NCBI RefSeq assembly: GCF_050920415.1
Contig: NZ_CP169309.1
Source of the DNA: Escherichia coli
Lineage (GTDB): Bacteria > Pseudomonadota > Gammaproteobacteria > Enterobacterales > Enterobacteriaceae
Length of the DNA: 64,000 bases
Strand: one strand, 5' to 3'
Position numbers and translations under genes: made by a program
Shown: positions 1 to 64,000 of the stretch, piece by piece
Layout: every line of letters begins with the position of its first letter
Position numbering within the stretch: the first letter of the stretch is position 1
The notes under the pieces: model-generated
The model's input: only the letters and a program-made list of their open reading frames with translations
Database searches by the model: none
What the model was told of the DNA's origin: nothing

Positions 1-609
1 AACGATAAATTCAATCCCCAACGCCATCAGCAATAGCCCCATAATACGCGTAATCACGTTGATGCCGGTCTGGCGTAAAACCCGTACCAGCCACGGTGCC
101 ATGCGGAACAATCCCCAGCAGCATAAAGCAAACAATGCAATAGCCACAAAGAAACCAAATAGATAGCTAATACTGTGATAACGCGTACCCCAGACGATGG
201 TGGAACTAATCGCCCCTGGCCCCGCCATCAACGGCAACGCCAACGGCACCACACCAATGCTTTCACGTACCGCGGTTTCTGATTTTTCTTGCTTGTTCTG
301 TTTATCCTCGCCAAGCTTGCCGCTGATCATCGACATCGCTATTGTCACCACCAGGATGCCACCGGCGATACGGAATGAATCAATTGATATACCAAAAAGT
401 TGCAGAATCGTGTCGCCGAGAAAAAGCGAGATCCACAAGATAATGGCCACAGACAGGTTGGCTGTAAGGTTCGTTTTGTTTCGCGCTGCCGCTGTCTGAT
501 AACTGGTCATGCTGATAAAGACGGGAATAATCCCTACCGGGTTGACCAGCGCAAATAACCCGATGAAAAATTTGAAGTAAACGGGAAAATCAAAAAGGGT
601 CTGAATCAC
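1..609 (-). CDS. ychE: MarC-family inner membrane protein YchE (start at 609; 3' end runs off the window)
   Basis: Minus-strand translation from GTG at 609 gives VIQTLFDFPVYFKFFIGLFALVNPVGIIPVF..., a multi-TM hydrophobic protein; GGAG Shine-Dalgarno-like motif just upstream; divergent from adhE as expected. Confidence 0.8.
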   Translation of the reverse strand, partial: MIQTLFDFPVYFKFFIGLFALVNPVGIIPVFISMTSYQTAAARNKTNLTANLSVAIILWISLFLGDTILQLFGISIDSFRIAGGILVVTIAMSMISGKLGEDKQNKQEKSETAVRESIGVVPLALPLMAGPGAISSTIVWGTRYHSISYLFGFFVAIALFALCCWGLFRMAPWLVRVLRQTGINVITRIMGLLLMALGIEFIV

Positions 610-1085
610 GGTTAGCTCCGAAGCAAAAGCCGGATAATGTTAGCCATAAATAAGGTTAAAAAGACGCGCTGACAATACGCCTTTTGACAGCATTTTTCAC
701 CTCCTAACTACTTAAAATTGCTATCATTCGTTATTGTTATCTAGTTGTGCAAAACATGATAATGTAGCCAACAAATCATACTACAATTTATTAACTGTTA
801 GCTATAATGGCGAAAAGCCATGCTGAAAGGTGTCAGCTTTGCAAAAATTTGATTTGGATCACGTAATCAGTACCCAGAAGTGAGTAATCTTGCTTACGCC
901 ACCTGGAAGTGACGCATTAGAGATAATAACTCTAATGTTTAAACTCTTTTAGTAAATCACAGTGAGTGTGAGCGCGAGTAAGCTTTTGATTTTCATCGGT
1001 TAAGCAAATCATCACCGCACTGACTATACTCTCGTATTCGAGCAGATGATTTACTAAAAAAGTTTAACATTATCAGGAGAGCATT

Positions 1086-3761
1086 ATGGCTGTTACTAAT
1101 GTCGCTGAACTTAACGCACTCGTAGAGCGTGTAAAAAAAGCCCAGCGTGAATATGCCAGTTTCACTCAAGAGCAAGTAGACAAAATCTTCCGCGCCGCCG
1201 CTCTGGCTGCTGCAGATGCTCGAATCCCACTCGCGAAAATGGCCGTTGCCGAATCCGGCATGGGTATCGTCGAAGATAAAGTGATCAAAAACCACTTTGC
1301 TTCTGAATATATCTACAACGCCTATAAAGATGAAAAAACCTGTGGTGTTCTGTCTGAAGACGACACTTTTGGTACCATCACTATCGCTGAACCAATCGGT
1401 ATTATTTGCGGTATCGTTCCGACTACTAACCCGACTTCAACGGCTATCTTCAAATCGCTGATCAGCTTGAAGACCCGTAACGCCATTATCTTCTCCCCGC
1501 ACCCGCGTGCTAAAGATGCAACCAACAAAGCTGCAGATATTGTTCTGCAGGCTGCTATCGCTGCTGGTGCGCCGAAAGACCTGATTGGCTGGATCGATCA
1601 ACCTTCTGTTGAACTGTCTAACGCGCTGATGCACCACCCAGACATCAACCTGATCCTCGCGACCGGTGGTCCGGGTATGGTTAAAGCCGCATACAGCTCC
1701 GGTAAACCAGCTATCGGCGTAGGCGCGGGTAACACTCCAGTCGTTATCGATGAAACTGCTGATATCAAACGTGCAGTTGCATCTGTACTGATGTCTAAAA
1801 CCTTCGACAACGGCGTAATCTGTGCTTCTGAACAATCTGTTGTTGTAGTTGACTCTGTTTATGACGCGGTACGTGAGCGTTTCGCTACCCACGGCGGTTA
1901 CATACTGCAGGGCAAAGAGCTGAAAGCAGTTCAGGATGTTATCCTGAAAAACGGTGCGCTGAACGCGGCTATCGTTGGTCAGCCAGCCTATAAAATTGCT
2001 GAACTGGCAGGCTTCTCTGTACCAGAAAACACCAAGATTCTGATCGGTGAAGTGACCGTTGTTGATGAAAGCGAACCGTTCGCACATGAAAAACTGTCCC
2101 CAACTCTGGCAATGTACCGCGCTAAAGATTTCGAAGACGCGGTAGAAAAAGCAGAGAAACTGGTTGCTATGGGCGGCATCGGTCATACCTCTTGCCTGTA
2201 CACTGACCAGGATAACCAACCGGCTCGCGTTGCCTACTTCGGTCAGAAAATGAAAACGGCCCGTATTCTGATCAACACCCCGGCGTCTCAGGGTGGTATC
2301 GGTGACCTGTATAACTTCAAACTCGCACCTTCCCTGACTCTGGGTTGTGGTTCCTGGGGTGGTAACTCCATCTCTGAAAACGTTGGTCCGAAACACCTGA
2401 TCAACAAGAAAACCGTTGCTAAGCGAGCTGAAAACATGTTGTGGCACAAACTTCCGAAATCTATCTACTTCCGCCGTGGCTCTCTGCCAATCGCGCTGGA
2501 TGAAGTGATTACTGATGGCCACAAACGTGCGCTCATCGTGACTGACCGCTTCCTGTTCAACAATGGTTATGCTGATCAGATCACTTCCGTACTGAAAGCA
2601 GCAGGCGTTGAAACTGAAGTCTTCTTCGAAGTAGAAGCTGACCCGACCCTGAGCATCGTTCGTAAAGGTGCAGAACTGGCAAACTCCTTCAAACCAGACG
2701 TGATTATCGCGCTGGGTGGTGGTTCCCCGATGGATGCCGCGAAGATCATGTGGGTCATGTACGAACATCCGGAAACTCACTTCGAAGAACTGGCGCTGCG
2801 CTTTATGGATATCCGTAAACGTATCTACAAGTTCCCGAAAATGGGCGTGAAAGCGAAAATGATCGCTGTCACCACCACTTCTGGTACAGGTTCTGAAGTC
2901 ACTCCGTTTGCGGTTGTAACTGACGACGCTACTGGTCAGAAATATCCGCTGGCAGACTATGCGCTGACCCCGGATATGGCGATTGTCGATGCCAACCTGG
3001 TTATGGACATGCCGAAGTCCCTGTGTGCTTTCGGTGGTCTGGACGCAGTAACTCACGCCATGGAAGCTTATGTTTCTGTACTGGCATCTGAGTTCTCTGA
3101 TGGTCAGGCTCTGCAGGCACTGAAACTGCTGAAAGAATATCTGCCAGCGTCCTACCACGAAGGATCTAAAAATCCGGTAGCGCGTGAACGTGTTCACAGT
3201 GCAGCAACTATCGCGGGTATCGCGTTTGCGAACGCCTTCCTGGGTGTATGTCACTCAATGGCGCACAAACTGGGTTCCCAGTTCCATATTCCGCACGGTC
3301 TGGCAAACGCCCTGCTGATTTGTAACGTTATTCGCTACAACGCGAATGACAACCCGACCAAGCAGACTGCATTCAGCCAGTATGACCGTCCGCAGGCTCG
3401 CCGTCGTTATGCTGAAATTGCTGACCACCTGGGTCTGAGCGCACCGGGCGACCGTACTGCTGCTAAGATCGAGAAACTGCTGGCATGGCTGGAAACGCTG
3501 AAAGCTGAACTGGGTATTCCGAAATCTATCCGTGAAGCTGGCGTTCAGGAAGCAGACTTCCTGGCGAATGTGGATAAACTGTCTGAAGATGCATTCGATG
3601 ACCAGTGCACCGGCGCTAACCCGCGTTACCCACTGATCTCCGAGCTGAAACAGATTCTGCTGGATACCTACTACGGTCGTGATTATGTAGAAGGTGAAAC
3701 TGCAGCGAAAAAAGAAGCCGCTCCGGCTAAAGCTGAGAAAAAAGCGAAGAAATCCGCTTAA
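1086..3761 (+). CDS. adhE: Bifunctional acetaldehyde-CoA/alcohol dehydrogenase AdhE
   Basis: 891-aa [29 protein letters not shown]...; N-terminal aldehyde dehydrogenase domain and C-terminal iron-containing ADH domain ([10 protein letters not shown]). Confidence 0.97.
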
Positions 3762-3785
3762 TAAGTAGCGCTGTCTGGCAACATA

Positions 3786-3813
3786 AACGGTCCCTTCTGG
3801 GGCCGTTTTTTTG
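3786..3813 (+). terminator. Rho-independent terminator downstream of adhE
   Basis: 9-bp stem AACGGTCCC / GGGGCCGTT with TTCT loop, followed by a T-run (3806-3812). Confidence 0.7.
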
Positions 3814-4063
3814 TTTTACCCAAAGCAACTTTCCCATAAACCGACAGCATTTGCCTTCATCATATTTACGGCGATGTATAACGCCTACACACAGCGATAT
3901 TGTACTTTACAGGTCACAAGTCAACGTCACTGTAAAAGCGATCTGTGAGGGGTATAGTGGCGTTAAAGAACTGTCGAGAAGGGTATATACACCGGATGAA
4001 GTGCGTAAAATGAACTGACAGGATAAAAGCGCCCTGCTCACCCTGTCAGTAAAGAAATTCTTA

Positions 4064-4681
4064 TTAATCGTGGCGATGCCTTTCCTGAATAGCCGTTAAT
4101 GAGCCGACTTCTAACGCCTCTTTATAGTGTTTGCGGCATACAGAAACGTAGCGTTCATTACCACCAATAACCACCTGCTCACCTTCGTTATAAGGTCTGC
4201 CTGCTTGATCAAGACGCAGCACCATGCTTGCTTTACGGCCACAAAAACAGATGGTTTTTAATTCAACCAGTTTGTCGGACCATGCCAGTAAGTATTGGCT
4301 GCCAATAAATAATTCACCTCGAAAATCGGTACGTAAACCATAACAAAGTACGGGTATATCGAGTTGATCTACAACCTCCGATAATTCATATACTTGTTGT
4401 CTGGTTAAAAACTGGCATTCATCAACCAGTACGCAATGAATTGCCTGCTGTTCATGTTCCGCACGAATCTCATCAAATAATGATGAATTTTGGTTAAATA
4501 ATTTTGCAGGCGATGACAAACCTATACGCGAGCTGACTTTCCCGGCACCAAAGCGATCATCAATTTCTGCCGTATATACGACAGTGCGCATGCCGCGTTC
4601 CTGGTAATTGTATGAAGATTGCAACAATGCTGTAGACTTACCCGCATTCATTGCGGAATAGTAGAAATATAGCTGTGCCAT
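4064..4681 (-). CDS. tdk: Thymidine kinase
   Basis: 205-aa [33 protein letters not shown]...; P-loop, Tdk family. Confidence 0.95.
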
Positions 4682-5213
4682 CAGCCACAGGCCCTCAATG
4701 ATATGAAATAAAGTTGGCTGGAGTTTATCATAATTCGTCAGTTTTTCAGCTCAACAGTATGCATAGAAGTGGTATATGCGTTCTCCCTTACGAAGCCTTG
4801 CATAATCCTTCTGAGCTATCATTACAACTGCCTCGCTTGTTATAAGCGGGTAAATGACTGCTGGTAACTATTCACAATCTTTAACCTGTTGCGCAAGTAA
4901 TAGCCCTCTGTTGACCTCCTGGAGATAGTGCAATACTAAGTCCCTGCTCTTATTGCGACTGTTCTACTTTTCATCATTCGCTTAATAGAGAATTCTCGTA
5001 AACACGACTAATACAGAAGACTGAAAGGTCGTCAGCCTACGATAATCTCCCCATAAAATGTGACATGAATCAGGAAGTTTTAACCTCACGTGCTGCGAAA
5101 TCATCGGCGCAAATAGGGCTATATGCCGCGTCTTTTCTGGCTAATTTTATGAAAAGATATTTATTGGCGGCACAAAATAAAGAACAATTTTGAATTCCTT
5201 ACATTCCTGGCTA

Positions 5214-5242
5214 TTGCACAACTGAATTTAAGGCTCTATTAT
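5214..5242 (+). promoter_or_regulatory. Candidate sigma70 promoter of hns (-35 TTGCAC 5214-5219, -10 TATTAT 5237-5242, 17-bp spacer)
   Basis: Hexamers with correct spacing about 45 bp upstream of the hns ATG; sits in the long AT-rich tdk-hns divergent region. Confidence 0.5.
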
Positions 5243-5284
5243 TACCTCAACAAACCACCCCAATATAAGTTTGAGATTACTACA

Positions 5285-5698
5285 ATGAGCGAAGCACTTA
5301 AAATTCTGAACAACATCCGTACTCTTCGTGCGCAGGCAAGAGAATGTACACTTGAAACGCTGGAAGAAATGCTGGAAAAATTAGAAGTTGTTGTTAACGA
5401 ACGTCGCGAAGAAGAAAGCGCGGCTGCTGCTGAAGTTGAAGAGCGCACTCGTAAACTGCAACAATATCGCGAAATGCTGATCGCTGACGGTATTGACCCG
5501 AACGAACTGCTGAATAGCCTTGCTGCCGTTAAATCTGGCACCAAAGCTAAACGCGCTCAGCGTCCGGCAAAATACAGCTACGTTGACGAAAACGGCGAAA
5601 CTAAAACCTGGACTGGCCAGGGTCGTACTCCAGCTGTAATCAAAAAAGCAATGGATGAGCAAGGCAAATCCCTCGACGATTTCCTGATCAAGCAATAA
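5285..5698 (+). CDS. hns: Nucleoid-associated protein H-NS
   Basis: 137-aa [47 protein letters not shown]...[10 protein letters not shown]; recognised H-NS sequence. Confidence 0.97.
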
Positions 5699-5722
5699 TC
5701 TTTTGTAGATTACACTTGCTTA

Positions 5723-5749
5723 AAATCCCGCCATCGGCGGGATTTTTTA
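5723..5749 (+). terminator. Rho-independent terminator after hns
   Basis: AAATCCCGCC-ATCG-GGCGGGATTT perfect stem with A-run upstream and T-run downstream (possibly bidirectional). Confidence 0.75.
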
Positions 5750-5784
5750 TTGTCCGGTTTAAGACAATTTAATAAGAATAAGCT

Positions 5785-5818
5785 ATAAAAAAACGGCGTC
5801 GATTGCTCAACGCCGTTT
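5785..5818 (-). terminator. Rho-independent terminator after galU
   Basis: AACGGCG...CGCCGTT inverted repeat preceded on the plus strand by an A-run (T-run on the minus strand), about 25 nt past the galU stop. Confidence 0.6.
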
Positions 5819-5841
5819 CGTGGATAACACCGATACGGAAG

Positions 5842-6750
5842 TTACTTCTTAATGCCCATCTCTTCTTCAAGCCAGGCTTTAAATTCCGTGCCAAGGGTGT
5901 TATGACGAATACCGTATTCAACGAAGGCCTGCATGTAACCTAATTTATTACCGCAGTCATGGCTCTTCCCTTTCATATGATAGGCTTCCACCGTTTCTTT
6001 TTCGATCAGCATATCAATTGCGTCGGTGAGCTGAATTTCATCACCAGCACCCGGAGGGGTTTTTGCCAGCAACGGCCAAATATCCGCGCTAAGAACGTAA
6101 CGACCCACAATAGCGAGATTAGACGGCGCAACATCCGCTTTTGGTTTTTCAACCACGCCAACCATCGGTACGCTTTCACCCGGCGCTAATTCAACGCCTT
6201 TGCAATCCACAACGCCATATGCGGTCACATCAGCAACCGGTTCAACCATGATCTGGCTATGACCCGTTTCATCAAAGCGGCGGATCATCTCTGCCAGGTT
6301 ATCCTGTGACAAATCGGATTCATATTCATCCAGAATAACGTCAGGCAAAATAACAGCCACAGGTTCATCACCCACTACCGGGTGAGCACACAATACCGCG
6401 TGTCCCAGGCCTTTCGCCAGCCCCTGACGAACTTGCATAATAGTCACGTGCGGCGGACAAATAGACTGCACTTCATCAAGCAGTTGACGTTTTACACGTT
6501 TTTCCAGCATTGCTTCCAGTTCAAAACTGGTATCAAAGTGGTTTTCAATAGAGTTTTTAGATGAGTGAGTAACCAGCACAATTTCAGTAATGCCAGCCGC
6601 AATACATTCATTCACGACGTATTGAATTAATGGCTTATCGACAAGTGGCAGCATCTCTTTCGGGATGGCTTTCGTCGCCGGCAACATCCTGGTTCCTAAT
6701 CCCGCAACGGGGATAACGGCTTTTTTGACTTTCGTATTAATGGCAGCCAT
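5842..6750 (-). CDS. galU: UTP--glucose-1-phosphate uridylyltransferase
   Basis: 302-aa [38 protein letters not shown]...; nucleotidyltransferase G-x-G-T-R motif. Confidence 0.95.
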
Positions 6751-6951
6751 TTAAATTCTCCTGGACTGTTCGTGTTTTGAACGTGTTCATATTTCTGTAT
6801 CGCATCCCAGTATATCAGCACCCCGAAGGGGCTAAGTTCTGAAAAGGAGGCGAGTTAGCATAATTAAGACAATTACTTATACGAATGGCGACGATAGTAC
6901 CACCAGCCGACATTAGCAGGTAATGCAAATTTAGCCCGCGTTATCGTTTGC

Positions 6952-7965
6952 TCATTCTGCAGACAACATCAAGCGAAGCCGACCACCGGTTCCCCATATT
7001 TGGCATTGCCAGGCATCGCATCGCTGGCTCAATTGATTCAAATAAGCGTTACCTAAAGTGCCTAACGGAACACCATTACTGATTTGCACCTGGTGTTCGC
7101 CAGTATTTAACGTCGCATTCAGACCCGCAGAAACCAGAATGAGATTTTTCAGTTCGCGATGATAATAGCCAACTAATAGCGGAAACTGCCCCGGCAGATT
7201 GGCCTGACGGAGTAAATGGTTTACCTGCTTCAATAACGCGCCCAACTCTGGCAACCGTTGATTTTGATGTGCAAGCTGTTCCTGTAATAATCCGTTAAAC
7301 AATGCGCGTAATAACAAGGCAGCAAGTACGCCATTATGTCCAGCTCTGGTGACATCAAGGCAATAAAATGCCAGATCGTTTTCCGAAAGTGCGGCAATAT
7401 CAAGCACCAGGCCGGGTTTGTCCGCGGCAACCAATTGACGATAATTAACCCGGCAATGGGAAATCACCTGCTGAACCGGCGGTTGCAATTCCTGTAATAA
7501 TTTCGCCGCTGCGGCAGGGTTATCAACCATTGCATCCCAGTCTCGAAAAAGCCTCTCCTCTTCCTCAACGCGGGAATTAAACATGCTGGGATAGAGACAG
7601 GCAAAAACCATCTCGCGCAAGCGATTCAGATCTTTAACTGGTTTCAGCAAAACATCTTCAACGCCCAGACGTAACGCTTTGGCAATATCTGCCATATTTT
7701 CAGTGGCAGATATCACCAGAACCGGTGTCTGGTCACCTCTGTTGCGTATATGTTCCAGCAGTTTAAGCCCGTTCATTCGTGGCATCGCGATATCACATAT
7801 CATCAGGTCTGGAGTGAAACCTCCCAGCAACTCAAGGGCATCCACCCCATCAGCCGCCAGTACCGTTGTCGCTCCCAATGAGGAAAACCACGAATCCAGA
7901 AGCGAGCGAAATACCTGCTCATCTTCAACAATGAGAATCTGTTTTCCGACCAATGGCTGCGTCAT
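6952..7965 (-). CDS. rssB: Response regulator RssB (RpoS proteolysis adaptor)
   Basis: 337-aa ORF MTQPLVGKQILIVEDEQVFRSLLDSWF...; CheY-like receiver followed by a PP2C-like domain. Confidence 0.95.
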   Translation of the reverse strand: MTQPLVGKQILIVEDEQVFRSLLDSWFSSLGATTVLAADGVDALELLGGFTPDLMICDIAMPRMNGLKLLEHIRNRGDQTPVLVISATENMADIAKALRLGVEDVLLKPVKDLNRLREMVFACLYPSMFNSRVEEEERLFRDWDAMVDNPAAAAKLLQELQPPVQQVISHCRVNYRQLVAADKPGLVLDIAALSENDLAFYCLDVTRAGHNGVLAALLLRALFNGLLQEQLAHQNQRLPELGALLKQVNHLLRQANLPGQFPLLVGYYHRELKNLILVSAGLNATLNTGEHQVQISNGVPLGTLGNAYLNQLSQRCDAWQCQIWGTGGRLRLMLSAE

Positions 7966-8056
7966 GTTCTCTCCCCTGACTGGCTTTACTCAATAGTGGC
8001 ATGCTATTGCCACCTGCGCCTGTCAGAATTAACTTAAGTGTAGATAAAAATTCTGG

Positions 8057-8962
8057 TCAAATGTTGGTGCGTACCAACGGCAAAAGTTCGTCCATTTTCT
8101 TTTCCACTGCCAGCTGCCCAGCCGCAATGGCAGCGTGCGCGCGATGGAAATCAAGCGTAGATATTTGCGGGCAAACAGGTTGAATCAGAATATCGGGCGG
8201 ATCACCTGCCATGCGGTTTCTTTTAAGGCGGTTCTCCAGCACCTGGATAGAAGTGGTCATAATCTCTGTTGCCGTTGGCGCTGTCACCGCCCGACGTGTC
8301 GTTATGCTGCCCAACCTTTCTTTCAGACGCGCATGCCACGGCAGAGAATCACCATTCTCGCTATTTTCTTCACTGACATTAAAGGAGAGCAGATCTTGTT
8401 GCATCAAATGAGCATCGTGCTGCAGGTCGACCGCTATCACAATATCAGCACCCAATGCACGCGTGAGCGAAATAGGAATTGGGTTAACTACTGCCCCATC
8501 AACCAGCCAGTAGCCGTTATGCGCAACGGGTGCCATTAGTCCTGGAATACTGCATGATGCACGAATAGCAAGATGGAGATCGCCTTCAGTAAACCATAAT
8601 TCGCGCCCAGTACTTAAATTGGTGGCAACAGCCGCGAAGCGACGGGAACAATTTTCGATCTCTGTTTCCGGCATTATTTCGCGATATTGATTGAAGACAC
8701 GCTCGCCGCGCAGTAACCCACCGCGCTGCCAGGAGAGATCCATCAGGCGTAAAACATCCCAATAACTGAAAGAGGTTACCCAATCTTCCAGCGCAGATAA
8801 TCGATCGCATGCATAGGCCGCGCCCACCAGCGAACCAATTGAGCATCCTGCAACGATATCAATTTCAATACCCACTTTTTTTAGCGCATTAATAACGCCA
8901 ATATGCGACCAACCTCTCGCCGCGCCAGATCCCAGCGCCAGCCCTATTTTTATCTTTCTCAT
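8057..8962 (-). CDS. rssA: Patatin-like phospholipase RssA
   Basis: 301-aa ORF with GSGAARGW glycine-rich loop and GCSIGS (G-x-S-x-G) lipase motif; immediately upstream of rssB. Confidence 0.9.
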   Translation of the reverse strand: MRKIKIGLALGSGAARGWSHIGVINALKKVGIEIDIVAGCSIGSLVGAAYACDRLSALEDWVTSFSYWDVLRLMDLSWQRGGLLRGERVFNQYREIMPETEIENCSRRFAAVATNLSTGRELWFTEGDLHLAIRASCSIPGLMAPVAHNGYWLVDGAVVNPIPISLTRALGADIVIAVDLQHDAHLMQQDLLSFNVSEENSENGDSLPWHARLKERLGSITTRRAVTAPTATEIMTTSIQVLENRLKRNRMAGDPPDILIQPVCPQISTLDFHRAHAAIAAGQLAVEKKMDELLPLVRTNI

Positions 8963-9074
8963 TATTCCCGCAAGATTCCCCTGGAATGCAATCGTAGCAA
9001 CATCGCTACTGCTCGGTTAACATAGTGCTACTCAGGCGGTTAATACGCCGTTATTGTTTCCAGGGAGATTATTT

Positions 9075-9533
9075 GTGTCTCAGCTTTGTCCCTGTGGTAG
9101 TGCTGTCGAGTATAGCCTATGTTGCCACCCTTATGTGTCTGGTGAAAAGGTTGCACCTGATCCAGAACATCTCATGCGTTCGCGTTACTGCGCTTTTGTG
9201 ATGCAAGACGCAGATTATTTAATAAAGACCTGGCATCCATCTTGTGGAGCGGCGGCGTTACGTGCCGAATTGATTGCCGGATTTGCGCATACTGAATGGT
9301 TGGGATTGACCGTATTTGAACATTGTTGGCAGGACGGCGACAATATCGGATTTGTCAGTTTTGTTGCTCGATTTACCGAAGGTGGCAAAACAGGCGCCAT
9401 AATTGAACGTTCACGATTTTTGAAAGAAAACGGTCAATGGTACTATATTGACGGTACACGTCCGCAGTTTGGCCGCAACGCTCCCTGCCCTTGTGGTTCA
9501 GGTAAAAAATTTAAAAAGTGCTGCGGCCAATAA
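9075..9533 (+). CDS. ychJ: SEC-C metal-binding-motif protein YchJ (UPF0225)
   Basis: Start taken as GTG at 9075 ([20 protein letters not shown]...); the track ORF begins at an upstream TTG. Cys-rich CPCGS...CC motifs at both termini. Confidence 0.8.
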
Positions 9534-9582
9534 TGGTTGACGGTACGGTTAAGCAAACACTCTCAACAAGGTTTTTCCAGCA

Positions 9583-10425
9583 ATGCATTCACTCCAACGT
9601 AAAGTTCTGCGTACTATTTGTCCGGACCAAAAAGGTCTGATCGCCCGTATTACTAATATTTGCTATAAGCACGAGTTAAATATCGTGCAGAACAATGAAT
9701 TTGTTGATCACCGTACCGGGCGCTTTTTTATGCGCACGGAACTGGAAGGCATTTTTAATGATTCCACCCTGCTGGCGGATCTCGACAGCGCATTGCCAGA
9801 AGGCTCCGTACGTGAGCTGAATCCTGCCGGTCGTCGCCGGATAGTGATTCTGGTCACTAAAGAGGCGCATTGCCTTGGCGATTTGTTGATGAAAGCCAAT
9901 TACGGCGGCCTGGATGTCGAAATCGCGGCAGTTATTGGTAACCACGATACTTTACGTTCTCTGGTTGAGCGTTTTGATATTCCGTTTGAGCTGGTAAGTC
10001 ATGAAGGATTAAGTCGCAACGAGCACGATCAAAAAATGGCGGATGCCATTGACGCTTATCAGCCTGACTACGTGGTGCTGGCGAAGTATATGCGCGTATT
10101 AACGCCAGAGTTCGTAGCACGCTTCCCGAATAAAATTATCAATATTCACCATTCATTCCTGCCAGCGTTTATCGGTGCACGTCCCTATCACCAGGCCTAT
10201 GAGCGTGGCGTGAAGATTATTGGTGCAACCGCTCACTATGTGAATGACAATCTGGATGAAGGCCCAATCATCATGCAGGACGTTATTCATGTCGATCATA
10301 CATACACGGCTGAAGATATGATGCGTGCAGGTCGTGATGTCGAGAAAAACGTATTAAGCCGCGCGCTTTACAAAGTGCTGGCGCAGCGTGTATTTGTTTA
10401 CGGTAACCGGACGATTATTCTTTAA
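9583..10425 (+). CDS. purU: Formyltetrahydrofolate deformylase
   Basis: 280-aa ORF MHSLQRKVLRTICPDQKGLIARITNICYKHELNIVQN...; ACT domain plus formyltransferase domain. Confidence 0.95.
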   Translation: MHSLQRKVLRTICPDQKGLIARITNICYKHELNIVQNNEFVDHRTGRFFMRTELEGIFNDSTLLADLDSALPEGSVRELNPAGRRRIVILVTKEAHCLGDLLMKANYGGLDVEIAAVIGNHDTLRSLVERFDIPFELVSHEGLSRNEHDQKMADAIDAYQPDYVVLAKYMRVLTPEFVARFPNKIINIHHSFLPAFIGARPYHQAYERGVKIIGATAHYVNDNLDEGPIIMQDVIHVDHTYTAEDMMRAGRDVEKNVLSRALYKVLAQRVFVYGNRTIIL

Positions 10426-10507
10426 TCGCTGGCAAAATAGAACTGGTTGCCTTTAATCCGTTACGGATGAAAATTACGCAACCAGTTCATTTTTCTCAAC
10501 GTAACCC

Positions 10508-10543
10508 TTTACAGCGGCGTGTCATTTGATATGATGCGCCCCG
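10508..10543 (+). promoter_or_regulatory. tyrT promoter (-35 TTTACA 10508-10513, -10 TATGAT 10530-10535, GC-rich discriminator GCGCCCCGC)
   Basis: Matches the classic stringently controlled tyrT promoter; 16-bp spacer; leaves a leader of about 43 nt before the mature tRNA 5' end at 10586. Confidence 0.8.
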
Positions 10544-10585
10544 CTTCCCCACAAGGGAGCAGGCCAGTAAAAAGCATTACCCCGT

Positions 10586-10670
<85 letters not shown>

Positions 10671-10704
10671 TCTCAAGCATTACATCAAAATTTGAATTAT
10701 CCCT

Positions 10705-10770
<66 letters not shown>

Positions 10771-10789
<19 letters not shown>

Positions 10790-11506
10790 TCACTTTCAAA
10801 AGTTCCTGAAATCCCCAACAAATCCACAATTAAATATTCTGCCCATGCGGGGAAGGATGAGAAGCTTCGACTAAGGTTCGACTCGAGCGCCAGCGAGAGA
10901 GCGTTGCCGCAGGCAACGACCCGTAGGGCGAAGCGCGCAGCGCTGAGTAATCCTTCCCCCACCACCATCACTTTCAAAAACCCCTGTATTCTCCAACGAA
11001 TCCGTAACTGAATATTCTGCCCATGCGGGGAAGGATGAGAAGCTTCGACTAAGGTTCGACTCGAGCGCCAGCGAGAGAGCGTTGCCGCAGGCAACGACCC
11101 GTAGGGCGAAGCGCGCAGCGCTGAGTAATCCTTCCCCCACCACCATCACTTTCAAAAACCCCTGTATTCTCCAACGAATCCGTAACTGAATATTCTGCCC
11201 ATGCGGGGAAGGATGAGAAGCTTCGACTAAGGTTCGACTCGAGCGCCAGCGAGAGAGCGTTGCCGCAGGCAACGACCCGTAGGGCGAAGCGCGCAGCGCT
11301 GAGTAATCCTTCCCCCACCACCATCACTTTCAAAAACCCCTGTATTCTCCAACGAATCCGTAACTGAATATTCTGCCCATGCGGGGAAGGATGAGAAGCT
11401 TTGACTAAGGTTCGACTCGAGCGCCAGCGAGAGAGCATTGCCGCAGGCAACGACCCGTAGGGCGAAGCGCGCAGCGCTGAGTAATCCTTCCCCCACCACC
11501 ATCACA
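10771..11506 (+). repeat. tyrT-operon 178-bp tandem repeats (4 full units starting at 10771, 10949, 11127, 11305, plus a 24-bp partial); rtT RNA/tpr region
   Basis: Each unit starts with the tRNA 3' motif AATCCTTCCCCCACCACCATCAC; exact 178-bp period read from the sequence; copies near-identical apart from the first unit and two substitutions in the fourth. Confidence 0.9.
11391..11480 (+). pseudogene. tpr: tpr (protamine-like peptide) frame interrupted by TAA at codon 6
   Basis: ATG AGA AGC TTT GAC TAA... encodes MRSFD-stop; the same TAA is present in all four repeat copies. Read-through would give the Arg-rich 29-aa peptide I recall for K-12 tpr (from memory). Confidence 0.35.
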
Positions 11507-11623
11507 CCCTTAAATACTCAAAACCTGTTACTTCAAGCTAATTTGCCCCGTGGCACCGCGTTTACCGGACCTACAATATCCTCCCCTATATGTCAGATAA
11601 GCGAATCACTCCGCAGCGTACCC

Positions 11624-11650
11624 ATAAAAAAACCCCGCCGAAGCAGGGTC
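11624..11650 (-). terminator. Rho-independent terminator after narI
   Basis: Minus-strand CCCTGC-UUCG-GCGGGG hairpin (one G-U pair) followed by a U7 run, about 20 nt past the narI stop. Confidence 0.6.
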
Positions 11651-11669
11651 TGTGTGAACTAAAATTCAC

Positions 11670-12347
11670 TTAGTGGCGAGCGCGCACCAGCTGATACTTA
11701 CGTGTCAGATACTCCACCGGGACACTCCAGATGTGCACCAAACGCGAGAACGGGAACAGCAGGAATAACGTCATCCCCAACACCAGGTGCAGACGGAAGA
11801 TAAACGCCACACCATCAAGGTGTTGAGAAGCGCCACCGTGGAAGGTCACCACCGACTGCGCCCAGCCAACCAGTTTCATCATCTCGCTACCGTCCATATG
11901 TTGGGCAGAAAATGGAATAGTCAGCAGACCCAACGCGCACTGGATAACGAGCAGCGACAGGATCAGGATGTCCGCCCCGGTAGTCGTTGCACGCACACGC
12001 GGGCTGAACAGGCGGCGTTTCAGCAACAGCACGCCGCCAATCAGACACAGCACGCCGCTGGCACCACCAGCAATCATCGCCATTTTCTGTTTCACTTCAA
12101 TTGGCAACCACGCTTCATACATCCAGTGCGGCGTCAGCATACCGAAGAAGTGGCCGACAAAAATCCCCAGAATTCCGATATGGAACAGGTTCGACGCCAG
12201 GTTCATCCCTTTGCGATCCAGCATCTGGCTGGATGCCGCGCGCCAGGTGTACTGCCCGTAGTCATAGCGCAGCCAGCTACCAATCAGGAAGACGGCCCCG
12301 GCTATGTACGGGTAGATATCAAAGAAGAACATATTCAGGAATTGCAT
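11670..12347 (-). CDS. narI: Respiratory nitrate reductase gamma subunit (heme b)
   Basis: 225-aa polytopic membrane [38 protein letters not shown]...; last gene of narGHJI. Confidence 0.95.
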
Positions 12348-13057
12348 TAGTGCTGTCCTCCGGTGGTGATATTCAGATATTGCGGCGCGACGGCACCGGC
12401 AAAGCGACGCTGATGAGCAGTGATTGCTGAATCACCGCAACCTTTGTCAGCAAAGAACTTAACCTGCTCTTCTTCCCAGACAGCATCCAGCGCCTGTGGC
12501 GTATCGTCGCGCGCTTCGTCGGCAATTTTTTCCGCCACTTTGTCGCTGTCGATAGCGGTATTCGCCAGTTTCAGCAGCAGATCAAACAGCACGGCATAAC
12601 GGCTTTCACGCTGTTGCAGACGCGCGCTCAGCAACGCCAGAATCGGCGCGATATCTTTCAAACCTTCCACAGCTTCGCTTTGCGGCAGCTGCGCCAGATA
12701 CTCCAGATACAGCGGCAGATGATCCGGTAATTCACGACTGTTCAATTGCAAACCGTGCTGCTCATACTGTGCCAACAAGTCAACCATTGCCTGGCCGCGA
12801 TCGCGGGATTCACCGTGAACATGCTCAAACAGCAGCAACGACGTGGCGCGACCACGGTCGAACAGTTCGCTGTACTGGGCCTGAGCATCCAGCGGATCCA
12901 GCGCTGTTAAATCGCGCAGGAAAATGCCCAGCGCATGGGCATCCTCTTTCGACAGATTTTCCGACGCAGCAATCGCCTCAAACATCTCTTGTTGATGCTG
13001 CCATAAGGCAGCATCCGGATATTCAAGGAGACGCGATACAATCACGAGTTCGATCAT
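12347..13057 (-). CDS. narJ: Nitrate reductase molybdenum cofactor assembly chaperone
   Basis: 236-aa [35 protein letters not shown]...; overlaps narI start and narH stop. Confidence 0.95.
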
Positions 13058-14592
13058 GGGTGCGGCTCCGTTTTACTGGTCACGTCGATGGCATCGATAC
13101 GGCGGCTGTTGAACAGATTGAATTTGGTATCTGAACCGTGGCAGCCGTCACCAAAGGTAAAGCCACAGCCATTTTTCTCCGGGAAGGCTTCCCGCGCCAG
13201 TTCACGGTGACTGCTCGGCACCACAAAGCGATCTTCGTAGTTGGCAATTGCCAGATAACGGTACATCTCCTGTGCCTGAGCTTCGGTCAGACCGACCTCT
13301 TCCAGCGCACGGGTATCAACTTTACCGTCAACGGTTTCAGCACGTTTGTAATGACGCATCGCCAGCATACGTTTCAGCGCGCGCAGTACCGGTTTGGTAT
13401 CACCGGCGGTCAGCAGATTCGCCAGATACTGTACCGGGATACGCAGGCTTTCGACGTCTGGCAAAATACCGTTGCTGCCCAGCTCGCCCGCATCTGCCGC
13501 AGACTGAATCGGCGACAGAGGTGGCACATACCAGACCATCGGCAGCGTGCGATATTCCGGATGCAGCGGCAGCGCCAGTTTCCATTCCATCGCCATTTTA
13601 TAAACCGGCGACTGCTGTGCGGCTTCAATAACGCTCAGCGGAATACCATCTTTAATCGCCTGCTCGATGACGTTCGGATCATTCGGATCGAGGAACACGT
13701 CCAGCTGACGCTGGTAGAGATCTTTCTCGTTCTCGGTGCTGGCTGCACGTTCAATCGCGTCGGCATCGTACAGCAGCACGCCAAGATAACGGATACGACC
13801 GACACAGGTTTCAGAGCACACCGTCGGCTGACCGGCTTCAATACGCGGATAGCAGAAGATGCACTTCTCAGACTTACCGCTCTTCCAGTTGAAGTAGATT
13901 TTTTTGTACGGGCATCCGGTGATGCACATACGCCAGCCGCGGCATTTGTCCTGGTCGATCAGGACGATGCCATCTTCTTCACGCTTGTAAATCGCACCGC
14001 TCGGGCAGGTCGCCACACATGCCGGGTTCAGGCAGTGTTCGCACAGGCGTGGCAAATACATCATGAAGGTGTTTTCGAACTGGCTATACATCGCCTTCTG
14101 GATGTTGTCGAAGTTCTTGTCTTTCGCCAGTTTGTCAAACTCGCCGCCCAGGTCATCTTCCCAGTTCGGTCCTTTTTCGATTTTCGCCATCCGTTCGCCG
14201 GTAATCAGCGAACGTGGACGGGCAATCGGCTGCGATTTGCTGCCTTCCGGCGCGGTATGCAGGTTCTGATAGTCAAAATCGAACGGCTCGTAATAATCGT
14301 CGATCCCCGGCAGATGCGGGTTAGCGAAGATTTTACCCAGCAGCATGGCGCGGTTACCCATGCGCGGTTGCAGTTTGCCGTTGATTTTTCGGATCCAGCC
14401 GCCTTTGTATTTTTCCTGGTTTTCCCAGTCTGTCGGGAAGCCCTGGCCCGGCTTGGTTTCCACGTTGTTGAACCACGCGTATTCCACGCCTTCACGGCTG
14501 GTCCAGACGTTTTTACAGGTCACTGAACAGGTGTGGCAACCGATGCACTTATCCAGATTCAGCACCATGCCGACTTGTGAACGAATTTTCAT
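13054..14592 (-). CDS. narH: Respiratory nitrate reductase beta subunit (Fe-S)
   Basis: 512-aa ORF with multiple ferredoxin-type Cys clusters (CIGCHTCSVTC, CEHCLNPACVATC). Confidence 0.96.
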   Translation of the reverse strand: MKIRSQVGMVLNLDKCIGCHTCSVTCKNVWTSREGVEYAWFNNVETKPGQGFPTDWENQEKYKGGWIRKINGKLQPRMGNRAMLLGKIFANPHLPGIDDYYEPFDFDYQNLHTAPEGSKSQPIARPRSLITGERMAKIEKGPNWEDDLGGEFDKLAKDKNFDNIQKAMYSQFENTFMMYLPRLCEHCLNPACVATCPSGAIYKREEDGIVLIDQDKCRGWRMCITGCPYKKIYFNWKSGKSEKCIFCYPRIEAGQPTVCSETCVGRIRYLGVLLYDADAIERAASTENEKDLYQRQLDVFLDPNDPNVIEQAIKDGIPLSVIEAAQQSPVYKMAMEWKLALPLHPEYRTLPMVWYVPPLSPIQSAADAGELGSNGILPDVESLRIPVQYLANLLTAGDTKPVLRALKRMLAMRHYKRAETVDGKVDTRALEEVGLTEAQAQEMYRYLAIANYEDRFVVPSSHRELAREAFPEKNGCGFTFGDGCHGSDTKFNLFNSRRIDAIDVTSKTEPHP

Positions 14593-17500
14593 TTTACGCT
14601 CTCCTGTACCTGGTCATTGCCTTCGCCATCTAACCAGTCAATGTTCTTCATCTTACGCACTACAACAAATTCATCGCGGTTAGAACCTACAGTGCCGTAG
14701 TAGTTAAAGCCGTATGCCAGATGGGCATAGCCGCCGATCATATGCGTCGGTTTCGGCGTGATACGGGTGACCGAGTTATGAATACCACCGCGCTGGCTGG
14801 TGATTTCTGAACCCGGCAGGTTAACGATACGTTCCTGCGCGTGGTACATCATGGTCATCCCTGCCGGAACACGCTGGCTGACAACCGCACGGGCAGTCAA
14901 TGCACCGTTGCTGTTGAAGACTTCAATCCAGTCGTTGTCGGCGATACCCAGCTCTTTGGCATCGGCTTCACTCAACCAGACCACCGGACCACCGCGACCT
15001 AAAGTCAGCATCAGCAGGTTGTCGCTGTAGGTGGAGTGGATACCCCACTTCTGGTGCGGTGTCAGGAAGTTGAGCGCTTTTTCCGGATTACCGTTAGATT
15101 TCTGGCCCATCACTTCTTTCACTGAACGGGTGTCGATCGGCGGACGATAAACCAGCAGGCTTTCACCGAAATCACGCATCCACTGATGATCCTGATACAG
15201 CTGCTGACGGCCAGAGAGCGTACGCCACGGGATCAGCTCGTGAACGTTGGTGTAACCGGCGTTGTAAGAAACATGTTCATCTTCAAGGCCAGACCAGGTC
15301 GGGCTGGAGATGATTTTGCGCGGCTGTGCCTGGATATCGCGGAAGCGGATCTTCTCGTCTTCTTTATTCAGCGCCAGATGCGTATGGTCACGACCGGTAA
15401 ACTCGCTCAGGGCAGCCCAGGCTTTCACGGCTACCTGACCATTGGTTTCCGGTGCCAGCGTCAGGATCATCTCTGCCGCATCAATTGCGGTGTTCAGCAT
15501 CGGCTGGCCTTTTGCCGGACCTTCCGCTTTGGTGTAGTTGAGCTTACGCAGCAGATCCATCTCGCTCTGGGTGTTCCAGGCAATCCCTTTACCGCCGTTA
15601 CCGATTTTCTCCATCAGCGGACCGATAGAGGTAAAGCGTTCGTAAGTTGCCGGATAATCGCGCTCTACGACCATAATGTGCGGTGCAGTTTTACCTGGGA
15701 TCAGGTCGCATTCGCCTTTTTTCCAGTCTTTCACATCCAGCGGCTGCGCCAGTTCAGCGGCAGAGTCGTGCTGGATCGGCAGCGTAACGATGTCGGTTTC
15801 TTTGCCCAGATGACCAACGCACACTTCGGAGAATTTCTTCGCGATGGCTTTGTAGATTTCCCAGTCGCTTTTCGCTTCCCAGGCCGGATCGACCGCCGCA
15901 GACAGCGGGTGAATAAACGGATGCATATCCGAAGTATTCATGTCGTCTTTTTCGTACCAGGTCGCCGTCGGCAAAATGATGTCGGAATAGAGACAGGTGC
16001 TCGACAGACGGAAGTCCAGCGTCACCACCAGATCCAGCTTGCCTTCCAGACCGTTGTCCTGCCAGTCCACTTCTTCCGGCTTCACGCCGCCCTGCTGACC
16101 CAGGTCTTTACCCTGGATACCGTGCTCCGTCCCCAGCAGGTACTTGAGCATAAACTCATGACCTTTACCGGAAGAACCGAGCAGGTTAGAACGCCAGATG
16201 AACAGGTTACGCGGGTGGTTTTTACCGTTTTCTGGTTGTTCTGCCGCAAAACGGATAGAACCCTCTTTCAGGGATTTCACGGTGTAATCCACCGGATTCA
16301 TGCCCGCTTTTTCCGCTTCGCGAGCGATAGTTAGCGGGTTAGTGCCTAACTGCGGCGCAGACGGCAGCCAGCCCATGCGTTCTGCACGGACGTTGAAGTC
16401 GATCAGATGTCCGGTATAGCGGGATTTATCCGCCATCGGCGACAGCAACTCTTCTGCGGTCACAGTTTCATAACGCCACTGGCTGGAGTGGTTATAGAAA
16501 TAAGAGGTGCTGTTCATGTGACGCGCCGGACGCTGCCAGTCAAGAGCAAACGCCAGCGGCTGCCAGCCGGTTTGCGGACGCAGTTTTTCCTGACCTACAT
16601 AGTGCGCCCAGCCGCCACCGCTCTGACCTACACAGCCGCAGAAAATCAGCATGTTGATCAGACCACGATAGTTCATATCGAGGTGATACCAGTGGTTCAG
16701 CCCCGCACCGACGATAATCATCGAACGACCGTGCGTCTTGTCAGCGTTGTCAGCAAATTCACGGGCAATGCGGATAATCTGGCTGCGAGAAACGCCAGTG
16801 ATCTGCTCGGCCCATGCCGGGGTGTAAGCTTTCACGTCGTCATAGCTGGTTGCGCAGTTAACGTCGTTCAGGCCACGTTCCAGACCGTAGTTTGCCAGCG
16901 TCAGATCATAAACGGTGGTCACCAGAGCAGTGCTGCCATCAGCCAGTTGCAGACGTTTTACCGGCAGCTTGTGCAGCAGCACATTTTCCAGCTCCACTTT
17001 ATTGAAGTGTTCCGTGCCGTCGCCACCAAAGTACGGGAAGCCCACTTCAGCGATCTCATCCTGGCTACCCAGCAGGCTCAGTTGTAGCTCAGTTTCTTCG
17101 CCGGTTTTGCCGTCGCGCTGCTCAAGATTCCATTTGCCCTTCTCGCCCCAGCGGAAGCCAATAGAACCGTTCGGTGCAACCATTTCGCCATTGGTATTGA
17201 AGGCGACTGTTTTCCATTCCGGATTGTTTTCCTGGCCCAGCGCATCCACCAGATCGGCAGCGCGCAGCATACGACCCGCAGCGTAGTAACCGTCGCGCTC
17301 TTCCAGCATCACCAGCATTGGCATGTCGGTATAACGACGCACATAGTCGGTGAAATACTGGCTTGGGTTGTCGAGGTGGAATTCACGCAGCATCACGTGG
17401 CCCATCGCCAGCGCCATTGCTGCGTCGGTGCCCTGTTTCGGTGCCAGCCACAGATCGCACAGTTTGGCGATTTCAGCGTAGTCCGGCGTGACGGCAACGG

Positions 17501-18332
17501 TTTTGGTGCCTTTGTAGCGCACTTCAGTAAAGAAGTGAGCATCCGGAGTACGCGTCTGCGGCACGTTTGACCCCCAGGCGATGATGTAGCTGGAGTTGTA
17601 CCAGTCAGCAGATTCCGGTACGTCAGTTTGCTCGCCCCAGGTTTGTGGAGACGCAGGAGGCAGGTCGCAGTACCAGTCGTAGAAGCTTAAGCAAGTACCG
17701 CCAATCAGCGAAAGATAGCGAGCACCCGATGCGTAAGAAACCATCGACATTGCCGGAATTGGCGAGAAGCCAGCGACGCGGTCCGGGCCGTAGTTTTTGA
17801 TGGTGTAAACGTTAGAGGCAGCGATCAGTTCGTTCACTTCCTGCCAGGAAGAACGAACAAAACCACCACGTCCACGCGCTTGTTTAAAGCTTTTCGCTTT
17901 ATCGGCGTCTTCAATGATAGAAGCCCATGCCTCAACCGGATCGCTATGCTGCGCCTTCGCTTCACGCCACATTTTCATCAGGCGTTTGCGCATCATCGGA
18001 TATTTCAGACGGTTGGCGCTATAGAGATACCAGGAGTAGCTGGCACCGCGCGGGCAGCCGCGAGGTTCATGGTTTGGCAGATCCGGACGGGTACGCGGAT
18101 AGTCAGTTTGCTGGGTTTCCCAAGTCACCAGACCGTTTTTAACGTAGATTTTCCAGCTGCAGGAGCCGGTGCAGTTTACCCCATGGGTAGAGCGGACGAT
18201 TTTGTCATGCTGCCAACGCTGGCGATATCCATCCTCCCAGTCACGGTTGGTATTGAGAAGCTGGCCATGCCCATCGGCAAAGGTTTCGCCCTTCTGTTTG
18301 AAGTAGCGAAACCGGTCCAGGAATTTACTCAT
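14589..18332 (-). CDS. narG: Respiratory nitrate reductase alpha subunit (Mo-bisMGD)
   Basis: 1247-aa ORF MSKFLDRFRYFKQKGETFADGHGQ...; N-terminal HGVNCTGSCSW Fe-S motif. Confidence 0.97.
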   Translation of the reverse strand: MSKFLDRFRYFKQKGETFADGHGQLLNTNRDWEDGYRQRWQHDKIVRSTHGVNCTGSCSWKIYVKNGLVTWETQQTDYPRTRPDLPNHEPRGCPRGASYSWYLYSANRLKYPMMRKRLMKMWREAKAQHSDPVEAWASIIEDADKAKSFKQARGRGGFVRSSWQEVNELIAASNVYTIKNYGPDRVAGFSPIPAMSMVSYASGARYLSLIGGTCLSFYDWYCDLPPASPQTWGEQTDVPESADWYNSSYIIAWGSNVPQTRTPDAHFFTEVRYKGTKTVAVTPDYAEIAKLCDLWLAPKQGTDAAMALAMGHVMLREFHLDNPSQYFTDYVRRYTDMPMLVMLEERDGYYAAGRMLRAADLVDALGQENNPEWKTVAFNTNGEMVAPNGSIGFRWGEKGKWNLEQRDGKTGEETELQLSLLGSQDEIAEVGFPYFGGDGTEHFNKVELENVLLHKLPVKRLQLADGSTALVTTVYDLTLANYGLERGLNDVNCATSYDDVKAYTPAWAEQITGVSRSQIIRIAREFADNADKTHGRSMIIVGAGLNHWYHLDMNYRGLINMLIFCGCVGQSGGGWAHYVGQEKLRPQTGWQPLAFALDWQRPARHMNSTSYFYNHSSQWRYETVTAEELLSPMADKSRYTGHLIDFNVRAERMGWLPSAPQLGTNPLTIAREAEKAGMNPVDYTVKSLKEGSIRFAAEQPENGKNHPRNLFIWRSNLLGSSGKGHEFMLKYLLGTEHGIQGKDLGQQGGVKPEEVDWQDNGLEGKLDLVVTLDFRLSSTCLYSDIILPTATWYEKDDMNTSDMHPFIHPLSAAVDPAWEAKSDWEIYKAIAKKFSEVCVGHLGKETDIVTLPIQHDSAAELAQPLDVKDWKKGECDLIPGKTAPHIMVVERDYPATYERFTSIGPLMEKIGNGGKGIAWNTQSEMDLLRKLNYTKAEGPAKGQPMLNTAIDAAEMILTLAPETNGQVAVKAWAALSEFTGRDHTHLALNKEDEKIRFRDIQAQPRKIISSPTWSGLEDEHVSYNAGYTNVHELIPWRTLSGRQQLYQDHQWMRDFGESLLVYRPPIDTRSVKEVMGQKSNGNPEKALNFLTPHQKWGIHSTYSDNLLMLTLGRGGPVVWLSEADAKELGIADNDWIEVFNSNGALTARAVVSQRVPAGMTMMYHAQERIVNLPGSEITSQRGGIHNSVTRITPKPTHMIGGYAHLAYGFNYYGTVGSNRDEFVVVRKMKNIDWLDGEGNDQVQESVK

Positions 18333-18423
18333 CGGTTTTCTCCTGTGGGAGCCTGTCGGCTCTCTGATAAATCGACATTGCTAATGTTTAAGGGCAAGGT
18401 AACGCTCTGAAACAGCGTGGGAA

Positions 18424-18481
18424 TTGATAACGATCAAGAGTGATGGGGATGAAAAATAAAGTAAATTCCTAAGATACCCCT
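18424..18481 (-). promoter_or_regulatory. narG promoter elements: FNR box TTGATAACGATCAA (18424-18437) and NarL heptamer TACCCCT (18475-18481)
   Basis: Perfect TTGAT-N4-ATCAA palindrome about 90 bp upstream of the narG start; TACCCCT heptamer further upstream. Confidence 0.7.
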
Positions 18482-18724
18482 TTAGGATAATTAACAGTTA
18501 CATCATAAAATACTGTAAATTAAGGCATTTTATACCTGTAGTTATTTAAACTATTAAGAATTTTATGCAGATGGGTATTAAGGAGTATTCCCCATGGGTA
18601 ACATATTAATGGCTCTTAATGAAATCCGGCGAAATAAGCCATATAACATTAGTATGTTGTAACTAAATGATGCATAAAAAAAGCGCGACATCATGCCGCG
18701 CAAAGGATAATCAAATATTAAGAT

Positions 18725-20116
18725 TTATTTTTTAGAATGCCGACCATATACCGCCCAGGTAATCACTACGCAGGCGATATAGAAAATCAAAAATACTTTC
18801 ATTGCGCCGACTGGCGAACCCGTTAATGCCAGCGAGCTACCGAACGCTTTCGGGATAAAGAAGCCACCAATCGCGCCAATCGCAGAGATGAAACCCAGCG
18901 CCGCCGCCGTGTCGGTTGCCGCTTCACGCATCGCACGTTCGTCAGAACCCCCTTCTGCTTTCACGCGATCCATTGTCAGTTTACGGAAGATCACGGAAAT
19001 CATCTGGAAAGTGGAACCACTACCCAGCCCAGCTGTCAGGAACAGCGCCAGGAAGACTGCGAAGAACGCCATGAAGCTTCCGCCCTGTCCGTCAGTCGGT
19101 AAGGTCAGGAACAGCAGGCCGCTGAAAATCGCCATCAGGATAAAGTTCACCAGTGTGACACGAGTTCCGCCCAGACGGTCAGATAATGCACCACCTGCAG
19201 AACGCGCCAGCGCACCAATAAACGGCCCGAAGAAAGCGTATTGCAGAATCTGAACATCCGGGAACTGCGTTTTTGACAGCATCGCAAAGCCCGCGGAGAA
19301 GCCGATGAAGGAGCCGAAGGTTGCCAGATACAGCAGGCTCATAATCCACAGATGACCCCGTTTGAGTACCGGCAACTGCTCCTTGATGGAGGCTTTCGAG
19401 GTAGCAAGATCGTTCATGCCAAACCACGCCGCAATGGTGAAGATGGCAAGGAACGGCACCCATACCCAGGACGCATTCGCCAGATACAGCTCAGTCCCAT
19501 CCGGCTGTTTGACACCCTGGCTACCAAATACTGCGAAAATCGACAGTGATACCACCAGCGGAGCAACCAACTGCATGACGCTGACGCCCATGTTGCCCAG
19601 ACCACCATTCAGACCCAGCGCGCCACCCTGCTTCTGTTTCGGAAAGAAGAAGCTGATGTTTGCCATACTGGATGCGAAGTTCGCGCCAGCAAAGCCGCAC
19701 AGCAGAGAGATGATGATGAAGACGCTATAAGGCGTGGAGGTATCCTGCACGGCAAAACCCAGCCAGACGCAAGGAATAATCAGAATACCGGTGCTGAACG
19801 CCGTCCAGCGACGACCACCGAAGATAGGAACCATAAAGGAGTATGGAACACGTAACAACGCGCCAGAAACCGAAGGCAGCGCCGTCAACATAAATAGCTG
19901 ATCGGTCGTAAAATTAAAACCGACTTTCGGTAAGTTCACCGCAACAGCACTGAATAACATCCATACGCAAAACGCCAGCAGCAGACAGGGAACGGAAATC
20001 CACAGGTTGCGGCTGGCAATACGTTGACCGCGTTGTTGCCAGAACGCAGGATCTTCCGGTCGCCAATCTGTAATGACAGCTCCAGTAGCCCTTTCGGGGG
20101 CGGATGAGTGACTCAT
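18725..20116 (-). CDS. narK: Nitrate/nitrite antiporter NarK (MFS)
   Basis: Start taken at ATG 20116 (MSHSSAPERATGAVITDWRPEDPAFW...), 463 aa; the track ORF begins two codons upstream at GTG. 12-TM MFS protein. Confidence 0.93.
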   Translation of the reverse strand: MSHSSAPERATGAVITDWRPEDPAFWQQRGQRIASRNLWISVPCLLLAFCVWMLFSAVAVNLPKVGFNFTTDQLFMLTALPSVSGALLRVPYSFMVPIFGGRRWTAFSTGILIIPCVWLGFAVQDTSTPYSVFIIISLLCGFAGANFASSMANISFFFPKQKQGGALGLNGGLGNMGVSVMQLVAPLVVSLSIFAVFGSQGVKQPDGTELYLANASWVWVPFLAIFTIAAWFGMNDLATSKASIKEQLPVLKRGHLWIMSLLYLATFGSFIGFSAGFAMLSKTQFPDVQILQYAFFGPFIGALARSAGGALSDRLGGTRVTLVNFILMAIFSGLLFLTLPTDGQGGSFMAFFAVFLALFLTAGLGSGSTFQMISVIFRKLTMDRVKAEGGSDERAMREAATDTAAALGFISAIGAIGGFFIPKAFGSSLALTGSPVGAMKVFLIFYIACVVITWAVYGRHSKK

Positions 20117-20175
20117 AGACACCTCTGATACTCGTTTCGATGTCTGCCACCTTAGTGTCTGTAGCTAAAGGCAAT

Positions 20176-20227
20176 TTGATGTAAATCAAACGATAAGATA
20201 ACTTTATCTATCATTGATATTTATCAT
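20176..20227 (-). promoter_or_regulatory. narK promoter: two FNR boxes (TTGATGTAAATCAA 20176-20189; TTGATATTTATCAT 20214-20227)
   Basis: Two TTGAT-N4-ATCA(A/T) sites in the narK-narX divergent region, consistent with FNR-activated narK. Confidence 0.65.
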
Positions 20228-20454
20228 TACCCATAGTGAGTACAGTGATTTCATAAAAATTATGAGATTTTTCACGGTGCTGTAAAATCCCTACCCTTAC
20301 CGATGTAAAGCGACTAACCACGTGGCAAATAAGGAGTAACTCTTTCCGGGTATGGGTATACTTCAGCCAATAGCCGAGAATACTGCCATTCCAGAATGTA
20401 TCGTCACATTCATTAAGGTTATTGCTCATTTAAAGCCTGAAGGAAGAGGTTTGC

Positions 20455-22251
20455 ATGCTTAAACGTTGTCTCTCTCCGCTCACCCTGGTTAATCAGGTTG
20501 CGCTTATTGTGTTGCTTTCTACTGCTATTGGACTGGCGGGGATGGCGGTTTCTGGCTGGCTGGTACAAGGCGTTCAGGGCAGCGCCCATGCGATCAACAA
20601 AGCGGGATCGCTGCGCATGCAAAGTTACCGTCTGTTGGCGGCAGTGCCATTAAGCGAGAAAGACAAGCCCTTAATTAAAGAGATGGAACAAACGGCATTT
20701 AGCGCCGAGTTAACCCGAGCAGCAGAACGAGACGGACAACTGGCGCAACTACAGGGTTTACAAGATTACTGGCGTAATGAACTGATCCCTGCGCTGCTGC
20801 GTGCACAAAACCGCAAAACGGTGTCAGCGGATGTCAGCCAGTTTGTTGCCGGGCTTGATCAACTGGTATCTGGTTTTGACCGCACCACGGAAATGCGCAT
20901 TGAGACAGTGGTGCTGGTCCATCGGGTAATGGCGGTATTTATGGCACTTTTACTGGTGTTCACTATTATCTGGTTGCGGGCGCGACTGCTACAACCGTGG
21001 CGGCAGTTGTTGGCAATGGCGAGTGCCGTCAGCCATCGCGATTTTACCCAACGCGCGAACATCAGCGGGCGCAACGAAATGGCTATGCTTGGAACTGCGT
21101 TGAACAATATGTCTGCAGAACTGGCGGAAAGTTACGCCGTACTTGAGCAGCGGGTTCAGGAGAAAACCGCCGGGCTGGAACATAAAAATCAGATCCTCTC
21201 TTTTTTATGGCAGGCCAACCGCCGTTTGCATTCCCGCGCCCCGCTGTGTGAACGCCTGTCACCTGTACTCAACGGCTTACAGAATTTAACCCTGCTACGT
21301 GATATCGAACTGCGGGTGTATGACACTGATGATGAAGAGAATCATCAGGAGTTTACCTGCCAGCCAGATATGACCTGCGATGATAAAGGCTGTCAGCTCT
21401 GCCCGCGCGGTGTACTCCCCGTTGGCGATCGCGGCACAACCCTGAAGTGGCGGCTGGCTGACTCTCATACGCAGTACGGTATTTTGCTGGCAACCCTGCC
21501 GCAGGGGCGTCATCTTAGTCATGATCAACAACAACTGGTGGATACCCTGGTTGAACAACTCACCGCCACGCTTGCGCTGGATCGCCATCAGGAACGTCAG
21601 CAACAGTTGATCGTGATGGAAGAGCGTGCCACCATTGCGCGCGAACTGCATGATTCTATTGCCCAATCTCTCTCTTGCATGAAGATGCAGGTGAGTTGTT
21701 TACAGATGCAGGGCGATGCGCTGCCAGAAAGCAGCCGCGAACTGTTAAGTCAGATCCGTAACGAACTGAATGCATCCTGGGCGCAGTTGCGTGAATTGCT
21801 CACCACATTCCGCTTGCAGCTCACCGAGCCTGGATTACGTCCGGCACTGGAAGCGAGTTGCGAAGAATACAGCGCCAAATTTGGCTTCCCGGTGAAGCTG
21901 GATTATCAATTGCCGCCTCGTCTGGTGCCTTCGCATCAGGCAATCCATCTGTTGCAAATTGCCCGTGAGGCATTAAGTAACGCCCTCAAACATTCGCAAG
22001 CGAGTGAGGTCGTGGTGACAGTGGCGCAAAACGATAATCAGGTCAAACTGACCGTCCAGGATAACGGCTGCGGCGTGCCTGAAAATGCCATCCGCAGCAA
22101 TCACTACGGCATGATAATAATGCGCGACCGTGCGCAAAGTTTACGAGGCGATTGCCGCGTCCGCCGTCGTGAATCAGGTGGCACCGAAGTGGTGGTCACC
22201 TTTATTCCCGAAAAAACTTTCACAGACGTCCAAGGAGATACCCATGAGTAA
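20455..22251 (+). CDS. narX: Nitrate/nitrite sensor histidine kinase NarX
   Basis: 598-aa ORF with two TM segments, HAMP, H-box ELHDSIAQ and ATPase domain. Confidence 0.96.
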
Positions 22252-22894
22252 TCAGGAACCGGCTACTATCCTGCTGATCGACGATCACCCGATGCTGCGA
22301 ACTGGCGTAAAACAGCTTATCAGTATGGCACCAGATATCACCGTGGTTGGCGAAGCGAGTAATGGCGAACAGGGTATTGAACTGGCGGAGTCTCTTGATC
22401 CCGATTTGATCTTGTTAGATCTCAATATGCCCGGCATGAACGGTCTGGAAACGCTGGATAAACTGCGCGAAAAGTCCCTCTCCGGGCGCATTGTGGTATT
22501 CAGCGTCTCTAACCATGAAGAAGATGTGGTCACCGCACTGAAACGCGGCGCGGATGGCTATCTGTTAAAAGATATGGAACCGGAAGATCTGCTGAAAGCA
22601 TTGCATCAGGCTGCTGCTGGCGAAATGGTATTAAGCGAAGCATTAACGCCTGTTCTGGCCGCCAGCTTGCGCGCTAACCGTGCCACTACTGAACGCGATG
22701 TTAACCAGTTAACCCCACGCGAGCGCGACATTCTCAAGCTGATTGCCCAGGGTTTGCCAAACAAGATGATTGCCCGCCGCCTGGATATCACCGAAAGCAC
22801 AGTAAAAGTGCACGTCAAGCACATGCTGAAGAAAATGAAGCTCAAGTCTCGCGTGGAAGCAGCAGTATGGGTGCATCAGGAGCGCATTTTCTGA
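22244..22894 (+). CDS. narL: Nitrate/nitrite response regulator NarL
   Basis: 216 aa starting [22 protein letters not shown]...; overlaps the narX stop by 8 nt; receiver plus LuxR-type HTH. Confidence 0.96.
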
Positions 22895-24352
<1,458 letters not shown>

Positions 24353-24353
24353 A

Positions 24354-24441
<88 letters not shown>

Positions 24442-24474
24442 AAGTGTCTAATTCCCTGAATACAGGAGTAAATA

Positions 24475-24828
24475 ATGCAAAAAATCGTGATCGTTGCCAA
24501 TGGCGCACCTTACGGGAGCGAATCCTTGTTTAACAGCTTACGGCTGGCCATTGCGCTACGAGAGCAGGAGAGCAACCTGGATCTGCGCTTGTTCCTGATG
24601 TCTGATGCGGTCACAGCCGGGTTGCGCGGGCAAAAACCAGGGGAAGGCTACAACATTCAGCAAATGCTGGAGATCCTTACCGCTCAGAATGTACCGGTGA
24701 AATTGTGCAAAACCTGTACCGACGGGCGCGGGATTAGTACACTTCCTCTGATTGATGGGGTGGAAATCGGTACTCTTGTGGAACTGGCGCAATGGACGCT
24801 GTCAGCCGATAAAGTGCTCACATTTTAA
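24475..24828 (+). CDS. ychN: DsrE/DsrF-like protein YchN
   Basis: 117-aa ORF MQKIVIVANGAPYGSESLFNSLRLAIAL... Confidence 0.9.
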   Translation: MQKIVIVANGAPYGSESLFNSLRLAIALREQESNLDLRLFLMSDAVTAGLRGQKPGEGYNIQQMLEILTAQNVPVKLCKTCTDGRGISTLPLIDGVEIGTLVELAQWTLSADKVLTF

Positions 24829-24871
24829 TGTTTGAGGGGGCGTCTGACGCCCCACTATGAGGGAAGTTTAC

Positions 24872-25567
24872 TCAGGCGAATCCCGGCCGTAACACACCAT
24901 CCGGATAATTCTCCGCCAGCAGTTTTTTTACCGATACCAGCAAATCATTCAGCCCATCGTCCTGCATTCCCAGTTTGATAAGCTCCTGTTCCAGTGAAAA
25001 CAGGTATTGTGCGTTGGTTCCCAGTGGACCGCTCGCCGCCGCAATCAACGGCGCGATGACCTGAGCGCGAGTGTCAGATTCATATTCCGGATGTCGCGGG
25101 TCCATAATAAACACAATGGCGTTTACTGTGCGTCCATCATCAAGATCAAGCTGACACCAGGTTGGCAGATAACAGCCGGTAATCATCTCGCGCTTCCACA
25201 ACAGGGTTAGTTCCTGCTCCAGCGTCTCTTCTGGCAGTCGATAGGCGACGCCTGTGGTGCGTCCGCCCTCTTTCAGTGCAAGCATCCGTCCCGGCTGGTG
25301 CGCAGTCCCGCGCCCGGCGGTCAGGCGCAGGCAAAACGCGCGATGCCATCCAACCAGTGTACCGGTGCACGACTCGGTAAACTCCAGTGCCGGATTCCAC
25401 ATCAACGATCCATAACCGAAGATCCACACCGGTCCCTCATCAGGTCGACAAGCCAGCGTCGCCGCCAGCGAAGCCGCCCGTTGCTCTGCTGACCATAAGA
25501 GTGATTCTTCAATGGCACCAAATGCCGTTTTACAATCGGCATTCATCAAGAAATCACGCGTTATCAC
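24872..25567 (-). CDS. chaC: Glutathione-specific gamma-glutamylcyclotransferase ChaC
   Basis: Start taken at GTG 25567 (231 aa; V-ITRDFLMNADCKTAFG...); the track ORF extends 12 codons upstream. GYGSLMWNP motif. Confidence 0.85.
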   Translation of the reverse strand: MITRDFLMNADCKTAFGAIEESLLWSAEQRAASLAATLACRPDEGPVWIFGYGSLMWNPALEFTESCTGTLVGWHRAFCLRLTAGRGTAHQPGRMLALKEGGRTTGVAYRLPEETLEQELTLLWKREMITGCYLPTWCQLDLDDGRTVNAIVFIMDPRHPEYESDTRAQVIAPLIAAASGPLGTNAQYLFSLEQELIKLGMQDDGLNDLLVSVKKLLAENYPDGVLRPGFA

Positions 25568-25723
25568 CTTACACCTCCGCCACTGCATACTTCCCTGCGA
25601 CAACTTTTTGGTGTCTTCCGGACATTTTACTGCTCATTTTGAAACCATTAACGGGACAATATGCAATCCACGGACCACTTGCAAGGCAACACCGCACGAA
25701 TAGCTTTAACTAAGCTACCGGTT

Positions 25724-25954
25724 TTACGATTTTTTATGCCATTTATCATCATCCCCTTTGGCATATTCATGCTTCACAGCAGCCCAGGCCACTTTATGCG
25801 CGGTTTCTTCGCGACTGGCGTCATCACGCCGATCTTCTTTATCTTTATATTGATCCCATGCGCTGTTGAACGCTTCTTTATAGATATCCTGAGCATGAGA
25901 CGGTAGCACGTGCTTTACGCTTTCCGGCAGATCGCTTTTCGTTTTATACGGCAT
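25724..25954 (-). CDS. chaB: Cation transport regulator ChaB
   Basis: 76-aa ORF MPYKTKSDLPESVKHVLPSHAQDIYKEAFNSAWDQYKDKEDRRDD... Confidence 0.9.
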   Translation of the reverse strand: MPYKTKSDLPESVKHVLPSHAQDIYKEAFNSAWDQYKDKEDRRDDASREETAHKVAWAAVKHEYAKGDDDKWHKKS

Positions 25955-26223
25955 CGTTGACTCCTTTTACAAAGTTGAACATTAAGTGTGGTCAACAATA
26001 TCCACTCTTGCCAAAACATAAGAATTTTCATGTCAGACTCTTCTTAAGAAACGCTAAAACAAACATTGTCTAAACGCATTGCTTATTTTTATGGCCCGAT
26101 GAGTAAAAAATCGACAGCGGGGTAAAAATTCGTAAAATGTTACCGATATCCAGACACTTTCTGTTATTTTTCCTACCTATTTTTTACATTTTCGATAAAT
26201 TCATCTGCAAAGGGATAACCATA

Positions 26224-27324
26224 ATGTCAAATGCTCAAGAGGCGGTAAAAACCCGCCACAAGGAGACTTCGCTTATTTTCCCGGTTCTGGCGCTGGTAGT
26301 GCTGTTCCTGTGGGGAAGCAGCCAGACACTACCAGTGGTCATTGCCATCAACCTTCTTGCTCTTATTGGTATTTTAAGTAGCGCCTTTAGTGTTGTCCGT
26401 CATGCGGACGTATTAGCCCATCGCCTGGGAGAACCTTACGGTTCGCTTATTCTTAGCCTTTCAGTGGTTATTCTTGAAGTCAGTTTGATTTCAGCTTTAA
26501 TGGCAACCGGCGACGCCGCGCCAACGCTAATGCGTGATACGCTCTATTCAATCATTATGATTGTTACCGGTGGGCTGGTTGGCTTTTCATTATTGTTGGG
26601 CGGACGCAAGTTTGCCACCCAATATATGAATCTGTTTGGTATCAAGCAGTATTTAATTGCGCTGTTCCCCCTGGCGATAATCGTACTGGTATTTCCAATG
26701 GCTCTGCCTGTGGCGAATTTTTCAACCGGTCAGGCGTTACTGGTAGCATTAATTTCTGCGGCAATGTATGGCGTATTTTTGCTGATCCAGACCAAAACGC
26801 ATCAAAGTTTATTTGTCTACGAGCACGAAGATGACAGTGATGATGACGACCCGCACCACGGTAAACCGTCTGCCCATAGCAGCCTGTGGCATGCTATCTG
26901 GTTGATTGTCCATCTGATTGCCGTTATTGCAGTCACCAAAATGAACGCCAGCCCGCTGGAGACATTGCTCGACAGCATGAATGCCCCTGTCGCCTTTACT
27001 GGCTTCCTGGTGGCTCTGTTGATTCTGTCGCCGGAAGGTTTAGGTGCGTTAAAAGCAGTGTTGAACAACCAGGTCCAGCGCGCGATGAATCTGTTCTTTG
27101 GTTCAGTGTTAGCAACCATTTCGCTTACCGTACCTGTCGTCACGCTAATTGCCTTTATGACGGGTAACGAATTGCAGTTTGCACTTGGTGCGCCTGAAAT
27201 GGTGGTGATGGTGGCCTCTTTAGTGCTGTGCCATATCTCCTTCTCCACCGGACGTACTAACGTGCTCAATGGCGCAGCGCATCTGGCACTGTTTGCCGCC
27301 TATTTGATGACGATATTTGCCTGA
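26224..27324 (+). CDS. chaA: Na+(Ca2+)/H+ antiporter ChaA (CaCA family)
   Basis: 366 aa from ATG 26224 (MSNAQEAVKTRHKETSLIFPVLALVVLF...); the track ORF begins 29 codons upstream at TTG; acidic DDSDDDD loop. Confidence 0.92.
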   Translation: MSNAQEAVKTRHKETSLIFPVLALVVLFLWGSSQTLPVVIAINLLALIGILSSAFSVVRHADVLAHRLGEPYGSLILSLSVVILEVSLISALMATGDAAPTLMRDTLYSIIMIVTGGLVGFSLLLGGRKFATQYMNLFGIKQYLIALFPLAIIVLVFPMALPVANFSTGQALLVALISAAMYGVFLLIQTKTHQSLFVYEHEDDSDDDDPHHGKPSAHSSLWHAIWLIVHLIAVIAVTKMNASPLETLLDSMNAPVAFTGFLVALLILSPEGLGALKAVLNNQVQRAMNLFFGSVLATISLTVPVVTLIAFMTGNELQFALGAPEMVVMVASLVLCHISFSTGRTNVLNGAAHLALFAAYLMTIFA

Positions 27325-27614
27325 CAGTTATATCTCCTCCGATGACAGAAATCGGGGGAGATAATATAAATTCCTGCTTATTGTATTTCTTCATACTACC
27401 TGAACAGGTCGTTAATCAGAATTGCGAGCCTGTACCACAACCTGCACGAAACCACTGCAACAGCTGTTGAAAAGCCGGAATGTACTCTTTATTGCAAACA
27501 TTTCAGGGATGAAGTGAAGATGAATTGAGACGTAATATCCACACCAAGCCGGCGTTATCCGGTGAGGCGCAATGTTGCGGGGGCTTTATCCCTGGTGGCA
27601 TTGGTTGCTGGAAA

Positions 27615-27681
27615 GAGAAAACCCCCGCACGTTGAGAGGTAAAACCTGACAACAGAACGGGGGCTAATCTTGAACCATCAA
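27615..27681 (-). ncRNA. rdl: Rdl-type antisense RNA (antitoxin), copy 1, approximate ends
   Basis: Minus-strand sequence ...AGATTAGCCCCCGTTCTGTTGTCAGGTTTTACCTCTCAACGTGCGGGGGTTTTCTC matches the Rdl RNA as I remember it; ends in its own hairpin plus U-run. Confidence 0.5.
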
Positions 27682-27729
27682 CAATTCAAGAATAGCCGCA
27701 AAATGTTGTCATTACAACAAGGCGGCTAT

Positions 27730-27837
27730 ATGACGCTCGCGCAGTTTGCCATGATTTTCTGGCACGACCTAGCGGCACCGATCCTGGCGGGGATTATTAC
27801 CGCAGTGATTGTCAGCTGGTGGCGTAACCGGAAGTAA
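27730..27837 (+). CDS. ldr: Ldr-family type I toxin peptide (35 aa)
   Basis: ATG...TAA encodes MTLAQFAMIFWHDLAAPILAGIITAVIVSWWRNRK, a single-TM peptide ending WWRNRK; near-identical to LdrA/B/C. Confidence 0.85.
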   Translation: MTLAQFAMIFWHDLAAPILAGIITAVIVSWWRNRK

Positions 27838-27885
27838 GGTGAAAACGGGCGTCAGGCTGCCGTGATGGCAATATGCGCCCGAAAC

Positions 27886-27919
27886 CGGCCGCAGGGGTAA
27901 CAGCCTGCGGCCCTTTTTG
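27886..27919 (+). terminator. Rho-independent terminator of ldr copy 1
   Basis: GGCCGCAGG-GGTAACAG-CCTGCGGCC stem-loop followed by TTTTT. Confidence 0.75.
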
Positions 27920-28150
27920 TCTTTATCTCTTCTGCAAGTAAATATTGGCAACCCGAGCTGGAAGCATCATCCAGAGCACTCATGAAACGACTGTAACAGC
28001 TGTTGAAAAACCGGAATGCACTCTTCATTGCAAACATTTCAGGGATGAAGTGAAGATGAATTGAGACGTAGTATCCACACCAAGCCGGAGTTATCCGGTG
28101 AGGCGCAATGTTGCGGGGGCTCTATCCCTGGTGGCATTGGTTGCTGGAAA

Positions 28151-28217
28151 GAGAAAACCCCCGCACGTTGAGAGGTACAACCTGACAACAGAACGGGGGC
28201 TAATCTTGAAACCAGAC
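28151..28217 (-). ncRNA. rdl: Rdl-type antisense RNA (antitoxin), copy 2
   Basis: Minus strand reads GTCTGGTTTCAAGATTAGCCCCCGTTCTGTTGTCAGGTTGTACCTCTCAACGTGCGGGGGTTTTCTC, with terminal hairpin and U-run. Confidence 0.55.
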
Positions 28218-28264
28218 ACTTCAAGAATAGCCGCAAAATGTTGTCATTACAACAAGGCGGCTAT

Positions 28265-28372
28265 ATGACGCTCGCGCAGTTTGCCATGACTTTCTGGCAC
28301 GACCTGGCAGCACCGATCCTGGCGGGAATTATTACCGCAGCGATTGTCAGCTGGTGGCGTAACCGGAAGTAA
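28265..28372 (+). CDS. ldr: Ldr-family type I toxin peptide (35 aa), copy 2
   Basis: Encodes MTLAQFAMTFWHDLAAPILAGIITAAIVSWWRNRK; differs from copy 1 at two residues (I9T, V26A). Confidence 0.85.
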   Translation: MTLAQFAMTFWHDLAAPILAGIITAAIVSWWRNRK

Positions 28373-28419
28373 GGTGAAAACGGGCGTCAGGCTGCCGTGA
28401 TGGCAATATGCGCCCGAAA

Positions 28420-28454
28420 CCGGCCGCAGGGGTAACAGCCTGCGGCCTTTTTTG
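28420..28454 (+). terminator. Rho-independent terminator of ldr copy 2
   Basis: Same GGCCGCAGG...CCTGCGGCC hairpin followed by TTTTTT. Confidence 0.75.
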
Positions 28455-28465
28455 TATCCGGCCCC

Positions 28466-28500
28466 ATGAAAAAAGCCTTAACGCAGAACGCTAAGGCTTT
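28466..28500 (-). terminator. Stem-loop/terminator downstream of kdsA (possibly bidirectional)
   Basis: AAGCCTTA...TAAGGCTT inverted repeat flanked by an A-run and a T-rich tract, about 20 nt past the kdsA stop. Confidence 0.5.
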
Positions 28501-28519
28501 AGTTTTCAGGCAAAAAAGA

Positions 28520-29383
<864 letters not shown>

Positions 29384-29409
29384 TTAATCTTGAGTAAAAT
29401 GTCGATTAA

Positions 29410-30219
29410 TTAATGCAGCACAATATGTTTATGCGCGATGTTATTTATTTGCGCACGGAGCATTTCGCTGATCGGGTCTTCCGGACACTGTTCAACGAAA
29501 TAACTTAAATCGTTCAACGCAACGTGTTCGCAATCCAGTTGCGCATAAATCAACCCGCGATCGCGAATTTCATAGGGATCTTCCGGGTTGAATTGTAATA
29601 ATGCTTCGCTGGTACGTAGCGCCAGCTCCATCTGATTTTCTTCCATCAACGAAGCTTTGAGTGTATCCAGCAATTTGCGGATTACCTCAATGTTATCAGC
29701 TTCATCAAGGTCTTCATAAAACAGTTCCGCCGACGGGCTGATATTTCCCTTTAACCATACGTCCAGCATATGTTCGCTTAACGATTCACCGTTAAAAGGA
29801 TTAATCAGCCAAATTTCGCCATCCGGACATTCAATGCGCAGTATCAGCTGCGTAGGGAAAATCACCGGCAGCAGCGGCAAATCGAGACGATTCGCGACCC
29901 ATAATAAAACGGCACCTAATGATACGGCACTGCCCTGTCGATTCTTTAACACCTGGTCCAGCCATAATGCATCGGAAAGACGATAAACGCCGCGTGAGGC
30001 TTTAAATCCCCAGTCGCCGTAAAACAGCGCGATCAGTTTTTCCAGCTGCTCTTCTAAAGGCAGAAGCTGGCTGATTTCTTCCTTCGCCAGAGTAACGAGA
30101 CGCTCCAGTTCGTCGTAAACATCTTGCGAGGGAAAATCGCGGCGGATTGCTTCGCAAGCCAGGATCATGCCTTCGCACAATGGCGCTTTATTAAATTCGA
30201 AATCAGCTAACGATCTCAT
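29410..30219 (-). CDS. sirB1: SirB1/YchA (transglutaminase-like/TPR protein)
   Basis: 269-aa ORF MRSLADFEFNKAPLCEGMILACEAIRRDFPSQDVYDELERL...; conserved position between kdsA and sirB2. Confidence 0.88.
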   Translation of the reverse strand: MRSLADFEFNKAPLCEGMILACEAIRRDFPSQDVYDELERLVTLAKEEISQLLPLEEQLEKLIALFYGDWGFKASRGVYRLSDALWLDQVLKNRQGSAVSLGAVLLWVANRLDLPLLPVIFPTQLILRIECPDGEIWLINPFNGESLSEHMLDVWLKGNISPSAELFYEDLDEADNIEVIRKLLDTLKASLMEENQMELALRTSEALLQFNPEDPYEIRDRGLIYAQLDCEHVALNDLSYFVEQCPEDPISEMLRAQINNIAHKHIVLH

Positions 30220-30222
30220 GAC

Positions 30223-30615
30223 TTACCCCAGTAACGGTACTTTTGTGGTGGCGAGTTTAATGATGATGTACAGCACCACCAACGCCAGCGGGAAGGCAAT
30301 AATGCGCGCCTGCTGACTGTGCATACGACGATAATCGAGTGCAATAAAACCCAAAACGATATAAATGATAACTCCAAACAGCTTTTCAGTCAGCCACTGT
30401 GCCTGCCCGGAAAATGGCAGGATGTGCGCTTTAGCCATCAACGCAATGCCGCTTAACAATAACACCGTATCGACAACCGGCGGCACAATGCGCGTCCAAC
30501 GAGCAAATGCCTGTGGATGCTTCTGATAACGTAGCCAGAAACGTAAGGTTAATAGCCCTACAGAAAGCGCAATGCTAATGAGATGAACGCTAAGCAGTGT
30601 AGAAAAACTTGTCAT
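30223..30615 (-). CDS. sirB2: SirB2/YchQ small inner membrane protein
   Basis: 130-aa hydrophobic ORF MTSFSTLLSVHLISIALSVGLLTLRFWLRY... Confidence 0.88.
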   Translation of the reverse strand: MTSFSTLLSVHLISIALSVGLLTLRFWLRYQKHPQAFARWTRIVPPVVDTVLLLSGIALMAKAHILPFSGQAQWLTEKLFGVIIYIVLGFIALDYRRMHSQQARIIAFPLALVVLYIIIKLATTKVPLLG

Positions 30616-31445
30616 TGATAATAGCGGCCGAGCGTTACGCGCTCGTTATCACCATAGTCCCGACAGGTTTCGACGTCATGATATCCCGCGTGGATAAATA
30701 CCTGTCGCACCGCTTCGCCCTGCTGCCAGCCATGTTCCAGAAGCAGAAAGCCGCCGGATACCAGCGCGTTACGCGACTGTTCGATGATATGCACGATGTC
30801 TGCCATTCCACTGTCTGCCGCAACCAGCGCAGTGAGCGGCTCAAAGCGGACATCGCCTTGTTGAAGATGTGGGTCCTGCTCGTCAATATACGGCGGATTA
30901 CTGACAATCATCGCAAACTGCTGCCCGGCTAGCGCGCTAAACCAGTTGCTTTGCAGAATATGGATATTTTTGATCGCCAGATTCTGGGCATTACGTTGCG
31001 CCAGGGCGATAGCATCAGGCATACGATCTACAGCGGTAATTTCGCAGTCCGGGCGCTCGCTAGCCAGCGCCAGCGCAATCGCCCCGGTACCCGTCCCGAG
31101 ATCGAGAATACGGCAAGGTTGTTCAGGCAACCGCGCCAGTGCCTGCTCCACCAGACACTCCGTATCCGGGCGCGGAATTAAGGTCGCTGGCGAAACAAAT
31201 AACGGCAGCGACCAGAATTCTCGCACCCCGGTTAAATGAGCAATAGGTTCACCATCGCGACGACGCGTCAGTAGCGCATCAAGTTGCTGACATTGTTCGT
31301 CAGTCAGCTGCGTTTCACCAAAGGCGAGAATAAAAGTACGCCCTTTGCCGGTAACATGCTCCAGCAGGATTTCAGCATCACGCCGCGGGCTTTCGCTCGC
31401 CTGAAGTTGGCTTATTGCTTCACGTAACCAGTGTTGATATTCCAT
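30612..31445 (-). CDS. prmC: Release factor glutamine N5-methyltransferase PrmC (HemK)
   Basis: 277-aa ORF with SAM motif LDLGTGTGAIALALA and catalytic NPPY (VSNPPYIDE); overlaps sirB2 start and prfA stop. Confidence 0.95.
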   Translation of the reverse strand: MEYQHWLREAISQLQASESPRRDAEILLEHVTGKGRTFILAFGETQLTDEQCQQLDALLTRRRDGEPIAHLTGVREFWSLPLFVSPATLIPRPDTECLVEQALARLPEQPCRILDLGTGTGAIALALASERPDCEITAVDRMPDAIALAQRNAQNLAIKNIHILQSNWFSALAGQQFAMIVSNPPYIDEQDPHLQQGDVRFEPLTALVAADSGMADIVHIIEQSRNALVSGGFLLLEHGWQQGEAVRQVFIHAGYHDVETCRDYGDNERVTLGRYYQ

Positions 31446-32527
31446 TATTCCTGCTCGGACAACGCCGCCAGTTGATCGGCCTGATGTTCCTGGATAATCG
31501 GTTCAATCAGCATATCCAGCTTACCTTCCATCACTTCATCCAGACGGTAGAGCGTCAGGTTGATGCGGTGATCAGTAACGCGCCCCTGCGGGAAATTGTA
31601 AGTACGGTTACGGTCGCTGCGATCGCCACTCCCCAGCAGGTTACGACGGGTAGACGCTTCGGCCTGTTGCCGTTTTGCCATTTCTGCAGCGTGGATGCGA
31701 GCACCAAGTACAGAAAGTGCTTTAGCTTTGTTTTTATGTTGTGAACGTTCGTCCTGACATTCAACAACAATCCCGGTCGGCAAGTGAGTAATACGAATTG
31801 CCGAATCGGTGGTGTTAACGTGCTGACCACCCGCCCCTGACGAGCGGAAAGTATCAATGCGCAAATCTGCTGGGTTGATGTCCGGGAGTTCTGCGTCAGG
31901 CAGTTCTGGCATTACCGCAACGGTACAAGCAGAAGTATGAATTCGACCCTGCGATTCCGTAGCAGGCACACGCTGCACGCGATGACCGCCAGATTCGAAT
32001 TTCAAACGACCATATACACCATCACCGCTAATTTTGGCGATGATCTCTTTATAGCCACCATGTTCACCCTCGCTGGCGCTCATGATTTCTACACGCCAGC
32101 GGCGGGCTTCGGCGTAACGGCTGTACATACGGAACAGATCGCCAGCGAAGAGCGCCGCTTCGTCGCCGCCGGTTCCGGCACGGACTTCGAGGAAGGCGTT
32201 ACGTTCGTCATCAGGATCTTTTGGTAGTAACAGAACCTGTAATTGCTGTTCCAGTTGCTCGCTTTTTTCTTTAGCTTCGCGCAGTTCATCCTGCGCCATC
32301 TCACGCATTTCAGGATCGTCGAGCATCATCTGTGCGGTTTCGATATCTTCCTGAACCTGTTGCCAGTCGGTAAAACAGCGCGAAACATCACTTAACTGCG
32401 CATATTCGCGTGATAATGCGCGAAAACGTTCCTGGTCGGCGATAGTTTGCGCCTCACCCAGCAATGCCTGAACTTCTTCATGGCGTTCATGCAGGGCTTC
32501 CAGTTTGGCAACGATAGAAGGCTTCAT
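31445..32527 (-). CDS. prfA: Peptide chain release factor 1
   Basis: 360-aa ORF with GGQ motif ([23 protein letters not shown]). Confidence 0.97.
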
Positions 32528-32568
32528 AGGCGTAAATGCACCCTGTAAAAAAAGAAAATGATGTACTG

Positions 32569-33825
32569 CTACTCCAGCCCGAGGCTGTCGCGCAGAATAT
32601 TCAGGCGTTCGTTATCCCCGTCACGGGCGGCCTGTTGAAGTGATTTCGTTGGCACATGGATCAGGCGGTTAGTCAGTTTCCATGCCAGATCCTGCATAAT
32701 GGCTTGAGCGTCGCCGCCCTGCTCAAGGGCCGCTAACGCTTTGGCGGTTAACTCATCGCGAACTTGCTCTGCCTGGCTGCGATACTCGCGAATGGTTTCG
32801 CTGGCGCTTTGTGCACGCAGCCACGCCATAAATTCGCTGGTTTCCTGGGCGACGATAGTCTCCGCCTCAACTGCGGCAGCTTTACGTTGCGCCAGGTTGT
32901 GCGAAATAATGCTTTGTAGATCGTCAACACTATAAAGGTAAGCATTCGCCAGTTTGCCAACTTCCGGCTCAACATCGCGCGGAACGGCAATATCTACCAA
33001 CAGCATCGGTTGGTTGCGACGGCTTTTTAATGCGCGCTCCACCATGCCTTTTCCGATAATCGGTAACGGGCTGGCGGTGGAACTGATGATGATATCGGCT
33101 TCGCGCAGACGTTCGTCAATATCGCTCAAGGCAATCACTTCTGCGCCGACTTCATCTGCCAGAATTTGGGCGCGTTCGCGAGTACGGTTGGCGATAATCA
33201 TCTTCTGTACTTTGTGTTCACGTAGATGACGCGCCACCAGCTCGATGGTTTCGCCCGCACCCACCAGCAGTACCGTCACCGTAGAGAGCGATTCAAAGAT
33301 CTGACGCGCCAGCGTACAAGCCGCAAAAGCGACAGACACAGCGCTGGCACCGATATCGGTTTCAGTACGAACGCGTTTTGCGACAGAGAAAGATTTCTGG
33401 AACATGCGTTCCAGTTCGCTGGCCTTCATATGGCCTTTTTGCGAATCGGCAAACGCCTTTTTAACCTGACCGAGGATCTGCGGTTCCCCCAGAACCAGTG
33501 AATCCAGGCCGCTGGCAACACGCATTAAATGGCTAACTGCATCGTTATCCTGATGCCAGTAGAGGCTTTTACGCAGATCGTCTTCATTGAGATTATGGTA
33601 ATCGCAAAGCCAACGAATTAACGCCTCTTGCAGGTTATCCTGCTCTTCAACGCTAAGATAAAGTTCTGTGCGGTTACACGTCGACAGTACCACGCCGCCC
33701 TGCACCATCGGCTGCGCAAGCAGGCTGTCAAGCGCCTGATCGAGCTTATCCGGCGAAAACGATACACGTTCTCGCAGCGATACAGGAGCCGTTTTATGGT
33801 TGATACCGAGTGCTAAAAGGGTCAT
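32569..33825 (-). CDS. hemA: Glutamyl-tRNA reductase
   Basis: 418 aa from ATG 33825 ([23 protein letters not shown]...); the track ORF extends 66 codons upstream from a non-ATG start. Confidence 0.94.
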
Positions 33826-33969
33826 GTCTGCGGGAAATAATACCAACGTTGATAGGGTTAGTCTGCTCGCATCATACAGGATGCGCGAGATCAATAAAAG
33901 AGAGTGCCCCCTTTTGGAGTAATTGCCGAAAGCCGTTAGATTCTGGCAATTAAGACAACTTGAACATAG

Positions 33970-34661
<692 letters not shown>

Positions 34662-34662
<1 letters not shown>

Positions 34663-35513
34663 TGCGGACACAGTGGCCCTCTCCAGCAAAACTTAATCTG
34701 TTTTTATACATTACCGGTCAGCGTTCGGACGGTTACCACACGCTGCAAACGCTGTTTCAGTTTCTTGATTACGGCGACACCATCAGCATTGAGCTTCGTG
34801 ACGATGGGGATATTCGTCTGTTAACCCCCGTTGAAGGCGTGGAACATGAAGATAACCTGATCGTTCGCGCAGCACGGTTGCTGATGAAAACAGCAGCCGC
34901 CAGCGGGCGTCTTCCTACGGGAAGCGGTGCAGAAATCAGTATTGACAAGCGTTTGCCGATGGGCGGCGGTCTAGGTGGTGGTTCATCCAATGCCGCGACG
35001 GTGCTGGTGGCATTAAACCATCTCTGGCAATGCGGGCTAAGCATTGATGAACTGGCGGAAATGGGGCTGACGCTGGGCGCAGATGTTCCTGTCTTTGTTC
35101 GGGGGCATGCCGCGTTTGCCGAAGGCGTTGGTGAAATACTAACGCCGGTGGATCCGCCAGAGAAGTGGTACTTGGTGGCGCACCCTGGTGTAAGTATTCC
35201 GACACCGGTGATTTTTAAAGATCCTGAACTCCCGCGCAATACGCCAAAAAGGTCAATAGAAACGTTGCTAAAATGTGAATTCAGCAATGATTGCGAGGTT
35301 ATCGCAAGAAAACGTTTTCGCGAGGTTGATGCGGTGCTTTCCTGGCTGTTAGAATACGCCCCGTCGCGCCTGACTGGGACAGGGGCCTGTGTCTTTGCTG
35401 AATTTGATACAGAGTCTGAAGCCCGCCAGGTGCTAGAGCAAGCCCCGGAATGGCTCAATGGCTTTGTGGCGAAAGGCGTTAATCTTTCCCCATTGCACAG
35501 AGCCATGCTTTAA
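34662..35513 (+). CDS. ispE: 4-diphosphocytidyl-2-C-methyl-D-erythritol kinase
   Basis: 283-aa ORF; GHMP kinase motif [14 protein letters not shown]; ATG overlaps the lolB stop. Confidence 0.95.
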
Positions 35514-35537
35514 GCCGGGCAAGCTGAGTTTCGGTGA

Positions 35538-36611
<1,074 letters not shown>

Positions 36612-36628
36612 TCGAACCCGGCTCAAAG

Positions 36629-36651
36629 ACCCGCTGCGGCGGGTTTTTTTG
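36629..36651 (+). terminator. Rho-independent terminator after prs
   Basis: ACCCGC-TGCG-GCGGGT hairpin followed by TTTTTTT. Confidence 0.7.
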
Positions 36652-36735
36652 TCTGTAATATCCATTTGTATGACCTATGCCTCCTTCACCTGCCATTTAG
36701 TTGACAGATGATGCGCTCACGGATGAAACATTATT

Positions 36736-38415
36736 GTGAACAAAATATTTTCCTCACATGTGATGCCTTTCCGCGCTCTGATCGACGCTTGCTGGAAAGA
36801 AAAATATACTGCCGCACGGTTTACCCGTGACCTGATTGCCGGGATAACCGTCGGGATTATTGCTATCCCGCTGGCGATGGCGTTGGCTATTGGTAGTGGT
36901 GTGGCACCCCAGTACGGTTTATATACCGCAGCTGTTGCGGGGATTGTCATTGCTCTGACGGGGGGGTCACGCTTTAGCGTTTCCGGTCCGACTGCGGCAT
37001 TTGTGGTAATTCTCTATCCCGTTTCGCAACAGTTTGGACTGGCAGGACTGCTGGTCGCGACCTTGCTGTCGGGGATCTTTTTGATTCTGATGGGGCTGGC
37101 ACGCTTTGGTCGCCTGATTGAGTATATTCCGGTTTCCGTCACCTTAGGTTTCACCTCGGGTATCGGGATCACCATCGGTACCATGCAGATTAAAGATTTT
37201 CTCGGTCTGCAAATGGCCCATGTCCCGGAACATTATCTACAAAAAGTCGGCGCATTATTTATGGCGCTGCCGACCATTAATGTGGGTGATGCTGCCATTG
37301 GCATTGTGACGCTTGGCATTCTGGTTTTCTGGCCGCGTCTGGGCATTCGTTTGCCTGGTCACCTTCCGGCCTTACTCGCTGGTTGCGCGGTGATGGGGGT
37401 TGTTAACCTGCTCGGCGGACATGTTGCTACCATCGGTTCGCAATTCCACTACGTTCTGGCCGATGGTTCTCAGGGTAACGGTATTCCGCAATTGCTGCCA
37501 CAACTGGTGCTGCCATGGGATCTACCTGATTCAGAATTCACGCTAACCTGGGATTCTATTCGCACACTGCTGCCTGCGGCATTCTCAATGGCAATGCTCG
37601 GCGCAATCGAATCTCTGCTCTGCGCCGTGGTACTGGATGGTATGACCGGAACGAAACACAAAGCGAACAGCGAACTGGTTGGACAGGGACTGGGGAATAT
37701 CATCGCCCCGTTCTTTGGTGGTATTACCGCTACAGCTGCCATCGCGCGTTCTGCCGCTAACGTCCGTGCCGGGGCAACTTCCCCTATCTCGGCGGTGATC
37801 CACTCTATTCTGGTTATTCTTGCCCTGCTGGTACTGGCACCGCTGCTCTCCTGGCTGCCGCTTTCCGCCATGGCGGCCCTGCTGTTGATGGTAGCGTGGA
37901 ACATGAGTGAAGCGCACAAAGTGGTCGACTTGCTGCGTCATGCGCCGAAAGATGACATCATCGTCATGCTACTGTGTATGTCATTGACTGTGCTGTTTGA
38001 TATGGTTATTGCCATCAGTGTGGGGATCGTGTTGGCATCGCTGCTGTTTATGCGTCGTATCGCGCGTATGACTCGCCTGGCACCAGTAGTCGTAGACGTT
38101 CCAGACGATGTCCTGGTTCTGCGCGTTATTGGCCCGCTGTTCTTTGCTGCGGCTGAAGGCCTGTTCACGGACCTCGAGTCACGCCTCGAAGGCAAGCGGA
38201 TTGTCATTCTGAAGTGGGATGCCGTTCCGGTGCTTGATGCTGGTGGCCTTGATGCATTCCAGCGTTTTGTGAAGCGTCTGCCCGAAGGATGTGAACTCCG
38301 CGTGTGTAACGTGGAATTCCAGCCGCTGCGCACTATGGCTCGCGCAGGGATTCAACCGATCCCGGGACGCCTGGCGTTCTTCCCGAATCGTCGCGCGGCG
38401 ATGGCGGATTTATAA
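36736..38415 (+). CDS. dauA: C4-dicarboxylate transporter DauA (SulP family, STAS domain)
   Basis: 559-aa ORF from GTG: [51 protein letters not shown]... Confidence 0.93.
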
Positions 38416-38469
38416 GTACGAAATTGACCAGTCAGCGCAAACTGACTGGTCAGCAAACGGCATTATTTG

Positions 38470-38748
38470 TTAGCTATGACGGCGATTATCGCTACGGCGG
38501 CAACGTTTGTCATAGTGGCGAACCCACCAGTAACGGTCGCACACCTGTTCATGCCCGCCAACACGGGCACCCGCCAGCCAGAGAATGGCACCGACGAAAA
38601 TACTTAGCACTGCACCATGTGCGAAATACTGGGGCATATTAAACTGTGGTAACTGGTTGAGGATTGAATACCCCACGCCGACCACCATTACCACCAGACC
38701 CAACCCCATGAGCACGTTACCGAGTAACGAAGCGTTTTTGCGTTTCAT
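38470..38748 (-). CDS. ychH: Small inner membrane protein YchH
   Basis: 92-aa ORF MKRKNASLLGNVLMGLGLVVMVVGVGYSILNQLPQF... Confidence 0.85.
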   Translation of the reverse strand: MKRKNASLLGNVLMGLGLVVMVVGVGYSILNQLPQFNMPQYFAHGAVLSIFVGAILWLAGARVGGHEQVCDRYWWVRHYDKRCRRSDNRRHS

Positions 38749-39025
38749 ATGTCACCTCCGGAACTTTCTGGGTTGTAACAGGGAATACCCCTCTTCCTTA
38801 TGTGTAAAGTATAGACAACACCCTGTGGGTTATGTGCGGGCGTGATCACAATTACAACCCTTATTTCAACAAAACTTTACAAATAAACGCCTGAACACCT
38901 TGACTTTCTAATAGTCCACTTAGGCAATTATTGCGTTATCTGCATTTGATACGCAGTTTTTTGTCAAGCGGGGCCGCAACCAGTAAACTACGCGCCAGTT
39001 ATGTACACACTCAGGACAAAAAAAC

Positions 39026-39610
39026 GTGACGATTAAATTGATTGTCGGCCTGGCGAACCCCGGCGCTGAATACGCCGCAACGCGACATAATGCTGGTGCC
39101 TGGTTCGTTGACTTACTGGCAGAGCGTTTGCGTGCTCCGCTGCGCGAAGAGGCTAAATTCTTTGGTTATACTTCGCGAGTCACCCTTGGAGGCGAAGATG
39201 TCCGCCTGTTAGTCCCGACTACATTTATGAATCTCAGCGGCAAAGCCGTTGCGGCGATGGCCAGTTTTTTCCGCATTAATCCGGACGAAATTCTGGTTGC
39301 CCACGACGAACTGGATCTGCCACCTGGCGTCGCCAAATTTAAGTTGGGCGGTGGCCATGGTGGTCACAATGGACTGAAAGACATCATCAGTAAATTGGGT
39401 AATAACCCTAACTTTCACCGTTTACGCATCGGAATCGGTCATCCAGGCGATAAAAATAAAGTTGTCGGTTTTGTGTTAGGCAAACCGCCTGTTAGTGAAC
39501 AGAAGTTAATTGATGAAGCCATCGACGAAGCGGCACGTTGTACTGAAATGTGGTTTACAGAGGGCTTGACCAAAGCAACGAACCGATTGCACGCCTTTAA
39601 AGCGCAATAA
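39026..39610 (+). CDS. pth: Peptidyl-tRNA hydrolase
   Basis: 194-aa ORF from GTG: [32 protein letters not shown]... Confidence 0.95.
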
Positions 39611-39726
39611 GTCGTTGTCTGCGGCATTTTTGCCGAGTGCCGTGTATAATAGGCAAAGTTATTTCCATTTCTGCAATCTGTTAGCAATAACAGGTTGATT
39701 ATTAAGATATTAAGGTGATTTAAATC

Positions 39727-40818
39727 ATGGGATTCAAATGCGGTATCGTCGGTTTGCCCAACGTCGGGAAATCTACCCTGTTCAACGCGCTGACCAAAGC
39801 CGGTATTGAAGCGGCCAACTTTCCATTCTGCACCATCGAGCCGAACACAGGCGTCGTACCAATGCCTGACCCTCGCCTGGATCAACTGGCTGAAATCGTA
39901 AAACCGCAGCGTACGCTTCCCACGACCATGGAATTTGTCGATATCGCCGGTCTGGTAAAAGGCGCATCGAAAGGCGAAGGTCTGGGTAACCAGTTCCTGA
40001 CCAACATCCGTGAAACCGAAGCGATCGGTCACGTTGTTCGCTGCTTTGAAAACGACAACATCATTCACGTTTCCGGCAAAGTTAACCCGGCGGATGATAT
40101 TGAAGTTATCAACACAGAACTGGCGCTGGCAGACCTCGACACCTGCGAACGTGCGATTCATCGCGTACAGAAGAAAGCCAAAGGCGGCGATAAAGACGCG
40201 AAAGCCGAGCTGGCGGTACTGGAAAAATGCCTGCCACAGCTGGAAAACGCAGGTATGCTGCGCGCGCTGGATTTAAGCGCTGAAGAGAAAGCGGCTATTC
40301 GTTACCTGAGCTTCCTGACGCTGAAACCAACAATGTACATCGCCAACGTCAACGAAGACGGTTTTGAAAACAACCCGTATCTTGACCAGGTGCGTGAAAT
40401 CGCGGCGAAAGAAGGTTCTGTTGTGGTTCCGGTTTGTGCTGCTGTTGAAGCAGACATTGCCGAACTGGACGACGAAGAACGTGACGAGTTTATGCAGGAG
40501 CTTGGGCTGGAAGAGCCGGGCCTAAACCGCGTGATCCGTGCCGGTTATAAGCTGCTGAACCTGCAAACTTACTTCACCGCTGGGGTGAAAGAAGTGCGTG
40601 CATGGACCATTCCGGTTGGTGCAACCGCGCCGCAGGCCGCTGGCAAAATCCATACTGATTTTGAAAAAGGCTTTATCCGTGCACAAACTATTTCGTTCGA
40701 AGATTTCATCACTTACAAAGGTGAACAAGGCGCGAAAGAAGCGGGCAAAATGCGTGCAGAAGGTAAAGATTACATCGTTAAAGATGGCGATGTAATGAAC
40801 TTCCTGTTCAATGTCTAA
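39727..40818 (+). CDS. ychF: Ribosome-binding ATPase YchF (Obg family)
   Basis: 363-aa ORF with G1 motif [15 protein letters not shown] and TGS domain. Confidence 0.96.
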
Positions 40819-41064
40819 TTAATTTGTTGTCTCATGAGGTTTCGCTAAATCTCATGAAGAGCGCAAAAGTATATAAAATCCACGCAATTGCGTGGATTTT
40901 TTCATTTCACCGAGTCCTAACCATTCTTATAACATCCTACACTTTTGTGCTTATTGCCTATAGTGAACCACGAGAATAATTAAAGACATAAGTGTTCAGA
41001 TGAGGGATATCTCATTAGCAATGAGATCACGTAAGTTTGTGTTCCACTGCACATCAGACACCTT

Positions 41065-41295
41065 TTACAGCTGATCAATATTGATCACGTTCCAATATGC
41101 TGGCGAGAAAAGGACTTGCCTGAAGAGCAATATCCAGCAGATAAAGCCCCCGAATAACGTGATTACGTGCGATCCTGGCAAGATGAAAATGATAACCAGT
41201 ATCACGATAATAACGATATGCCAGAAAATCCATTGATCAAAAATGAATATCGATGTTTTTTGCTTTTTCTTATTAGTAATGCAAAAATGGCTCAT
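41065..41295 (-). CDS. Hypothetical small membrane protein (76 aa), unannotated candidate
   Basis: ORF MSHFCITNKKKQKTSIFIFDQWIFWHIVIIVILVIIFILPGSHVITLFGGFICWILLF... has a Lys-rich N-terminus followed by one or two hydrophobic helices; lies in AT-rich DNA, so a chance ORF cannot be excluded. Confidence 0.25.
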   Translation of the reverse strand: MSHFCITNKKKQKTSIFIFDQWIFWHIVIIVILVIIFILPGSHVITLFGGFICWILLFRQVLFSPAYWNVINIDQL

Positions 41296-41663
41296 ATTGT
41301 TTTTGTTATGCAGTTACATCAAGCGAAAATCCCATAACTAATTAGGATTATTACCAAAAATATTCACCAAATTATTTAACCGCTGTTTGTTGTAATGTTT
41401 TTGTCATATTCATAGTAACGAATTGGAATAAGTAACGACAACTTAGGGAATAACTCGATCTAAACTCACCTTTGTAAAGGGGATGTTAAATATATATTAA
41501 TTCCTGTGTTCCTGATTTTGCCCGGTAATAGAGAATTATTCTCAGAGCAGCTCATCATGATTGCACCATACAAATATCATGATGATAAGAGGATATTATT
41601 CATTGACTTAAACAAAATGACAAAATCCATAGACCCATAGCTTGGGTACTATATAGGAGTGGT

Positions 41664-44531
41664 ATGGGCATCAAACAACACAATGGGAATACCAAAGCCG
41701 ATCGTCTCGCTGAATTAAAAATCCGTTCGCCCTCCATTCAACTGATAAAATATGGCGCTATTGGTTTGAATGCAATTATCTTTTCCCCCCTGCTGATAGC
41801 TGCTGATTTAGGAAGTCAAAATGGCACCAATATTACTATTAATGATGGTGACAGAATTACAGGAGATACCGCCGATCCATCAGGAAACCTCTATGGTGTA
41901 ATGACCCCAGCAGGAAACACGCCTGGCAATATCAACCTGGGTGATGATGTCACCGTCAATGTCAACGACGCCTCTGGATATGCAAAGGGAATCATTATTC
42001 AGGGCAAGAACAGCTCTCTGACAGCTAACCGACTTACAGTAGATGTTGTTGGTCAAACCTCTGCCATCGGCATTAATTTAATTGGTGACTATACACATGC
42101 TGACTTAGGCACAGGCAGCACCATTAAGAGTAACGATGACGGCATCATTATTGGGCATAGCTCAACACTAACAGCCTCTCAATTCACCATTGAAAACTCG
42201 AACGGTATAGGCCTAACCATCAATGACTATGGCACCAGTGTCGATCTTGGAAGCGGTAGTAAAATCAAGACCGATGGAAGTACAGGTGTTTATATCGGTG
42301 GTCTCAACGGCAATAACGCCAACGGTGCTGCGCGTTTTACGGCGACAGACCTGACAATCGATGTTCAGGGCTACAGCGCCATGGGAATAAACGTACAGAA
42401 AAACTCTGTTGTCGATCTCGGAACAAACAGTACCATTAAAACCAATGGCGATAATGCACACGGCCTCTGGAGCTTTGGCCAGGTGAGCGCGAATGCACTC
42501 ACTGTTGATGTAACTGGAGCCGCTGCCAATGGCGTCGAAGTTCGTGGTGGTACAACCACTATCGGTGCTGATAGCCATATTTCTTCCGCGCAGGGCGGTG
42601 GCCTCGTAACCAGTGGTTCAGACGCGACAATCAATTTTTCTGGCACGGCAGCGCAACGAAACAGCATCTTTTCCAGCGGTTCTTATGGTGCCTCAGCCCA
42701 GACGGCAACGGCTGTTATCAACATGCAAAATACCGATATTACGGTTGATCGTAATGGCAGTCTGGCGCTGGGTTTGTGGGCGCTCAGCGGCGGTAGAATA
42801 ACCGGAGACAGTTTGGCTATCACCGGCGCGGCAGGAGCCAGGGGGATTTATGCCATGACCAACAGCCAGATCGATCTCACGAGCGATCTGGTCATTGATA
42901 TGAGTACACCCGACCAGATGGCCATCGCAACGCAACATGACGATGGTTATGCCGCCAGCCGCATCAACGCCTCGGGTCGTATGCTTATCAACGGTAGCGT
43001 TCTTTCTAAAGGTGGGCTAATCAATCTGGATATGCACCCTGGGTCGGTTTGGACAGGTTCTTCCCTCAGCGATAATGTCAATGGCGGAAAACTGGACGTT
43101 GCAATGAATAACAGCGTCTGGAACGTAACAAGTAATTCTAATCTCGACACGCTGGCGCTGAGCCATTCAACTGTCGATTTTGCCAGCCACGCGTCAACTG
43201 CCGGCACATTTACCACATTAAACGTAGAGAACCTTAGCGGTAACAGTACCTTTATTATGCGTGCTGATGTTGTTGGCGAGGGTAATGGCGTTAATAATAA
43301 AGGAGATTTATTGAATATCTGCGGGAGTAGTGCTGGTAATCACGTATTGGCTATCCGTAACCAGGGCAGCGAGGCCACAACGGGAAATGAAGTTCTGACA
43401 GTGGTAAAAACCACTGACGGCGCGGCCTCGTTCAGCGCGTCTTCTCAGGTTGAGTTGGGGGGATATCTGTATGATGTGCGTAAAAATGGCACTAACTGGG
43501 AGCTTTATGCTTCCGGGACAATTCCGGAGCCGACTCCTAATCCAGAGCCCACACCAGCTCCCGCTCAGCCCCCCATAGTCAACCCCGATCCTACGCCTGC
43601 CCCCGCTCCCACGCCTAAACCCACCACGACCGCAGATGCTGGCGGCAATTATCTCAATGTCGGTTACTTATTGAACTATGTTGAAAACCGTACGCTGATG
43701 CAACGGATGGGTGACCTGCGAAATCAGGGTAAAGACGGTAATATCTGGTTGCGCAGTTATGGGGGAAGCCTGGACTCCTTTGCCAGTGGCAAACTGAGCG
43801 GCTTTGACATGGGTTACAGCGGTATCCAGTTTGGTGGGGATAAACGTCTCTCTGATGAAATGCCGTTGTATGTCGGTCTGTATATTGGCTCAACACATGC
43901 ATCGCCGGACTATAGCGGAGGCGACGGTACCGCACGTTCAGACTACATGGGAATGTACGCCAGTTACATGGCACACAACGGTTTTTACAGCGATCTCGTT
44001 GTAAAAGCATCGCACCAGAAAAATAGTTTCCACGTACTGGACAGTCAGAACAACGGCGTTAACGCCAACGGCACTGCGAATGGATTGAGCATCTCCCTGG
44101 AAGCCGGGCAGAGGTTCAACCTGACCCCTACTGGTTATGGGTTCTATATAGAGCCGCAAACCCAGCTCACATACAGCCACCAGAATGGGATGGCTATGAA
44201 GGCGAGTAATGGTCTCAATATACATCTGAATCACTACGAATCGCTGCTGGGGCGTGCCAGCATGATACTGGGATATGACATCACCGCAGGCAACAGCCAG
44301 CTGAATGTCTATGTGAAGACTGGCGCTATCCGCGAGTTTTCAGGGGATACCGAATATCTGTTGAACAACTCCCGGGAGAAGTACAGTTTCAAAGGTAATG
44401 GCTGGAATAACGGCGTGGGAGTCAGTGCACAGTATAACAAACAGCACACATTCTATCTCGAAGCGGATTACACGCAGGGTAACCTCTTTGATCAGAAGCA
44501 AGTCAACGGAGGATATCGCTTCAGCTTTTAA
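41664..44531 (+). CDS. ycgV: Autotransporter adhesin (YcgV-type; type Va secretion)
   Basis: 955-aa ORF; GGAG SD upstream; repetitive Gly/Thr/Asn-rich beta-helix passenger; Pro-rich linker PEPTPNPEPTPAPAQPPIVNPDPTPAPAPTPKPTTT; C-terminal beta-barrel ending ...GGYRFSF. Confidence 0.9.
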   Translation: MGIKQHNGNTKADRLAELKIRSPSIQLIKYGAIGLNAIIFSPLLIAADLGSQNGTNITINDGDRITGDTADPSGNLYGVMTPAGNTPGNINLGDDVTVNVNDASGYAKGIIIQGKNSSLTANRLTVDVVGQTSAIGINLIGDYTHADLGTGSTIKSNDDGIIIGHSSTLTASQFTIENSNGIGLTINDYGTSVDLGSGSKIKTDGSTGVYIGGLNGNNANGAARFTATDLTIDVQGYSAMGINVQKNSVVDLGTNSTIKTNGDNAHGLWSFGQVSANALTVDVTGAAANGVEVRGGTTTIGADSHISSAQGGGLVTSGSDATINFSGTAAQRNSIFSSGSYGASAQTATAVINMQNTDITVDRNGSLALGLWALSGGRITGDSLAITGAAGARGIYAMTNSQIDLTSDLVIDMSTPDQMAIATQHDDGYAASRINASGRMLINGSVLSKGGLINLDMHPGSVWTGSSLSDNVNGGKLDVAMNNSVWNVTSNSNLDTLALSHSTVDFASHASTAGTFTTLNVENLSGNSTFIMRADVVGEGNGVNNKGDLLNICGSSAGNHVLAIRNQGSEATTGNEVLTVVKTTDGAASFSASSQVELGGYLYDVRKNGTNWELYASGTIPEPTPNPEPTPAPAQPPIVNPDPTPAPAPTPKPTTTADAGGNYLNVGYLLNYVENRTLMQRMGDLRNQGKDGNIWLRSYGGSLDSFASGKLSGFDMGYSGIQFGGDKRLSDEMPLYVGLYIGSTHASPDYSGGDGTARSDYMGMYASYMAHNGFYSDLVVKASHQKNSFHVLDSQNNGVNANGTANGLSISLEAGQRFNLTPTGYGFYIEPQTQLTYSHQNGMAMKASNGLNIHLNHYESLLGRASMILGYDITAGNSQLNVYVKTGAIREFSGDTEYLLNNSREKYSFKGNGWNNGVGVSAQYNKQHTFYLEADYTQGNLFDQKQVNGGYRFSF

Positions 44532-44630
44532 GTGCGGGATAGACAAGCCCTTAAACGATGCTGAAAATTTTTAGCGTGCGCCGGAATGAAATACAGATCA
44601 CTCTGATGTATCAGAAATCGTCTCTGTCTT

Positions 44631-46550
44631 TCATACCCGGCGCTTAAACTGCCCTGCATCAATGCCATGTTGCTTCATTTTCCGCCACAGCGTAGTGCGG
44701 CCGATTCCAAGTAAAGCCGACATTTCCTGAATGCGACCGCCTGTGACCTGGGCTGCGTTAATAATTGCCTCTTTTTCAACTTCCGCAAATGACAGACTGG
44801 TGGAAAGGCGAGTGGCGCTGACATCATCTGTCGCCTGCTCGGTAAACAGATGTTCAGGTAAATCACTGACGCGAATGCGCCCGTTATCACTACTCAGAGC
44901 AAGATTCTCGATGACGCTGTAAAGTTCAAAATCGTTGCCTGGCCATGCACAAGAAACCAGGCGAGCGAGGGCATCGTCATCAATTTTCAGACGCGTAGAG
45001 AAGCGTTTTTCAAGACTGCGTAATTTGTTATTCACCAGCGCCGGAATGCTGCCACGCCGCATACGCAGAGGCGGGATGGTAATTTCAAATGCATGCAGCG
45101 CGTAATACAGCTGGCGACTAAAGCGATTTTGTTCCACCAGCATTGCCAGGTCCGCGGTCGTTGTGGCAATCACTTTGACATCAATTGGTATTAAACGCCG
45201 CGCATCCAGTCGCGTGATAACACCCTGCTTGATAACCTGAAGCAAAGCAGACTGTAACTCCACCGCCAGATATTCAATCTTTTCAAGAAACAGCGTGCCG
45301 CCGTGCGCCAGTTCCAGTCGACTCAGACGACCATTTTCATTGTCCGTGCGATCGCCGCCAATAAATTCTTCCGCCAGCGCCGCATCACCATATAACTCAC
45401 AATTGACGGCGATATAAGGCCCCGCTGCACGCTCACTTTCATTATGAATTGCCTGACTTAGCAGTGCCTTGCCCACGCCCTCTTCTCCACAAAGCAGGAC
45501 AGGAAAGCTACTGCGCGCCGCCTGGCGACCAAAATGAATCAAGCGGCGGGTTTGCGGATCGTCCTGTGGCATATGAGCGAAAGTATGGCTGACTTTTCCT
45601 AATTGACTGGTCATTAACTGCCGCATCTGTTCCACAGGATGGAGCAACAAAATAAAGCTGGTTCCCTGCGTTTCTATTATCGGTTTAAGGGTTATCACCG
45701 CATCAATAAACTGGTGCTGACTTTCAAAGGTTGCTTCTACGTGTTTGAGCGGATGTGCCTGTTTTATTGCTTGTTGCAATACGGCGGGTAACGTTAAGAG
45801 TTCAGTGATCGCCCTTCCCTGACTTGCCGTCGCGTCAAGGCGCAAGGCCCGCGCCGCCTGGGCATTGATAAATTGCAAATTACCCTGCTCGTCCCAGCTA
45901 ATCACGCCATCATCCATACTTTCTAACAGGGCATTAAGTTGATTTAAATGACGGTTAGTTTCAGCGAGCAAACTGTCCGTCAGCAGTAAATTTCCGACCT
46001 CGCGTGCGATTGCCAACGTCAACGGCAAATCAGCTGCGGTAGTTTGCTCAACCGGACACGCCAGCGCTATTGTTCCCGTCAATCGGCCCTTGCTGTCAAA
46101 CAACGGTGTTGCACAAAAGGCCCAGTTCCAGAGTGCCTGTTTGAAATGTTGATCGGCCATCGTTTTCACGGCCTGACCAGAGATAGCCGCTAACGATAGC
46201 GCACAGGTACCAATAATTCCCTCTGCGCAATACGTGCCGTCATTGAATCCCAGGACACTAAGCTGGTGCAGCGTTTGTGGATCACCAAAACGACTAAGGA
46301 TGCAGGCGGTTTCATCAAGGATGAACAGTCCGCACGCCCGCGATTCCATATATTCCCAGGCATCTTCCAGCGCAGCCTGCCCGAGCGTCAGCATCGCTTT
46401 CTTACGCCGATAGATAGTAGCAAATGTCACGCCCTGGGCCTGGTGCGGTACGCTCCATGTCTCCCGTTTCATCAGTTTATTGCATCGCTCCCAGGAGGCT
46501 GCAATTAAGGGAGATATGCCCCGTTCATCGTTGTTAAAAGCGCCACTCAT
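44631..46550 (-). CDS. dhaR: Dihydroxyacetone kinase operon transcriptional activator DhaR (GAF/PAS, sigma54-type AAA+, HTH)
   Basis: 639 aa from ATG 46550 (MSGAFNNDERGISPLIAASWERCNKLM...); the track ORF extends 27 codons upstream. AAA+ motif GEEGVGKALL, C-terminal HTH. Confidence 0.92.
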   Translation of the reverse strand: MSGAFNNDERGISPLIAASWERCNKLMKRETWSVPHQAQGVTFATIYRRKKAMLTLGQAALEDAWEYMESRACGLFILDETACILSRFGDPQTLHQLSVLGFNDGTYCAEGIIGTCALSLAAISGQAVKTMADQHFKQALWNWAFCATPLFDSKGRLTGTIALACPVEQTTAADLPLTLAIAREVGNLLLTDSLLAETNRHLNQLNALLESMDDGVISWDEQGNLQFINAQAARALRLDATASQGRAITELLTLPAVLQQAIKQAHPLKHVEATFESQHQFIDAVITLKPIIETQGTSFILLLHPVEQMRQLMTSQLGKVSHTFAHMPQDDPQTRRLIHFGRQAARSSFPVLLCGEEGVGKALLSQAIHNESERAAGPYIAVNCELYGDAALAEEFIGGDRTDNENGRLSRLELAHGGTLFLEKIEYLAVELQSALLQVIKQGVITRLDARRLIPIDVKVIATTTADLAMLVEQNRFSRQLYYALHAFEITIPPLRMRRGSIPALVNNKLRSLEKRFSTRLKIDDDALARLVSCAWPGNDFELYSVIENLALSSDNGRIRVSDLPEHLFTEQATDDVSATRLSTSLSFAEVEKEAIINAAQVTGGRIQEMSALLGIGRTTLWRKMKQHGIDAGQFKRRV

Positions 46551-46777
46551 ATCCCGCATCCTTTGTGACAAAAGGTGTTCCGGCTCGCAATTTTTAGTAT
46601 TAAAACGCGTAAAAGTTTCAATATGGAACATTCATTAAAACATATGTTTCACCATGAAACATAATTTGGGCTAATTTTCTTTTCCCTTACCTGATGCACA
46701 ATGGATTTATCGGCAGTCAGTGGTCGCCGTGTCGTTGAACATCATCCATGCCCTACCGTAATTGCTGGAGCAAGATA

Positions 46778-47848
46778 ATGAAAAAATTGATCAATGATGT
46801 GCAAGACGTTCTGGACGAACAACTGGCGGGTCTGGCGAAAGCACATTCATCGCTGACACTGCATCAGGATCCGGTGTATGTCACCCGAGCTGATGCCCCC
46901 GTTGCAGGAAAAGTCGCCCTGCTGTCGGGCGGCGGCAGCGGACACGAACCGATGCACTGCGGTTATATCGGTCAGGGGATGCTTTCGGGGGCCTGTCCGG
47001 GCGAAATATTCACCTCACCGACGCCCGATAAAATTTTTGAATGCGCCATGCAAGTTGATGGCGGCGAAGGTGTACTGCTGATTATCAAAAATTACACCGG
47101 CGATATTCTTAACTTTGAAACAGCAACAGAATTACTGCACGATAGCGGCGTAAAAGTGACCACCGTGGTCATTGATGACGACGTTGCAGTAAAAGACAGT
47201 CTTTATACCGCTGGGCGGCGCGGCGTTGCCAACACCGTATTAATCGAAAAACTCGTAGGCGCAGCGGCAGAACGTGGCGACTCGCTGGAGGCTTGTGCAC
47301 AACTGGGGCGTAAGTTGAACAATCAGGGCCATTCTATTGGTATCGCCCTCAATGCCTGTACCGTTCCTGCCGCGGGAAAACCTTCTTTTACGCTGGCAGA
47401 TAATGAGATGGAGTTTGGCGTCGGCATTCATGGTGAGCCGGGTATTGACCGCCGCCCCTTCTCCTCCCTTGACCAAACCGTCGATGAAATGTTCGACACC
47501 CTGCTGGAAAATGGCACATACCACCGCACGCTCCGCTTCTGGGATTATCGACAAGGTAGCTGGCAGGAAGAGACGCAAACTAAACAACCGCTTCAGTCTG
47601 GCGATCGAGTAATTGCACTCGTCAACAATCTTGGTGCAACTCCGCTTTCTGAACTGTATGGCGTCTATAACCGCCTGGCCACGCGTTGCCAGCAAGCGGG
47701 CTTGACTATCGAGCGCAATTTAATCGGCGCGTATTGTACCTCACTGGACATGACCGGTTTTTCCATCACCTTACTGAAAGTTGATGACGAAACGCTGGCG
47801 TTATGGGACGCCCCGGTCCACACCCCGGCGCTTAACTGGGGTAAATAA
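46778..47848 (+). CDS. dhaK: Dihydroxyacetone kinase, DHA-binding subunit
   Basis: 356 aa from ATG 46778 (MKKLINDVQDVLDEQLAGLAKAH...); divergent from dhaR. Confidence 0.94.
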   Translation: MKKLINDVQDVLDEQLAGLAKAHSSLTLHQDPVYVTRADAPVAGKVALLSGGGSGHEPMHCGYIGQGMLSGACPGEIFTSPTPDKIFECAMQVDGGEGVLLIIKNYTGDILNFETATELLHDSGVKVTTVVIDDDVAVKDSLYTAGRRGVANTVLIEKLVGAAAERGDSLEACAQLGRKLNNQGHSIGIALNACTVPAAGKPSFTLADNEMEFGVGIHGEPGIDRRPFSSLDQTVDEMFDTLLENGTYHRTLRFWDYRQGSWQEETQTKQPLQSGDRVIALVNNLGATPLSELYGVYNRLATRCQQAGLTIERNLIGAYCTSLDMTGFSITLLKVDDETLALWDAPVHTPALNWGK

Positions 47849-47858
47849 GGAGATAACC

Positions 47859-48491
47859 ATGTCACTGAGCAGAACTCAAATTGTTAACTGGCTCACTCGC
47901 TGTGGAGAAATTTTCAGCAAAGAGAGCGAGTATCTTACCGGACTGGATCGCGAAATTGGCGACGCTGACCACGGGCTAAATATGAACCGTGGCTTTAGCA
48001 AGGTGGTAGAAAAACTCCCTGCTATCGCAGATAAAGATATCGGTTTCATTCTCAAGAATACCGGCATGACGCTGCTTTCCAGCGTCGGTGGTGCCAGTGG
48101 TCCGCTGTTCGGTACTTTCTTTATCCGCGCCGCACAGGCGACACAGGCACGGCAAAGCCTGACGCTGGAAGAACTGTATCAGATGTTCCGCGATGGTGTA
48201 GACGGCGTAATCAGCCGCGGGAAAGCCGAACCTGGCGATAAAACTATGTGTGATGTCTGGGTGCCGGTGGTGGAATCGTTACGTCAGTCCAGCGAGCAAA
48301 ATCTCTCTGTTCCGGTGGCGCTCGAAGCCGCCAGTAGCGTCGCTGAATCCGCTGCACAAAGTACGATTACGATGCAAGCCCGCAAAGGCCGCGCCAGTTA
48401 TCTCGGTGAACGCAGTATTGGTCACCAGGATCCCGGCGCGACCTCCGTGATGTTTATGATGCAAATGCTGGCGTTAGCCGCAAAAGAGTAA
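47859..48491 (+). CDS. dhaL: Dihydroxyacetone kinase, ADP-binding subunit
   Basis: 210 aa from ATG 47859 (MSLSRTQIVNWLTRCGEIFSKESEYLTGLDREIGDADHG...). Confidence 0.94.
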   Translation: MSLSRTQIVNWLTRCGEIFSKESEYLTGLDREIGDADHGLNMNRGFSKVVEKLPAIADKDIGFILKNTGMTLLSSVGGASGPLFGTFFIRAAQATQARQSLTLEELYQMFRDGVDGVISRGKAEPGDKTMCDVWVPVVESLRQSSEQNLSVPVALEAASSVAESAAQSTITMQARKGRASYLGERSIGHQDPGATSVMFMMQMLALAAKE

Positions 48492-48501
48492 GGAAATGGT
48501 G

Positions 48502-49920
48502 ATGGTAAACCTGGTCATAGTTTCACATAGCGCCCGACTGGGAGAAGGTGTCGGTGAATTAGCCCGTCAGATGTTAATGAGTGATAGCTGTAAAATCGCC
48601 ATTGCCGCGGGAATTGACGATCCCCAAAATCCCATTGGTACCGATGCCGTCAAAGTGATGGAGGCCATCGAGTCCGTTGCCGATGCCGACCATGTGCTGG
48701 TGATGATGGATATGGGTAGCGCATTATTGAGTGCTGAAACTGCACTGGAGTTGCTGGCCCCCGAGATCGCCGCAAAAGTACGTTTGTGTGCGGCACCGTT
48801 AGTCGAAGGTACACTGGCAGCAACAGTCAGCGCGGCCTCGGGAGCAGATATCGACAAAGTTATCTATGACGCCATGCATGCGCTGGAAGCCAAACGTGAA
48901 CAACTGGGTTTACCGTCCTCCGACACCGAAATCGCTGACACATGTCCTCCGTACGATGAAGAAGCCCATTCTCTGGCCGTGGTCATTAAAAACCGTAACG
49001 GCCTTCATGTACGTCCGGCCTCCCGGCTGGTTTATACCTTATCGACATTTAATGCCGATATGTTGCTGGAGAAAAACGGTAAATGCGTCACGCCGGAGAG
49101 TATTAACCAGATCGCGCTACTACAAGTCCGCTATAACGATACGCTGCGCCTGATTGCGAAAGGGCCAGAAGCTGAAGAGGCGCTGGTTGCTTTCCGTCAG
49201 CTGGCTGAAGATAACTTTGGTGAAACGGAAGAAGTTGCTCCGCCTACTCAGCGGCCCATTCCGCCTGTTTCGGGTAAAGCCTTTTATTATCAACCAGTTT
49301 TATGTACGGTACAGGCAAAATCAACTCTGACCGTGGAAGAAGAACAAGAACGATTACGTCAGGCAATTGACTTCACGTTATTAGATCTGATGACGTTAAC
49401 AGCGAAAGCAGAAGCGAGCGGGCTTGACGATATTGCCGCAATCTTTTCTGGTCACCATACACTGTTAGATGATCCAGAACTGCTGGCGGCGGCAAACGAA
49501 TTTCTTCAGCATGAGCATTGCACAGCAGAATATGCCTGGCAGCACGTTCTTAAAGAACTAAGCCAGCAATACCAACAACTGGATGATGAATATTTACAGG
49601 CTCGCTATATCGATGTGGACGATCTTCTACATCGCACCCTAATCCACCTGACGCAAACGAAAGAAGAACTCCCGCAATTTAACTCGCCAACCATTTTACT
49701 GGCGGAGAACATTTATCCGTCTACGGTTCTGCAACTGGATCCGGCGGTTGTAAAAGGGATCTGCCTTAGCGCCGGAAGTCCGGTATCCCACAGCGCCCTA
49801 ATCGCCCACGAACTGGGGATTGGCTGGATTTGCCAGCAGGGTGAGAAACTGTATGCGATACAACCTGAAGAAACGTTAACGCTGGACGTTAAAACGCAAC
49901 GTTTCAGCCATCAGGGATAA
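48502..49920 (+). CDS. dhaM: PEP-dependent dihydroxyacetone kinase phosphotransferase subunit DhaM (EIIA-HPr-EI-like fusion)
   Basis: 472 aa from ATG 48502 (MVNLVIVSHSARLGEGVGELARQM...); HPr-like segment with NGLHVRPAS. Confidence 0.93.
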   Translation: MVNLVIVSHSARLGEGVGELARQMLMSDSCKIAIAAGIDDPQNPIGTDAVKVMEAIESVADADHVLVMMDMGSALLSAETALELLAPEIAAKVRLCAAPLVEGTLAATVSAASGADIDKVIYDAMHALEAKREQLGLPSSDTEIADTCPPYDEEAHSLAVVIKNRNGLHVRPASRLVYTLSTFNADMLLEKNGKCVTPESINQIALLQVRYNDTLRLIAKGPEAEEALVAFRQLAEDNFGETEEVAPPTQRPIPPVSGKAFYYQPVLCTVQAKSTLTVEEEQERLRQAIDFTLLDLMTLTAKAEASGLDDIAAIFSGHHTLLDDPELLAAANEFLQHEHCTAEYAWQHVLKELSQQYQQLDDEYLQARYIDVDDLLHRTLIHLTQTKEELPQFNSPTILLAENIYPSTVLQLDPAVVKGICLSAGSPVSHSALIAHELGIGWICQQGEKLYAIQPEETLTLDVKTQRFSHQG

Positions 49921-49929
49921 ACCACCGTT

Positions 49930-49957
49930 CGGATGGCATCGTTCTGATGCCATCCGG
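49930..49957 (+). terminator. Strong stem-loop downstream of dhaM (REP-like or terminator)
   Basis: Perfect 11-bp inverted repeat CGGATGGCATC-GTTCT-GATGCCATCCG starting 10 nt after the dhaM stop; T-run is displaced about 20 nt. Confidence 0.4.
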
Positions 49958-50240
49958 CAATTTACTCTGCTCTGATATTTTTTAACTACCTGTTATATTT
50001 TTTACCAAATCATGATGATTTTTTCTGCGCTAATCGCAAACCAAACGTCGCTGGCTGGCTAATAAACAGACTTTATTTAATTACTCTATTTCACCCTTAT
50101 TTATCCCTTTAATCTCCTTTTCCAAAATGCCTGACAGTTCGCAGAATGAGATTTCGATCATGCAGTTAGTGCGATCCTGAACTAAGGTTTTCTGATACTT
50201 GAATACCGTTTTGTTCGGTTTCGCCCAAGGAGAATGATTG

Positions 50241-51938
50241 ATGAAAGCCACCGCCCCTCCTCGCCCGCAAAAAATAGCGTTAATTCCCGCCTGCGTTTTG
50301 TTGTGTTTCGCTGCGCTAGCGGTGCAGGCAGAAGAAACGCCAGTAACGCCACAGCCGCCTGATATTTTGTTAGGGCCGCTGTTTAACGATGTGCAAAACG
50401 CCAAACTTTTTCCGGACCAAAAGACCTTTGCTGATGCCGTGCCGAACAGCGATCCGCTAATGATCCTTGCAGATTATCGAATGCAGCAAAACCAGAGCGG
50501 CTTTGATCTGCGCCATTTCGTTAACGTCAATTTCACTCTGCCGAAAGAGGGAGAGAAATATGTTCCGCCAGAAGGGCAGTCGCTGCGCGAACATATTGAC
50601 GGACTTTGGCCTGTATTAACGCGTTCTACCGAAAACACCGAAAAATGGGATTCTCTGTTACCGCTGCCGGAACCTTATGTCGTGCCGGGCGGACGTTTTC
50701 GCGAGGTATATTACTGGGACAGTTACTTCACCATGTTAGGGCTTGCCGAAAGCGGTCACTGGGATAAAGTCGCGGATATGGTGGCCAATTTTGCTCATGA
50801 AATAGACACTTACGGGCATATTCCCAACGGCAACCGCAGTTACTATTTAAGCCGCTCGCAACCGCCATTCTTTGCCCTGATGGTAGAGTTACTGGCGCAG
50901 CATGAAGGCGATGCCGCGTTGAAGCAATACCTGCCGCAAATGCAAAAAGAATATGCTTACTGGATGGACGGTGTTGAAAACCTGCAAGCCGGACAACAGG
51001 AAAAACGCGTTGTAAAACTTCAGGATGGTACCCTTCTCAACCGCTACTGGGACGATCGCGATACGCCACGACCAGAGTCATGGGTGGAAGATATTGCCAC
51101 CGCCAAAAGCAACCCGAACCGGCCTGCCACTGAAATTTACCGCGACCTGCGCTCTGCCGCTGCGTCTGGCTGGGATTTCAGCTCGCGCTGGATGGACAAT
51201 CCGCAGCAGTTAAATACCTTACGCACCACCAGCATCGTACCGGTCGATCTGAACAGCCTGATGTTCAAAATGGAAAAAATCCTCGCCCGCGCCAGCAAAG
51301 CTGCCGGAGATAACGCGATGGCAAACCAGTACGAAACGCTGGCGAATGCCCGTCAAAAAGGGATCGAAAAATATCTGTGGAACGATCAACAAGGCTGGTA
51401 TGCCGATTACGATCTGAAAAGTCATAAAGTGCGCAATCAGTTAACCGCTGCCGCCCTGTTCCCGCTGTACGTCAATGCGGCAGCGAAAGATCGCGCCAAC
51501 AAAATGGCGACGGCGACGAAAACACATCTGCTGCAACCAGGCGGCCTGAACACCACGTCGGTGAAAAGTGGGCAACAATGGGATGCGCCAAACGGCTGGG
51601 CACCGTTGCAGTGGGTCGCGACAGAAGGATTACAAAACTACGGGCAAAAAGAGGTGGCGATGGACATTAGCTGGCACTTCCTTACCAATGTTCAGCACAC
51701 CTATGACCGGGAGAAAAAGCTGGTGGAAAAATATGATGTCAGCACCACCGGAACAGGGGGCGGCGGTGGCGAATATCCATTACAGGATGGCTTTGGCTGG
51801 ACCAATGGCGTGACGCTGAAAATGCTGGATTTGATCTGCCCGAAAGAGCAACCGTGTGACAATGTTCCGGCGACGCGTCCACTCAGTGAATCAACAACAC
51901 AGCCGCTAAAACAAAAAGAGGCGGAACCTACGCCTTAA
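50241..51938 (+). CDS. treA: Periplasmic trehalase
   Basis: 565 aa from ATG 50241 ([32 protein letters not shown]...); AAGGAGA SD 7 nt upstream; signal peptide; termini differ from the K-12 sequence I recall. Confidence 0.94.
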
Positions 51939-52070
51939 CTTTACTGTATATCGAGCAATGCCATTACGTGCATAAAATTGGCATTGCTCTTTCTTCATCA
52001 CGAAATACCACTCTTTCTACAGTCTATGCCTTTATTTTCTTTTATTAGGGAAGATTTTAATTTTATTTTA

Positions 52071-52090
52071 TCAACTTATTAATCATTACA
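52071..52090 (+). promoter_or_regulatory. Candidate Fur-box-like site (CTTATTAATCATTAC)
   Basis: Partial match to the GATAATGATAATCATTATC Fur consensus in the AT-rich region upstream of the uptake operon; judged by eye only. Confidence 0.25.
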
Positions 52091-52216
52091 CCTCTATTTA
52101 TATTTTTCCCCACTCCCCATTCTCCCTGACAATTTTCTTGTGGAACAAAGTGTTATTTAAGAAACAAGCAAATCATTCTGTCTCTTTAGACAAATTTTGA
52201 CATCAAACATGATCTT

Positions 52217-52250
52217 TTTCGCTATATATGTAAGTATATATCGGTTTTAA
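52217..52250 (+). promoter_or_regulatory. Candidate sigma70 promoter for the uptake operon (-35 TTGACA 52217-52222; A/T-rich -10 region about 52241-52249)
   Basis: Consensus TTGACA hexamer about 50 bp upstream of the ATG at 52268, followed at 17-19 bp by CTATAT/TATATG; CAGGA SD before the ATG. Confidence 0.4.
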
Positions 52251-52267
52251 TTATCAGGATATTACTT

Positions 52268-53290
52268 ATGTCACTAACCAGACGGAGGTTTACACAGATT
52301 CTTGCGTCGACATTGTTCCTGCATCATCTGCCGTCCTTTGCACAATCAGTCAAATTCTGGGCCTCACTGACGCTTCCCGAAGCCCAAAACATTACACGCA
52401 TCGTCAGCGCAGGCGCGCCCGCCGATTTACTATTGCTGGCTGTCGCGCCAGAAAAAATGGTCGGTTTTTCCTCTTTTGATTTTGCCCGTCAGGCATTAAT
52501 TCCATTGCCAGAGCACATTCGCCAGTTCCCCAGGCTGGGACGACTCGCCGGGCGCGCCAGCACACTCTCGCTGGAAGGGCTTATGGCATTACATCCCGAT
52601 TTGGTCGTTGATTGCGGCAATACGGATGAAACCTGGATCTCCCAGGCACGGCAGGTTAGCGAACAGACACAAATACCCTGGTTATTGCTTAACGGGAAAC
52701 TGGAACAATCAGCAGAACAGTTAACAACGCTTGGCAAAACGTTAGGCGAAGAGCACCGCGCCGCAGAACAAGCCAATCTCGCCAGCCGCTTCGTTGGTGA
52801 AGCTAAGGCATTCGCCACCTCACCCGCCGCTAACCTCAGCTTTTATGCTGCGCGCGGTCCTCGAGGGCTGGAAACGGGCTTACAGGGTTCGTTGCATACC
52901 GAGGCGGCGGAATTATTAGGTTTGCACAACGTCGCGCAAATAGCCGATCGCCACGGTCTGACACAGGTTTCCATGGAAAATCTCCTGCGCTGGCAGCCGG
53001 ATATTATTCTGGTTCAGGAGGCCGTTACTGCAGATTTTATTCGTCGTGATCCTCTCTGGCAGGGCGTGAAAGCGGTTGCGGAACAACGCATCTTATTTTT
53101 AAGTGGCCTGCCCTTTGGCTGGCTGGGTGCCCCGCCGGGAATCAACCGTCTTCTGGGATTACGCAGACTTCACGCCTGGCTGGATCCCGCCATCAATCGC
53201 CAGTTTAAAAGTGACATGCAGCATTACGCCCAACTGTTCTGGCATTGCCCATTAAGTGACGCTGACTATCAAAAATTGGTGGCGAGCTAA
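52268..53290 (+). CDS. Periplasmic substrate-binding protein (FecB/BtuF-like) with twin-arginine-type signal peptide
   Basis: 340-aa ORF MSLTRRRFTQILASTLFLHHLPSFAQS...; RRRF motif then hydrophobic region and AxA-like cleavage site; first gene of a coupled operon. Confidence 0.8.
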   Translation: MSLTRRRFTQILASTLFLHHLPSFAQSVKFWASLTLPEAQNITRIVSAGAPADLLLLAVAPEKMVGFSSFDFARQALIPLPEHIRQFPRLGRLAGRASTLSLEGLMALHPDLVVDCGNTDETWISQARQVSEQTQIPWLLLNGKLEQSAEQLTTLGKTLGEEHRAAEQANLASRFVGEAKAFATSPAANLSFYAARGPRGLETGLQGSLHTEAAELLGLHNVAQIADRHGLTQVSMENLLRWQPDIILVQEAVTADFIRRDPLWQGVKAVAEQRILFLSGLPFGWLGAPPGINRLLGLRRLHAWLDPAINRQFKSDMQHYAQLFWHCPLSDADYQKLVAS

Positions 53291-54270
53291 TGAGAACCGT
53301 AAACGGATGTATTTTGCTGCTGGCAGCTATCAGTATCACTTTTGCCGCCGTAAGTGGGGCTTATCATCTCGATATACAGCAACTGCTGGCGCTCATTCTG
53401 CGTCAAGAAAATGTTCCTGTGCAGGAACAAATTGTCTTCTGGCAAATCCGCGTGCCGCGTATTCTTGCTGCGCTGTTTCTGGGCGCGGCGCTGGCAGGGG
53501 CCGGAACCACCTATCAGGGAATGTTCCGTAATCCCTTAGTGTCACCGGATATTTTAGGCGTCTCCGCCGGTGCCGGACTTGGTGCCTGCGCGGCAATCCT
53601 GTGGGGATTATCCATTGTTTACATCCAGCTGTACGCATTTTGCGGCGGGCTGATGGTGGTCGCGGGCGTCTGGTTGATTACGCGTCGGGTGACCCGCCAC
53701 GATCCGATCTTAACCCTGGTGCTGGTAGGCATTGCGTTAGGAACGTTGTGCGGAGCGGGGATATCGCTAATAAAAACGCTGGCCGATCCTTACACCCAGT
53801 TACCGTCAATTACCTTCTGGTTGCTGGGGGGGCTGTCCACCGTGACCTTACGCGATCTCTGCTATGCTGCACCGATCATTCTCATAGGCTCCTTGCCCCT
53901 GTTTTTTCTCCGCTGGCGCATGAATTTACTCACGCTTTCCGACGACGAAGCCCATTCGCTGGGACTGAACGTGACACGTCTGCGCTTTGGATTGATTGTC
54001 TGCGCCACACTCATCACCGCCAGCACGGTAGCAATAGCGGGCATAATTGGTTGGGTCGGCCTGGTCGTTCCGCACATTGCCCGCTTGTTGACCGGTCATA
54101 ACCATCAGCAGCTATTGCCCATGGCAATGTGTACTGGCGCGATTCTGCTCCTGCTTACCGATACGCTGGCACGCAGCATTGGAACAACAGAAATCCCACT
54201 TGGCATTCTGACCGCTTTTGTTGGTGCACCGTTTTTCCTGTTTTTGTTGTTACGCGGAGGTCGCCAGTGA
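53290..54270 (+). CDS. ABC transporter permease (FecCD family)
   Basis: 326-aa polytopic ORF; start overlaps the upstream stop (TAATG); FecCD-like segment SPDILGVSAGAGLGA. Confidence 0.85.
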   Translation: MRTVNGCILLLAAISITFAAVSGAYHLDIQQLLALILRQENVPVQEQIVFWQIRVPRILAALFLGAALAGAGTTYQGMFRNPLVSPDILGVSAGAGLGACAAILWGLSIVYIQLYAFCGGLMVVAGVWLITRRVTRHDPILTLVLVGIALGTLCGAGISLIKTLADPYTQLPSITFWLLGGLSTVTLRDLCYAAPIILIGSLPLFFLRWRMNLLTLSDDEAHSLGLNVTRLRFGLIVCATLITASTVAIAGIIGWVGLVVPHIARLLTGHNHQQLLPMAMCTGAILLLLTDTLARSIGTTEIPLGILTAFVGAPFFLFLLLRGGRQ

Positions 54271-55025
54271 CTTTGCTTGCCGTCCGTCATGCGTCTCTGG
54301 GTTACTCCCGCCATCCGATGCTACGCGACGTGTCCTTCACCCTGTCGCAAGGAACAATTTGTTGTCTGTTAGGAGCCAATGGTTGCGGCAAAACCACACT
54401 CATGCGCTCCATTCTTGGCGTTATACCGTTATTAAAAGGCGAGATCTTACTGGATAGCCTCCCTGTGCAGACACTCAGCCATCGCCAGCGCGCGCAGGCT
54501 ATTGCCTGGGTGCCGCAGGCGCACGACGGCATTTTTGCTTTTAGTGTGCTGGATATGGTGTTGATGGGCCTGGCCCCCACCATAGGCGCTTTTTCCGTTC
54601 CCGGTAAGCAAGAACGCCTGAAAGCAACGGAGCAACTGGAAAAGCTGGGCATTTTGCATCTGGCGACACGACGCTGGAATACACTTAGCGGCGGTGAACG
54701 TCAGCTGGCTTTAATCGCCCGTGCACTCGTCCAGCAACCGCGCTTGTTATTACTGGATGAGCCTGCCTCCAGCCTCGATTTCGGTCATCAGATCCAACTA
54801 CTGGACACGCTGGCGCAGCTCAAAAATAACGGCATGACAATGCTAATGTCGACTCATCATCCGCTCCATGCCAACGCCATTGCCGACAGCATTATCCAGG
54901 TAGAGCCAGATGGACGAGTAACACAAGGCTTACCGACCGAACAGTTAACAACGAACAAACTGGCTGCCCTGTATCGGGTTTCTGCCGACCAGATTCATCA
55001 TCACCTCTCTGCAATTAGCCACTAA
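54267..55025 (+). CDS. ABC transporter ATP-binding protein (FecE-like)
   Basis: GTG start overlapping the permease stop (GTGA); Walker A GANGCGKTT, signature LSGGERQ, Walker B LLLLDEPASSLD; the track ORF extends upstream in the same frame. Confidence 0.85.
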   Translation: MTLLAVRHASLGYSRHPMLRDVSFTLSQGTICCLLGANGCGKTTLMRSILGVIPLLKGEILLDSLPVQTLSHRQRAQAIAWVPQAHDGIFAFSVLDMVLMGLAPTIGAFSVPGKQERLKATEQLEKLGILHLATRRWNTLSGGERQLALIARALVQQPRLLLLDEPASSLDFGHQIQLLDTLAQLKNNGMTMLMSTHHPLHANAIADSIIQVEPDGRVTQGLPTEQLTTNKLAALYRVSADQIHHHLSAISH

Positions 55026-55034
55026 GGAACAATC

Positions 55035-55847
55035 ATGCTCATTGATGATATTGATTTTGCGGACCTTTACCTGCAGCAACTCAAGCTGGCCCACCGCACA
55101 GAAAAAACGCCGGATCACTGGGATCAACGGGCGGAAAAAATGGCGGAAAATTGCGCCTCGCCTACGGACAGCTACCTGCAACAACTGACCGCTAAAATTG
55201 ATCTGCAAGGCGCGCAGACCTTATTCGATATGGGCTGCGGACCGGGTACCGTATCGCTGGCGCTGGCTGACAAACTCACGACGATTTATGGCATTGATTA
55301 CAGTCAGGGGATGCTGAAGGTTGCCGCCCGTCGCGCCGCCGCGCTAAAGGCAGACAATGTCCACTGGATCCAGCGCGCATGGGAAGAGGACTGGAGTGAC
55401 CTGCCACGCTGCGATATTGCCGTGGCTTCCCGCTCCACTCTGGTGGCTGATATGCGCCAGGCAATGAGCAAACTGAATAATCAGGCACGGCTTCGCGTCT
55501 ATACGACTCATCTGGTCAGCACCTCGTTCGTCTCTCCAGCCATTCAGCGGGCGGCTGGTCGGGAAGTGATCGAATTACCCAACTATATCTTTGCGCTCAA
55601 CGTCCTGTATCAGATGGGAATTTATGCTCACGTTGATTTTATCCGCGGACAAAATTGCCCACAGGATAACAGCACCTGGGAACGTTTTGAGCAGAACGTC
55701 AGCTGGAGTCTGGGCGCGCTTAACGACGATGAGCGTGAGCGGTTATATCGCTGGTATCAACAACAAGATGCTCGTGCCCTCGCCCCTGCCAGCCGCGACT
55801 GGGCGCTCATCTGGTGGGATAGCGTACCGCAAGAGGCACTGCGATGA
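55035..55847 (+). CDS. Class I SAM-dependent methyltransferase
   Basis: 270-aa ORF with SAM-binding motif I (LFDMGCGPGTVSLALA) and acidic motif II (IYGIDYS); AAGGA SD upstream. Confidence 0.75.
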   Translation: MLIDDIDFADLYLQQLKLAHRTEKTPDHWDQRAEKMAENCASPTDSYLQQLTAKIDLQGAQTLFDMGCGPGTVSLALADKLTTIYGIDYSQGMLKVAARRAAALKADNVHWIQRAWEEDWSDLPRCDIAVASRSTLVADMRQAMSKLNNQARLRVYTTHLVSTSFVSPAIQRAAGREVIELPNYIFALNVLYQMGIYAHVDFIRGQNCPQDNSTWERFEQNVSWSLGALNDDERERLYRWYQQQDARALAPASRDWALIWWDSVPQEALR

Positions 55848-56698
55848 TTTTCCTTTCTCAGGCACAAATCGATGCGTTACTGCTGGAAGATATCCAGGGC
55901 GGTGACCTGACCACGCGAGCATTAAATATTGGACACCAGCATGGCTATATAGAGTTTTTTCTCCGTCAGGGCGGCTGCGTCAGCGGCATTTCTGTCGCGT
56001 GTAAGATGTTAACTACGCTGGGATTAACTATTGATGACGCGGTCAGCGACGGTTCACAAGCGAACGCGGGTCAGCGGCTAATCCGTGCGCAAGGTAATGC
56101 CGCAGCACTTCATCAGGGATGGAAGGCAGTCCAGAATGTGCTGGAGTGGAGTTGCGGTGTTTCTGATTATCTCGCTCAAATGCTGGCGTTACTTCGTGAA
56201 CGTTACCCTGATGGCAATATCGCCTGCACCCGAAAAGCAATTCCGGGTACCCGCTTACTGGCCTCGCAGGCAATTCTGGCTGCCGGAGGACTGATTCATC
56301 GTGCCGGATGTGCGGAAACCATATTATTGTTTGCCAACCACCGCCATTTTCTTCATGACAATCAGGACTGGTCAGGCGCAATCAATCAGTTACGTCGCCA
56401 CGCACCCGAGAAGAAAATAGTTGTTGAAGCCGACACGCCGAAAGAGGCAATCGCCGCGTTACGCGCGCAACCAGACGTACTTCAGCTCGACAAATTTAGT
56501 CCGCAACAGGCAACTGAAATTGCGCAAATAGCACCGTCGCTGGCTCCCCACTGCACGCTGGCTCTGACCGGCGGAATTAATCTGACAACACTCAAAAATT
56601 ACCTCGACTGCGGCATTCGCCTTTTTATTACCTCCACGCCTTACTACGCGGCACCTGCTGACATTAAAGTCAGTCTGCAACCCGCAGCCTCTATTTAA
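55844..56698 (+). CDS. ModD-family protein (quinolinate/nicotinate-nucleotide pyrophosphorylase fold)
   Basis: 284-aa ORF MIFLSQAQIDALLLEDIQGGDLTTRAL... with TRKAIPGTR motif typical of the NadC/ModD family; ATG overlaps the methyltransferase stop (ATGA). Confidence 0.7.
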   Translation: MIFLSQAQIDALLLEDIQGGDLTTRALNIGHQHGYIEFFLRQGGCVSGISVACKMLTTLGLTIDDAVSDGSQANAGQRLIRAQGNAAALHQGWKAVQNVLEWSCGVSDYLAQMLALLRERYPDGNIACTRKAIPGTRLLASQAILAAGGLIHRAGCAETILLFANHRHFLHDNQDWSGAINQLRRHAPEKKIVVEADTPKEAIAALRAQPDVLQLDKFSPQQATEIAQIAPSLAPHCTLALTGGINLTTLKNYLDCGIRLFITSTPYYAAPADIKVSLQPAASI

Positions 56699-56723
56699 TT
56701 CTTTGTTAAACGGAATTTATTCT

Positions 56724-64000: not shown

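Follow-up and report, generated by a model that had tools for sequence, protein, structure and literature searches.

The 64,000-nucleotide stretch of DNA analysed here (the window), which covers the E. coli chromosome from ychE to cvrA, carries, with a probability that we put at about 90%, the ancestral and never-occupied allele of an insertion hotspot for IS4-family elements at the adhE terminator. By this account, no IS lies between tdk and adhE in this strain because the adhE terminator hairpin was never hit. The hotspot would be the rho-independent terminator of adhE itself, which is composed of an A-run, a GC-rich 10-bp stem, a TTCT loop and a T-run, and IS4-subgroup transposases would pick such sites, duplicating 10-13 bp upon insertion. 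Genomes of the K-12 type would have received ISZ, now a 989-bp deletion derivative; those of the CFT073 type would have received IS4 in one orientation, which has since suffered an internal deletion and a frameshift; and those of the 23CRST026 / ST648 type would carry the full 1426-bp IS4 in the other orientation. The strain under study would have escaped all of these insertions, keeping the native strong adhE terminator and a 302-bp spacer. The evidence documented below covers the identity of the site and its target duplications, how often each state occurs in the population, the state of an outgroup, and the target profile of IS4.

The genes around the site were located as open reading frames and by the annotation of a near-identical genome, MFDS1022581 (NZ_CP169399.1, 2842425-2906424), which differs from the window by only 5 SNPs over 64,000 positions. 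The layout is as follows.

1086-3761, plus strand: adhE coding sequence, 891 aa, with 2 aa differences from K-12 (open reading frame and annotation in the near-identical genome)
3762-4063: adhE-tdk spacer between convergent genes, 302 bp, no IS-derived sequence (open reading frames and alignment)
4064-4681, minus strand: tdk coding sequence, 205 aa, with 2 aa differences from K-12 (open reading frame and annotation)
4682-5284: hns-tdk divergent intergenic region, 603 bp, GC 39.8%
5285-5698, plus strand: hns coding sequence, 137 aa, protein identical to that of K-12 (open reading frame and annotation)
5842-6750, minus strand: galU

An earlier note on this DNA, which had placed an IS-derived pseudogene, insZ, between tdk and adhE in K-12, gave the same two gaps, and its coordinates for them (3762-4063 for tdk-adhE and 4682-5284 for hns-tdk) match this layout exactly. 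The statement on K-12 is borne out by the MG1655 annotation, in which an 'insertion sequence:ISZ' (1294426-1295405) with the IS4-family pseudogene insZ (b4573) lies between tdk and adhE; the element is absent from the window. The pairwise alignment with K-12 proposed in that note was run, and K-12 does not share the gap of about 300 bp, since tdk and adhE are 1301 bp apart in MG1655 versus 302 bp in the window. The statement that the gap lacks a transposase-like ORF likewise holds, as the 302 bp contain three short ORFs of 44-55 aa only.

The note had also taken the missing insZ, together with divergent TreA termini, as the mark of a non-K-12 lineage. The window is indeed non-K-12, with a divergence of about 2.2%: adhE coding DNA is 97.8% identical to that of K-12, and the adhE-purU stretch is 97.6-97.9% identical. 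The TreA observation is accurate as well. The protein encoded at 50241-51938 differs from its K-12 counterpart at 17 residues, all of them at 3-27, in the signal-peptide region, and at 548-562, in the C-terminal tail. Absence of insZ alone, by contrast, is not diagnostic of lineage, because the site is empty in 2,201 of 5,426 complete genomes (41%), O157:H7 included.

The 302-bp spacer contains the features listed here.

3785-3812, plus strand: adhE intrinsic terminator, predicted, intact (terminator scan and RNA fold), with stem AAACGGTCCC at 3785-3794, loop TTCT at 3795-3798, stem GGGGCCGTTT at 3799-3808 and a T-run to 3812
3792-3802: unoccupied IS4-family target core, single copy (BLAST break points, junction sequences and position weight matrix, PWM)
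4007-4049, minus strand: putative tdk terminator, its presumed function based on an inverted repeat read from the sequence and a partial terminator-like scan match, with the repeat CTGACAGG at 4015-4022 and CCTGTCAG at 4042-4049, then TTCATTTT on the minus strand

The predicted adhE terminator begins 24 nt past the adhE stop codon and consists of a 10-bp stem, a 4-nt loop and 7 T; its RNA folds at -18.8 kcal/mol (z = -4.3 versus shuffles). The segment 3785-3812 thus shows the hallmarks of a rho-independent terminator, namely a GC-rich stem-loop followed immediately by a U-run close to a stop codon, and we infer that the hairpin at 3785-3808 terminates adhE transcription. At the adhE-side junction of ISZ in K-12, only a weak hairpin is predicted (z = -0.05, no U-run), and a bulged hairpin with a U-run is rebuilt at the far end of ISZ. 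Formation of the adhE 3' end would accordingly be expected, from these folding predictions, to differ between the window and K-12 alleles. The same 27-nt terminator (AAACGGCCCCTTCTGGGGCCGTTTTTT) was also found in an Aeromonadaceae metagenome-assembled contig (L011, 1401-1427), downstream of a gene for an FKBP-type peptidyl-prolyl isomerase, apparently a case of a simple GC hairpin (TTCT loop) being used convergently.

When aligned by BLAST, the window gap is colinear with the non-IS flanks of K-12, CFT073, 23CRST026 and O157. The K-12 alignment breaks at window positions 3792-3801, and the 10-bp sequence CCCTTCTGGG aligns to both sides of ISZ, with K-12 holding two copies (a target-site duplication) and the window one. 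The K-12 junctions, with the break point marked by a slash, read AAACGGCCCCTTCTGGG/CAATGCCGATCAGTTAAGG and GAACGGCATTG/CCCTTCTGGGGCCGTATTTTTT. To judge from these junction sequences, K-12 ISZ is an element with IS4-type ends inside a 10-bp target duplication. The window and K-12 share the chromosomal locus, and the K-12 element sits exactly at window 3792-3801, duplicating a sequence that is single here; the window differs in carrying no trace of ISZ. The IS4-family terminal inverted repeat was sought in the form (T/C)AATGCC(G/A)(A/G)TCAGTTAAGG, and a search of the whole window for the IS4-type terminal repeat AATGCCGATCAGTTAAGG with up to 3 mismatches gave 0 matches. No DDE transposase ORF or remnant was found in the tdk-adhE gap, and none is annotated there in the near-identical genome. 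A flanking target duplication of 10-13 bp is absent from the site in the window, where CCCTTCTGGG(G) has a single copy at 3792-3802; only occupied genomes have it in duplicate.

ISZ is a remnant of 989 bp that lacks about 409 bp of a 1433-bp relative on plasmid pUSDA5905_2, to which it is 92% identical. The transposase of this full-length relative (446 aa) is only 39% identical to IS4 InsG, and for that reason we regard ISZ and IS4 as different elements; their DNA similarity is confined to the terminal roughly 40 bp. The pUSDA5905_2 relative is likewise inserted in a GC hairpin, CCCGCTTCGCGGG.

The same nucleotides are occupied in other E. coli genomes. All insertions compared (K-12, CFT073 and 23CRST026) start at window position 3792, and the site in O157:H7 is empty. 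The 1155-bp insertion of CFT073 has an annotated, frameshifted IS4-family transposase, and in the 1437-bp insertion of 23CRST026 the transposase gene of IS4 is intact. In 23CRST026 the element is a complete IS4 of 1426 bp, flanked by an 11-bp duplication, CCCTTCTGGGG, and located on a flank haplotype that is 98.6-99.6% identical to the empty window. The CFT073 element, here termed IS4-delta, is 97.6% identical to the IS4 of 23CRST026, inverted relative to it, shorter by about 270 bp and flanked by a 12-bp duplication. The comparison indicates that the adhE hairpin has been hit by at least two different IS4-subgroup elements, and the insertions are probably three separate events, with the independence of the two IS4 insertions resting on orientation, duplication length and a divergence of 2.4%.

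It could be argued that the shared insertion point and the IS4-type ends common to all of these elements go back to a single ancient insertion that later diverged, inverted and decayed, with no recurrent hotspot, and the junctions of CFT073 give some encouragement to this idea in showing evidence of end conversion or inversion. We consider it highly improbable. Outside the terminal 40 bp or so, no nucleotide similarity between ISZ and IS4 was detected, the transposase of the full-length ISZ relative is only 39% identical to InsG, the duplications differ in length (10, 11 and 12 bp), the intact full IS4 sits on flanks 98.6-99.6% identical to the empty window, and independent IS4 sites elsewhere show the same type of target. 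Recurrent insertion at the adhE terminator remains the preferred reading of the occupied alleles.

The CFT073 junctions themselves lie at about 770-812 and 1925-1965 of the CFT073 locus (L004), corresponding to window 3791-3802. Read in reverse complement, the junction on the adhE side, CCCCAGAAGGGG/TAATGCCAGTCAG, matches the one on the tdk side, CTGACTGGCATTA/CCCCTTCTGGGG, exactly. In one of the two copies of the target duplication the loop is inverted (TTCT to AGAA), and the tip of the inverted repeat there bears the sequence variant of the other end. This looks like conversion or template switching between inverted ends across a palindromic target.

We assessed the state of the site in 5,426 complete E. 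coli genomes, with the following classes.

Site empty: 2,201 genomes (about 41%), by uninterrupted match of a 200-bp probe across the site
ISZ-occupied: about 1,992 genomes, by presence of at least 80% of ISZ
Full IS4 with the 23CRST026-type junction: 190 genomes, an ST648 strain among them, by junction probe
IS4-delta, CFT073-type: about 1,031 genomes, by subtraction and not by direct measurement

The last figure was derived from a CFT073-type junction probe that reached 80% coverage in 3,023 genomes, ISZ genomes included, from which the ISZ class was subtracted; the probe also catches ISZ genomes, the two ends being similar over about their first 43 bp. The four classes total about 5,414. 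The empty site is the commonest single state, and the occupied alleles together make up about 59% of genomes.

With occupied alleles in the majority, and with flanking direct repeats of 10-12 bp that could allow rare precise deletion, the empty state might be derived, a former ISZ or IS4 having been lost by precise excision, for example through recombination between the copies of the target duplication. The window itself argues against such a history, as it has a single target copy, a perfect terminator and no excision footprint, for example an additional partial copy of CCCTTCTGGG. Species-representative genomes were scanned for the exact pattern, and in Escherichia whittamii (adhE region 93% identical) the hairpin follows adhE directly and without interruption; this outgroup evidence comes from one species, in which the locus ends just past the hairpin and leaves the tdk side outside it. 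The only other return of the intact-hairpin scan was the unrelated Aeromonadaceae contig. Furthermore, the spacer of O157, which is empty, is 98.9% identical to that of K-12. O157 is empty on the K-12 spacer haplotype, and it would therefore follow that ISZ entered a haplotype that already existed. Given the empty outgroup, the O157 haplotype and the lack of a footprint, the empty state appears to be ancestral and not the product of excision, which we regard as very unlikely.

A collapsed or skipped IS repeat in the assembly is almost certainly not the explanation. IS elements commonly break assemblies, and nothing more specific speaks for an artefact here. One perfect terminator runs across the junction without a break, the complete genome with 5 SNPs over the 64 kb is identical there, and 2,201 complete genomes share the uninterrupted site.

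Right of the IS site, the adhE-tdk spacer (3802-4063) is hypervariable, with about 90% identity to K-12, O157 and CFT073 and 95.5% to 23CRST026; the flanking genes and the hns-tdk region, against this more divergent spacer, are 97.8-98.9% identical.

IS4 classically inserts in terminator- or attenuator-like palindromes, and its target consensus is reportedly AAA-N20-TTT in the work of Mayaux et al. 1984 and Klaer et al. The IS4 site of K-12 itself has this form (AAA-N20-TTT, with a 12-bp duplication). The adhE terminator resembles these insG targets in having AAA, 18-20 nt of GC-rich palindrome and TTT; it differs in that the target is unoccupied in the window. We compiled a target profile from an exact scan of metagenome contigs for IS4 ends, which gave 83 loci with 46 distinct flanks, of which 40 were left once near-duplicates and adhE-like sites had been removed. 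In these 40 independent flanks, GC-rich and often hairpin-forming sequence comes after an A-run located at -20 to -17 relative to the junction. The IS4 subgroup is described as making 10-13 bp duplications and having -AATR- ends, with 'spectacular apparent insertion specificity' in some members (PMC2266710). Little of direct relevance was found in the literature on insZ/adhE/tdk and on IS4 target specificity.

A two-sided PWM built from the 40 flanks was scanned over about 64,000 window positions (mean -19.7, sd 8.3). The sites that ranked highest are given below, along with the predicted feature at the first of them.

Rank 1, score 26.7: hns terminator, 5728-5740
Rank 2, score 26.1, about 5.5 sd above the window mean: adhE terminator
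Rank 3, score 19.3: next best site
5722-5752, plus strand: hns intrinsic terminator, AAAATCCCGCC ATC GGCGGGATTTT followed by a T-run (terminator scan)

The IS4 profile explains the adhE terminator being hit. Occupation of the hns terminator by IS4, predicted from its top score, was found in 0 of 5,426 genomes when chimeric junction queries were used in both orientations. The hns-galU interval is interrupted in about 125 genomes by other things, for example by ISEc23 in strain ZYB62. Because the top PWM site was never IS4-occupied in the 5,426 genomes, either the profile is insufficient to predict use or there is selection against insertions beside hns.

We entertained a joint reading in which the occupancy state marks major lineages, occupancy removes the adhE terminator and alters read-through between adhE and tdk, and selection keeps the hns terminator free; this combination is unlikely to hold as a whole. 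If it did, the functional wild type would be the allele without an insertion, and K-12 would represent an altered state with respect to adhE 3'-end formation. In substance the finding is already known, as ISZ is a K-12 annotation and the target selectivity of IS4 is classical. For the window it matters little: the region is normal, intact core genome of E. coli, and what sets it apart from K-12 is a peculiarity annotated in K-12. It does serve as a reminder that the K-12 reference has the derived state here, with the intact adhE terminator present in about 41% of complete E. coli genomes. The locus is, moreover, a clean natural example of the preference of IS4-family elements for terminator hairpins; its four alleles, three occupied and one empty, could be used as a simple marker of lineage, and as a test bed for the effect of an IS in a terminator on convergent genes.

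The hns-tdk region, which the earlier note had described as 600 bp of AT-rich DNA consistent with H-NS autoregulation, is 603 bp long versus 604 bp in K-12 and 98.7% identical to it, with 7 substitutions and 1 indel, none of them less than 175 bp upstream of the hns ATG. It is AT-rich compared to genes, as its GC content of 39.8% stands against 51.9% for the annotated features, but not compared to other intergenic DNA: intergenic regions of 100 bp or more, 26 in the window, have a pooled GC content of 40.7%, and several of them are considerably more AT-rich (for example, GC 30.1%, 33.8% and 34.9%). With a GC content close to the intergenic average, the AT-richness offers no specific support for autoregulation. 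The motif TCGATAAATT, which we take to be the high-affinity H-NS motif, had no match with up to 2 mismatches in 4682-5284, and across the window it occurred at the level of chance (67 observed versus 65 expected).

The K-12 hns control region, which is regulated by H-NS, FIS, CspA and (p)ppGpp, closely matches that of the window in length (604 versus 603 bp) and in sequence (98.7% identity), and nothing distinctive was seen here. The hns promoter has been studied with upstream DNA to -313, in work that cites autoregulation and FIS activation and in which (p)ppGpp control of hns is a K-12 result (PMC7601328). Because hns-tdk is 98.7% identical to that of K-12, autoregulation probably transfers to this strain, and FIS activation and (p)ppGpp control probably apply as well. 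From its sequence, this neighbour of the adhE-tdk locus is a standard E. coli hns control region, essentially as in K-12. Laboratory-evolved K-12 lines have acquired repeated IS insertions in the hns-tdk region, for example at -111 from hns (PMC4166923); unlike those lines, the window has no IS upstream of hns. The best promoter candidate that a consensus scan placed there is the following.

5215-5242, plus strand: best sigma-70-like match upstream of hns (TGCACA, 16-nt spacer, TATTAT), which would give a leader of about 35 nt

Across 3700-5850 the same type of scan returned 6 promoter-like sites versus 4.4 expected, which is not enriched over shuffles, so the match at 5215-5242 is a lead by position only. 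No Rfam family was found in the tdk-adhE gap or in hns-tdk, and an E-value scan of 3600-5900 returned four sub-threshold edge hits. At the gathering threshold, the only Rfam matches in the whole window were two tRNA-Tyr, four RtT and two rdlD.

The earlier note had extended its reading to the whole 64 kb, which it considered free of mobile elements. No IS was found anywhere in the window, although the absence of insZ by itself would not imply this. Across the window span, PGAP annotated no transposase, integrase or phage gene in the near-identical genome. The three thirds of the window matched 111, 33 and 61 of 72,556 plasmid records, and in every case the match lay in genes of chromosomal type or in a mislabelled chromosome; a common IS would have given matches in the thousands. 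An IS hidden at the end of the window (63449-64000) was considered, as K-12 has a partial IS1414 nearby, and was rejected; the segment is nearly strain-specific but has no annotated mobile gene. It is at least 99% identical in 1 of 5,426 genomes, and about 705 match it at roughly 83%. K-12 annotates the partial IS1414 at the point corresponding to the stretch downstream of cvrA. In the 61655-64000 stretch, the cvrA ORF is complete (578 aa, 5 of them different from K-12), although PGAP flags the gene as a truncated pseudogene in the near-identical genome.

Several other differences from K-12 were noted along the window. A 6.7-kb accessory iron-uptake island lies between treA and ymgE (51940-58670), in the position that about 620 bp with ycgY take up in K-12. 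Its genes are for an iron ABC transporter, a SAM-dependent methyltransferase, ModD and a TonB-dependent receptor, and none for mobility is annotated. The narK-narG intergenic region is 392 bp long in the window versus 515 bp in K-12, and at 18719-18724 the window lacks 127 bp of K-12 sequence (1279350-1279476) within narS, an annotated sRNA derived from the 3' end of narK. Repeats that differ from K-12 in copy number were located in two segments.

10586-11501 and 27616-28372: repeat copy-number differences from K-12 (RtT; ldr/rdl)

Four tandem RtT units follow tyrT/tyrV, with spacing unlike that of K-12, and the window has two ldr/rdl toxin-antitoxin modules versus three (ldrABC) in K-12.

Follow-up and report, generated by a model that had tools for sequence, protein, structure and literature searches.

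Downstream of its two tyrosine tRNA genes, the tyrT-tyrV operon of Escherichia coli carries a 178-bp repeat that contains both a conserved RNA element, RtT, and a short reading frame, one copy of which is annotated in K-12 as the gene tpr. In the 64,000-nucleotide stretch of E. coli DNA analyzed here (the window), this frame is closed by the same stop codon in every copy of the repeat. This raises the potential that the lineage represented by the window has lost a small basic protein that other strains make. Alternatively, it is also possible that the frame is only an incidental feature of the repeat, in which case a closed frame need not be a loss at all. Having compared the locus with K-12, with other E. 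coli genomes and with other enteric bacteria, we consider it very likely that the region is the distal tyrT-tyrV operon of a rare E. coli lineage, carrying a four-RtT array in which the tpr frame is incidental.

The operon opens with a sequence that we take to be the tyrT promoter (10508..10535, plus strand), in which TTTACA, a 16-nt spacer and TATGAT are followed by the G+C-rich GCGCCCCGC; a consensus scan gave 10 of 12 matches, and the sequence is the same as that at the K-12 tyrT promoter position. Two tRNA-Tyr (GTA) genes were located by ARAGORN on the same strand, the tyrT equivalent at 10586..10670, which also has an Rfam tRNA match and is 100% identical to K-12, and the tyrV equivalent at 10705..10789, with a 34-bp spacer (10671..10704) between them. 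The repeat array starts within the second of these genes, at 10771, so that the last 19 nt of the gene are also the start of unit 1. Beyond the array lies narI on the minus strand (11670-12347, from the open reading frame list and NCBI annotation), with its intrinsic terminator at 11630..11651 on the same strand. The terminator scan that identified this feature found no intrinsic terminator on the plus strand 3' of the tRNA genes. In K-12, transcription ends within the repeats, and termination there is Rho-dependent.

Tandem Repeats Finder (TRF) reported positions 10771-11505 as one head-to-tail array with a constant period of 178 bp, 4.1 copies, 97% matches and 0% indels, a periodicity far above chance. 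On unit comparison the array comprises 4.13 copies on the plus strand: unit 1 at 10771-10948, unit 2 at 10949-11126, unit 3 at 11127-11304, unit 4 at 11305-11482 and a partial copy at 11483-11505. The earlier note on this sequence had described an exact array of four full units plus a 24-bp partial copy. The four units stand, while the partial copy is 23 bp, base 11506 departing from the unit sequence. Likewise, the array is exact in its period and not in its sequence. There is no difference between units 2 and 3. Two substitutions (C98T and G133A, numbered along the unit) set unit 4 apart from this pair, and unit 1 departs from it at 11 sites, all of which fall in a 31-nt spacer at unit positions 32-62. 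When each distinct unit sequence is given its own type, the array reads u01-u02-u02-u03.

Each unit contributes a full-length RtT RNA element (RF00391) on the plus strand, at 10836..10967, 11014..11145, 11192..11323 and 11370..11501. The first three score 132.8 bits and the fourth 124.0 bits, against a gathering score of 45 bits; one of the two substitutions in the fourth makes a hairpin pair weaker, and all four matches span positions 1-130 of the 130-position model. The first element begins 47 nt 3' of the second tRNA-Tyr gene. Every unit ends in approximately the last 20 nt of tRNA-Tyr including the CCA, AATCCTTCCCCCACCACCA, and this segment pairs with an upstream GGGGAAGG to close the conserved RNA fold. 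When the Rfam structure was mapped onto an alignment of 147 unique RtT sequences, the closing stem was paired in 141-147 of them, and most pairs were kept in more than 95% of the sequences, across genera. The pair between RtT positions 43 and 89 is U-A in most RtT elements and a U-U mismatch in all four window copies. Fifteen of the 147 unique elements share this variant, among them the ones from Nissle 1917 and L6-21.

These features place the array firmly alongside the RtT repeats of K-12. The two share the gene order purU, tyrT, tyrV, repeats, narI, the 178-bp period, full-length and high-scoring matches to the same RNA family, and the tRNA-Tyr 3'-end motif that closes each unit. They differ in that the window has four units downstream of the tRNA genes where K-12 has three, in that the window units are approximately 93-95% identical to those of K-12, and in that RtT position 37 is U, not C, in every window unit, with U-U at pair 43-89 besides. 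The K-12 tyrT operon carries a 178-bp sequence repeated 3.14 times. The earlier note named the locus correctly, and the K-12 copy number of about 3.14 that it gave agrees with our TRF analysis of MG1655, which returned 3.1 copies of the same unit. The deposited genome of E. coli MFDS1022581 (NZ_CP169399.1) is 100% identical to the window region, and its NCBI (PGAP) annotation lists purU, two tRNA-Tyr genes, four copies of "RtT sRNA" and narI, leaving tpr unannotated. The window locus is thus an already known, NCBI-annotated element in an unremarkable copy-number state.

We then considered the tpr frame itself. In K-12, the curated record places tpr (b1229) in the first repeat, 68 nt 3' of tyrV, and the annotated frame gives a 29-aa product. 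The window frames occupy the same position in the RtT unit and begin with the same ATG, which lies inside the RtT closing stem directly after GGAAGG, with zero spacer. They run on the plus strand at 10857..10946 (unit 1), 11035-11124 (unit 2), 11213-11302 (unit 3) and 11391-11480 (unit 4). Each reads MRSFD and then stops at a TAA in codon 6 (10872-10874, 11050-11052, 11228-11230 and 11406-11408), as the earlier note had seen; beyond the stop, 23 further Arg-rich residues can be read. Of the 29 codons of K-12 Tpr, 27 have an identical or conservative counterpart in the window. The differences are TAA for CAA at codon 6 of every copy, which leaves an ORF of 5 codons, and E23V, which is caused by the U-U change at RtT pair 43-89. 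None of the four units has an uninterrupted 29-codon ATG frame, and no window copy could yield the 29-aa peptide from its ATG. We also considered an alternative start that would bypass the stop and rejected it, the other listed ORFs in the units being TTG-initiated only and in a different frame.

The same stop is not foreign to K-12. Of its four RtT copies, only the first downstream one has an open frame: repeat 2 has TAA at codon 6, repeat 3 has CAA at codon 6 followed by TGA at codon 10, and the copy between the tRNA genes has a GTG start and TAA at codon 6. The earlier note had proposed a comparison with the final K-12 repeat, which is in fact the copy closed by TGA at codon 10. It had also held that a TAA shared with K-12 would undermine its reading; K-12 does have that TAA in repeat 2 and in the inter-tRNA copy, while its first repeat is open.

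To place these states in a wider context, we used a pattern scan that required conserved RtT sequence and allowed any base at four positions, from the end of codon 5 into the start of codon 6. Taking one genome per species, the scan yielded 99 loci, nearly all from Enterobacterales, and 157 RtT-like elements. Codon 6 was TAA in 107 of these elements, CAA in 40 and TGA in 2. The frame stopped after 5 codons in 109 elements and reached 27-30 codons in only 14, and a 1-nt indel splits the downstream translation into two unrelated frames. The claim that TAA marks a loss therefore does not hold, because TAA is the majority state and the open frame the exception, which makes the open frame of K-12 probably the derived state. 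The structure of the RNA accommodates both. The first base of codon 6 is RtT position 37, which sits in a helix opposite a near-invariant G at position 92, and among the 147 unique sequences 97 have U-G here and 44 have C-G; since either base can face the G, both U (TAA) and C (CAA) are tolerated. At codon 10, too, the stop (TGA for CGA) arises when a paired RtT base changes from C to U. The closed TAA frame is the common state in enteric bacteria, with U probably ancestral. RtT-like elements are widespread and often tandem in Enterobacterales, with Enterobacter ludwigii, for example, carrying five copies at a 167-bp period. A few matches fell in records labeled as non-enteric (Chryseobacterium, Martelella and a Cellvibrionaceae MAG), and these may reflect contamination or mislabeling.

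If tpr were conserved as a protein, its frame should be open in relatives and its variation should show an excess of synonymous changes, and we found neither. Among 25 variants of the tpr frame within E. coli, 16 were nonsynonymous, 5 synonymous and 4 nonsense, and they fell at codon positions 1, 2 and 3 in the proportions 14/6/5. With no protein constraint, we would expect approximately 65-70% nonsynonymous, 25-29% synonymous and 5-6% nonsense changes. These 25 variants, a small number, carry no coding signature. Taken together, these observations indicate that it is the RNA (or DNA) element that has been conserved and that the open frame in K-12 is a lineage-restricted by-product. On balance we favor the view that tpr is a non-conserved, polymorphic frame that was opened by a U-to-C change at an RtT G-U pair, that its ancestral state is closed, and that it now segregates in E. 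coli, possibly as a nascent ORF.

We next asked how the frame and the array vary within E. coli, using identity-band counts over 5426 complete genomes together with 18 further strains sampled at even steps down a ranking of genomes. The exact 90-nt open frame of K-12 occurs in 2029 of the 5426 genomes, whereas 727 have no match at all to the 90-nt tpr query; genomes with a match have it in 1-9 places, with a median of 2. Among the 19 strains formed by the window and the sample, 13 have at least one 29-codon ATG frame, and the frame is absent from BL21, O157:H7 Wll001, E10, 2015C-4136CT1, AVS0744 and the window. Two sampled strains carry no RtT unit. Given that BL21, an O157:H7 strain, E10 and the two RtT-free strains all do without an intact frame, the earlier suggestion that tpr is dispensable is well founded. 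The sampled strains range from 0 to 5 downstream units, have one or two tRNA-Tyr genes, and have or lack the internal RtT, so that the four units of the window are above average yet ordinary.

The surroundings of the locus vary as well. In Nissle 1917, 2015C-4136CT1 and AVS0744, a block with a fatty-acid/sterol desaturase gene adjoins tRNA-Tyr or the last RtT, and the RtT array is gone in two of these three strains. UPEC-455U and E10 have an IS4 transposase gene approximately 250 bp 3' of a single RtT unit, and E10 and AVS0744 have one tRNA-Tyr gene at the locus. Plasmids in the E. coli genome collection account for 18 of the places where the 90-nt tpr/RtT segment is matched. We considered whether the units themselves might be relics of an integrative element, given the islands and IS4 that adjoin the locus in some strains, and rejected this, the units having no integrase remnant and being conserved as RNA across genera.

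The closest relatives of the window offer a view of how such arrays change. The exact window allele (TAA at codon 6 and GTA at codon 23) is found in only 6 of the 5426 genomes. The 34-bp tRNA spacer is common to all five relatives with this allele, four of which also have the same purU allele as the window and the narI sequences closest to its own. Their unit counts are 2, 3, 3, 4 and 4, compared with 4 in the window, and their arrays read u01-u04-u05, u02-u06-u07-u08, u01-u04-u09, u01-u10 and u11-u12-u13-u13. Shared units thus appear at different array positions among the six strains, with u02 doubled in the window and u13 in RMDEC465. Units with TAA and units with CAA are mixed within the relatives' arrays, and four of the six members of the lineage retain a CAA unit. 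In the two-unit relative (u01-u10), both units carry TAA, and a single substitution separates the second from u02 and likewise from u03.

These patterns point to unequal recombination and gene conversion as the mechanism of array turnover. Long, near-identical direct repeats of this kind would allow units to be added, removed and shuffled by unequal crossing-over, replication slippage and gene conversion. For the window, the simplest history would start from a two-unit, all-TAA array whose second unit was duplicated twice. A TAA-bearing unit would then have been duplicated, in keeping with the identity of units 2 and 3 and the two nucleotides that separate them from unit 4, and every copy would already have carried the stop. 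The earlier proposal that the array evolves by unequal recombination gains from the units that close relatives share in differing order and number (2-4), and unequal recombination has long been established for the tyrT repeat locus. The su3 duplication of tyrT/tyrV is a classical case of instability, in which the duplicate tRNA is lost by unequal crossing-over. The array resembles VNTRs and unstable tRNA duplications in its head-to-tail units, its copy-number differences between close relatives, its identical neighboring units and the existence of strains with a single tRNA-Tyr gene. Nothing about it is out of the ordinary for such repeats. At 178 bp its unit is long, and a structured RNA lies within it; for this reason the RtT core is homogenized while the 30-nt spacer differs between units.

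We also examined whether the divergence of the array from K-12 (to approximately 93% identity) could be specific to the repeat, and rejected this possibility. The flanking genes are equally diverged, with 92.2% identity at the 3' end of purU (10145-10425) and 94.8% at narI, and thus the divergence of the array reflects the lineage and not the repeat. At ychF-ycgV (40000-44000), identity to K-12 is approximately 97%, and 18 of the 5426 complete genomes are at least 99% identical to the window there. By these sequence comparisons, the window strain belongs to a rare, deep-branching E. coli lineage.

A second difference from K-12, unremarked in the earlier note, lies between the tRNA genes. The K-12 counterpart of the 34-bp spacer is 209 bp long and contains an internal RtT copy, so that the window and K-12 both total four RtT elements despite their different downstream counts. 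The difference is a precise 175 bp, flanked by a 20-bp direct repeat, AATCCTTCCCCCACCACCAT, which is the common end of tRNA-Tyr and RtT, and recombination at this repeat would account for the clean absence of the inter-tRNA RtT. The K-12 inter-tRNA copy is of a diverged, GTG type. Because GTG-type copies are found in many genera, the copy was probably deleted from the window.

With respect to expression, the K-12 annotation describes rttR as "processed from tyrT transcript". In the account of Skippington and Ragan (PMC3318445), rttR is a multi-copy sRNA that one of the tyrT repeat units encodes, and two strains are inferred to have lost it. A 2024 preprint likewise derives rtT RNA from the tyrT transcript by processing and gives it a possible role in modulating the stringent response, by a mode of action that it calls unknown. 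Transferring the coordinates of K-12 rttR (b4425, 171 nt) relative to tyrV predicts an equivalent at 10797..10967 on the plus strand, which would start 8 nt 3' of tyrV and end at the CCACCA of unit 1. By analogy with K-12, it is mainly the first unit or units that would be transcribed and processed into RtT RNA, and four copies in place of three would probably have little phenotypic effect. On the function of RtT itself, the window adds nothing decisive.

How, then, do the other explanations of this locus fare? It would be of some physiological consequence if tpr encoded a functional small basic protein that had truly been lost in the window lineage through a nonsense codon spread by gene conversion. 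The exact K-12 open frame is common within E. coli, occurring in the 2029 genomes noted above, most sampled strains retain at least one 29-codon frame, and a CAA unit persists in four of the six members of the window's lineage. The frame could possibly be a young, E. coli-specific peptide with a lineage-specific function. In addition, tpr is one of 25 ORFs for which, according to the Keio update (PMC2824493), a wild-type copy persisted in the deletion mutants, and which were described as "candidates for essential genes". Yet PCR and recombination would be expected to give such a result when the target is a triplicated repeat. Given that the target is of this kind and that natural strains lack the frame, the listing is best read as a repeat artifact, which it probably is. 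The comparative evidence also weighs against a functional protein: TAA is in the majority across genera, the downstream frame is unconserved, nonsense and nonsynonymous variants in E. coli are at or above the neutral expectation, and BL21, O157:H7 and RtT-free strains live without the frame. There is neither an NCBIfam model for a Tpr family nor a PGAP annotation. A Tpr product was reportedly obtained in vitro in 1981. Detection of the peptide in cells is unreported in the literature that we searched, outside which the reports of 1981 and 1991 lie. We therefore regard the loss of a functional protein as very unlikely.

We give equally little credence to the idea that the four-copy count is an artifact, produced by expansion or collapse during assembly of a repeat with two identical 178-bp units. 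The number of identical units cannot be fixed by short reads, and the exact configuration comes from a single record. However, that record is a finished circular chromosome, the independently assembled relatives have arrays of two to four units of their own, unrelated strains also have arrays of 4-5 units, and the observation of TAA is independent of the count. A different proposal accepts the count and gives it a purpose, with RtT copy number selected as a dosage device that sets the amount of RtT RNA, or acts through Rho-dependent termination or 3' processing, and so tunes tRNA-Tyr or the stringent response. The sequence and fold of RtT are very strongly conserved across genera, multi-unit arrays recur in many species, and copy number differs even among close relatives, all of which this proposal would accommodate. 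Against it, strains with zero RtT exist, the variation resembles that of any neutral tandem repeat, and the distal units may go unexpressed if, as in K-12, transcription ends within the repeats. That copy number could serve to tune tRNA-Tyr processing or the stringent response by dosage is a further and less likely step, and we think it improbable, if a little less so than the two preceding explanations. We accordingly retain the view that the array is a conserved RNA repeat with an incidental tpr frame, in which U or C at codon 6 would both be tolerated.

The opposite strand of the array presents a similar case. A 92-aa antisense ORF (11227..11505, minus strand) and longer overlapping versions (11049-11450, 10871-11272 and 10522-11094, minus strand) give a set of 92-190 aa frames across the array that are 87% identical to YchS (b1228), which in K-12 spans repeats 2-3 on the opposite strand. 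The window has several overlapping versions because it has more units. These ORFs match no NCBIfam model, and they are unannotated by PGAP in the identical deposited genome. To dismiss them as repeat artifacts, as had been done from the sequence, is reasonable, even though they are homologous to a named K-12 gene, and ychS of K-12 is itself likely to be a repeat artifact.

For the window strain, these results are of little import: the array is of the textbook kind, and its copy number is a normal allele. The one mildly new result is the comparative case against counting tpr and ychS as real conserved genes. As a by-product for annotation, the K-12 "protamine-like protein" Tpr and YchS both look like incidental frames in a conserved RNA repeat, and common laboratory and pathogenic strains (BL21 and O157:H7) are without an intact tpr.

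Follow-up and report, generated by a model that had tools for sequence, protein, structure and literature searches.

Introduction

Two pairs of convergent genes of Escherichia coli, narL/ychO and ycgR/emtA, end so close to each other that hardly any DNA is left between them, which raises the question of where their transcripts terminate and whether the resulting overlap serves a regulatory purpose. Both junctions lie in a stretch of 64,000 nucleotides (64 kb), called the window hereafter, which is E. coli chromosome with 100% identity to strain MFDS1022581 (NZ_CP169399.1) and about 97-98% identity to most other E. coli.

Both pairs have been described before, through the K-12 annotation, a published excludon map and a published table of Rho regions. 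ychO-narL and emtA-ycgR belong to the 165 convergent excludons of MG1655 identified with ExcludonFinder (NAR 2025, Table 1, PMC12288877), which are defined by an overlap of the transcription units derived from RNA-seq in 50% or more of 58 samples. K-12 possesses 704 convergent pairs (2026 preprint), so that about 23% of the convergent pairs of E. coli (165/704) overlap by this definition, and overlap alone is no proof of regulation. What the present analysis adds is that the 3'-end signals of narL and emtA appear to be located within the coding sequence (CDS) of the convergent neighbour, the stem-loop found in ycgR being the main example. The reading that we favour, with a probability of about 0.7, is that a known architecture of Rho-dependent 3' ends is embedded in the CDS of the neighbour and is maintained in part through the synonymous sites of the latter.

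Results

Geometry of the two junctions

Both pairs display the geometry of convergent excludons, being adjacent genes on opposite strands arranged tail to tail, and their CDSs do not overlap in the window, where the gaps are 0 nt for narL/ychO and 1 nt for ycgR/emtA (Table 1). The TAA stop codon of ychO, read as TTA at 22895-22897 on the shown strand, directly abuts the TGA of narL, and a single T separates ycgR from emtA, as claimed in the preliminary description of this DNA. The sequence, the list of open reading frames (22130..22894 (+) and 22895..24325 (-) at the first junction, 59199..59933 (+) and 59935..60660 (-) at the second), the PGAP annotation of the identical genome NZ_CP169399.1, which places the four gene boundaries at the same positions, and the K-12 MG1655 reference (ychO 1273784..1275178, narL 1275179..1275829, emtA 1243180..1243791, ycgR 1243793..1244527) all agree on these points. 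The suggestion that ychO might be a pseudogene with another 3' end was ruled out, the gene being intact and its C-terminal domain being kept in 62 species.

Table 1. Genes, candidate 3'-end signals and published Rho peaks at the two junctions (window positions; + is the shown strand).
Feature	Position	Strand	Basis or remark
narL CDS	22244..22894	+	PGAP narL; Pfam Response_reg and GerE; stop TGA 22892-22894
ychO (inverse autotransporter) CDS	22895..24289	-	Pfam IAT_beta, E = 1.7e-103; PGAP
Stem-loop, candidate protective structure for the narXL mRNA 3' end	22952..22981	+	58-87 nt past the narL stop
C-rich, G-poor tract, candidate rut for narXL	22982..23070	+	Directly downstream of the stem-loop
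Peak of published Rho region, narL strand	23112	+	K-12 1274961(-) via gap-free alignment
ycgR (flagellar brake) CDS	59199..59933	+	Pfam PilZN and PilZ; stop TGA 59931-59933
Peak of published Rho region, emtA strand	59676	-	K-12 1244050(+) via K-12 coordinates
22-bp stem-loop, candidate emtA mRNA 3'-end stem-loop or terminator	59811..59865	-	70-124 nt past the emtA stop
Sole intergenic base between ycgR and emtA (T)	59934		Sequence, annotation
emtA (lytic transglycosylase) CDS	59935..60546	-	Pfam SLT; stop TAA, read as TTA at 59935-59937
Weak candidate hairpin and U run, ycgR-sense	60016..60065	+	Inside the emtA CDS, about 83-130 nt past the ycgR stop

Since the gaps measure 0 and 1 nt, a transcript can include a complete stop codon only by entering the neighbouring gene, so that the transcription units overlap. 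The earlier proposal that the two transcript pairs necessarily overlap at their 3' ends is thus borne out by the geometry, by the listing of both pairs (PMC12288877) and by the Rho regions located inside the neighbours (PMC7815308). Termination within the coding regions with no overlap, named in the preliminary description as an outcome that would contradict it, is geometrically impossible. Its statement that there is no room for terminators holds for the intergenic space and fails overall, since apparent 3'-end signals sit within the CDS of the neighbour.

The frequency of such junctions was estimated on 38 convergent pairs taken from the annotation of this genome, corresponding to the window and five 50-kb samples. 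Five of the 38 pairs were separated by at most 1 nt or overlapped (0, 1, -63, -14 and -4), three of them within the window and two among the 27 pairs outside it. The excess in the window is mild and post hoc, and convergent pairs devoid of a spacer, which occur no more than by chance, are neither rare nor new.

Conservation of the junctions

The narL/ychO and ycgR/emtA regions were recovered from 5,421-5,422 of 5,426 complete E. coli genomes with an identity of at least 94.7%, and both junctions are a core-genome feature of E. coli. A scan with NarL using one genome per species yielded 80 Enterobacterales loci, in 62 of which a convergent ychO-like gene directly follows narL. Among these 62 loci the gap was -4 nt in 23, 0 in 12, 1-3 in 10, 5-11 in 9 and 21-46 in 5, the remaining 3 loci showing an apparent overlap of 48-54 nt; by genus, it was 0 in Salmonella, -4 in Klebsiella, 1-3 in Enterobacter and -4 in Serratia and Rouxiella. 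The exact spacing drifts and a real spacer is almost never seen, so that the lack of a spacer is the conserved trait. In the 23 cases at -4 nt the two stop codons share CTAA, TTAA or CTAG, exactly as in the known 4-nt tail-to-tail stop palindromes (TTAA, CTAG, CTAA), whereas the TGA|TTA arrangement of E. coli is one step away from them and leaves the CDSs of both pairs non-overlapping. At the other junction, ten relatives located through their YcgR homologues all kept the convergence of ycgR and emtA, with gaps of 11, 11, 35, 0, 1, 12, 11, 1, 36 and -4 nt; the two CDSs overlap in the relative L100. Both tail-to-tail junctions are ancient.

A rival explanation is that both pairs are functional excludons with overlaps selected for regulation, in which transcription of one gene represses its partner through collision of RNA polymerases or cleavage of the RNA duplex by RNase III, with mutually exclusive expression of narXL and ychO, and of ycgR and emtA, as the prediction. 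We hold this explanation to be very improbable. It can draw on the overlap of both pairs in RNA-seq data and on the higher synteny of excludon pairs in general (PMC12288877), on the conservation of the junctions across Enterobacteriaceae, on the expression of ychO and its induction in vivo (PMC4787180), and on the head-on RNA polymerase collisions documented at convergent genes (bioRxiv 10.1101/2022.10.23.513370). However, reciprocal expression of either pair was not found in the literature, the same RNA-seq overlap is shared by about 23% of convergent pairs, and the geometry of the overlap varies freely between -4 and +46 nt. Embedded 3'-end signals combined with a deletion bias would explain the conserved adjacency equally well. 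Moreover, nitrate sensing and YchO are not known to be functionally linked, and neither the paper on ychO in APEC (PMC4787180) nor literature searches connected ychO with narL or nitrate. That ychO and narXL are transcribed at the same time is plausible, and the overlap may have some consequence for the partner gene, such as the transcriptional interference that the preliminary description held possible for narXL and ychO.

Published Rho regions and searches for terminators

DirectRNA-seq performed with and without bicyclomycin (Adams et al., eLife 2021, PMC7815308 Supplementary file 2) had revealed a Rho region beyond each of narL and emtA. The first one, 1274961(-), is antisense to ychO and has a Rho score of 10.6 (p = 5e-14), with upstream/downstream reads of 101/6 in untreated cells and 649/408 under bicyclomycin (PMC7815308). 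It belongs to the narL strand and lies 218 nt beyond the narL CDS, inside ychO. The second one, 1244050(+), is antisense to ycgR with a Rho score of 3.7 (p = 5.5e-7) and reads of 91/20 and 136/111, respectively (PMC7815308); it corresponds to the emtA strand, 259 nt beyond the emtA CDS and inside ycgR. As the alignment between K-12 and the window is gap-free here, the two peaks map to approximately the positions given in Table 1. In the same file, the nearby genes chaC, dauA and cvrA also have Rho regions on their antisense strands, which makes termination inside the convergent neighbour a regional norm. The bicyclomycin-sensitive reads probably represent narXL and emtA transcripts; instead of read-through, antisense transcripts initiated within ychO or ycgR could also be their source.

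The tables of PMC7815308 list no discrete Term-seq 3' ends at 12749xx-12751xx or 12438xx-12440xx, and the TERMITe and SMRT-Cappable-seq tables, in which the four genes are not mentioned, list none at either hairpin. Low expression in aerobic LB is one possible reason for these empty tables. Consensus scans for intrinsic terminators gave matches at chance level near both junctions and called none at either hairpin, and at neither of them is a GC-rich stem-loop directly followed by a U-rich tract. Searching Rfam 15 at both junctions returned nothing at the gathering score, the sole match with E ≤ 1 being a chance snoRNA.

For the reciprocal transcripts, no embedded structure was detected where the ychO transcript enters narL (recoding z no lower than -1.4). 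The ycgR transcript would encounter a weak candidate hairpin followed by a U run inside emtA (Table 1), with a recoding z of about -2.65, which the consensus terminator scan did not call. No Rho region has been published for the ychO-into-narL or the ycgR-into-emtA strand.

Several of these observations would also suit a non-functional junction. In this view neutral deletions removed the spacers, Rho halts read-through as part of its generic surveillance of antisense RNA that is not translated, and the hairpins are side effects of codon usage and of the conserved motifs of the proteins. Richness in C and sensitivity to Rho are general properties of the antisense strands of genes, as attested by the many antisense Rho regions of PMC7815308 Supplementary file 2, the terminator-like consensus matches near the junctions stay at chance level, and the length of the gap drifts. 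The structures themselves, described below, are what makes this explanation quite improbable in our view.

The stem-loop within ycgR

Codons 205-223 of ycgR contain, on the emtA-sense strand, a stem-loop of 22 bp (59865-59811). The 125 nt that follow the emtA stop (59810-59934, minus strand) fold with -54.3 kcal/mol (z = -3.9), and the stem outranks every other 60-nt fold of the whole window in stability, at -36.4 kcal/mol among 25,576 windows of both strands (mean -12.6, sd 4.5 kcal/mol). When the same peptide was recoded with synonymous codons, the native sequence reached -35.9 kcal/mol as compared to -12.4 ± 3.2 kcal/mol for the recodings (z = -7.3, 0/500). In a recoding scan of 50 CDSs on both strands this stem was the top outlier of 6,798 tests. 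Such a hairpin goes far beyond what the peptide needs, which argues against a by-product of coding.

The stem sequence is the same in K-12, and in Salmonella, Citrobacter and other relatives the recoding z ranged from -4.3 to -6.1. By contrast, Enterobacter and Lelliottia encode a nearly identical peptide with no such hairpin (recoding z about -0.5) and harbour instead a GC hairpin in an intergenic gap of 35-36 nt (-25 and -20 kcal/mol). This also speaks against a structure imposed by the protein, but is no more than suggestive, the contrast being a single phylogenetic event. Read on the emtA-sense strand, the stem gains 5-10 kcal/mol in stability over the ycgR-sense strand, and two of its G·U pairs are invariant in 11/11 sequences. 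Between E. coli and Salmonella, synonymous divergence amounts to 4/18 in the stem codons as compared to a mean of 50% over the ycgR gene. Covariation at this hairpin was not significant in the 11 sequences, which are too conserved for it.

The sequence located 3' of the hairpin has a C/G ratio of only 1.2-1.33. The stem is directly followed by AUGGUUUCAUUCUU, a weak and interrupted U tract, and this would be in line with an alternative in which the embedded hairpins act as canonical or bidirectional intrinsic (Rho-independent) terminators for one or both genes. The TransTermHP predictions, which report 'overlapping terminators' for 146 of the 165 convergent excludons (PMC12288877), point in the same direction. 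However, a 22-bp stem with such a U tract is atypical of intrinsic terminators.

The stem-loop and C-rich tract within ychO

The narL-side stem-loop lies within ychO codons ~436-446 (motif QRVSSNEITL) and has a minimum free energy (MFE) of -14.1 to -14.9 kcal/mol. In E. coli it is followed on the 3' side by CCCCUGGUUAUC, which is not a U tract. No other stretch of the region is as rich in C and as poor in G as the one that comes next, with a C/G ratio of 1.87 at 22970-23069 (+), i.e. in the top ~5% of the window. The case is much stronger on the emtA side than on the narL side. The narL-side stem is antisense to a conserved YchO motif, so that protein constraint confounds its conservation. In a gap-free alignment of 63 sequences in codon register, 77.9% of the cells were paired, as compared to at most 51% when the partner columns were slid, and one pair showed UA/UG/CG alternation. 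RNAalifold found no consensus structure when applied to all 63 sequences downstream of narL, and the stem is missing from several genera.

Synonymous recoding of the peptide gave z = -1.4 (p = 0.09) in E. coli and values between -2 and -3.8 for the majority of core genera, with a median of -1.9 over sequences that are not phylogenetically independent. A hairpin whose sequence codes for a conserved Ig-like motif and whose stability in E. coli exceeds that of recoded versions only slightly would suit a non-functional junction. Strand asymmetry was not observed, with 49 G·U against 32 A·C pairs and an equal MFE on both strands, so that the strand on which the hairpin acts is not assignable from the sequence.

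What appears to be the best single piece of evidence for the narL-side signals comes from E. albertii, where ychO has been lost through a 1.27-kb deletion (window 23039-24308) that left a remnant of about 130 nt beside narL. In this remnant the hairpin block is identical at 33/33 positions and the C-rich block GACAATCGCCAGCGATTGnTTGCCCCTTCCCC at 32/33, whereas the spacer past the narL stop is 73% identical and a 13-nt deletion breaks the frame. The longest identical run had a permutation p of 0.03. That the hairpin and the C-rich block stayed intact after ychO loss argues against a non-functional junction.

Salmonella, Klebsiella, Pluralibacter and others possess on the narL-sense strand an outer stem, GGTCAGCG...CGCTGACC, followed directly by TTTTT(T), an arrangement that resembles an intrinsic terminator. 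These U runs lie opposite Glu-Lys codons of a conserved turn and may therefore be incidental. E. coli has neither the outer stem nor the U run, and this fits with the strong Rho dependence observed there. Given that the E. coli hairpin is devoid of a U tract, that read-through past it is strongly bicyclomycin-sensitive (Rho score 10.6) and that the consensus scan called no terminator at either hairpin, intrinsic termination at these sites is in our opinion unlikely.

Discussion

The reading that we prefer, Rho-dependent 3' ends embedded in the convergent neighbour, can be described as follows. Intergenic spacers may be absent because the signals for 3'-end formation lie inside the CDS of the neighbour. 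Transcription of narXL would continue beyond the narL stop and cover, in antisense orientation, the terminal ~200 nt of ychO, where the RNA would expose the stem-loop with no U tract and then the rut-like tract, leading to Rho-dependent termination close to the published peak (Table 1). Likewise, transcription of emtA would run antisense into the 3' end of ycgR, past the 22-bp stem, and would be terminated around the second peak, at least partly by Rho. Mature 3' ends may then arise from exonuclease trimming back to the stem, in which case the hairpins probably mark the mature 3' ends of the narXL and emtA mRNAs, and the neighbouring mRNAs would share approximately 90-260 nt of complementary sequence.

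This arrangement resembles the Rho-dependent mRNA 3' ends outlined by Dar and Sorek (2018, PMC6061677), in which a stem-loop with no U-rich sequence has a rut immediately downstream and the stem shields the trimmed 3' end from exonucleases. As far as that outline goes, the narL side matches it, with a stem devoid of a U tract, a C-rich tract and bicyclomycin-sensitive termination (PMC7815308). The difference is that here the stem-loop and the candidate rut are embedded in the CDS of the convergent neighbour and kept through its synonymous sites. A likeness also exists to bidirectional intrinsic terminators and programmed RNA polymerase collisions (bioRxiv 10.1101/2022.10.23.513370), since the genes are convergent, either strand can form a stem-loop close to the gene boundary and polymerases could meet head-on. 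In contrast to these, the E. coli junctions have neither an intergenic terminator nor flanking A and U tracts, and their stems lie 58-124 nt inside one gene instead of between genes.

With regard to convergent excludons (PMC12288877), these exact pairs are listed, with overlapping units and short or absent intergenic regions, whereas the mean intergenic distance of the listed pairs is 95 nt as compared to 0 and 1 nt here. The list rests on RNA-seq coverage only, and mutual exclusion and RNase III processing form the functional core of the concept. A bolder version, in which the pairs are selected regulatory excludons and the synonymous-site hairpins in ychO and ycgR fix the extent of the sense-antisense duplex, is a long shot. 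If it were true, nitrate signalling through narXL and the YchO adhesin would be mutually exclusive, as would the c-di-GMP brake YcgR and the cell-wall hydrolase EmtA, and Enterobacter and Lelliottia would have escaped the coupling by gaining an intergenic hairpin.

The location of these signals has consequences for the genetics of both loci. A clean deletion of ychO or ycgR also takes out what appear to be the 3'-end signals of narXL or emtA, so that the phenotypes of such mutants need complementation and a check of the neighbouring gene; in the APEC ychO knockout, for instance, the homology arm consisted of the last 50 nt of narL, including the stop codon (PMC4787180). The ycgR stem-loop represents a clear case of a CDS carrying a second, non-coding constraint for the gene on the opposite strand. 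Synonymous changes in ycgR codons 205-223 could thus alter the expression of emtA, which is of relevance to genome recoding and refactoring and to analyses of evolution at the codon level.

Conservation of the ychO 3' end and convergent junctions in the window

In E. albertii NBRC 107761 (locus L005 of the Enterobacterales comparison), a deletion of 1.27 kb took nearly all of ychO, and a 3' remnant of about 130 nt was retained beside narL. The hairpin and C-rich block found inside the ychO 3' end are almost perfectly kept within this remnant. In a separate group of loci, L017 (a MAG), L055 (Shimwellia) and L056 (Entomohabitans), the ychO frame has no stop close to the narL stop and apparently overlaps the narL coding sequence by 48-54 nt.

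At the ycgR/emtA junction, the weak hairpin listed below gave a z score of about -2.65 when the stability of the native fold was compared with synonymous recodings of the same peptide, and it is possible that it represents a ycgR 3'-end signal embedded in emtA. A fold at the dhaL 3' end ranked second by stability among the 60-nt folds of the window (-34.4 kcal/mol); it lies on the antisense strand of codons 176-195 of 210, where the recoding z was -4.77, and a same-strand gene is absent from its vicinity.

The block between treA and ymgE carries genes for an iron ABC transporter, a SAM methyltransferase, ModD and a TonB-dependent receptor. At this position K-12 differs, ycgY adjoining ymgE there, and a TonB-dependent receptor also occupies the same position in Salmonella and Citrobacter relatives.

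Coordinates of features in the window
Feature	Position	Strand	Detail
tRNA-Tyr genes (two), then four tandem RtT repeats	10586-11501		Rfam RF00391, 124-133 bits each
Equivalent of the E. albertii deletion	23039-24308		
Ldr toxin/rdlD antitoxin, type I module	27616-28372		two copies
dhaL 3'-end fold	48386-48445	-	
Block, treA to ymgE interval	52268-58694		6.4 kb
Weak hairpin, then UUUUU	60016-60065	+	inside emtA, ~83-130 nt past ycgR stop
cvrA	61655-63391		578-aa ORF
Hypothetical gene (PGAP)	63263-63421	opposite to cvrA	52 aa

Rho termination antisense to convergent genes

PGAP labels cvrA as a pseudogene with a missing C-terminus despite its full ORF, and calls a hypothetical gene which overlaps its end. 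Together (61655-63421), the two correspond to the published ymgM-cvrA excludon. Published Rho termination regions (PMC7815308, Supplementary file 2) are also located at K-12 1272857(-), 1259355(+) and 1240513(+), with window equivalents near chaC, dauA and cvrA. In the chaC case, ychN runs into the convergent chaC and the Rho region is antisense to chaC, while further regions are antisense to dauA and cvrA, both of which have a convergent neighbour. Since the Rho regions of this neighbourhood are antisense to genes with a convergent neighbour, termination inside the convergent neighbour is the regional norm.

Follow-up and report, generated by a model that had tools for sequence, protein, structure and literature searches.

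The ldr/rdl (LDR) modules of Escherichia coli are chromosomal type I toxin-antitoxin units. Their organization, the neutralization of LdrD by RdlD and the ldrX model have been described (PMC4147584, PMC8167048), and a model in which toxin synthesis is coupled to a leader ORF has been proposed for Ldr/Rdl (PMC4147584, PMC8167048, PMC8594479). The experimentally characterized member is ldrD/rdlD (LDR-D), located in the bcsG-yhjV region of K-12. The ldrD and rdlD transcripts overlap, and in K-12 the resulting dsRNA, monitored by Northern blots, is cleaved by RNase III (PMC7373196). LdrA is a membrane pore-forming toxin (PMC12643268). Toxicity upon overproduction, and its prevention by Rdl, have been shown for K-12 LdrD/RdlD and LdrA (cited in PMC4147584, PMC7472228, PMC12643268).

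In hok/sok modules, found in plasmid R1 and in chromosomal copies, the antisense RNA maps, as in ldr/rdl, to the 5' UTR that precedes the toxin ORF; the toxin, in contrast, belongs to the Hok family, unrelated to Ldr/Fst. The ibs/sib and zor/orz modules are also tandemly duplicated in the chromosome, with antisense RNAs differing at a few positions, and Sib RNAs as well as OrzO and OrzP are reported to repress their cognate mRNAs only. Sib covers the whole ibs ORF, whereas Rdl overlaps the 5' UTR only (PMC8594479). Both ibs-sib and ldr-rdl are tandemly duplicated, with lineage-specific duplications and losses (PMC2887945).

The LDR array between chaA and kdsA

The window analyzed is a 64,000-nt stretch of the E. 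coli contig NZ_CP169309.1. Two direct-repeat families, with start-to-start spacings of 536 and 535 bp, were detected by a repeat search across residues 27377-28455, between chaA (Na+/K+:H+ antiporter; 26224-27324, plus strand) and kdsA (28520-29374, minus strand). Both flanking genes were recognized as ORFs and from the annotations of K-12 and of an identical RefSeq locus (NZ_CP169399.1). The high-identity cores of the repeats, both oriented on the plus strand, span residues 27449-27920 (unit 1, chaA-proximal) and 27985-28455 (unit 2, kdsA-proximal), and are identical at 453 of 473 alignment columns (95.8%); similarity on this scale, 96% over ~470 nt, cannot be ascribed to chance. Between units, identity falls to 54% in the 72 bp that precede each core. 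Each unit is made up of a 35-aa Ldr ORF, an antisense Rdl and a terminator, and tandem units of ~530 bp with K-12-like flanks are the hallmark of the LDR array. A two-unit ldr/rdl type I toxin-antitoxin array had been called here by the first-pass annotation, and repeats, Ldr ORFs and antisense Rdl matches bear this out; the interval given for it, 27459-28455, brackets both cores correctly.

The ldr-1 ORF (27730-27837, plus strand) encodes the peptide MTLAQFAMIFWHDLAAPILAGIITAVIVSWWRNRK (I9, V26, S29; WP_000170956.1), the ldr-2 ORF (28265-28372, plus strand) the peptide MTLAQFAMTFWHDLAAPILAGIITAAIVSWWRNRK (T9, A26, S29; WP_000170965.1). The translations differ, as had been noticed earlier, exactly at I9T and V26A; three synonymous changes are found besides. 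Both peptides match Pfam PF13940 across residues 1-35 (85.3 and 89.9 bits, respectively; cut-off 27). The PxxxG motif, the WW pair and the RNRK tail are visible in both; a signature of the Ldr family has been described (PMC7472228). With 35 residues, a hydrophobic helix followed by a conserved Trp, a charged C-terminus and a profile score above cut-off, both are assigned to the family. A search against NCBIfam gave no model match for either peptide, and is uninformative. On the basis of 91-97% peptide identity, both Ldr-1 and Ldr-2 would be toxic.

The window units and K-12 LDR-A, LDR-B and LDR-C are alike in locus, flanks, orientation, unit length (~535 bp) and internal layout. Unit 1 is closest to K-12 unit C (96.4% identity), unit 2 to units B (97.6%) and A (97.3%). 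K-12 carries three units, the window two, and neither window peptide coincides with a K-12 peptide: Ldr-1 features V26, and Ldr-2 joins T9 of LdrB to S29 of LdrA and LdrC. The architecture of LDR-D is also the same, and LDR-D belongs to the same Rfam and Pfam families; the core of the ldr 5' UTR, as well as the 3' UTR, are nearly invariant in the alignment of the window units with K-12 LDR-D. LDR-D resides, however, at another locus, its ORF is much diverged (pS 0.58, pN 0.24), and it differs in the Rdl apical loop, in the Rdl 5' tail and in the reading frame of upstream ORFs relative to ldr.

The region is, very probably, a two-unit allele of the chromosomal LDR array of E. coli, carrying two apparently intact ldr/rdl modules, with I9T and V26A as standing variants. 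Both the two-unit state and the hybrid alleles would have arisen by unequal crossing-over, and by gene conversion, between units that are nearly identical, the same polymorphisms being reshuffled between units and between strains. As such, the array is real but ordinary, a textbook chromosomal type I toxin-antitoxin repeat, and matters little.

Antisense RNAs, transcription signals and predicted folds

Full-length minus-strand matches to the Rfam rdlD model (RF01813, residues 1-66 of 66; gathering score 50) were found at 27616-27681 (83.6 bits) and 28152-28217 (90.1 bits). The Rdl-1 antisense RNA was placed at 27616-27682 (minus strand), its 5' end being set by analogy with the annotation of rdlA, rdlB and rdlC in K-12, and Rdl-2 at 28152-28217 (minus strand). 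Both are predicted to fold into a single-stranded 5' tail followed by a long terminator hairpin (z = -4.88 for Rdl-1 and -4.55 for Rdl-2, about -4.7 overall). The Rdl RNAs lie on the opposite strand within the ldr 5' UTR, and overlap neither the ORF nor the ribosome-binding site. The gap between the Rdl 5' end and the ldr ATG (27730 and 28265) is 48 nt in both units, as in the K-12 annotation.

A putative Rdl-1 promoter, read by eye, is located at 27689-27717 (minus strand), with a -35 box TTGTAA (27712-27717), a 17-nt spacer and a -10 box TATTCT (27689-27694). It matches the consensus at 8 of 12 positions, below the scan threshold, and is spaced appropriately for the Rdl 5' end; hexamers and spacer include no variable column in 35 sampled units. 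A consensus sigma-70 promoter scan of the array found no site. The ldr promoter and the 5' end of the ldr mRNA are guesses: a TAATAT -10-like hexamer at 27533-27538 and the start of conservation with LDR-D would place the ldr-1 mRNA, ~370 nt long, at 27545-27915 (plus strand). Terminator-like sites were found for both ldr and Rdl in each unit. The ldr-1 intrinsic terminator (27887-27912, plus strand) consists of a 9-pair stem, with 8 G-C pairs, followed by a T run; the ldr-2 terminator, at 28422-28447 (plus strand), was identified by a terminator scan.

With the ends so assumed, the ldr mRNAs are predicted to be highly structured (unit 1, -162.8 kcal/mol, z = -6.35; unit 2, z = -8.43), and the SD/AUG region pairs with the conserved 3' UTR in both MFE and centroid folds of the two mRNAs. 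This predicted long-range pairing resembles the fold-back inhibition of hok. The Rfam sok model matches the ldr 5' UTR weakly, at 27-28 bits, well below its gathering score of 59. A frame upstream of ldr runs into the ldr ATG, where it ends in ATATGA; a TAA breaks it in unit 1 and in K-12 units C and B, and it is open in unit 2 (TAC) and in K-12 unit A; the relation of frame to ldr is shifted by a 1-nt indel in gamma-type units, and by an indel in LDR-D. Conservation of the leader ORF (ldrX) of the published model is not visible in the alignment of the units with LDR-D; in this the LDR units may differ from hok/sok.

The workings of both window copies can be sketched by homology. Each unit would give rise to a long, highly structured ldr mRNA, with the ORF of a 35-aa single-helix membrane toxin near its 3' end, and, from the opposite strand, to a ~66-nt Rdl fully complementary to the ldr 5' UTR. 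Pairing of Rdl would block Ldr synthesis post-transcriptionally, as demonstrated for ldrD/rdlD of K-12, in a way proposed to be hok/sok-like and to act via the leader ORF. Ldr in excess would insert into the inner membrane, leading to collapse of ATP synthesis and growth arrest, effects established with LdrA and LdrD.

Variation of toxin alleles and Rdl regions

The Rdl regions of the two units had been reported to differ at several positions, and they do so at 5 of 68 alignment columns. One change is the middle nucleotide of the apical triloop (27641-27643), which in the predicted folds is common to Rdl-1 and to the mirror hairpin in the ldr-1 mRNA. This residue, 27642, is A in unit 1 and C in unit 2; in 35 sampled units A was found 25 times, C nine times and T once. 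The remaining changes, a 1-nt indel included, fall within ~10 nt of the start of the 5' tail. Here folds, per-column diversity and haplotypes define a hypervariable patch, predicted to be a hairpin loop in the ldr mRNA. Unit 1 carries the gamma type, CCATCAACAA (+1 nt), at 27675-27684, corresponding to the first 8 nt of the Rdl-1 tail and flanked in the predicted ldr-1 mRNA by a stem (27668-27674/27685-27691). Unit 2 carries the alpha type, ACCAGACAC, at 28211-28219, corresponding to the Rdl-2 5' tail, in a kdsA-proximal backbone, and is thus a mosaic. K-12 lacks the gamma tail, which is common in other strains (536, O157:H7, IAI39). The informative-site haplotype of unit 1 is the same as that of unit 1 of strains IAI39, HS4 and 2013C-4282.

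The toxin and Rdl differences had been read together by the first-pass annotation as co-evolving toxin/antitoxin specificities. As stated, this is not supported. Rdl pairs with a stretch of the ldr 5' UTR that precedes the AUG by 48-114 nt, and contacts neither the coding region nor the peptide; I9T and V26A cannot therefore belong to Rdl specificity. Matched differences in Rdl and ldr are no evidence of co-evolution either, because transcription of opposite strands keeps a cognate pair complementary under every mutation. In 35 units from 16 arrays, Rdl tail types are found with Ldr alleles in all combinations, and all four gametes were observed for tail type and codon 26 as for tail type and codon 9, a pattern which rejects a fixed toxin/Rdl pairing. 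The table of informative sites reveals mosaic units, and the toxin allele of unit 1 is found in unit 2 of strain 2013C-4282. The pN/pS ratio is 0.20 for the ldr-1 and ldr-2 ORFs, indicating purifying rather than diversifying selection, and 0.49 over all pairs of distinct sampled ldr ORFs; diversifying selection on the toxins was rejected on both values. I9T and V26A are common standing variants in the transmembrane helix, with no sign of toxin/antitoxin co-adaptation.

A narrower idea survives as plausible, namely that Rdl variants may discriminate between the two ldr mRNAs. In its full form, the units would be insulated pairs, loop and tail differences limiting each Rdl to its own ldr mRNA, and the tail types would be selected specificity classes; this would add to the recombination history of the array rather than replace it, and we regard it as possible but unlikely. 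Equally tentative is its corollary, that the tail types (alpha, beta and gamma, plus those of LDR-D) and the apical-loop nucleotide make up a recognition code, in which recombinants, such as gamma plus alpha, are tolerated only with a matching Rdl in each unit, toxin residues playing no part. Within the transcribed part, polymorphisms of high frequency cluster in Rdl, at 7 of its 66 positions versus about 7 of ~300 elsewhere. The variable sites are the middle of the triloop and the first ~8 nt of the tail, facing two predicted mRNA hairpin loops, and hairpin loops are classic sites of first contact for antisense RNAs. Such a concentration of differences in the recognition elements, loop and tail, is a Sib/Ibs-like feature, found in the Rdl RNAs of the window. 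Yet loops are the sole places free of structural constraint from both RNAs, and pairing in cis is kept automatically; neutral drift plus recombination predict the same loop and tail variation.

Three discrete tail types, alpha, beta and gamma, recur across E. coli strains, loop and tail are also the variable places in LDR-D-type units, whose 5' UTR is otherwise nearly invariant, and two different tail types were found in each sampled two-unit array with extractable Rdl region. On the other hand, the tail patch reflects few complex events, not independent substitutions, and the arrays of K-12, the B strain and H8 hold adjacent units with Rdl RNAs that are identical or differ by one nucleotide of the stem, so that units can coexist without distinct Rdl types. 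Pairing of the tail alone drops from -27.6/-29.2 kcal/mol in cognate to -14.8/-16.4 kcal/mol in non-cognate combinations, but full non-cognate duplexes are still at about -120 kcal/mol, with >55 contiguous pairs, and full-duplex thermodynamics was discarded, as it gives no useful separation of cognate from non-cognate Rdl/ldr. A literature search for cross-repression experiments on Rdl paralogues found none. Cross-regulation or discrimination by paralogous Rdl RNAs would bear on the persistence of tandem type I modules and on their freedom to recombine. For Rdl discrimination, the sampled population offers a concrete, easily tested design, its tail and loop types being discrete and located on predicted hairpin loops; were the recognition code true, tandem LDR units would be mutually insulated toxin-antitoxin pairs.

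Integrity and copy number of the units

Decay of one of the units into a non-functional pseudo-module left by recombination is very improbable. In unit 1, the 5' UTR patch does contain one inserted nucleotide, and the upstream frame is broken by a TAA; defective-looking units are known elsewhere, as unit 1 of O157:H7, with a 6-nt deletion in the Rdl stem, and a truncated unit of H8. Nevertheless, both ORFs in the window are intact and match PF13940 over the full length, both Rdl RNAs exceed the gathering score by far and have intact stems, terminators and the Rdl promoter stretch are conserved, and the low pN/pS between the two copies (0.20) also argues against decay. Moreover, the one copy present in strains such as 536 and FCI5 is of the gamma type. 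An assembly artefact, as a false duplication in tandem or as a third unit lost, is hardly credible: short-read assemblers can collapse or expand near-identical ~535-bp tandem repeats, but the units differ at 20 core positions and in their upstream spacers, and the same two-unit structure is found in many independent complete genomes at 99.4-100% identity, as well as in IAI39, SMS-3-5 and CE10, so the units are not the assembly duplicates considered at first pass.

The presence of three units at this site in K-12 had been stated at first pass, together with the notion that copy number varies among strains. The MG1655 annotation indeed lists ldrC, ldrB and ldrA, with rdlC, rdlB and rdlA, between chaA and kdsA. 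Copy number was derived from match span and the number of annotated Ldr genes in 60 of the 5440 E. coli records, sampled systematically. Three units were found in ~27 records, two in 15, one in 16 and four in one, and one record had none. Coverage of a three-unit K-12 query was rejected as a measure of copy number, being 93-100% even in two-unit genomes, as pieces overlapping in the subject get joined. A scan with exact 22-mers, one genome per species, detected units in Escherichia alone, plus one contaminated contig; it yielded too few units for covariation statistics, and its exact matching missed the copies of E. albertii, E. fergusonii and Salmonella.

The locus, its peptides and the arrangement in two units were known before, and are annotated in many public E. 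coli genomes, the two-unit form being a common strain variant, found also in O157:H7. The 1221-bp locus is 100% identical in one RefSeq genome (NZ_CP169399.1), where two Ldr genes are annotated, and both Ldr peptides are in RefSeq, each on at least 1000 public contigs.

Layout and identity of the array

Between chaA (end at 27324, + strand) and kdsA (28520-29374, - strand), which lie ~1.2 kb apart, a repeat search of the window detected two families of direct repeats, spaced 536 and 535 bp, over 27377-28455. The cores of the chaA-proximal unit 1 (27449-27920) and the kdsA-proximal unit 2 (27985-28455) are 95.8% identical (453/473), the 72 bp preceding each core only 54%. Each long direct repeat (LDR) carries on the + strand a 35-codon ORF (ldr-1, 27730-27837, translated as MTLAQFAMIFWHDLAAPILAGIITAVIVSWWRNRK; ldr-2, 28265-28372, translated as MTLAQFAMTFWHDLAAPILAGIITAAIVSWWRNRK), and Pfam PF13940 (Ldr_toxin) covers both peptides end to end. 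On the opposite strand, full-length matches to the Rfam rdlD model (RF01813, gathering score 50) define the antisense RNAs Rdl-1 (27616-27681, 83.6 bits) and Rdl-2 (28152-28217, 90.1 bits). Strong terminator-like hairpins are found 3' of ldr-1 (27887-27912) and ldr-2 (28422-28447), and Rdl also ends in a terminator-like site in each unit. ORF translation, Rfam, Pfam and the repeat search confirm in every factual detail the first-pass description of the array, I9T and V26A toxin differences included. Mechanical calling gives a chaA ORF of 395 aa (26137-27324, +; RefSeq, 366 aa), its start, 29 codons further upstream, being probably just an upstream in-frame ATG.

K-12 MG1655 is annotated with ldrC/rdlC, ldrB/rdlB and ldrA/rdlA between chaA and kdsA, the three units that the first-pass annotation named, in the same order and orientation to the flanks as in the window. 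The window units are 96.4-97.6% identical to their best-matching K-12 counterparts (unit 1 to unit C, 96.4%; unit 2 to units B and A, 97.6% and 97.3%). The segment 27300-28520 (1221 bp) is 100% identical in NZ_CP169399.1, there annotated with two Ldr genes (WP_000170956.1 and WP_000170965.1), and each peptide, named Ldr, resides on at least 1000 contigs in public collections. Layout, identical annotated locus and widespread peptides identify the locus as the known LDR array; it is genuine, was rightly named at first pass, and is not new. Identity of at least 99% over the 1221 bp is found in 20 of 5426 complete genomes, and the combination of a gamma and an alpha-mosaic unit (types of the variable Rdl tail patch) is uncommon, yet unremarkable.

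Copy number was read from match span and annotated Ldr gene count in a systematic sample of 60 records, drawn at regular intervals from the ranked list of 5440 matches. Three units were found in 27 records, two in 15, one in 16, four in one, and one site lacks the array, so the supposed variability among strains is real. The two-unit form is thus a common allele, made by recombination among the repeats; about one in four sequenced complete genomes would carry it, an estimate exposed to sampling bias in the database. O157:H7, IAI39, SMS-3-5 and CE10 carry two units, strain 536 one. Fozo et al. 2010 (PMC2887945) described how tandem type I loci, ldr-rdl included, have been duplicated and lost in particular lineages.

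Further variation was observed among the compared loci. An IS200C transposase gene separates the last LDR unit from kdsA in several strains, as 19A14 (L009, 1604-2062). In the four-gene array of H8 (L007, 2490-2949) the irregular 352-bp spacing between second and third ldr genes reflects a truncated unit, missing most of its upstream part. The chaA-proximal unit of O157:H7 Z563 (L005) has lost 6 nt (GAACGG) from the Rdl stem, a change expected to destabilise or disrupt the antitoxin hairpin; its ldr ORF is intact. Elsewhere in the window, two tRNA genes followed by four tandem RtT repeats (RF00391, period 178 bp) at 10586-11501 (+) look like the tyrT-tyrV-tpr region, and RtT repeat number may vary between strains as well.

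Toxin alleles and Rdl variable sites

The first-pass suggestion that toxin and antitoxin may be co-evolving specificities is not supported as it stands. With 48 nt separating it from the downstream ldr AUG, Rdl has no contact with the coding region, and I9T and V26A therefore cannot take part in its recognition; moreover, no mutation can cost a cis-antisense RNA its complementarity to its own target. Alleles are also reshuffled. In 14 further E. coli arrays compared with the window and K-12 (16 arrays, 35 units), units are mosaics at 34 informative sites, and all four combinations of tail type with codon 26, as with codon 9, are present. Unit 1 has the haplotype seen in the first unit of IAI39, HS4 and 2013C-4282. 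The backbone of unit 2 is of the kdsA-proximal kind and encloses a tract (tail patch, T9) characteristic of K-12 B/C-like units, and the second unit of 2013C-4282 has taken over the toxin allele of unit 1. The ldr-1 and ldr-2 ORFs differ by 2 non-synonymous and 3 synonymous changes (pN/pS = 0.20), indicative of purifying selection, and the residue differences are ordinary shuffled polymorphisms.

The Rdl regions do differ, as initially noted. The differences lie at the central position of the apical triloop (27642 in unit 1, 28178 in unit 2) and at a 9-10 nt patch (27675-27684 and 28211-28219) corresponding to the initial ~8 nt of the Rdl tail, and forming in the predicted ldr mRNA fold a hairpin loop closed by the stem TCTTGAA/TTCAAGA. 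Among the 35 units, common polymorphisms within the transcribed unit concentrate in the Rdl overlap, and the patch recurs in three discrete types, namely alpha (AAACCAGACAC; K-12 C and B, window unit 2), beta (AACCAGAACAA; K-12 A) and gamma (AACCATCAACAA, +1 nt; window unit 1, 536, O157:H7 unit 2). Tail and loop are placed where recognition elements letting each Rdl repress only its own ldr mRNA would be expected, and tail-only pairing energy falls to half in non-cognate pairs. Such discrimination between paralogues is nevertheless rather unlikely: neutral drift at positions free of both RNA structures predicts the pattern equally well, and a strict requirement is at odds both with full non-cognate duplexes still at ~ -120 kcal/mol and with K-12, B strains and H8, where Rdl RNAs of adjacent units are identical or one stem nucleotide apart. 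No cross-repression test of Rdl paralogues was found in the searchable literature.

Predicted transcript folds and probable mode of action

By homology to K-12, the window modules would act as described there. Overproduction of Ldr, an inner-membrane peptide of 35 aa, stops ATP synthesis and leads to death or arrest of the cells (PMC7472228, PMC12643268), and RdlD prevents LdrD toxicity at the translation level; since the part of the 5' UTR in which Rdl sits is distant from the ribosome-binding site, a route like that of hok/sok, via a leader ORF, ldrX, has been proposed but not proven (PMC4147584, PMC8167048, PMC8594479). In vivo, dsRNA of the ldrD/rdlD overlap that RNase III had cleaved has been recovered (PMC7373196).

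The window Rdl RNAs are predicted to fold into a single-stranded 5' tail and a long hairpin (z ~ -4.7), and the putative ~370-nt ldr mRNAs to be unusually stable (z = -6.35 and -8.43). In these folds, for which transcript ends were assumed, SD/AUG is predicted to pair with the conserved 3' UTR, resembling the fold-back inhibition of hok. Rfam sok (RF01794) gives weak, sub-threshold matches on the ldr 5' UTRs at 27579-27732 and 28115-28267 (+) (27.0 and 27.9 bits; gathering score 59), which fit a T1TAdb remark that one Ldr/Rdl locus is classed as Hok/Sok by RNA features. The upstream frame ending ATATGA at the ldr ATG runs open in unit 2 and is interrupted in unit 1 by TAA, and indels alter its relation to ldr in gamma-type units and LDR-D; as far as these sequences indicate, conservation lends ldrX no support. 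The extra nucleotide of the gamma patch brings TTG at 27670 in frame with ldr-1, creating a 55-aa ORF (27670-27837; MNHQQFKNSRKMLSLQQGGY + Ldr), exactly the Ldr form called in older annotations of 536 and IAI39. In alpha and beta units the equivalent frame stops at the TGA overlapping the ldr ATG.

Comparison with LDR-D-type units

LDR-D, the ldrD/rdlD unit of K-12 (L003), is near-identical to LDR-A/B/C-type units in the 5' UTR core and part of the 3' UTR, whereas the ORFs have diverged (pS 0.58). For the common stretches (window 27560-27640 and 27845-27885), pairing is predicted both between the two and with the start region. The triloop and tail sites are variable in LDR-D-type units too (those of K-12, E. 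whittamii and other Escherichia), in a 5' UTR that elsewhere hardly changes and is better conserved than the ORF. Tandem pairs with a ~484-bp period, found in the E. coli-like genome SCPM-O-B-8794 (L018, 8216-8791) and in Escherichia sp. E1V33 (L021, 3752-4326), indicate that the LDR-D lineage too duplicates in tandem; Rdl loops and tails are unlike between the two copies. The LDR-D-type Escherichia sequence on NZ_JABWSY010000055.1 (L023; 503 bp, coverage 0.66), from an assembly labelled Bacillus sp., is almost certainly contamination.

Follow-up and report, generated by a model that had tools for sequence, protein, structure and literature searches.

The ychF-ycgV intergenic region

We analysed a 64,000-nt stretch of Escherichia coli DNA (the window; positions are counted from its first nucleotide), in which an open reading frame (ORF) lies on the minus strand between ychF and ycgV. 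The gene order at this locus in E. coli is pth-ychF-ycgV-dhaR, with an 845-bp AT-rich spacer between ychF and ycgV that holds the ORF. The locus comprises the following features.

39026-39610: pth
39727-40818: ychF
40875-40900, both strands: bidirectional intrinsic terminator with an 11-bp stem and T-tracts on each strand, ending ychF
40909-44637, no strand assigned: variable 3.7-kb islet (AT-rich spacer with the ORF, ycgV, and the ycgV-dhaR spacer), from BLAST against ST131 strain ZH193
41065-41295, minus strand: the ORF, starting at ATG (termed ATG2), 76 codons plus a TAA stop, from the ORF listing
approximately 41206-41506, no strand assigned: equivalent of a K-12 promoter island (entry 1255333_301)
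41595-41623, minus strand: sigma-70-like site, TTGTCA-17-AATAAT, 10 of 12 consensus matches
41664-44531, plus strand: ycgV
44631-46631, minus strand: dhaR

The existence of the ORF, its coordinates, strand and number of codons, and its translation, MSHFCITNKKKQKTSIFIFDQWIFWHIVIIVILVIIFILPGSHVITLFGGFICWILLFRQVLFSPAYWNVINIDQL (76 aa), are all as given in the original prediction, which also described it as divergent from ycgV and as lacking an annotated counterpart in K-12. Both descriptions are correct: ycgV starts at 41664 on the opposite strand, and MG1655 (NC_000913.3) has no feature between ycgV (b1202) and ychF (b1203). The ORF is convergent with ychF. An identical sequence of 76 aa is present in GenBank/nr as the E. 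coli entry P0001 ("hypothetical/membrane protein", 100% match), "hypothetical protein" or "membrane protein" being the name given to the ORF by some GenBank submitters. Among the approximately 100 RefSeq matches listed, none carries an annotation of the ORF by PGAP, a point in favour of a chance frame.

On the strand of the ORF, a single sigma-70-like site lies 5' of it, at 41595-41623; this is a consensus match only and would imply a leader of approximately 270 nt, and both hexamers of this candidate promoter are unchanged in K-12. On the 3' side, the only terminator-like site is the hairpin at 40875-40900, 165 nt past the stop codon. We also searched positions 40700-41800 against Rfam 15 (E ≤ 1), which returned sub-threshold leader- and terminator-like matches on the ychF hairpin, plus a spurious miRNA. 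The sub-threshold Leu and Phe leader matches are the ychF terminator hairpin itself, and a known RNA element was rejected on these grounds.

Homology to ZH193 stops at 40908 and restarts at 44638, with a 27-kb island in between in that strain; by this comparison, the islet is missing from B2 E. coli. YcgV, which is encoded in the islet, is an autotransporter adhesin associated with biofilms (PMC3796261, PMC9289746). A 15-nt inverted repeat (40893-40907 and 41615-41629) was considered as the boundary of a mobile element and rejected as a chance arrangement, because the left arm lies in DNA that islet-less strains also have and overlaps the tail of the ychF terminator. A plasmid or phage origin was likewise dismissed: the plasmid collection yielded E. 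coli records only, three of them chromosome-sized (4.8-4.9 Mb) and six of 92-311 kb, all rated non-mobilizable, and PHROGs gave no match.

The K-12 counterpart of the region is one of 78 promoter islands of that strain (Panyukov and Ozoline 2013, PMC3661553, Table 1; entry 1255333_301, U00096.2, ycgV(-)ychF(-)), is marked "A" in the H column, i.e., H-NS-bound in all ChIP studies, and is associated with a putatively foreign gene. By literature mapping, its equivalent at approximately 41206-41506 takes in approximately the first 30 codons of the ORF as well as 200 bp on its 5' side, and has a GC content of 28-33%. The mapping went via the MG1655 positions of the two candidate start codons (1256297 for the upstream ATG1, 1256321 for ATG2) and of the ORF end (1256476) together with the K-12 alignment, with a shift between U00096.2 and U00096.3 coordinates that we take to be +777.

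This setting raises a serious rival to a coding origin. The ORF may be a chance open frame in AT- and T-rich DNA, the real role of which is to serve as the H-NS-silenced upstream region of the horizontally acquired ycgV adhesin gene. We regard this as possible, if somewhat doubtful. The listed promoter island, the uniform H-NS binding and a GC content of 28-37% all favour it. A simple sigma-70 consensus scan, however, found 2 sites compared to 4.6 ± 1.8 in shuffled sequence, i.e., no promoter enrichment, albeit with a cruder algorithm than PlatProm.

Architecture of the predicted protein

The features within and immediately upstream of the ORF are listed below.

41100-41174, minus strand: 75-bp (25-codon) segment that is deleted in frame elsewhere, flanked by GCCAG microhomology
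41116-41118, minus strand: codon 60, CAA (Gln) in the window strain and TAA in most undeleted alleles
41155-41295, minus strand: codons 1-47, Lys-rich N-terminus (NKKKQK) and hydrophobic core, open in 17 of 17 ORF-bearing alleles examined
41176-41235, minus strand: predicted transmembrane helix 1, residues approximately 21-40, QWIFWHIVIIVILVIIFILP, including 13 NTN codons, 19-mer hydropathy means 2.8-3.0
41314-41319, minus strand: upstream start codon (ATG1, 41319-41317), followed in the window strain by TAA (41316-41314), from alignment and 30-mer counts

The original prediction of a Lys-rich N-terminus and then about 40 hydrophobic residues, forming one or two transmembrane helices, agrees with the hydropathy profile, which gives one strong helix and a second, weaker one at residues approximately 44-63. 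Kyte-Doolittle 19-mer means reach 3.01 across residues 21-45, with the peak at IVIIVILVIIFILPGSHVI. The NKKKQK motif precedes the first predicted helix, as the positive-inside rule would have it. An AlphaFold model (low confidence, pLDDT 64) contains two long helices, residues 3-46 and residues 52-70, interrupted at LPGSH. The product would consist of a Lys-rich cytoplasmic N-terminus, TM1, a short PGSH turn, a weaker TM2 and a short tail, and to judge from the hydropathy profile and the model it would probably adopt an N-in/C-in hairpin topology.

Small membrane proteins and type I toxins typically combine a positively charged N-terminus with a strong transmembrane helix. The ORF could accordingly be read as encoding a functional protein of this sort that acts as a type I-like toxin or regulates a membrane complex. 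The N-terminal helix would then be the active part, all major alleles would work, the tail would be free to vary, and expression would be repressed by H-NS until specific conditions arise. The promoter-like site and the terminator that bracket the ORF on its own strand fit such a gene. Given the allele and substitution data below, we nevertheless consider it improbable.

Homologues and known families

A word-indexed search of 5.8 billion proteins returned 74 matches, of which all the organism-named ones are from E. coli or Shigella, and the sequences retrieved from this search are all variants of this locus. When 1.84 billion representatives were scanned exhaustively with an HMMER profile, 14 proteins were returned, again all variants or chimeras of the locus. 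Among 100,044 species genomes there were two matches, both K-12-type, on short contigs labelled Actinomycetes and Streptomyces, which were taken to be contamination. No homologue outside Escherichia/Shigella was thus present in the protein, profile and GTDB species-representative searches, a result that is expected of a chance frame and that counts against a functional protein.

Searches of family libraries gave best E-values of 2.9-3.2 in Pfam, to unrelated DUFs, a best E-value of 0.021 in NCBIfam (14 bits compared to a cut-off of 90 bits) and nothing below 0.1 in PHROGs. The idea that the ORF is a remnant of a larger known protein was rejected as well: it contains no Pfam or NCBIfam domain, and the profile search yields only the locus variants and chimeras.

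The original prediction likened the ORF to small toxic or regulatory membrane proteins. A conserved protein of that kind finds no support in our data: there is no match to a toxin or small-protein family and no antitoxin sRNA, and substitutions are near-neutral. Specifically, none of the type I toxin families Hok/Gef, Ldr, TisB, Ibs, ShoB, DinQ and ZorO was matched in Pfam, NCBIfam or PHROGs, and none of the antitoxin RNAs Sok, Rdl, IstR, Sib, OhsC, AgrB and OrzO appeared in the Rfam 15 scan of described families. The ORF is also present in a single copy per genome, which adds to the case against a functional toxin.

Allele spectrum and start codons

The locus is carried by 4117 of 5426 complete E. 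coli genomes and is lacking in the other 1309 (approximately 24%). Three classes of allele account for most carriers. The long form, with CAA at codon 60 (76 or 84 aa), occurs in 271 genomes by exact 30-mer, or approximately 5%, and 5 of 5 sampled genomes of this type have an intact 84-aa ORF. A TAA at codon 60, giving 59 or 67 aa, is found in 1788 genomes, also by exact 30-mer. The 75-bp deletion, giving 51 or 59 aa, is present in approximately 2000 genomes, about half of the carriers, including K-12, W3110, BL21 and DH5a; this count follows from the 2120 of 4117 carriers that cover at least 80% of the query, the rest showing a match in two pieces (78%), as the deletion typically gives. The K-12 deletion removes a whole number of codons and leaves the downstream frame and its stop codon in place, which is one of the observations in favour of a coding origin and of a functional protein.

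Other changes are more drastic. In the K-12-like strain L015, a 263-bp deletion takes out the ORF altogether, and the protein database holds many variants with frameshifted C-termini. Overall, shortened forms are present in more than 90% of carriers, as would be unsurprising for a chance frame. The only part of the ORF common to all ORF-bearing alleles is codons 1-47, and their persistence in every such allele speaks for a functional N-terminal helix; absence of the locus from 24% of genomes and its deletion in L015 speak against one. Conservation of the frame in related strains had been proposed as a check, with its loss counting against the original prediction, and loss is largely what we find: the 76- or 84-codon frame is restricted to 271 of the 4117 carriers.

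The start codon is equally variable. In the window strain, ATG1 is followed directly by TAA, so that the internal ATG2 alone remains. In nearly all other genomes, the codon after ATG1 is TAT, and the ORF begins MYLHNKNNM (84, 67 or 59 aa in total). By exact 30-mer at ATG1, two genomes of the 5426 have the TAA version (the window strain plus a single further genome) and 4068 have the TAT version, in all of which ATG1 is the start of the longest ORF. O157-like alleles have CTG at the position of ATG2. Together with the allele classes, this variation makes the 76-codon ORF a strain-specific version of a polymorphic frame. The conservation of start and frame that characterises validated small membrane proteins is not seen here, the start differing between lineages.

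ATG1 is preceded by a weak GGGA approximately 10 nt upstream (-4.0 kcal/mol), and ATG2 lacks a Shine-Dalgarno sequence (-0.3 kcal/mol). An unstable start without a Shine-Dalgarno sequence is what a chance frame would have, and the stop after ATG1 in the window strain argues in the same way against a functional gene, for which the identity of the ATG1 30-mer in 4068 genomes is the counterargument. The supplements of PIRT-Seq, acid-stress Ribo-seq and smORFer studies contain no entry at MG1655 1256297-1256476.

Substitution pattern

The nucleotide-level analysis covered 18 alleles. Polymorphism density in a set of 12 alleles is 9.5% for the ORF compared to 7.9% and 10.4% for the two flanks, and changes at codon positions 1, 2 and 3 stand at 14:8:11 among the 18 alleles, without the third-position excess that would mark a constrained protein. 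The Nei-Gojobori pN/pS ratio of the ORF is 0.58-0.73, compared to 0.01 for ychF (last 156 codons) and 0.34 for ycgV (first 127 codons) in the same strains. The ORF value is noisy and not separable from neutrality, because the other two frames of the same region give 0.29 (frame +1) and 1.77. A dN/dS comparison had been suggested as a check on the original prediction; the substitution pattern, close to neutral, lends it no support. All of these observations agree with a chance frame.

The pN of the ORF is 0.037, approximately 70 times that of ychF, and codon 26, where the helix begins, encodes H, L, P or S; both facts weigh against a functional protein. A manual count for codons 1-59 gave approximately 16 non-synonymous and 10 synonymous changes, on too few sites to be significantly different from neutral. 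Changes within the helix are mostly swaps among I, V, L and F, which follow automatically because first-position changes fall in NTN codons. Second-position changes in the 13 NTN codons number zero among the 18 alleles; by our own estimate (P approximately 0.09), this may be a weak hint of constraint, and it would favour a functional helix.

Coding signature and chance expectation

The length of the ORF is within chance expectation. In 5000 dinucleotide shuffles of the spacer, an ATG-initiated ORF of at least 76 codons arose in 12.8% (P = 0.13), one of at least 59 codons in 40% (P = 0.40) and one of at least 51 codons in 59% (P = 0.59). The last two lengths are those of the ORFs carried by most strains. 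The hydrophobic protein might then be a by-product of T-rich DNA, as thymine-rich non-genic sequences of yeast readily encode transmembrane segments (PMC7005711).

The composition of the ORF, however, is not reproduced by base composition alone. Its peak 19-residue hydropathy of 3.01 tops that of every other open frame of 40 codons or more in the window (792 frames in all, real transporters among them), and was equalled by 0 of 9503 shuffled ORFs; this statistic is partly circular, because hydropathy was the reason for which the ORF had been flagged. GC content by codon position is 32% (GC1), 26% (GC2) and 53% (GC3), so that GC3 exceeds the mean of GC1 and GC2 by 0.24 (P approximately 0.001). 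T occupies 51% of second codon positions (P approximately 0.002), and the 13 successive NTN codons were equalled by 0 of 3043 simulated ORFs. The reference for these composition P values is a set of simulated ORFs, 60 codons or longer, drawn from a Markov model of this AT-rich DNA. Unlike the hydropathy peak, the GC3 excess has no connection with the reason for the flagging. In a genome-wide scan, a few such hydrophobic runs in T-rich DNA would be expected by chance.

A sliding analysis confines the phase-specific composition to approximately 41092-41241, inside the ORF, and found none in the equally AT-rich flanks. A three-base periodicity limited to the frame is what a compositional test for coding looks for, and its sharp confinement speaks against a chance frame. 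The signature continues into the C-terminal portion that is missing from most strains. A simple-sequence source of the Ile/Val run was rejected, since Tandem Repeats Finder shows no array in the ORF. As far as base composition can tell, the pattern is what selection for a hydrophobic protein would leave, and it suggests past selection of this kind.

Origin and fate of the reading frame

Least credible of the alternatives is that the ORF is the mirror image of a former plus-strand gene, which we consider very improbable because the plus frame is closed in most alleles: the plus-strand ORF 41167-41337 does lie in exact antisense register, uses the same triplets to encode a hydrophilic, Asp/Asn-rich peptide of 56 aa, would have GC1 53%, GC2 26% and GC3 32%, a pattern that we would associate with AT-rich foreign genes, and coincides with polymorphism that is slightly highest at minus-strand position 1 (its own position 3), but it is shut by TAG in 13 of the 18 alleles (minus-strand codon 32 being CTA), has a TAA opposite minus-strand codon 47 (TTA) in the window, never exceeds 56 codons and lacks homologues, and the searches with the locus returned no plus-strand product.

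We favour the reading that the ORF is an accessory small membrane-protein gene of the ycgV islet, restricted to one lineage, under weak constraint and probably silent or decaying, and put its probability at about even. The ORF would encode, or would once have encoded, a small inner-membrane protein of E. coli and Shigella only; at full length it would comprise 84 codons from ATG1, or 76 in the window strain. The nonsense codon, the 75-bp in-frame deletion, frameshifts and loss of the locus would have whittled the gene down, leaving more than 90% of carriers with the N-terminal single-pass module alone, and amino-acid change in what is left would be almost unconstrained.

The composition signal is our reason for proposing a coding origin. 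The conclusion that the frame is not maintained comes from the rarity of the long form, the drifting start, the nearly free amino-acid change and the dispensability of the locus. Expression is probably absent or very low under ordinary conditions, because H-NS binds the AT-rich DNA in which the ORF is located and a proper ribosome-binding site is missing. The gene is also probably dispensable or decaying, because it is confined to E. coli, complete in approximately 5% of genomes and little constrained, and we infer that it has no function at present. Decay from an intact ancestor and a frame that was never functional are inseparable here, and the CAA/TAA difference at codon 60 is unpolarised, because there is no outgroup sequence.

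A more specific and rather unlikely reading can be put forward. The ORF may be a young, E. coli-specific membrane-protein gene caught between birth and death on the ycgV islet and silenced by H-NS, existing as a two-helix 84-aa form (5%), as single-helix forms of 59-67 aa (approximately 70%) or not at all (24%). At least one of these forms would be made and, once freed from H-NS silencing, would act on the membrane, for instance by being toxic or by modulating an envelope protein.

Relation to known systems

In size, and in its charged N-terminus followed by a hydrophobic helix, the ORF resembles the small inner-membrane proteins of E. coli known from ribosome profiling or comparative genomics, which are single-pass and 15-100 aa in length; its intergenic location and its omission by automatic annotation are further points of likeness. 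Validated small membrane proteins, however, have an MG1655 annotation and a start signal that can be recognised, and their conservation usually extends over Escherichia and Salmonella at least. The ORF is unannotated, its ATG is not preceded by a Shine-Dalgarno sequence, its range is limited to E. coli and Shigella, and both its length and its start vary. As a short hydrophobic intergenic gene, possibly with a long leader and with a hydropathy that would suit a membrane-active peptide, it is also similar to the type I toxins of the Hok/Sok, Ldr/Rdl, TisB/IstR-1, Ibs/Sib, ShoB/OhsC, DinQ/AgrB and ZorO/OrzO systems. Unlike these, it has no family match, no antitoxin sRNA family and no sign of the purifying selection that a maintained toxin should show, and it occurs in a single copy. 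The likeness to both groups is one of architecture only.

With the promoter islands (Panyukov and Ozoline 2013, PMC3661553), the connection is one of location: the K-12 counterpart is itself listed as H-NS-bound and beside a predicted foreign gene, and it lies in a variable islet. Being a promoter island describes the DNA and implies nothing for the ORF, whose phase-specific composition is not an island feature.

A further parallel is with proto-genes, in which thymine-rich DNA gives rise to transmembrane segments (Vakirlis et al. 2020, PMC7005711). Like these, the ORF is lineage-restricted, has no homologues, lies in T-rich DNA, encodes a predicted transmembrane helix and evolves near-neutrally, with polymorphism in both presence and length. 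Descriptively, it can be placed among the hydrophobic, orphan or proto-gene-like ORFs that T-rich DNA contains (PMC7005711). The concept was established in yeast (PMC7005711); here, no outgroup among the GTDB species representatives carries the ORF region to show a non-genic ancestor. The GC3 enrichment of the ORF also exceeds what raw T-richness would predict.

The ORF touches no long-standing open question, and it carries a caution: a striking hydrophobic ORF in one genome may be a rare allele, most strains, K-12 among them, having a shortened form under little constraint. If a product is made, it would be one more strain-variable small membrane protein of E. coli, and the two-helix, one-helix and absent states would constitute a natural allelic series for the birth and decay of an orphan membrane peptide in H-NS-silenced, acquired DNA.

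The ychF-dhaR interval as a site of variable DNA

The interval between ychF and dhaR is a variable-DNA hot spot. In the ST131 strain ZH193 (NZ_CP014497.1, 1385000-1427000), an island of approximately 27 kb takes the place of the 3.7-kb islet formed by the spacer and ycgV (window 40909-44637), and homology to the window stops at 40908, just past the ychF terminator, and restarts at 44638, at the dhaR stop codon. The ZH193 island carries two tyrosine integrases and IS elements, together with a retron Ec67-family reverse transcriptase/endonuclease and an "ABC-three component" system.

Most of the E. coli genomes compared are only 90-95% identical to the window strain across the spacer (40819-41663), while most of the strains concerned have a YchF protein identical to that of the window strain. 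For E. coli, such divergence of the spacer is unusual. In the sampled O145 (RM8843-C1) and O157:H7 (ECP19-598) genomes, ycgV has a RefSeq pseudogene annotation (incomplete, C-terminus missing), indicating that the adhesin gene adjoining the ORF of the putative small membrane protein is also decaying in some lineages.

Polymorphism within and around the small ORF

Features of the spacer and the small ORF
40893-40907 and 41615-41629: arms of an inverted repeat (15 nt, 93% complementary)
41092-41150, minus strand: cluster of CAA/TAA differences, codons ~50-60 of the small ORF
41167-41337, plus strand: antisense ORF, 56 codons, GTG start
41218-41220, minus strand: codon 26 of the small ORF, at the hydrophobic helix's N-terminal edge
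41314-41319, minus strand: start-stop ATG TAA, T-to-A change in the window strain

Codon 26 is unusually variable for a single site: the 18 sequences have four alleles between them, encoding His (CAT), Pro (CCT), Leu (CTT) or Ser (TCT). The haplotypes with CAA (Gln) or TAA (stop) at codon 60 are distinguished by a tight cluster of changes: G50D, W54G and Q60stop, plus a synonymous one at L56. The N-terminal haplotypes, by contrast, are reshuffled between the two classes, as in compared loci L006 and L007. This arrangement of the CAA and TAA haplotypes suggests that the ORF has undergone recombination or else contains a divergent segment of long standing.

At the usual start of the ORF, the T-to-A change creates a minimal "start-stop", present in only 2 of 5426 genomes: MFDS1022581, the twin of the window strain, and the goat isolate R32_14_1F. 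An Asp/Asn-rich ORF runs antisense to the small ORF, in exact register with it; this antisense frame is closed by a TAG in 13 of the 18 alleles.

The inverted repeat encloses nearly the entire AT-rich spacer. It is probably fortuitous, because its left arm overlaps the tail of the ychF terminator, in DNA that islet-free strains share.

Matches filed outside E. coli

Among GTDB species representatives, only two matches were obtained, both K-12-type copies of this locus from assemblies assigned to organisms unrelated to E. coli: an "Actinomycetes bacterium" MAG (JAEWQO010000123.1) and a 400-bp contig, with a coverage of 0.84, of "Streptomyces sp. DH24" (NZ_JARVKW010000136.1). Both are taken to be laboratory E. 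coli contamination.

Follow-up and report, generated by a model that had tools for sequence, protein, structure and literature searches.

An intact allele of the accessory autotransporter gene ycgV and its AT-rich upstream region in an Escherichia coli genome

Background

The ycgV gene of Escherichia coli K-12 is treated in reviews as cryptic and poorly characterised, its mechanism and structure not being known there (PMC3796261, PMC9289746), which agrees with what an initial annotation of the locus studied here had said of the K-12 orthologue. As far as these reviews relate the work of Roux 2005 (PMC3796261, PMC9289746), forced expression of ycgV has an effect on biofilm formation and adhesion, and ycgV mutations appear in biofilm-selected populations carrying fim deletions (PMC10117834). 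A published phylogeny places YcgV in Group 4 together with the self-associating autotransporters (SAATs) Ag43, AIDA-I and TibA (PMC9289746). The C-terminal part of YcgV has also been used as a scaffold that puts cargo on the cell surface, shown only with an exogenous signal peptide, and SignalP 6.0 assigned the K-12 leader a probability of just 0.47 (PMC13101318).

Published work connects two DNA-binding proteins with the gene. The ycgV region is one of 78 promoter islands in K-12, H-NS-bound, next to a putatively foreign gene and silent in the laboratory; the island lies between ycgV and ychF (U00096.2 1255333, 301 bp) and is listed as H-NS-bound in all three compiled ChIP studies (Table 1 of PMC3661553). 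In avian pathogenic E. coli (APEC), the LysR-type regulator YbdO is a direct repressor of ycgV that binds a 126-bp probe by EMSA, and deletion of ybdO raises ycgV mRNA 4.1-fold by RT-qPCR (PMC11681634). Here we compare with these systems a ycgV locus lying within a 64-kb stretch of E. coli DNA (the window).

Identity of the locus

41664–44531, plus strand: ycgV coding sequence, ATG start, 955 aa plus stop, uninterrupted (ORF listing, profile matches, alignment)
41655–41659, plus strand: Shine-Dalgarno sequence AGGAG, 4 nt 5' of the ATG, read from the sequence and kept in Citrobacter farmeri

The only stop in the reading frame is the terminal one, following a product that ends in ...GGYRFSF, and the intact 955-aa ORF reported by the initial annotation is thus confirmed. 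The ATG at 41664 is the earliest possible start 3' of the preceding in-frame stop; apart from it, the first 60 codons contain a single in-frame start codon, TTG at position 35, which falls in the hydrophobic core of the leader. Gene order in the window (dauA-ychH-pth-ychF, the gap, then ycgV-dhaR-dhaK) is that of the E. coli chromosome in annotated genomes. Positions 40700–44700 are 100% identical to RefSeq NZ_CP169399, in which the coding sequence is named ycgV (WP_001353264.1), and the alignment with K-12 YcgV (b1202) that the initial annotation had called for is full-length and gapless, with 931/955 residues identical (97%) and 24 substitutions. The assignment to YcgV is therefore borne out by annotation, synteny and sequence identity alike. 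We put at about 0.85 the probability that the feature as a whole represents ycgV, an accessory gene of E. coli, and an AT-rich regulatory region belonging to it.

Domain architecture of the product

41664–41804, plus strand: extended N-terminal leader, aa 1–47 (family alignment; AF2 pLDDT <50 over aa 1–44)
41805–43511, plus strand: passenger, right-handed beta-helix, aa ~48–616 (AF2 model, Foldseek, PF03212)
42239–42448, plus strand: two 39-nt direct repeats spaced by 171 nt (57 codons) within the passenger and bounding one repeat unit (direct-repeat search)
43143–43508, plus strand: pertactin-type autochaperone, aa 494–615, the C-terminal part of the passenger (PF03212)
43524–43631, plus strand: Pro/Thr-rich disordered linker PEPTPNPEPTPAPAQPPIVNPDPTPAPAPTPKPTTT, aa 621–656 (sequence; pLDDT <50 over aa 620–647)
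43626–43721, plus strand: alpha-helical segment, aa 655–686 (DSSP on the AF2 model; alignment to the transport units of EspP and BrkA)
43737–44528, plus strand: C-terminal outer-membrane beta-barrel translocator, aa 692–955 (PF03797, TIGR01414, Foldseek)

The leader consists of a charged extension of about 29 aa followed by the hydrophobic core GAIGLNAIIFSPLLIAA, and a signal-peptidase site is predicted from the sequence at about A46/A47, before DLGSQ. An alignment of 39 family members keeps the hydrophobic region and the junction A-x-A-(A)-D/(L/I)GSQ, with the Pantoea members having a short form of the leader. The ESPR profile PF13018 found no match in the N-terminal 60 aa even at E values up to 10, and a reading of the extension as an ESPR was dropped for this reason. 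Although YcgV has recently been suggested to be 'leaderless', the unusual leader of the family seems to be conserved, and it would probably serve export of the native protein.

The AF2 model (mean pLDDT 84) comprises a beta-helix, a disordered linker, a helix and a barrel. Its passenger is all-beta, with pLDDT mostly >90 (aa 50–500), and Foldseek aligns it with pertactin (1dab) over 664 columns at E 6e-13. The Pfam Pertactin profile PF03212 matches aa 494–615 over positions 1–120 of 121 (E 1e-37, 129 bits, cut-off 22), and no Pfam match was found in YcgV for Peptidase S6, the hallmark domain of SPATEs. The passenger had been described as repetitive, which is true at the protein level, where degenerate repeats of about 50–57 aa carry the signatures LTAxxLT[VI]D (aa 119, 169 and 225) and DLGxxSxI (aa 147, 194 and 251), and not at the DNA level, where TRF detected no tandem repeats in the coding sequence. 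Alleles of 861 and 898 aa at the unchanged locus lack aa ~193–250, so that in some E. coli a repeat unit has been lost in frame; the passenger varies through the loss of entire repeats.

Linker length also varies, a 961-aa allele having an additional PDPTPE, and the linker coordinates initially proposed (about 43524–43633) agree with ours to within 2 nt. In the model, helices at aa 655–661, 663–679 and 682–686 separate the disordered linker from the barrel, and this segment would be expected to lie within the barrel pore. The barrel itself is matched by the Autotransporter beta-domain profile PF03797 (aa 694–935, E 1e-37, 130 bits, cut-off 26) and by TIGR01414 (356 bits, cut-off 16), and by structure resembles the beta-domains of BrkA (3qq2, TM 0.90, rmsd 2.6 Å) and EspP (TM 0.84–0.85). 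Its terminal residue F955 is invariant across 39 homologues. Both the barrel domain for which the initial annotation had suggested an HMM check and its terminal F are therefore present, in the order of passenger, Pro/Thr linker and barrel that had been proposed, and the profile searches, fold matches and confident AlphaFold model together give YcgV the architecture of a classical (type Va) autotransporter.

The AT-rich upstream region

40819–41663, plus strand: AT-rich intergenic region upstream of ycgV, 845 bp, G+C 0.349
40875–40900, no strand assigned: ychF intrinsic terminator hairpin, bidirectional, formed by a perfect 13+13 palindrome between A/T runs (terminator scan and inverted-repeat search)
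41206–41506 (approximate), no strand assigned: putative equivalent of the K-12 promoter island, the part of lowest G+C (0.28–0.29)
41538–41663, plus strand: promoter-proximal segment, equivalent to the 126-bp APEC YbdO probe (primer mapping)

The G+C content of this region is about 4 sd below the window mean (0.505, sd 0.038, in 845-bp windows); it is the lowest-G+C stretch of its length in the 64 kb, only 0.08% of windows being equally low. The minimum, 0.28–0.29, lies within 41200–41500. The ycgV coding sequence, unlike the DNA upstream, is not AT-rich (G+C 0.497). What had been called an 845-bp AT-rich untranslated region holds as to its length, its base composition and the lack of genes, and should be read as intergenic, which is the status the data demonstrate. 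PGAP placed no gene here in any genome inspected, there is no annotated feature across 4120 carrier genomes, and five upstream ORFs of 44–76 aa gave nothing significant against Pfam and NCBIfam. An Rfam scan of 38300–46800 returned no family above threshold; sub-threshold Leu_leader and Phe_leader matches at 40803–40992 are due to the ychF terminator hairpin. A tblastn search for an XRE-regulator remnant, such as is found upstream of the Morganella homologue, gave no credible match in the window.

The region is 94.5–98.5% identical across the 10 other E. coli alleles compared, and the allele in the window is of a minority type, 3443 of 4121 matching records being only 90–95% identical to it. 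Conservation includes the promoter-proximal segment, in which the block 41551–41600 has no variable site among 11 alleles and contains paired palindromes (41552–41561 and 41576–41585), with a further conserved palindrome at 41531–41543. The segment is about 70% identical to the upstream DNA of C. farmeri; homologues beyond C. farmeri gave no upstream match. A scan for consensus sigma-70 promoters found no good forward candidate near the ycgV ATG.

The promoter island was placed by its distance from the ATG using the K-12 coordinates of ycgV, which we take to be 1252308–1255175 in U00096.2, in agreement with the sigma-54 table; its position in the window is thus a putative one. Matches to the H-NS high-affinity motif TCGATAAATT show no upstream enrichment (one at ≤2 mismatches, the same as the background in the window, about 1 per kb), and the support for H-NS binding that can be drawn from the sequence is therefore its AT-richness. 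The case is one of analogy with the K-12 and APEC orthologues, the protein being 97% identical and the upstream DNA only ~95%. The H-NS silencing of ycgV suggested by the initial annotation agrees with the published K-12 occupancy data, and is the probable state in the present strain.

Distribution, alleles and selection

40823–44637, plus strand: accessory ycgV cassette, from the ychF stop codon to the last dhaR codon, the alternative being a 404-bp filler

Aligned with K-12 and with SCU-171, which lacks ycgV, the window shows where the cassette begins and ends: the sequences diverge 2 nt past the ychF stop and rejoin in the last two codons of dhaR. At least 80% of 40700–44700 is present in 3930 of 5426 complete E. 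coli genomes (~72%), and the 404-bp filler, whose small lipoprotein ORF is found in Escherichia marmotae too, in 1297 (24%). The exact YcgV protein of the window occurs on 352 contigs, and its 90% cluster has 13,508 members. Damaged forms are also widespread, including an 867-aa form whose final barrel strands are missing (3116 member sequences), a 716-aa form without the N-terminus (1256 members), a frameshifted allele in EFF60, and a partial deletion in O157 Xuzhou21 that fuses ycgV to a dhaR remnant. Such loss and truncation in many lineages argues that the function is dispensable. Over the whole gene, dN/dS is 0.21 in the comparison with K-12 and 0.17 in that with C. farmeri, and values near 0.2 indicate a protein maintained under purifying selection.

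Full-length homologues with 47–83% identity are found in Citrobacter, Leminorella, Morganella, Pragia and Pantoea. Homologues occupy unrelated loci and, in Pantoea and Enterobacter, plasmids. A plasmid origin was considered and rejected: the E. coli 'plasmid' matches are mislabelled chromosomes or chromosomal fragments bearing the same upstream region, and the true plasmid copies are distant homologues of 46–56% identity (Pantoea, Enterobacter). An AT-rich upstream stretch (585–1342 bp, G+C 0.34–0.37) preceding a gene of 0.51–0.55 G+C is also present in three other genera, Citrobacter, Morganella and Leminorella, each time at an unrelated locus, and in Morganella an XRE-type regulator lies inside it. 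The YcgV family might conceivably travel as a module of autotransporter gene and long AT-rich silencing and regulatory platform; the family also shows an N-terminal extension of about 25 aa, distinct from the known ESPR motif, on which signal-peptide predictors fail. We regard such a module as quite unlikely; were it real, with platform and leader both functional and conserved, type Va adhesins would include a small variant in regulation and export that has gone unrecognised.

Alternative explanations

The length of the gap could be due not to a regulatory region of ycgV but to a small two-pass membrane protein encoded on the minus strand (41065–41295, 76 aa), or to some other unannotated element. 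This ORF carries two hydrophobic stretches, its sequence is labelled 'membrane protein' in a few GenBank records and in a different assembly a gene finder predicted a 67-aa form; among 11 E. coli alleles including that of the window, however, it is 76 aa long in two, stops at 59 aa in seven and at 51 aa in two (K-12 and one ETEC, through a 75-bp deletion, with the ATG also changed to TTG), and nearly all substitutions among alleles are nonsynonymous. As it also lacks a significant Pfam or NCBIfam match, and the region lacks an above-threshold Rfam family and any upstream similarity to homologues past C. farmeri, we consider this explanation extremely improbable. Another possibility is that the main control of ycgV lies with an Ag43-like Dam/OxyR phase switch, or with specific regulators, and not with H-NS coating. 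There are six GATC sites in the 845 bp (~7 per kb, compared to 4.1 per kb in the window), one of them in a perfect 16-bp palindrome, TGATCAATATTGATCA, at 41072–41087, and GATC sites assigned to ycgV are differentially methylated in evolved K-12 clones (PMC10653831), while binding of YbdO to the proximal probe and the conserved palindromes at 41531–41543 and 41552–41585 speak for specific regulators. However, the GATC palindrome, at ~580 bp from the ATG, lacks conservation, being imperfect in K-12 and without its second GATC in O157; the proximal 200 bp has no GATC cluster, the nearest site being 41457; and there are no DNA tandem repeats able to slip. Ag43-like phase variation was set aside on these grounds and, H-NS occupancy in K-12 being reported by three independent ChIP studies, we judge control mainly by a switch or by specific regulators to be very unlikely.

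A third possibility is that ycgV is an evolutionary relic, horizontally acquired, silent and in decay, which no longer serves a function in E. coli. The replacement of the gene by filler in ~24% of complete genomes, the partial deletion, truncated lineages and frameshift listed above, and the cryptic status of the K-12 gene would all fit. Against this, the allele in the window is intact, the dN/dS of 0.17–0.21, the 352 contigs with the exact protein and the large 90% cluster suggest maintenance, and published scans report positive selection on ycgV and not relaxed decay (PMC9110714). Forced expression also gives adhesion, as the reviews summarise it (PMC3796261, PMC9289746), and ycgV mRNA rises fourfold in the APEC ybdO deletion (PMC11681634). 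We therefore think a relic unlikely, and prefer the reading of a maintained accessory adhesin gene under probable H-NS silencing.

Proposed mechanism and significance

For such a silenced adhesin we propose that the long N-terminal leader takes YcgV through Sec, that the C-terminal ~265 aa would be inserted by BAM as an outer-membrane barrel, and that the helix and Pro/Thr linker would thread its pore. The passenger of ~570 aa would then fold outside from the pertactin-type autochaperone into a beta-helix rod which, when produced, may raise adhesion and biofilm formation. In the laboratory the gene would be largely silent, with H-NS coating the ~0.8 kb of AT-rich upstream DNA and YbdO adding direct repression of its own at the promoter-proximal ~125 bp. 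Expression would therefore need counter-silencing or mutation. The adhesion and biofilm phenotype, the H-NS occupancy and the YbdO binding in this scheme are carried over by analogy from the K-12 and APEC orthologues.

The finding of the initial annotation was correct and is ordinary, since ycgV is already named and catalogued and its upstream region is H-NS-bound in K-12. With these features and the adhesion phenotype already in the literature, its significance goes little beyond bookkeeping. The strain does carry ycgV intact, where a large share of E. coli has a deletion or truncation of the gene; this allele, the repeat variation and the conserved leader could help users of the YcgV surface-display scaffold or studies of cryptic adhesins.

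Comparison with known systems

K-12 YcgV, a putative adhesin autotransporter, has the ychF-ycgV-dhaR locus, the 955-aa length, the domain matches and the gene name in common with the window, and differs in its upstream region, which is 768 bp long compared to 845 bp here, with a 75-bp indel at 41100–41174 and ~95% identity. The H-NS-silenced cryptic adhesin loci of K-12 (such as the sfm, yad, ecp and fim switch regions) likewise have AT-rich upstream DNA and promoter islands; those compared are fimbrial operons, whereas ycgV is a single gene, and YbdO has so far been reported only as its repressor.

Among autotransporters, the SAATs Ag43, AIDA-I and TibA resemble YcgV in being E. coli adhesins of type Va that have a beta-helix and favour biofilm formation. 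The AIDA/Ag43-class label first given to YcgV holds in this general sense and is otherwise loose: the AIDA-I family model PRK09752 (NCBIfam) scores it at 15.7 bits against a cut-off of 1459, no Ag43 or AIDA-I sequence was matched in the PDB at E up to 1e-3, and the Ag43 fold match is weak (Foldseek TM 0.22). The ESPR common in the AIDA-I/Ag43 class is not matched in YcgV, and the Ag43-type GATC switch has no promoter-proximal equivalent at ycgV. Likeness to the SPATEs EspP and Hbp is limited to the barrel, YcgV having no serine-protease domain.

Sequence matches in the PDB are to Vag8, BrkA, EspP, Hbp and pertactin, with Vag8 (7akv) matched over aa 480–954 at E 1e-25, BrkA at 2e-23 and pertactin at 2e-11. 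We know of no role for YcgV in serum resistance or C1-inhibitor binding. Identity to pertactin, BrkA and Vag8 is only 16–26% in the aligned parts, and over the N-terminal two thirds of the passenger there is no match in sequence. All share with YcgV the PF03212 autochaperone, the beta-helix passenger and a 12-strand-type barrel; by sequence and by fold, the closest solved relatives of YcgV are these Bordetella proteins and not AIDA-I or Ag43.

An intact ycgV gene in a known context

The autotransporter gene proposed in the initial annotation is a single uninterrupted frame in the ORF list, running on the + strand from an ATG at 41664 to 44531 and encoding 955 aa with the C-terminus YRFSF. No other start codon lies between the in-frame upstream stop and this ATG, which is preceded, 4 nt 5', by an AGGAG Shine-Dalgarno sequence; codons 1–60 hold one further in-frame start, a TTG within the hydrophobic core. 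In a megablast search of 40700–44700 against 5426 complete E. coli genomes, the query found a 100% match in strain MFDS1022581, where the CDS is ycgV (WP_001353264.1) flanked by ychF and dhaR. The same ychF-ycgV-dhaR arrangement is present in K-12, whose YcgV is identical to the window protein at 931/955 positions without gaps, confirming the proposed orthology. The exact protein is recorded on 352 contigs and its 90% cluster contains 13,508 sequences. The feature is real and was correctly interpreted, and it is an already known gene in a known context.

Passenger repeats and length alleles

No DNA tandem repeats were found in the ycgV CDS by TRF. The protein displays degenerate repeats of roughly 50–57 aa, in which the motif LTAxxLT[VI]D begins at aa 119, 169 and 225 and DLGxxSxI at aa 147, 194 and 251. 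One 57-aa passenger repeat is bracketed by a direct-repeat pair:

42239–42277 and 42410–42448: 39-nt direct repeats, 171 nt apart

Exactly this unit is missing, in frame, from E. coli alleles of 861–898 aa at the ychF-dhaR locus (L018 and L019). An 825-aa allele has a bigger in-frame passenger deletion, and a common 961-aa allele has PDPTPE added in the linker.

Distribution and inactivation in E. coli

The ycgV cassette, extending from the ychF stop to the last dhaR codon, is carried by 3930 of the 5426 complete genomes (about 72%). In 1297 (24%), including ST131 O25b:H4 and UPEC 536, it is replaced by a 404-bp filler, the limits of the swap lying 2 nt past the ychF stop and at the last dhaR codon:

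2620–3023 of the SCU-171 locus (L004): filler, replacing approximately 40823–44637 of the window

The filler encodes a 58-aa His-rich lipoprotein-like ORF (MKKTFTFSLLAIVFASLLSAC...) which also occurs, with a lipoprotein annotation, in Escherichia marmotae, and this suggests that the filler may be ancestral and the cassette acquired.

Inactivated alleles are frequent (proteins P0007 and P0014; loci L003, L005 and L011). Two forms are widespread, one of 867 aa without the last barrel strands (3116 member sequences) and one of 716 aa without the N-terminus (1256 members). In addition, the gene is frameshifted in EFF60 and truncated in an ETEC strain, and in O157 Xuzhou21 a deletion has removed its 3' end together with most of dhaR. 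For ycgV, dN/dS comes to 0.21 in the comparison with K-12 and 0.17 in that with Citrobacter farmeri, low values that contrast with the large truncated lineages.

The AT-rich upstream region

The long AT-rich region reported ahead of the gene was borne out. Between the ychF stop (40818) and the ycgV ATG lie 845 bp of 34.9% G+C, compared to a window mean of 50.5% (sd 3.8%, 845-bp windows), making this the most AT-rich 845 bp of the 64 kb, with a trough of 28–29% at 41200–41500. Its features are as follows:

40875–40900: ychF terminator, a perfect 13+13 hairpin
41065–41295, minus strand: 76-aa ORF with two hydrophobic stretches
41072–41087: TGATCAATATTGATCA, a perfect 16-bp palindrome with two Dam sites, about 580 bp 5' of the ATG
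41531–41543: palindrome GAGAATTATTCTC, partly conserved in C. farmeri
41552–41585: 10+10 inverted repeat made up of a pair of ATCATGAT copies

No PGAP features were present in this gap in any genome inspected. The only Rfam matches, at 40803–40992, are all sub-threshold (Leu_leader, with 34 bits where 50 are required; Phe_leader; BSnc120). Each overlaps the terminator hairpin, which accounts for them, and they are best read as terminator look-alikes rather than leaders. The minus-strand ORF is unlikely to be a gene: in a comparison of 11 E. coli alleles, the window's included, it is full length in two, stops at 59 aa in seven and is reduced to 51 aa in two (K-12 and one ETEC strain, the latter having also lost the start codon), while its substitutions are almost all nonsynonymous. 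The 51-aa versions result from deletion of 75 bp (41100–41174) retained here and in O157; this segment, which has CTGGC microhomology on both sides, explains the gap length of 845 bp here versus 768 bp in K-12.

Identity of the upstream region across the compared alleles is 94.5–98.5%. The window-type allele is a minority one, 3443 of 4121 matching records being just 90–95% identical to it. A 50-bp block at 41551–41600, containing the paired palindromes, is invariant among the 11 alleles, and the proximal ~360 bp can still be aligned with the region upstream of the C. farmeri homologue, in which the Shine-Dalgarno sequence is conserved. The palindromes at 41531–41543 and 41552–41585 are candidate operator sites.

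Regulation

The K-12 ycgV/ychF intergenic region is among 78 'promoter islands' and is marked as H-NS-bound in all three compiled ChIP data sets (PMC3661553). Judged by distance from the ATG, the island would correspond to about 41206–41506 in the window, coinciding with the G+C trough. Upstream of ycgV there is no enrichment of the Lang-type H-NS motif, and a sigma-70 scan near the ATG gave no convincing forward promoter. The H-NS silencing suggested in the initial annotation is a possibility, and these two results caution against over-reading the sequence.

Work on APEC showed binding of YbdO to a 126-bp probe and a 4.1-fold rise in ycgV mRNA on deletion of ybdO (PMC11681634). The equivalent of this probe is 41538–41663, which the promoter-proximal palindrome stretch overlaps from 41538 on. 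A sigma-54 binding motif mapped by ChIP inside K-12 ycgV (PMC4591121) has an exact copy here, oriented to the ycgV 3' end and antisense into dhaR:

43885–43901, + strand: intragenic sigma-54 motif TTGGCTCAACACATGCA

Dam switching of the Ag43 kind probably does not control ycgV. The palindrome with two Dam sites is perfect in the window, but it is not conserved, being imperfect in K-12 and lacking one GATC in O157, and is for this reason probably non-functional; moreover, no GATC lies closer to the ATG than 200 bp.

The leader and the wider family

A display-toolkit paper treated YcgV as having no reliable signal peptide (SignalP 6.0 probability 0.47), display being shown only with an exogenous one (PMC13101318). 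Our family alignment shows three conserved elements, namely the charged extension, the hydrophobic core and a junction of the form A-x-A-(A)-D / (L/I)GSQ, with Pantoea members having a conventional short form; the leader has no match to the ESPR motif (PF13018). We take this to indicate a genuine Sec leader of unusual length, with predicted cleavage near A46/A47.

Full-length homologues (47–83% identity) occur in Citrobacter, Leminorella, Morganella, Pragia and Pantoea, at unrelated loci, and are plasmid-borne in Pantoea and Enterobacter. In all three genera examined (C. farmeri, Morganella morganii and Leminorella grimontii) the homologue, at an unrelated chromosomal locus, is preceded by 585–1342 bp of 34–37% G+C, and the Morganella autotransporter has an 89-aa XRE-family HTH gene 153 bp 5' of it. 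It is conceivable, at a probability of roughly one in eight, that YcgV belongs to a mobile module in which both the AT-rich platform and the extended leader, distinct from ESPR, are functional and conserved.

Domain architecture and fold

Profile searches detected the Pfam Pertactin domain at aa 494–615 (1e-37), the Autotransporter beta-domain at aa 694–935 (1e-37) and TIGR01414 (356 bits), in agreement with the C-terminal barrel of the initial annotation; its Pro/Thr-rich linker, placed at about 43524–43633, was also located. An AlphaFold2 model built from a 39-sequence family alignment (mean pLDDT 84) has the following parts, listed with the linker:

aa 1–44: leader, unstructured
aa ~50–616: passenger, continuous all-beta, pLDDT mostly >90
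aa 620–647: disordered linker
aa 621–656 (43524–43631, + strand): Pro/Thr linker
aa 655–686: helices
aa 692–954: barrel

In Foldseek searches of the PDB, the barrel matched BrkA (TM 0.90, rmsd 2.6 Å), EspP (0.84–0.85), Hbp and NalP, with a weaker match to the AIDA-I transport unit (0.68), and the passenger matched pertactin over 664 aligned columns. YcgV falls with the self-associating autotransporters in one published phylogeny (PMC9289746). The earlier label 'AIDA/Ag43-class' holds as a functional analogy only, since the AIDA-I family NCBIfam model, with its cut-off of 1459 bits, gives YcgV 15.7 and the Foldseek match of Ag43 to the YcgV model is weak (TM 0.22). A sequence search of solved structures matched Vag8 (1e-25), BrkA, EspP, Hbp and pertactin; neither Ag43 nor AIDA-I reached E 1e-3. 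The profile, fold and PDB-relative results therefore place YcgV among the classical type Va autotransporters that have a pertactin-type autochaperone.

Follow-up and report, generated by a model that had tools for sequence, protein, structure and literature searches.

A perfect stem-loop directly after dhaM in Escherichia coli and the mapped 3' end of the dhaM transcript

In Escherichia coli, dhaM is the last gene of dhaKLM and is followed on the same strand by treA, and the spacer between the two genes begins with a perfect hairpin a few nucleotides past the dhaM stop codon. The locus raises the question of what such a hairpin does at the end of an operon: it might be a simple terminator that separates the dha operon from treA, a member of the REP family of palindromes, or an element that marks and stabilizes the 3' end of an mRNA. 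A preliminary description of the sequence favoured the last two of these over the first. The hairpin was analyzed within a window of 64,000 nucleotides, the whole stretch of E. coli DNA under study (RefSeq assembly GCF_050920415.1, contig NZ_CP169309.1). Gene names follow RefSeq's record for strain 2013C-4282 of E. coli, whose sequence matches the window at 100% identity over the queried region. The features that enter the argument are these:

48502–49920, plus strand: coding sequence of dhaM, last gene of dhaKLM (RefSeq annotation of strain 2013C-4282 mapped on, list of open reading frames, and sequence)
49930–49940, plus strand: 5' arm of the hairpin, CGGATGGCATC (sequence and fold; unchanged in 7/7 E. 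coli sequences compared)
49941–49945, plus strand: hairpin loop, GTTCT (ATTCT in some E. coli strains)
49946–49956, plus strand: 3' arm of the hairpin, GATGCCATCCG (sequence, alignment, and fold)
49957–49960, plus strand: single-stranded tail of 4 nt, GCAA, in which 49960 is the equivalent of the K-12 Term-seq primary 3' end of dhaM
50040–50140, plus strand: candidate Rho loading (rut-like) tract, C-rich, G-poor, and AT-rich (proposed from composition)
50241–51938, plus strand: coding sequence of treA (RefSeq annotation of 2013C-4282)

Read 5' to 3' from the end of dhaM, whose stop codon is TAA (49918–49920), the sequence runs ...GGGATAA, ACCACCGTT, CGGATGGCATC, GTTCT, GATGCCATCCG, GCAATTTACTCTG..., and the hairpin lies about 285 bp 5' of the treA start. 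On the plus strand it occupies 49930–49956, 27 nt made up of a perfect 11-bp stem and a 5-nt loop. The start given in the preliminary description, at the tenth nucleotide after the dhaM stop codon and thus behind a 9-nt spacer, is correct, whereas the end given there, 49957, is one base too far and belongs at 49956; G49957 and T49929 could form a G-U wobble at most. Six of the 11 pairs are G-C, and the isolated hairpin has a folding energy of -19.4 kcal/mol. Within a 76-nt RNA context the energy is -23 kcal/mol against a mean of -11.7 kcal/mol in shuffled sequences (z = -4.2; 0 of 200 shuffles equalled it). Sequence and RNA fold therefore agree that a hairpin stands right after dhaM, and its existence is confirmed. 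The window has four perfect hairpins with a stem of 11 bp or more and a loop of 3–8 nt, against 0.17 in composition-matched simulations, which is above chance. The other three have different surroundings. The one at 38425–38452 (TGACCAGTCAG-CGCAAA-CTGACTGGTCA) has neither A nor U tracts. Those at 5722–5746 (AAAATCCCGCC-ATC-GGCGGGATTTT) and 40875–40900 (AAAATCCACGC-AATT-GCGTGGATTTT) have the order A-tract, stem, U-tract and look like bidirectional intrinsic terminators, and the sequence of the latter is found in an "orphan" K-12 Term-seq entry (1256636, minus strand).

Transcript ends mapped in K-12 place the hairpin at the end of an RNA. A Term-seq 3' end of dhaM was reported at NC_000913.3 1247656 on the minus strand and assigned to the class "primary," the label for the highest-scoring peak on the same strand no more than 50 bp past an annotated gene (Adams et al., 2021, eLife, PMC7815308, Supplementary file 1). 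The string listed for this end is GTCAGGGTTAAGCCACTGTTCGGATGGCATCGTTCTGATGTCATCCGGCAATTTACTCAGC, with the break point between ...CGGATGGCATCGTTCTGATGTCATCCGGCAA and TTTAC, and the end was called in the LB OD 0.4 sheet only (PMC7815308). The listed strings are 61 nt long and have the 3' end at string position 51, as verified on the thrL entry; a calculation of the coordinate from the dhaM stop codon agrees. The K-12 spacer contains the same hairpin with a single C-to-T change in the 3' arm, and alignment of the spacers, with 95% mean column identity, transfers the K-12 coordinate to window position 49960. The K-12 transcript ends 4 nt beyond the last paired base (...CAUCCG-GCAA-3'). A check of Term-seq 3' ends near 49957, which the preliminary description had proposed, is thus positive in K-12. 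In that strain the hairpin marks the in vivo 3' end of dhaM, a result carried over to the window by homology. Since the end at +4 precedes the U residues of the tail, it is a processed end and not a point of release, whether polymerase is released by Rho or by the hairpin itself. A further Term-seq 3' end lies inside the dhaM reading frame in K-12 (NC_000913.3 1248695, minus strand, 419 nt from the start codon); its Rho score of 1.1 shows no signal, and its intrinsic-terminator score is low at 1.36 (PMC7815308). The TERMITe supplements (PMC12207403) make no mention of dhaM, and in PMC5927463 dhaM-dhaL-dhaK appears merely as an operon name.

The same K-12 study also located a region of Rho termination, with its peak at 1247110 on the minus strand (Adams et al., 2021, PMC7815308, Supplementary file 2). 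The peak lies 266 nt into treA, at about window position 50507, some 546 nt past the hairpin. Without bicyclomycin the 3'-end count was 176 in the upstream 800-nt window and 9 in the downstream one; with the drug it was 195 and 151 (PMC7815308). The resulting Rho score is 15.1 (p = 5.7e-24), at a resolution of 800 nt and with a possible contribution from treA-promoter transcripts (PMC7815308). Between the hairpin and this region, the C/G ratio rises from 1.1 to 4.75 within 200 nt after the hairpin and peaks at 50060–50137, where 78 nt contain 19 C and 4 G; this C-rich, G-poor tract stands 100–180 nt downstream of the hairpin.

A stem-loop end of this kind has precedent. Rho-dependent transcripts of E. 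coli have precise ends just past stable stem-loops without U-tracts, with more C than G in the sequence beyond, the tails being trimmed back to the stem-loops by PNPase and RNase II; REP elements make up only 24% of these stem-loops (Dar and Sorek, 2018, PMC6061677). The dhaM hairpin is built like the members of this class. It is a stable stem-loop outside the REP family, with a precise 3' end (mapped in K-12 and transferred by alignment), neither a U-rich tail nor an A-tract, little U after the stem, and C in excess of G downstream. A bicyclomycin-sensitive region also lies downstream in K-12, and the read-through seen there may have its origin in dha transcripts. Trimming of the tail by exonucleases was described for the class, and at dhaM it is what we infer.

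The explanation that we consider probable, by a modest measure, is that the dhaKLM mRNA has this hairpin as its 3'-terminal stem-loop, with termination by Rho downstream, trimming back by exonucleases, and capping and stabilization of the transcript by the hairpin. RNA polymerase would pass the dhaM stop codon and transcribe through the hairpin. Rho would then load on the untranslated C-rich, G-poor RNA, for which the tract at 50040–50140 is the putative rut site, and termination would be diffuse, in the dhaM–treA spacer or early in treA. The 3'-to-5' exonucleases PNPase and RNase II would trim the tail until they are blocked by the 11-bp stem, and a precise, protected 3' end would be left 4 nt beyond it. 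The hairpin would in this way set the 3' end of the mRNA and stabilize the transcript, and together with Rho it would insulate treA from dha transcription. The earlier suggestion of a transcript-stabilizing element is supported by the K-12 3' end 4 nt past the stem and by the non-canonical tail.

Variation within E. coli bears on the strand on which the hairpin acts. In a comparison of seven E. coli sequences, all have the same 5' arm, the loop reads either GTTCT or ATTCT, and the sole change in the stem turns a G-C pair into G-U. This change, C49950 to T, gives the 3' arm GATGTCATCCG of K-12, of an ST131 strain, and of three others, and it represents the common E. coli allele. In the K-12/ST131 allele the sense RNA remains fully paired (-16.7 kcal/mol), whereas an A-C mismatch arises in the antisense RNA (-12.2 kcal/mol). 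Because pairing is retained in the sense RNA only, a function in the dha-sense RNA is favoured over one as a symmetric DNA site. A function of the antisense strand was also considered and is disfavoured: that strand has no U-run next to the stem, and the K-12-type allele weakens the antisense fold alone. The changes seen in the stem are one-sided (G-C to G-U, and loss or gain of a terminal pair), with no compensatory double substitution among them. In the stem 1 of 22 sites is variable, in the remainder of the spacer 45 of 290, a difference that is not significant in this sample of seven sequences (p = 0.13).

The window itself represents an uncommon version of the locus. The 361-nt stretch 49880–50240, which covers the last 41 nt of dhaM and the spacer, has at least 99% identity in only 17 of 5322 matching E. 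coli records; nearly all other matching records show 90–95% identity across it, and the lineage of the window is about 92% identical to most E. coli. At this locus the window therefore belongs to a minority lineage or carries a recombinant segment. Of the matching places, twelve are on records labelled plasmid. The evidence on the 3' end and on Rho comes from K-12 and not from the lineage of the window, and the figure of about 92% over the 361 nt applies to the comparison. Just 3' of the hairpin, at 49972–49999 on the plus strand, there is a sigma-70-like promoter match (CTGATA, a 16-nt spacer, TATATT, and an extended TG), which is no more than chance predicts (1 match, 1.1 expected).

Comparison across Escherichia assigns the hairpin to dhaM. 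In E. whittamii it is kept after dhaM in the form CCGGATGGCAT-CGTAACT-ATGCCATCCGG, with one pair lost at the top and one gained at the base, and the gene downstream is a convergent one for a 451-aa transporter, not treA. Conservation of the hairpin without treA downstream means that it belongs to the 3' end of dhaM and not to the upstream region of treA. Two other loci, L004 3922–4050 ("E. coli" SCPM-O-B-8794) and L006 3922–4050 (Escherichia sp. E1V33), are missing about 190–200 bp of the dhaM–treA spacer, hairpin included, and there the dhaM stop codon abuts conserved treA-proximal sequence (compare window 49921–50130). These two loci and C. amalonaticus are free of the hairpin and have an intact dhaM with treA after a short spacer; the hairpin is therefore dispensable. 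Beyond the genus, most of the other Enterobacterales sampled have unrelated strong hairpins (-13 to -25 kcal/mol) that begin 3–24 nt past the dhaM stop codon. Tails are richest in U in the three Pantoea hairpins, with 5–8 T in the 10 nt after the stem. A stem-loop at the 3' end of dhaM is thus a recurring positional feature without sequence homology between genera.

Two further loci show rearrangements close to the hairpin. In Escherichia sp. MOD1-EC7003 (L003 3970–4030) the hairpin lacks two basal pairs (AAGATGGCATC...), and extra sequence that is absent from the window and from K-12 is present shortly past it, before the conserved motif TTTTTTAACT. In E. coli MS8324 (NZ_CP058917.1; L028 3721–5000) dhaM is cut off after about 80 codons, and AT-rich DNA of about 1.28 kb takes the place of its remainder, contains no open reading frame above 110 aa, and stops 3 nt before the hairpin; this replacement had no megablast match in other E. 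coli genomes (set of n = 5426) and no Rfam match.

The main rival to Rho termination with trimming back is a weak, non-canonical intrinsic terminator with an interrupted AAUUUACUCU tail, in which the tail GCAAUUUACUCU would release some polymerases about 7–9 nt past the stem and the RNA would then be nibbled to +4; we hold this as a tentative alternative, a possibility to be reckoned with rather than expected. The stem is stable enough at -19.4 kcal/mol, the tail contains UUU, the mapped K-12 end is sharp, and canonical U-tract terminators occupy the equivalent position after dhaM in Pantoea species. The sequence around the stem speaks against it. Of the features of an intrinsic terminator, the stable G+C-containing stem-loop is present and a U-rich tract of about 7–9 nt directly after the stem is absent: the tail is GCAATTTACT, as the preliminary description had it in stating that no U-run adjoins the stem, and its three U residues are at positions 5–7. 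An A-tract 5' of the stem is likewise absent. A consensus terminator scan of 49500–50400 returned 0 terminator-like sites, and scoring of the d'Aubenton-Carafa type gave the tail an nT of 0.37, against 2.6–5.2 in canonical tails, and a d-score of about -41. The empty scan and the non-canonical tail score bear out the earlier view that this is not a simple terminator. The canonical intrinsic terminators of the window, at 5722–5746 and 40875–40900, are similar to the hairpin in their perfect 11-bp stem, their energy, their place just past a gene end, and an adjoining RNA 3' end; unlike them, the hairpin has no direct U-tract or A-tract and fails both the scan and the tail score. The end at +4, lying before the U residues, cannot itself be the release point. 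The effect of bicyclomycin can be read in two directions. The strong rise of 3' ends downstream of the hairpin argues against intrinsic termination. The upstream count, 176 without and 195 with the drug, does not fall; this indifference fits trimming, and it fits Rho-independent end formation as well. Moreover, the bicyclomycin-induced ends could stem from treA-promoter transcripts, given the 800-nt windows and a peak about 546 nt away. Expression of treA is osmotically induced and RpoS-dependent and should be low in exponential LB. The 800-nt resolution of the Rho score, the possible input from the treA promoter, and the steady upstream count do not separate Rho termination with trimming from the intrinsic alternative.

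Three other explanations carry far less weight. REP elements are present in hundreds of dispersed copies in E. coli and are known to protect upstream mRNA and to be associated with Rho-dependent ends. The hairpin could accordingly be read as a REP/BIME-type palindrome, or a degenerate relic of one, that is bound by REP-associated proteins and stabilizes the upstream mRNA. Its overall size is similar, being that of an extragenic palindrome of about 30 nt; a block to exonucleases at an mRNA 3' end is plausible for both; and its stem base CGGATG ... CATCCGGC matches the REP stem base GCCGGATG ... ATCCGGCCTAC. By eye, CGGATG / ATCCGGC at the stem base is all that it has in common with K-12 REP1. 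The REP arm consensus is GCC[G/T]GATGCG[G/A]CG ... CTTATC[C/A]GGCCTAC, and a REP is an imperfect, bulged palindrome whose stem is directly flanked by GTAG/CTAC, the motif recognised by the REP-associated transposase. In contrast, the dhaM palindrome is perfect and without a bulge, searches for the REP arm patterns gave no hit at 49930–49956 even when 2 mismatches were allowed, and no GTAG or CTAC stands next to the stem, where the flanks are ACCACCGTT and GCAATTTACT and the nearest CTAC is about 30 nt downstream. The genome-wide motif search proposed in the preliminary description, run with a 45-nt query centred on the hairpin against complete E. coli genomes (n = 5426), found the sequence in 5319 genomes, at a median of 1 place per genome and a maximum of 3. 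A K-12 REP1 query of the same 45-nt length (L027:362–406) under the same settings served as positive control and had at least 40 places per genome in 5425 of the 5426. Near-copies of the 11-mer arm with 1 mismatch occur at four sites in the window, none with a matching hairpin, and were treated as chance matches. The K-12 record annotates no repeat feature in the dhaM–treA spacer, and the same table has none at the known REP1 locus either. Membership in the REP family is ruled out by the copy number, judged against the positive control, together with the consensus pattern searches, and we assign next to no probability to this reading, which the preliminary description had entertained.

As a perfect 11-bp inverted repeat with a 5-bp spacer located between dhaM and treA, the hairpin would also formally suit a dimeric transcription factor, for which it could be a palindromic DNA operator acting on treA or dhaKLM. 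We consider this highly improbable. The K-12-type allele breaks the symmetry of the DNA while RNA pairing is kept through G-U, and the site is about 285 bp from the start of treA. E. whittamii has kept the site with a gene other than treA downstream, and lineages that still have the treA-proximal upstream sequence have lost it. An RNA 3' end also maps to the site. Finally, a stable fragment from the 3' region of dhaM might have the hairpin as its own 3' end and act as a small regulatory RNA or a sponge, bound for instance by ProQ or Hfq. This is compatible with a Rho-terminated, trimmed dhaKLM mRNA, and we give it a slim chance. Small RNAs are known to arise as fragments of mRNA 3' ends, and a 3' end is mapped at a stable stem-loop here. 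No matching 5' end was found, however, and Hfq-binding terminators do not resemble the short non-U tail seen here. None of the papers listed by a literature search for dhaM with sRNA, ProQ, Hfq, or RIL-seq mentions dhaM, and Rfam 15 gave no meaningful family; its sole match, to a snoRNA model from nematodes, is at chance level (15.7 bits, E = 4.7, where the gathering score is 52).

The 3'-terminal stem-loop of dhaKLM is thus an ordinary one: this kind of element is well known, and its 3' end was already present in a published table. The reach of the finding beyond annotation is small. More speculatively, and with little expectation on our part, a stable 3'-derived fragment might bind a chaperone such as ProQ and act in trans, or the hairpin and Rho might form a tunable insulator that couples dha to the osmotically regulated treA under stress; if the insulator were real, the coupling of dha and treA would be rewired in those Escherichia lineages from which the hairpin is naturally deleted. 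For the operon itself, the analysis sets about window position 49960 as the 3' limit of the dhaKLM transcription unit. It adds one further example to the well-described rule that E. coli mRNAs have a stable stem-loop at the end even where a canonical terminator is missing. For annotation, where a strong hairpin without a U-run lies a few nucleotides past the last stop codon of an operon and is followed by C-rich, G-poor sequence, the simplest reading is a 3' cap that blocks exonucleases on a Rho-terminated transcript.
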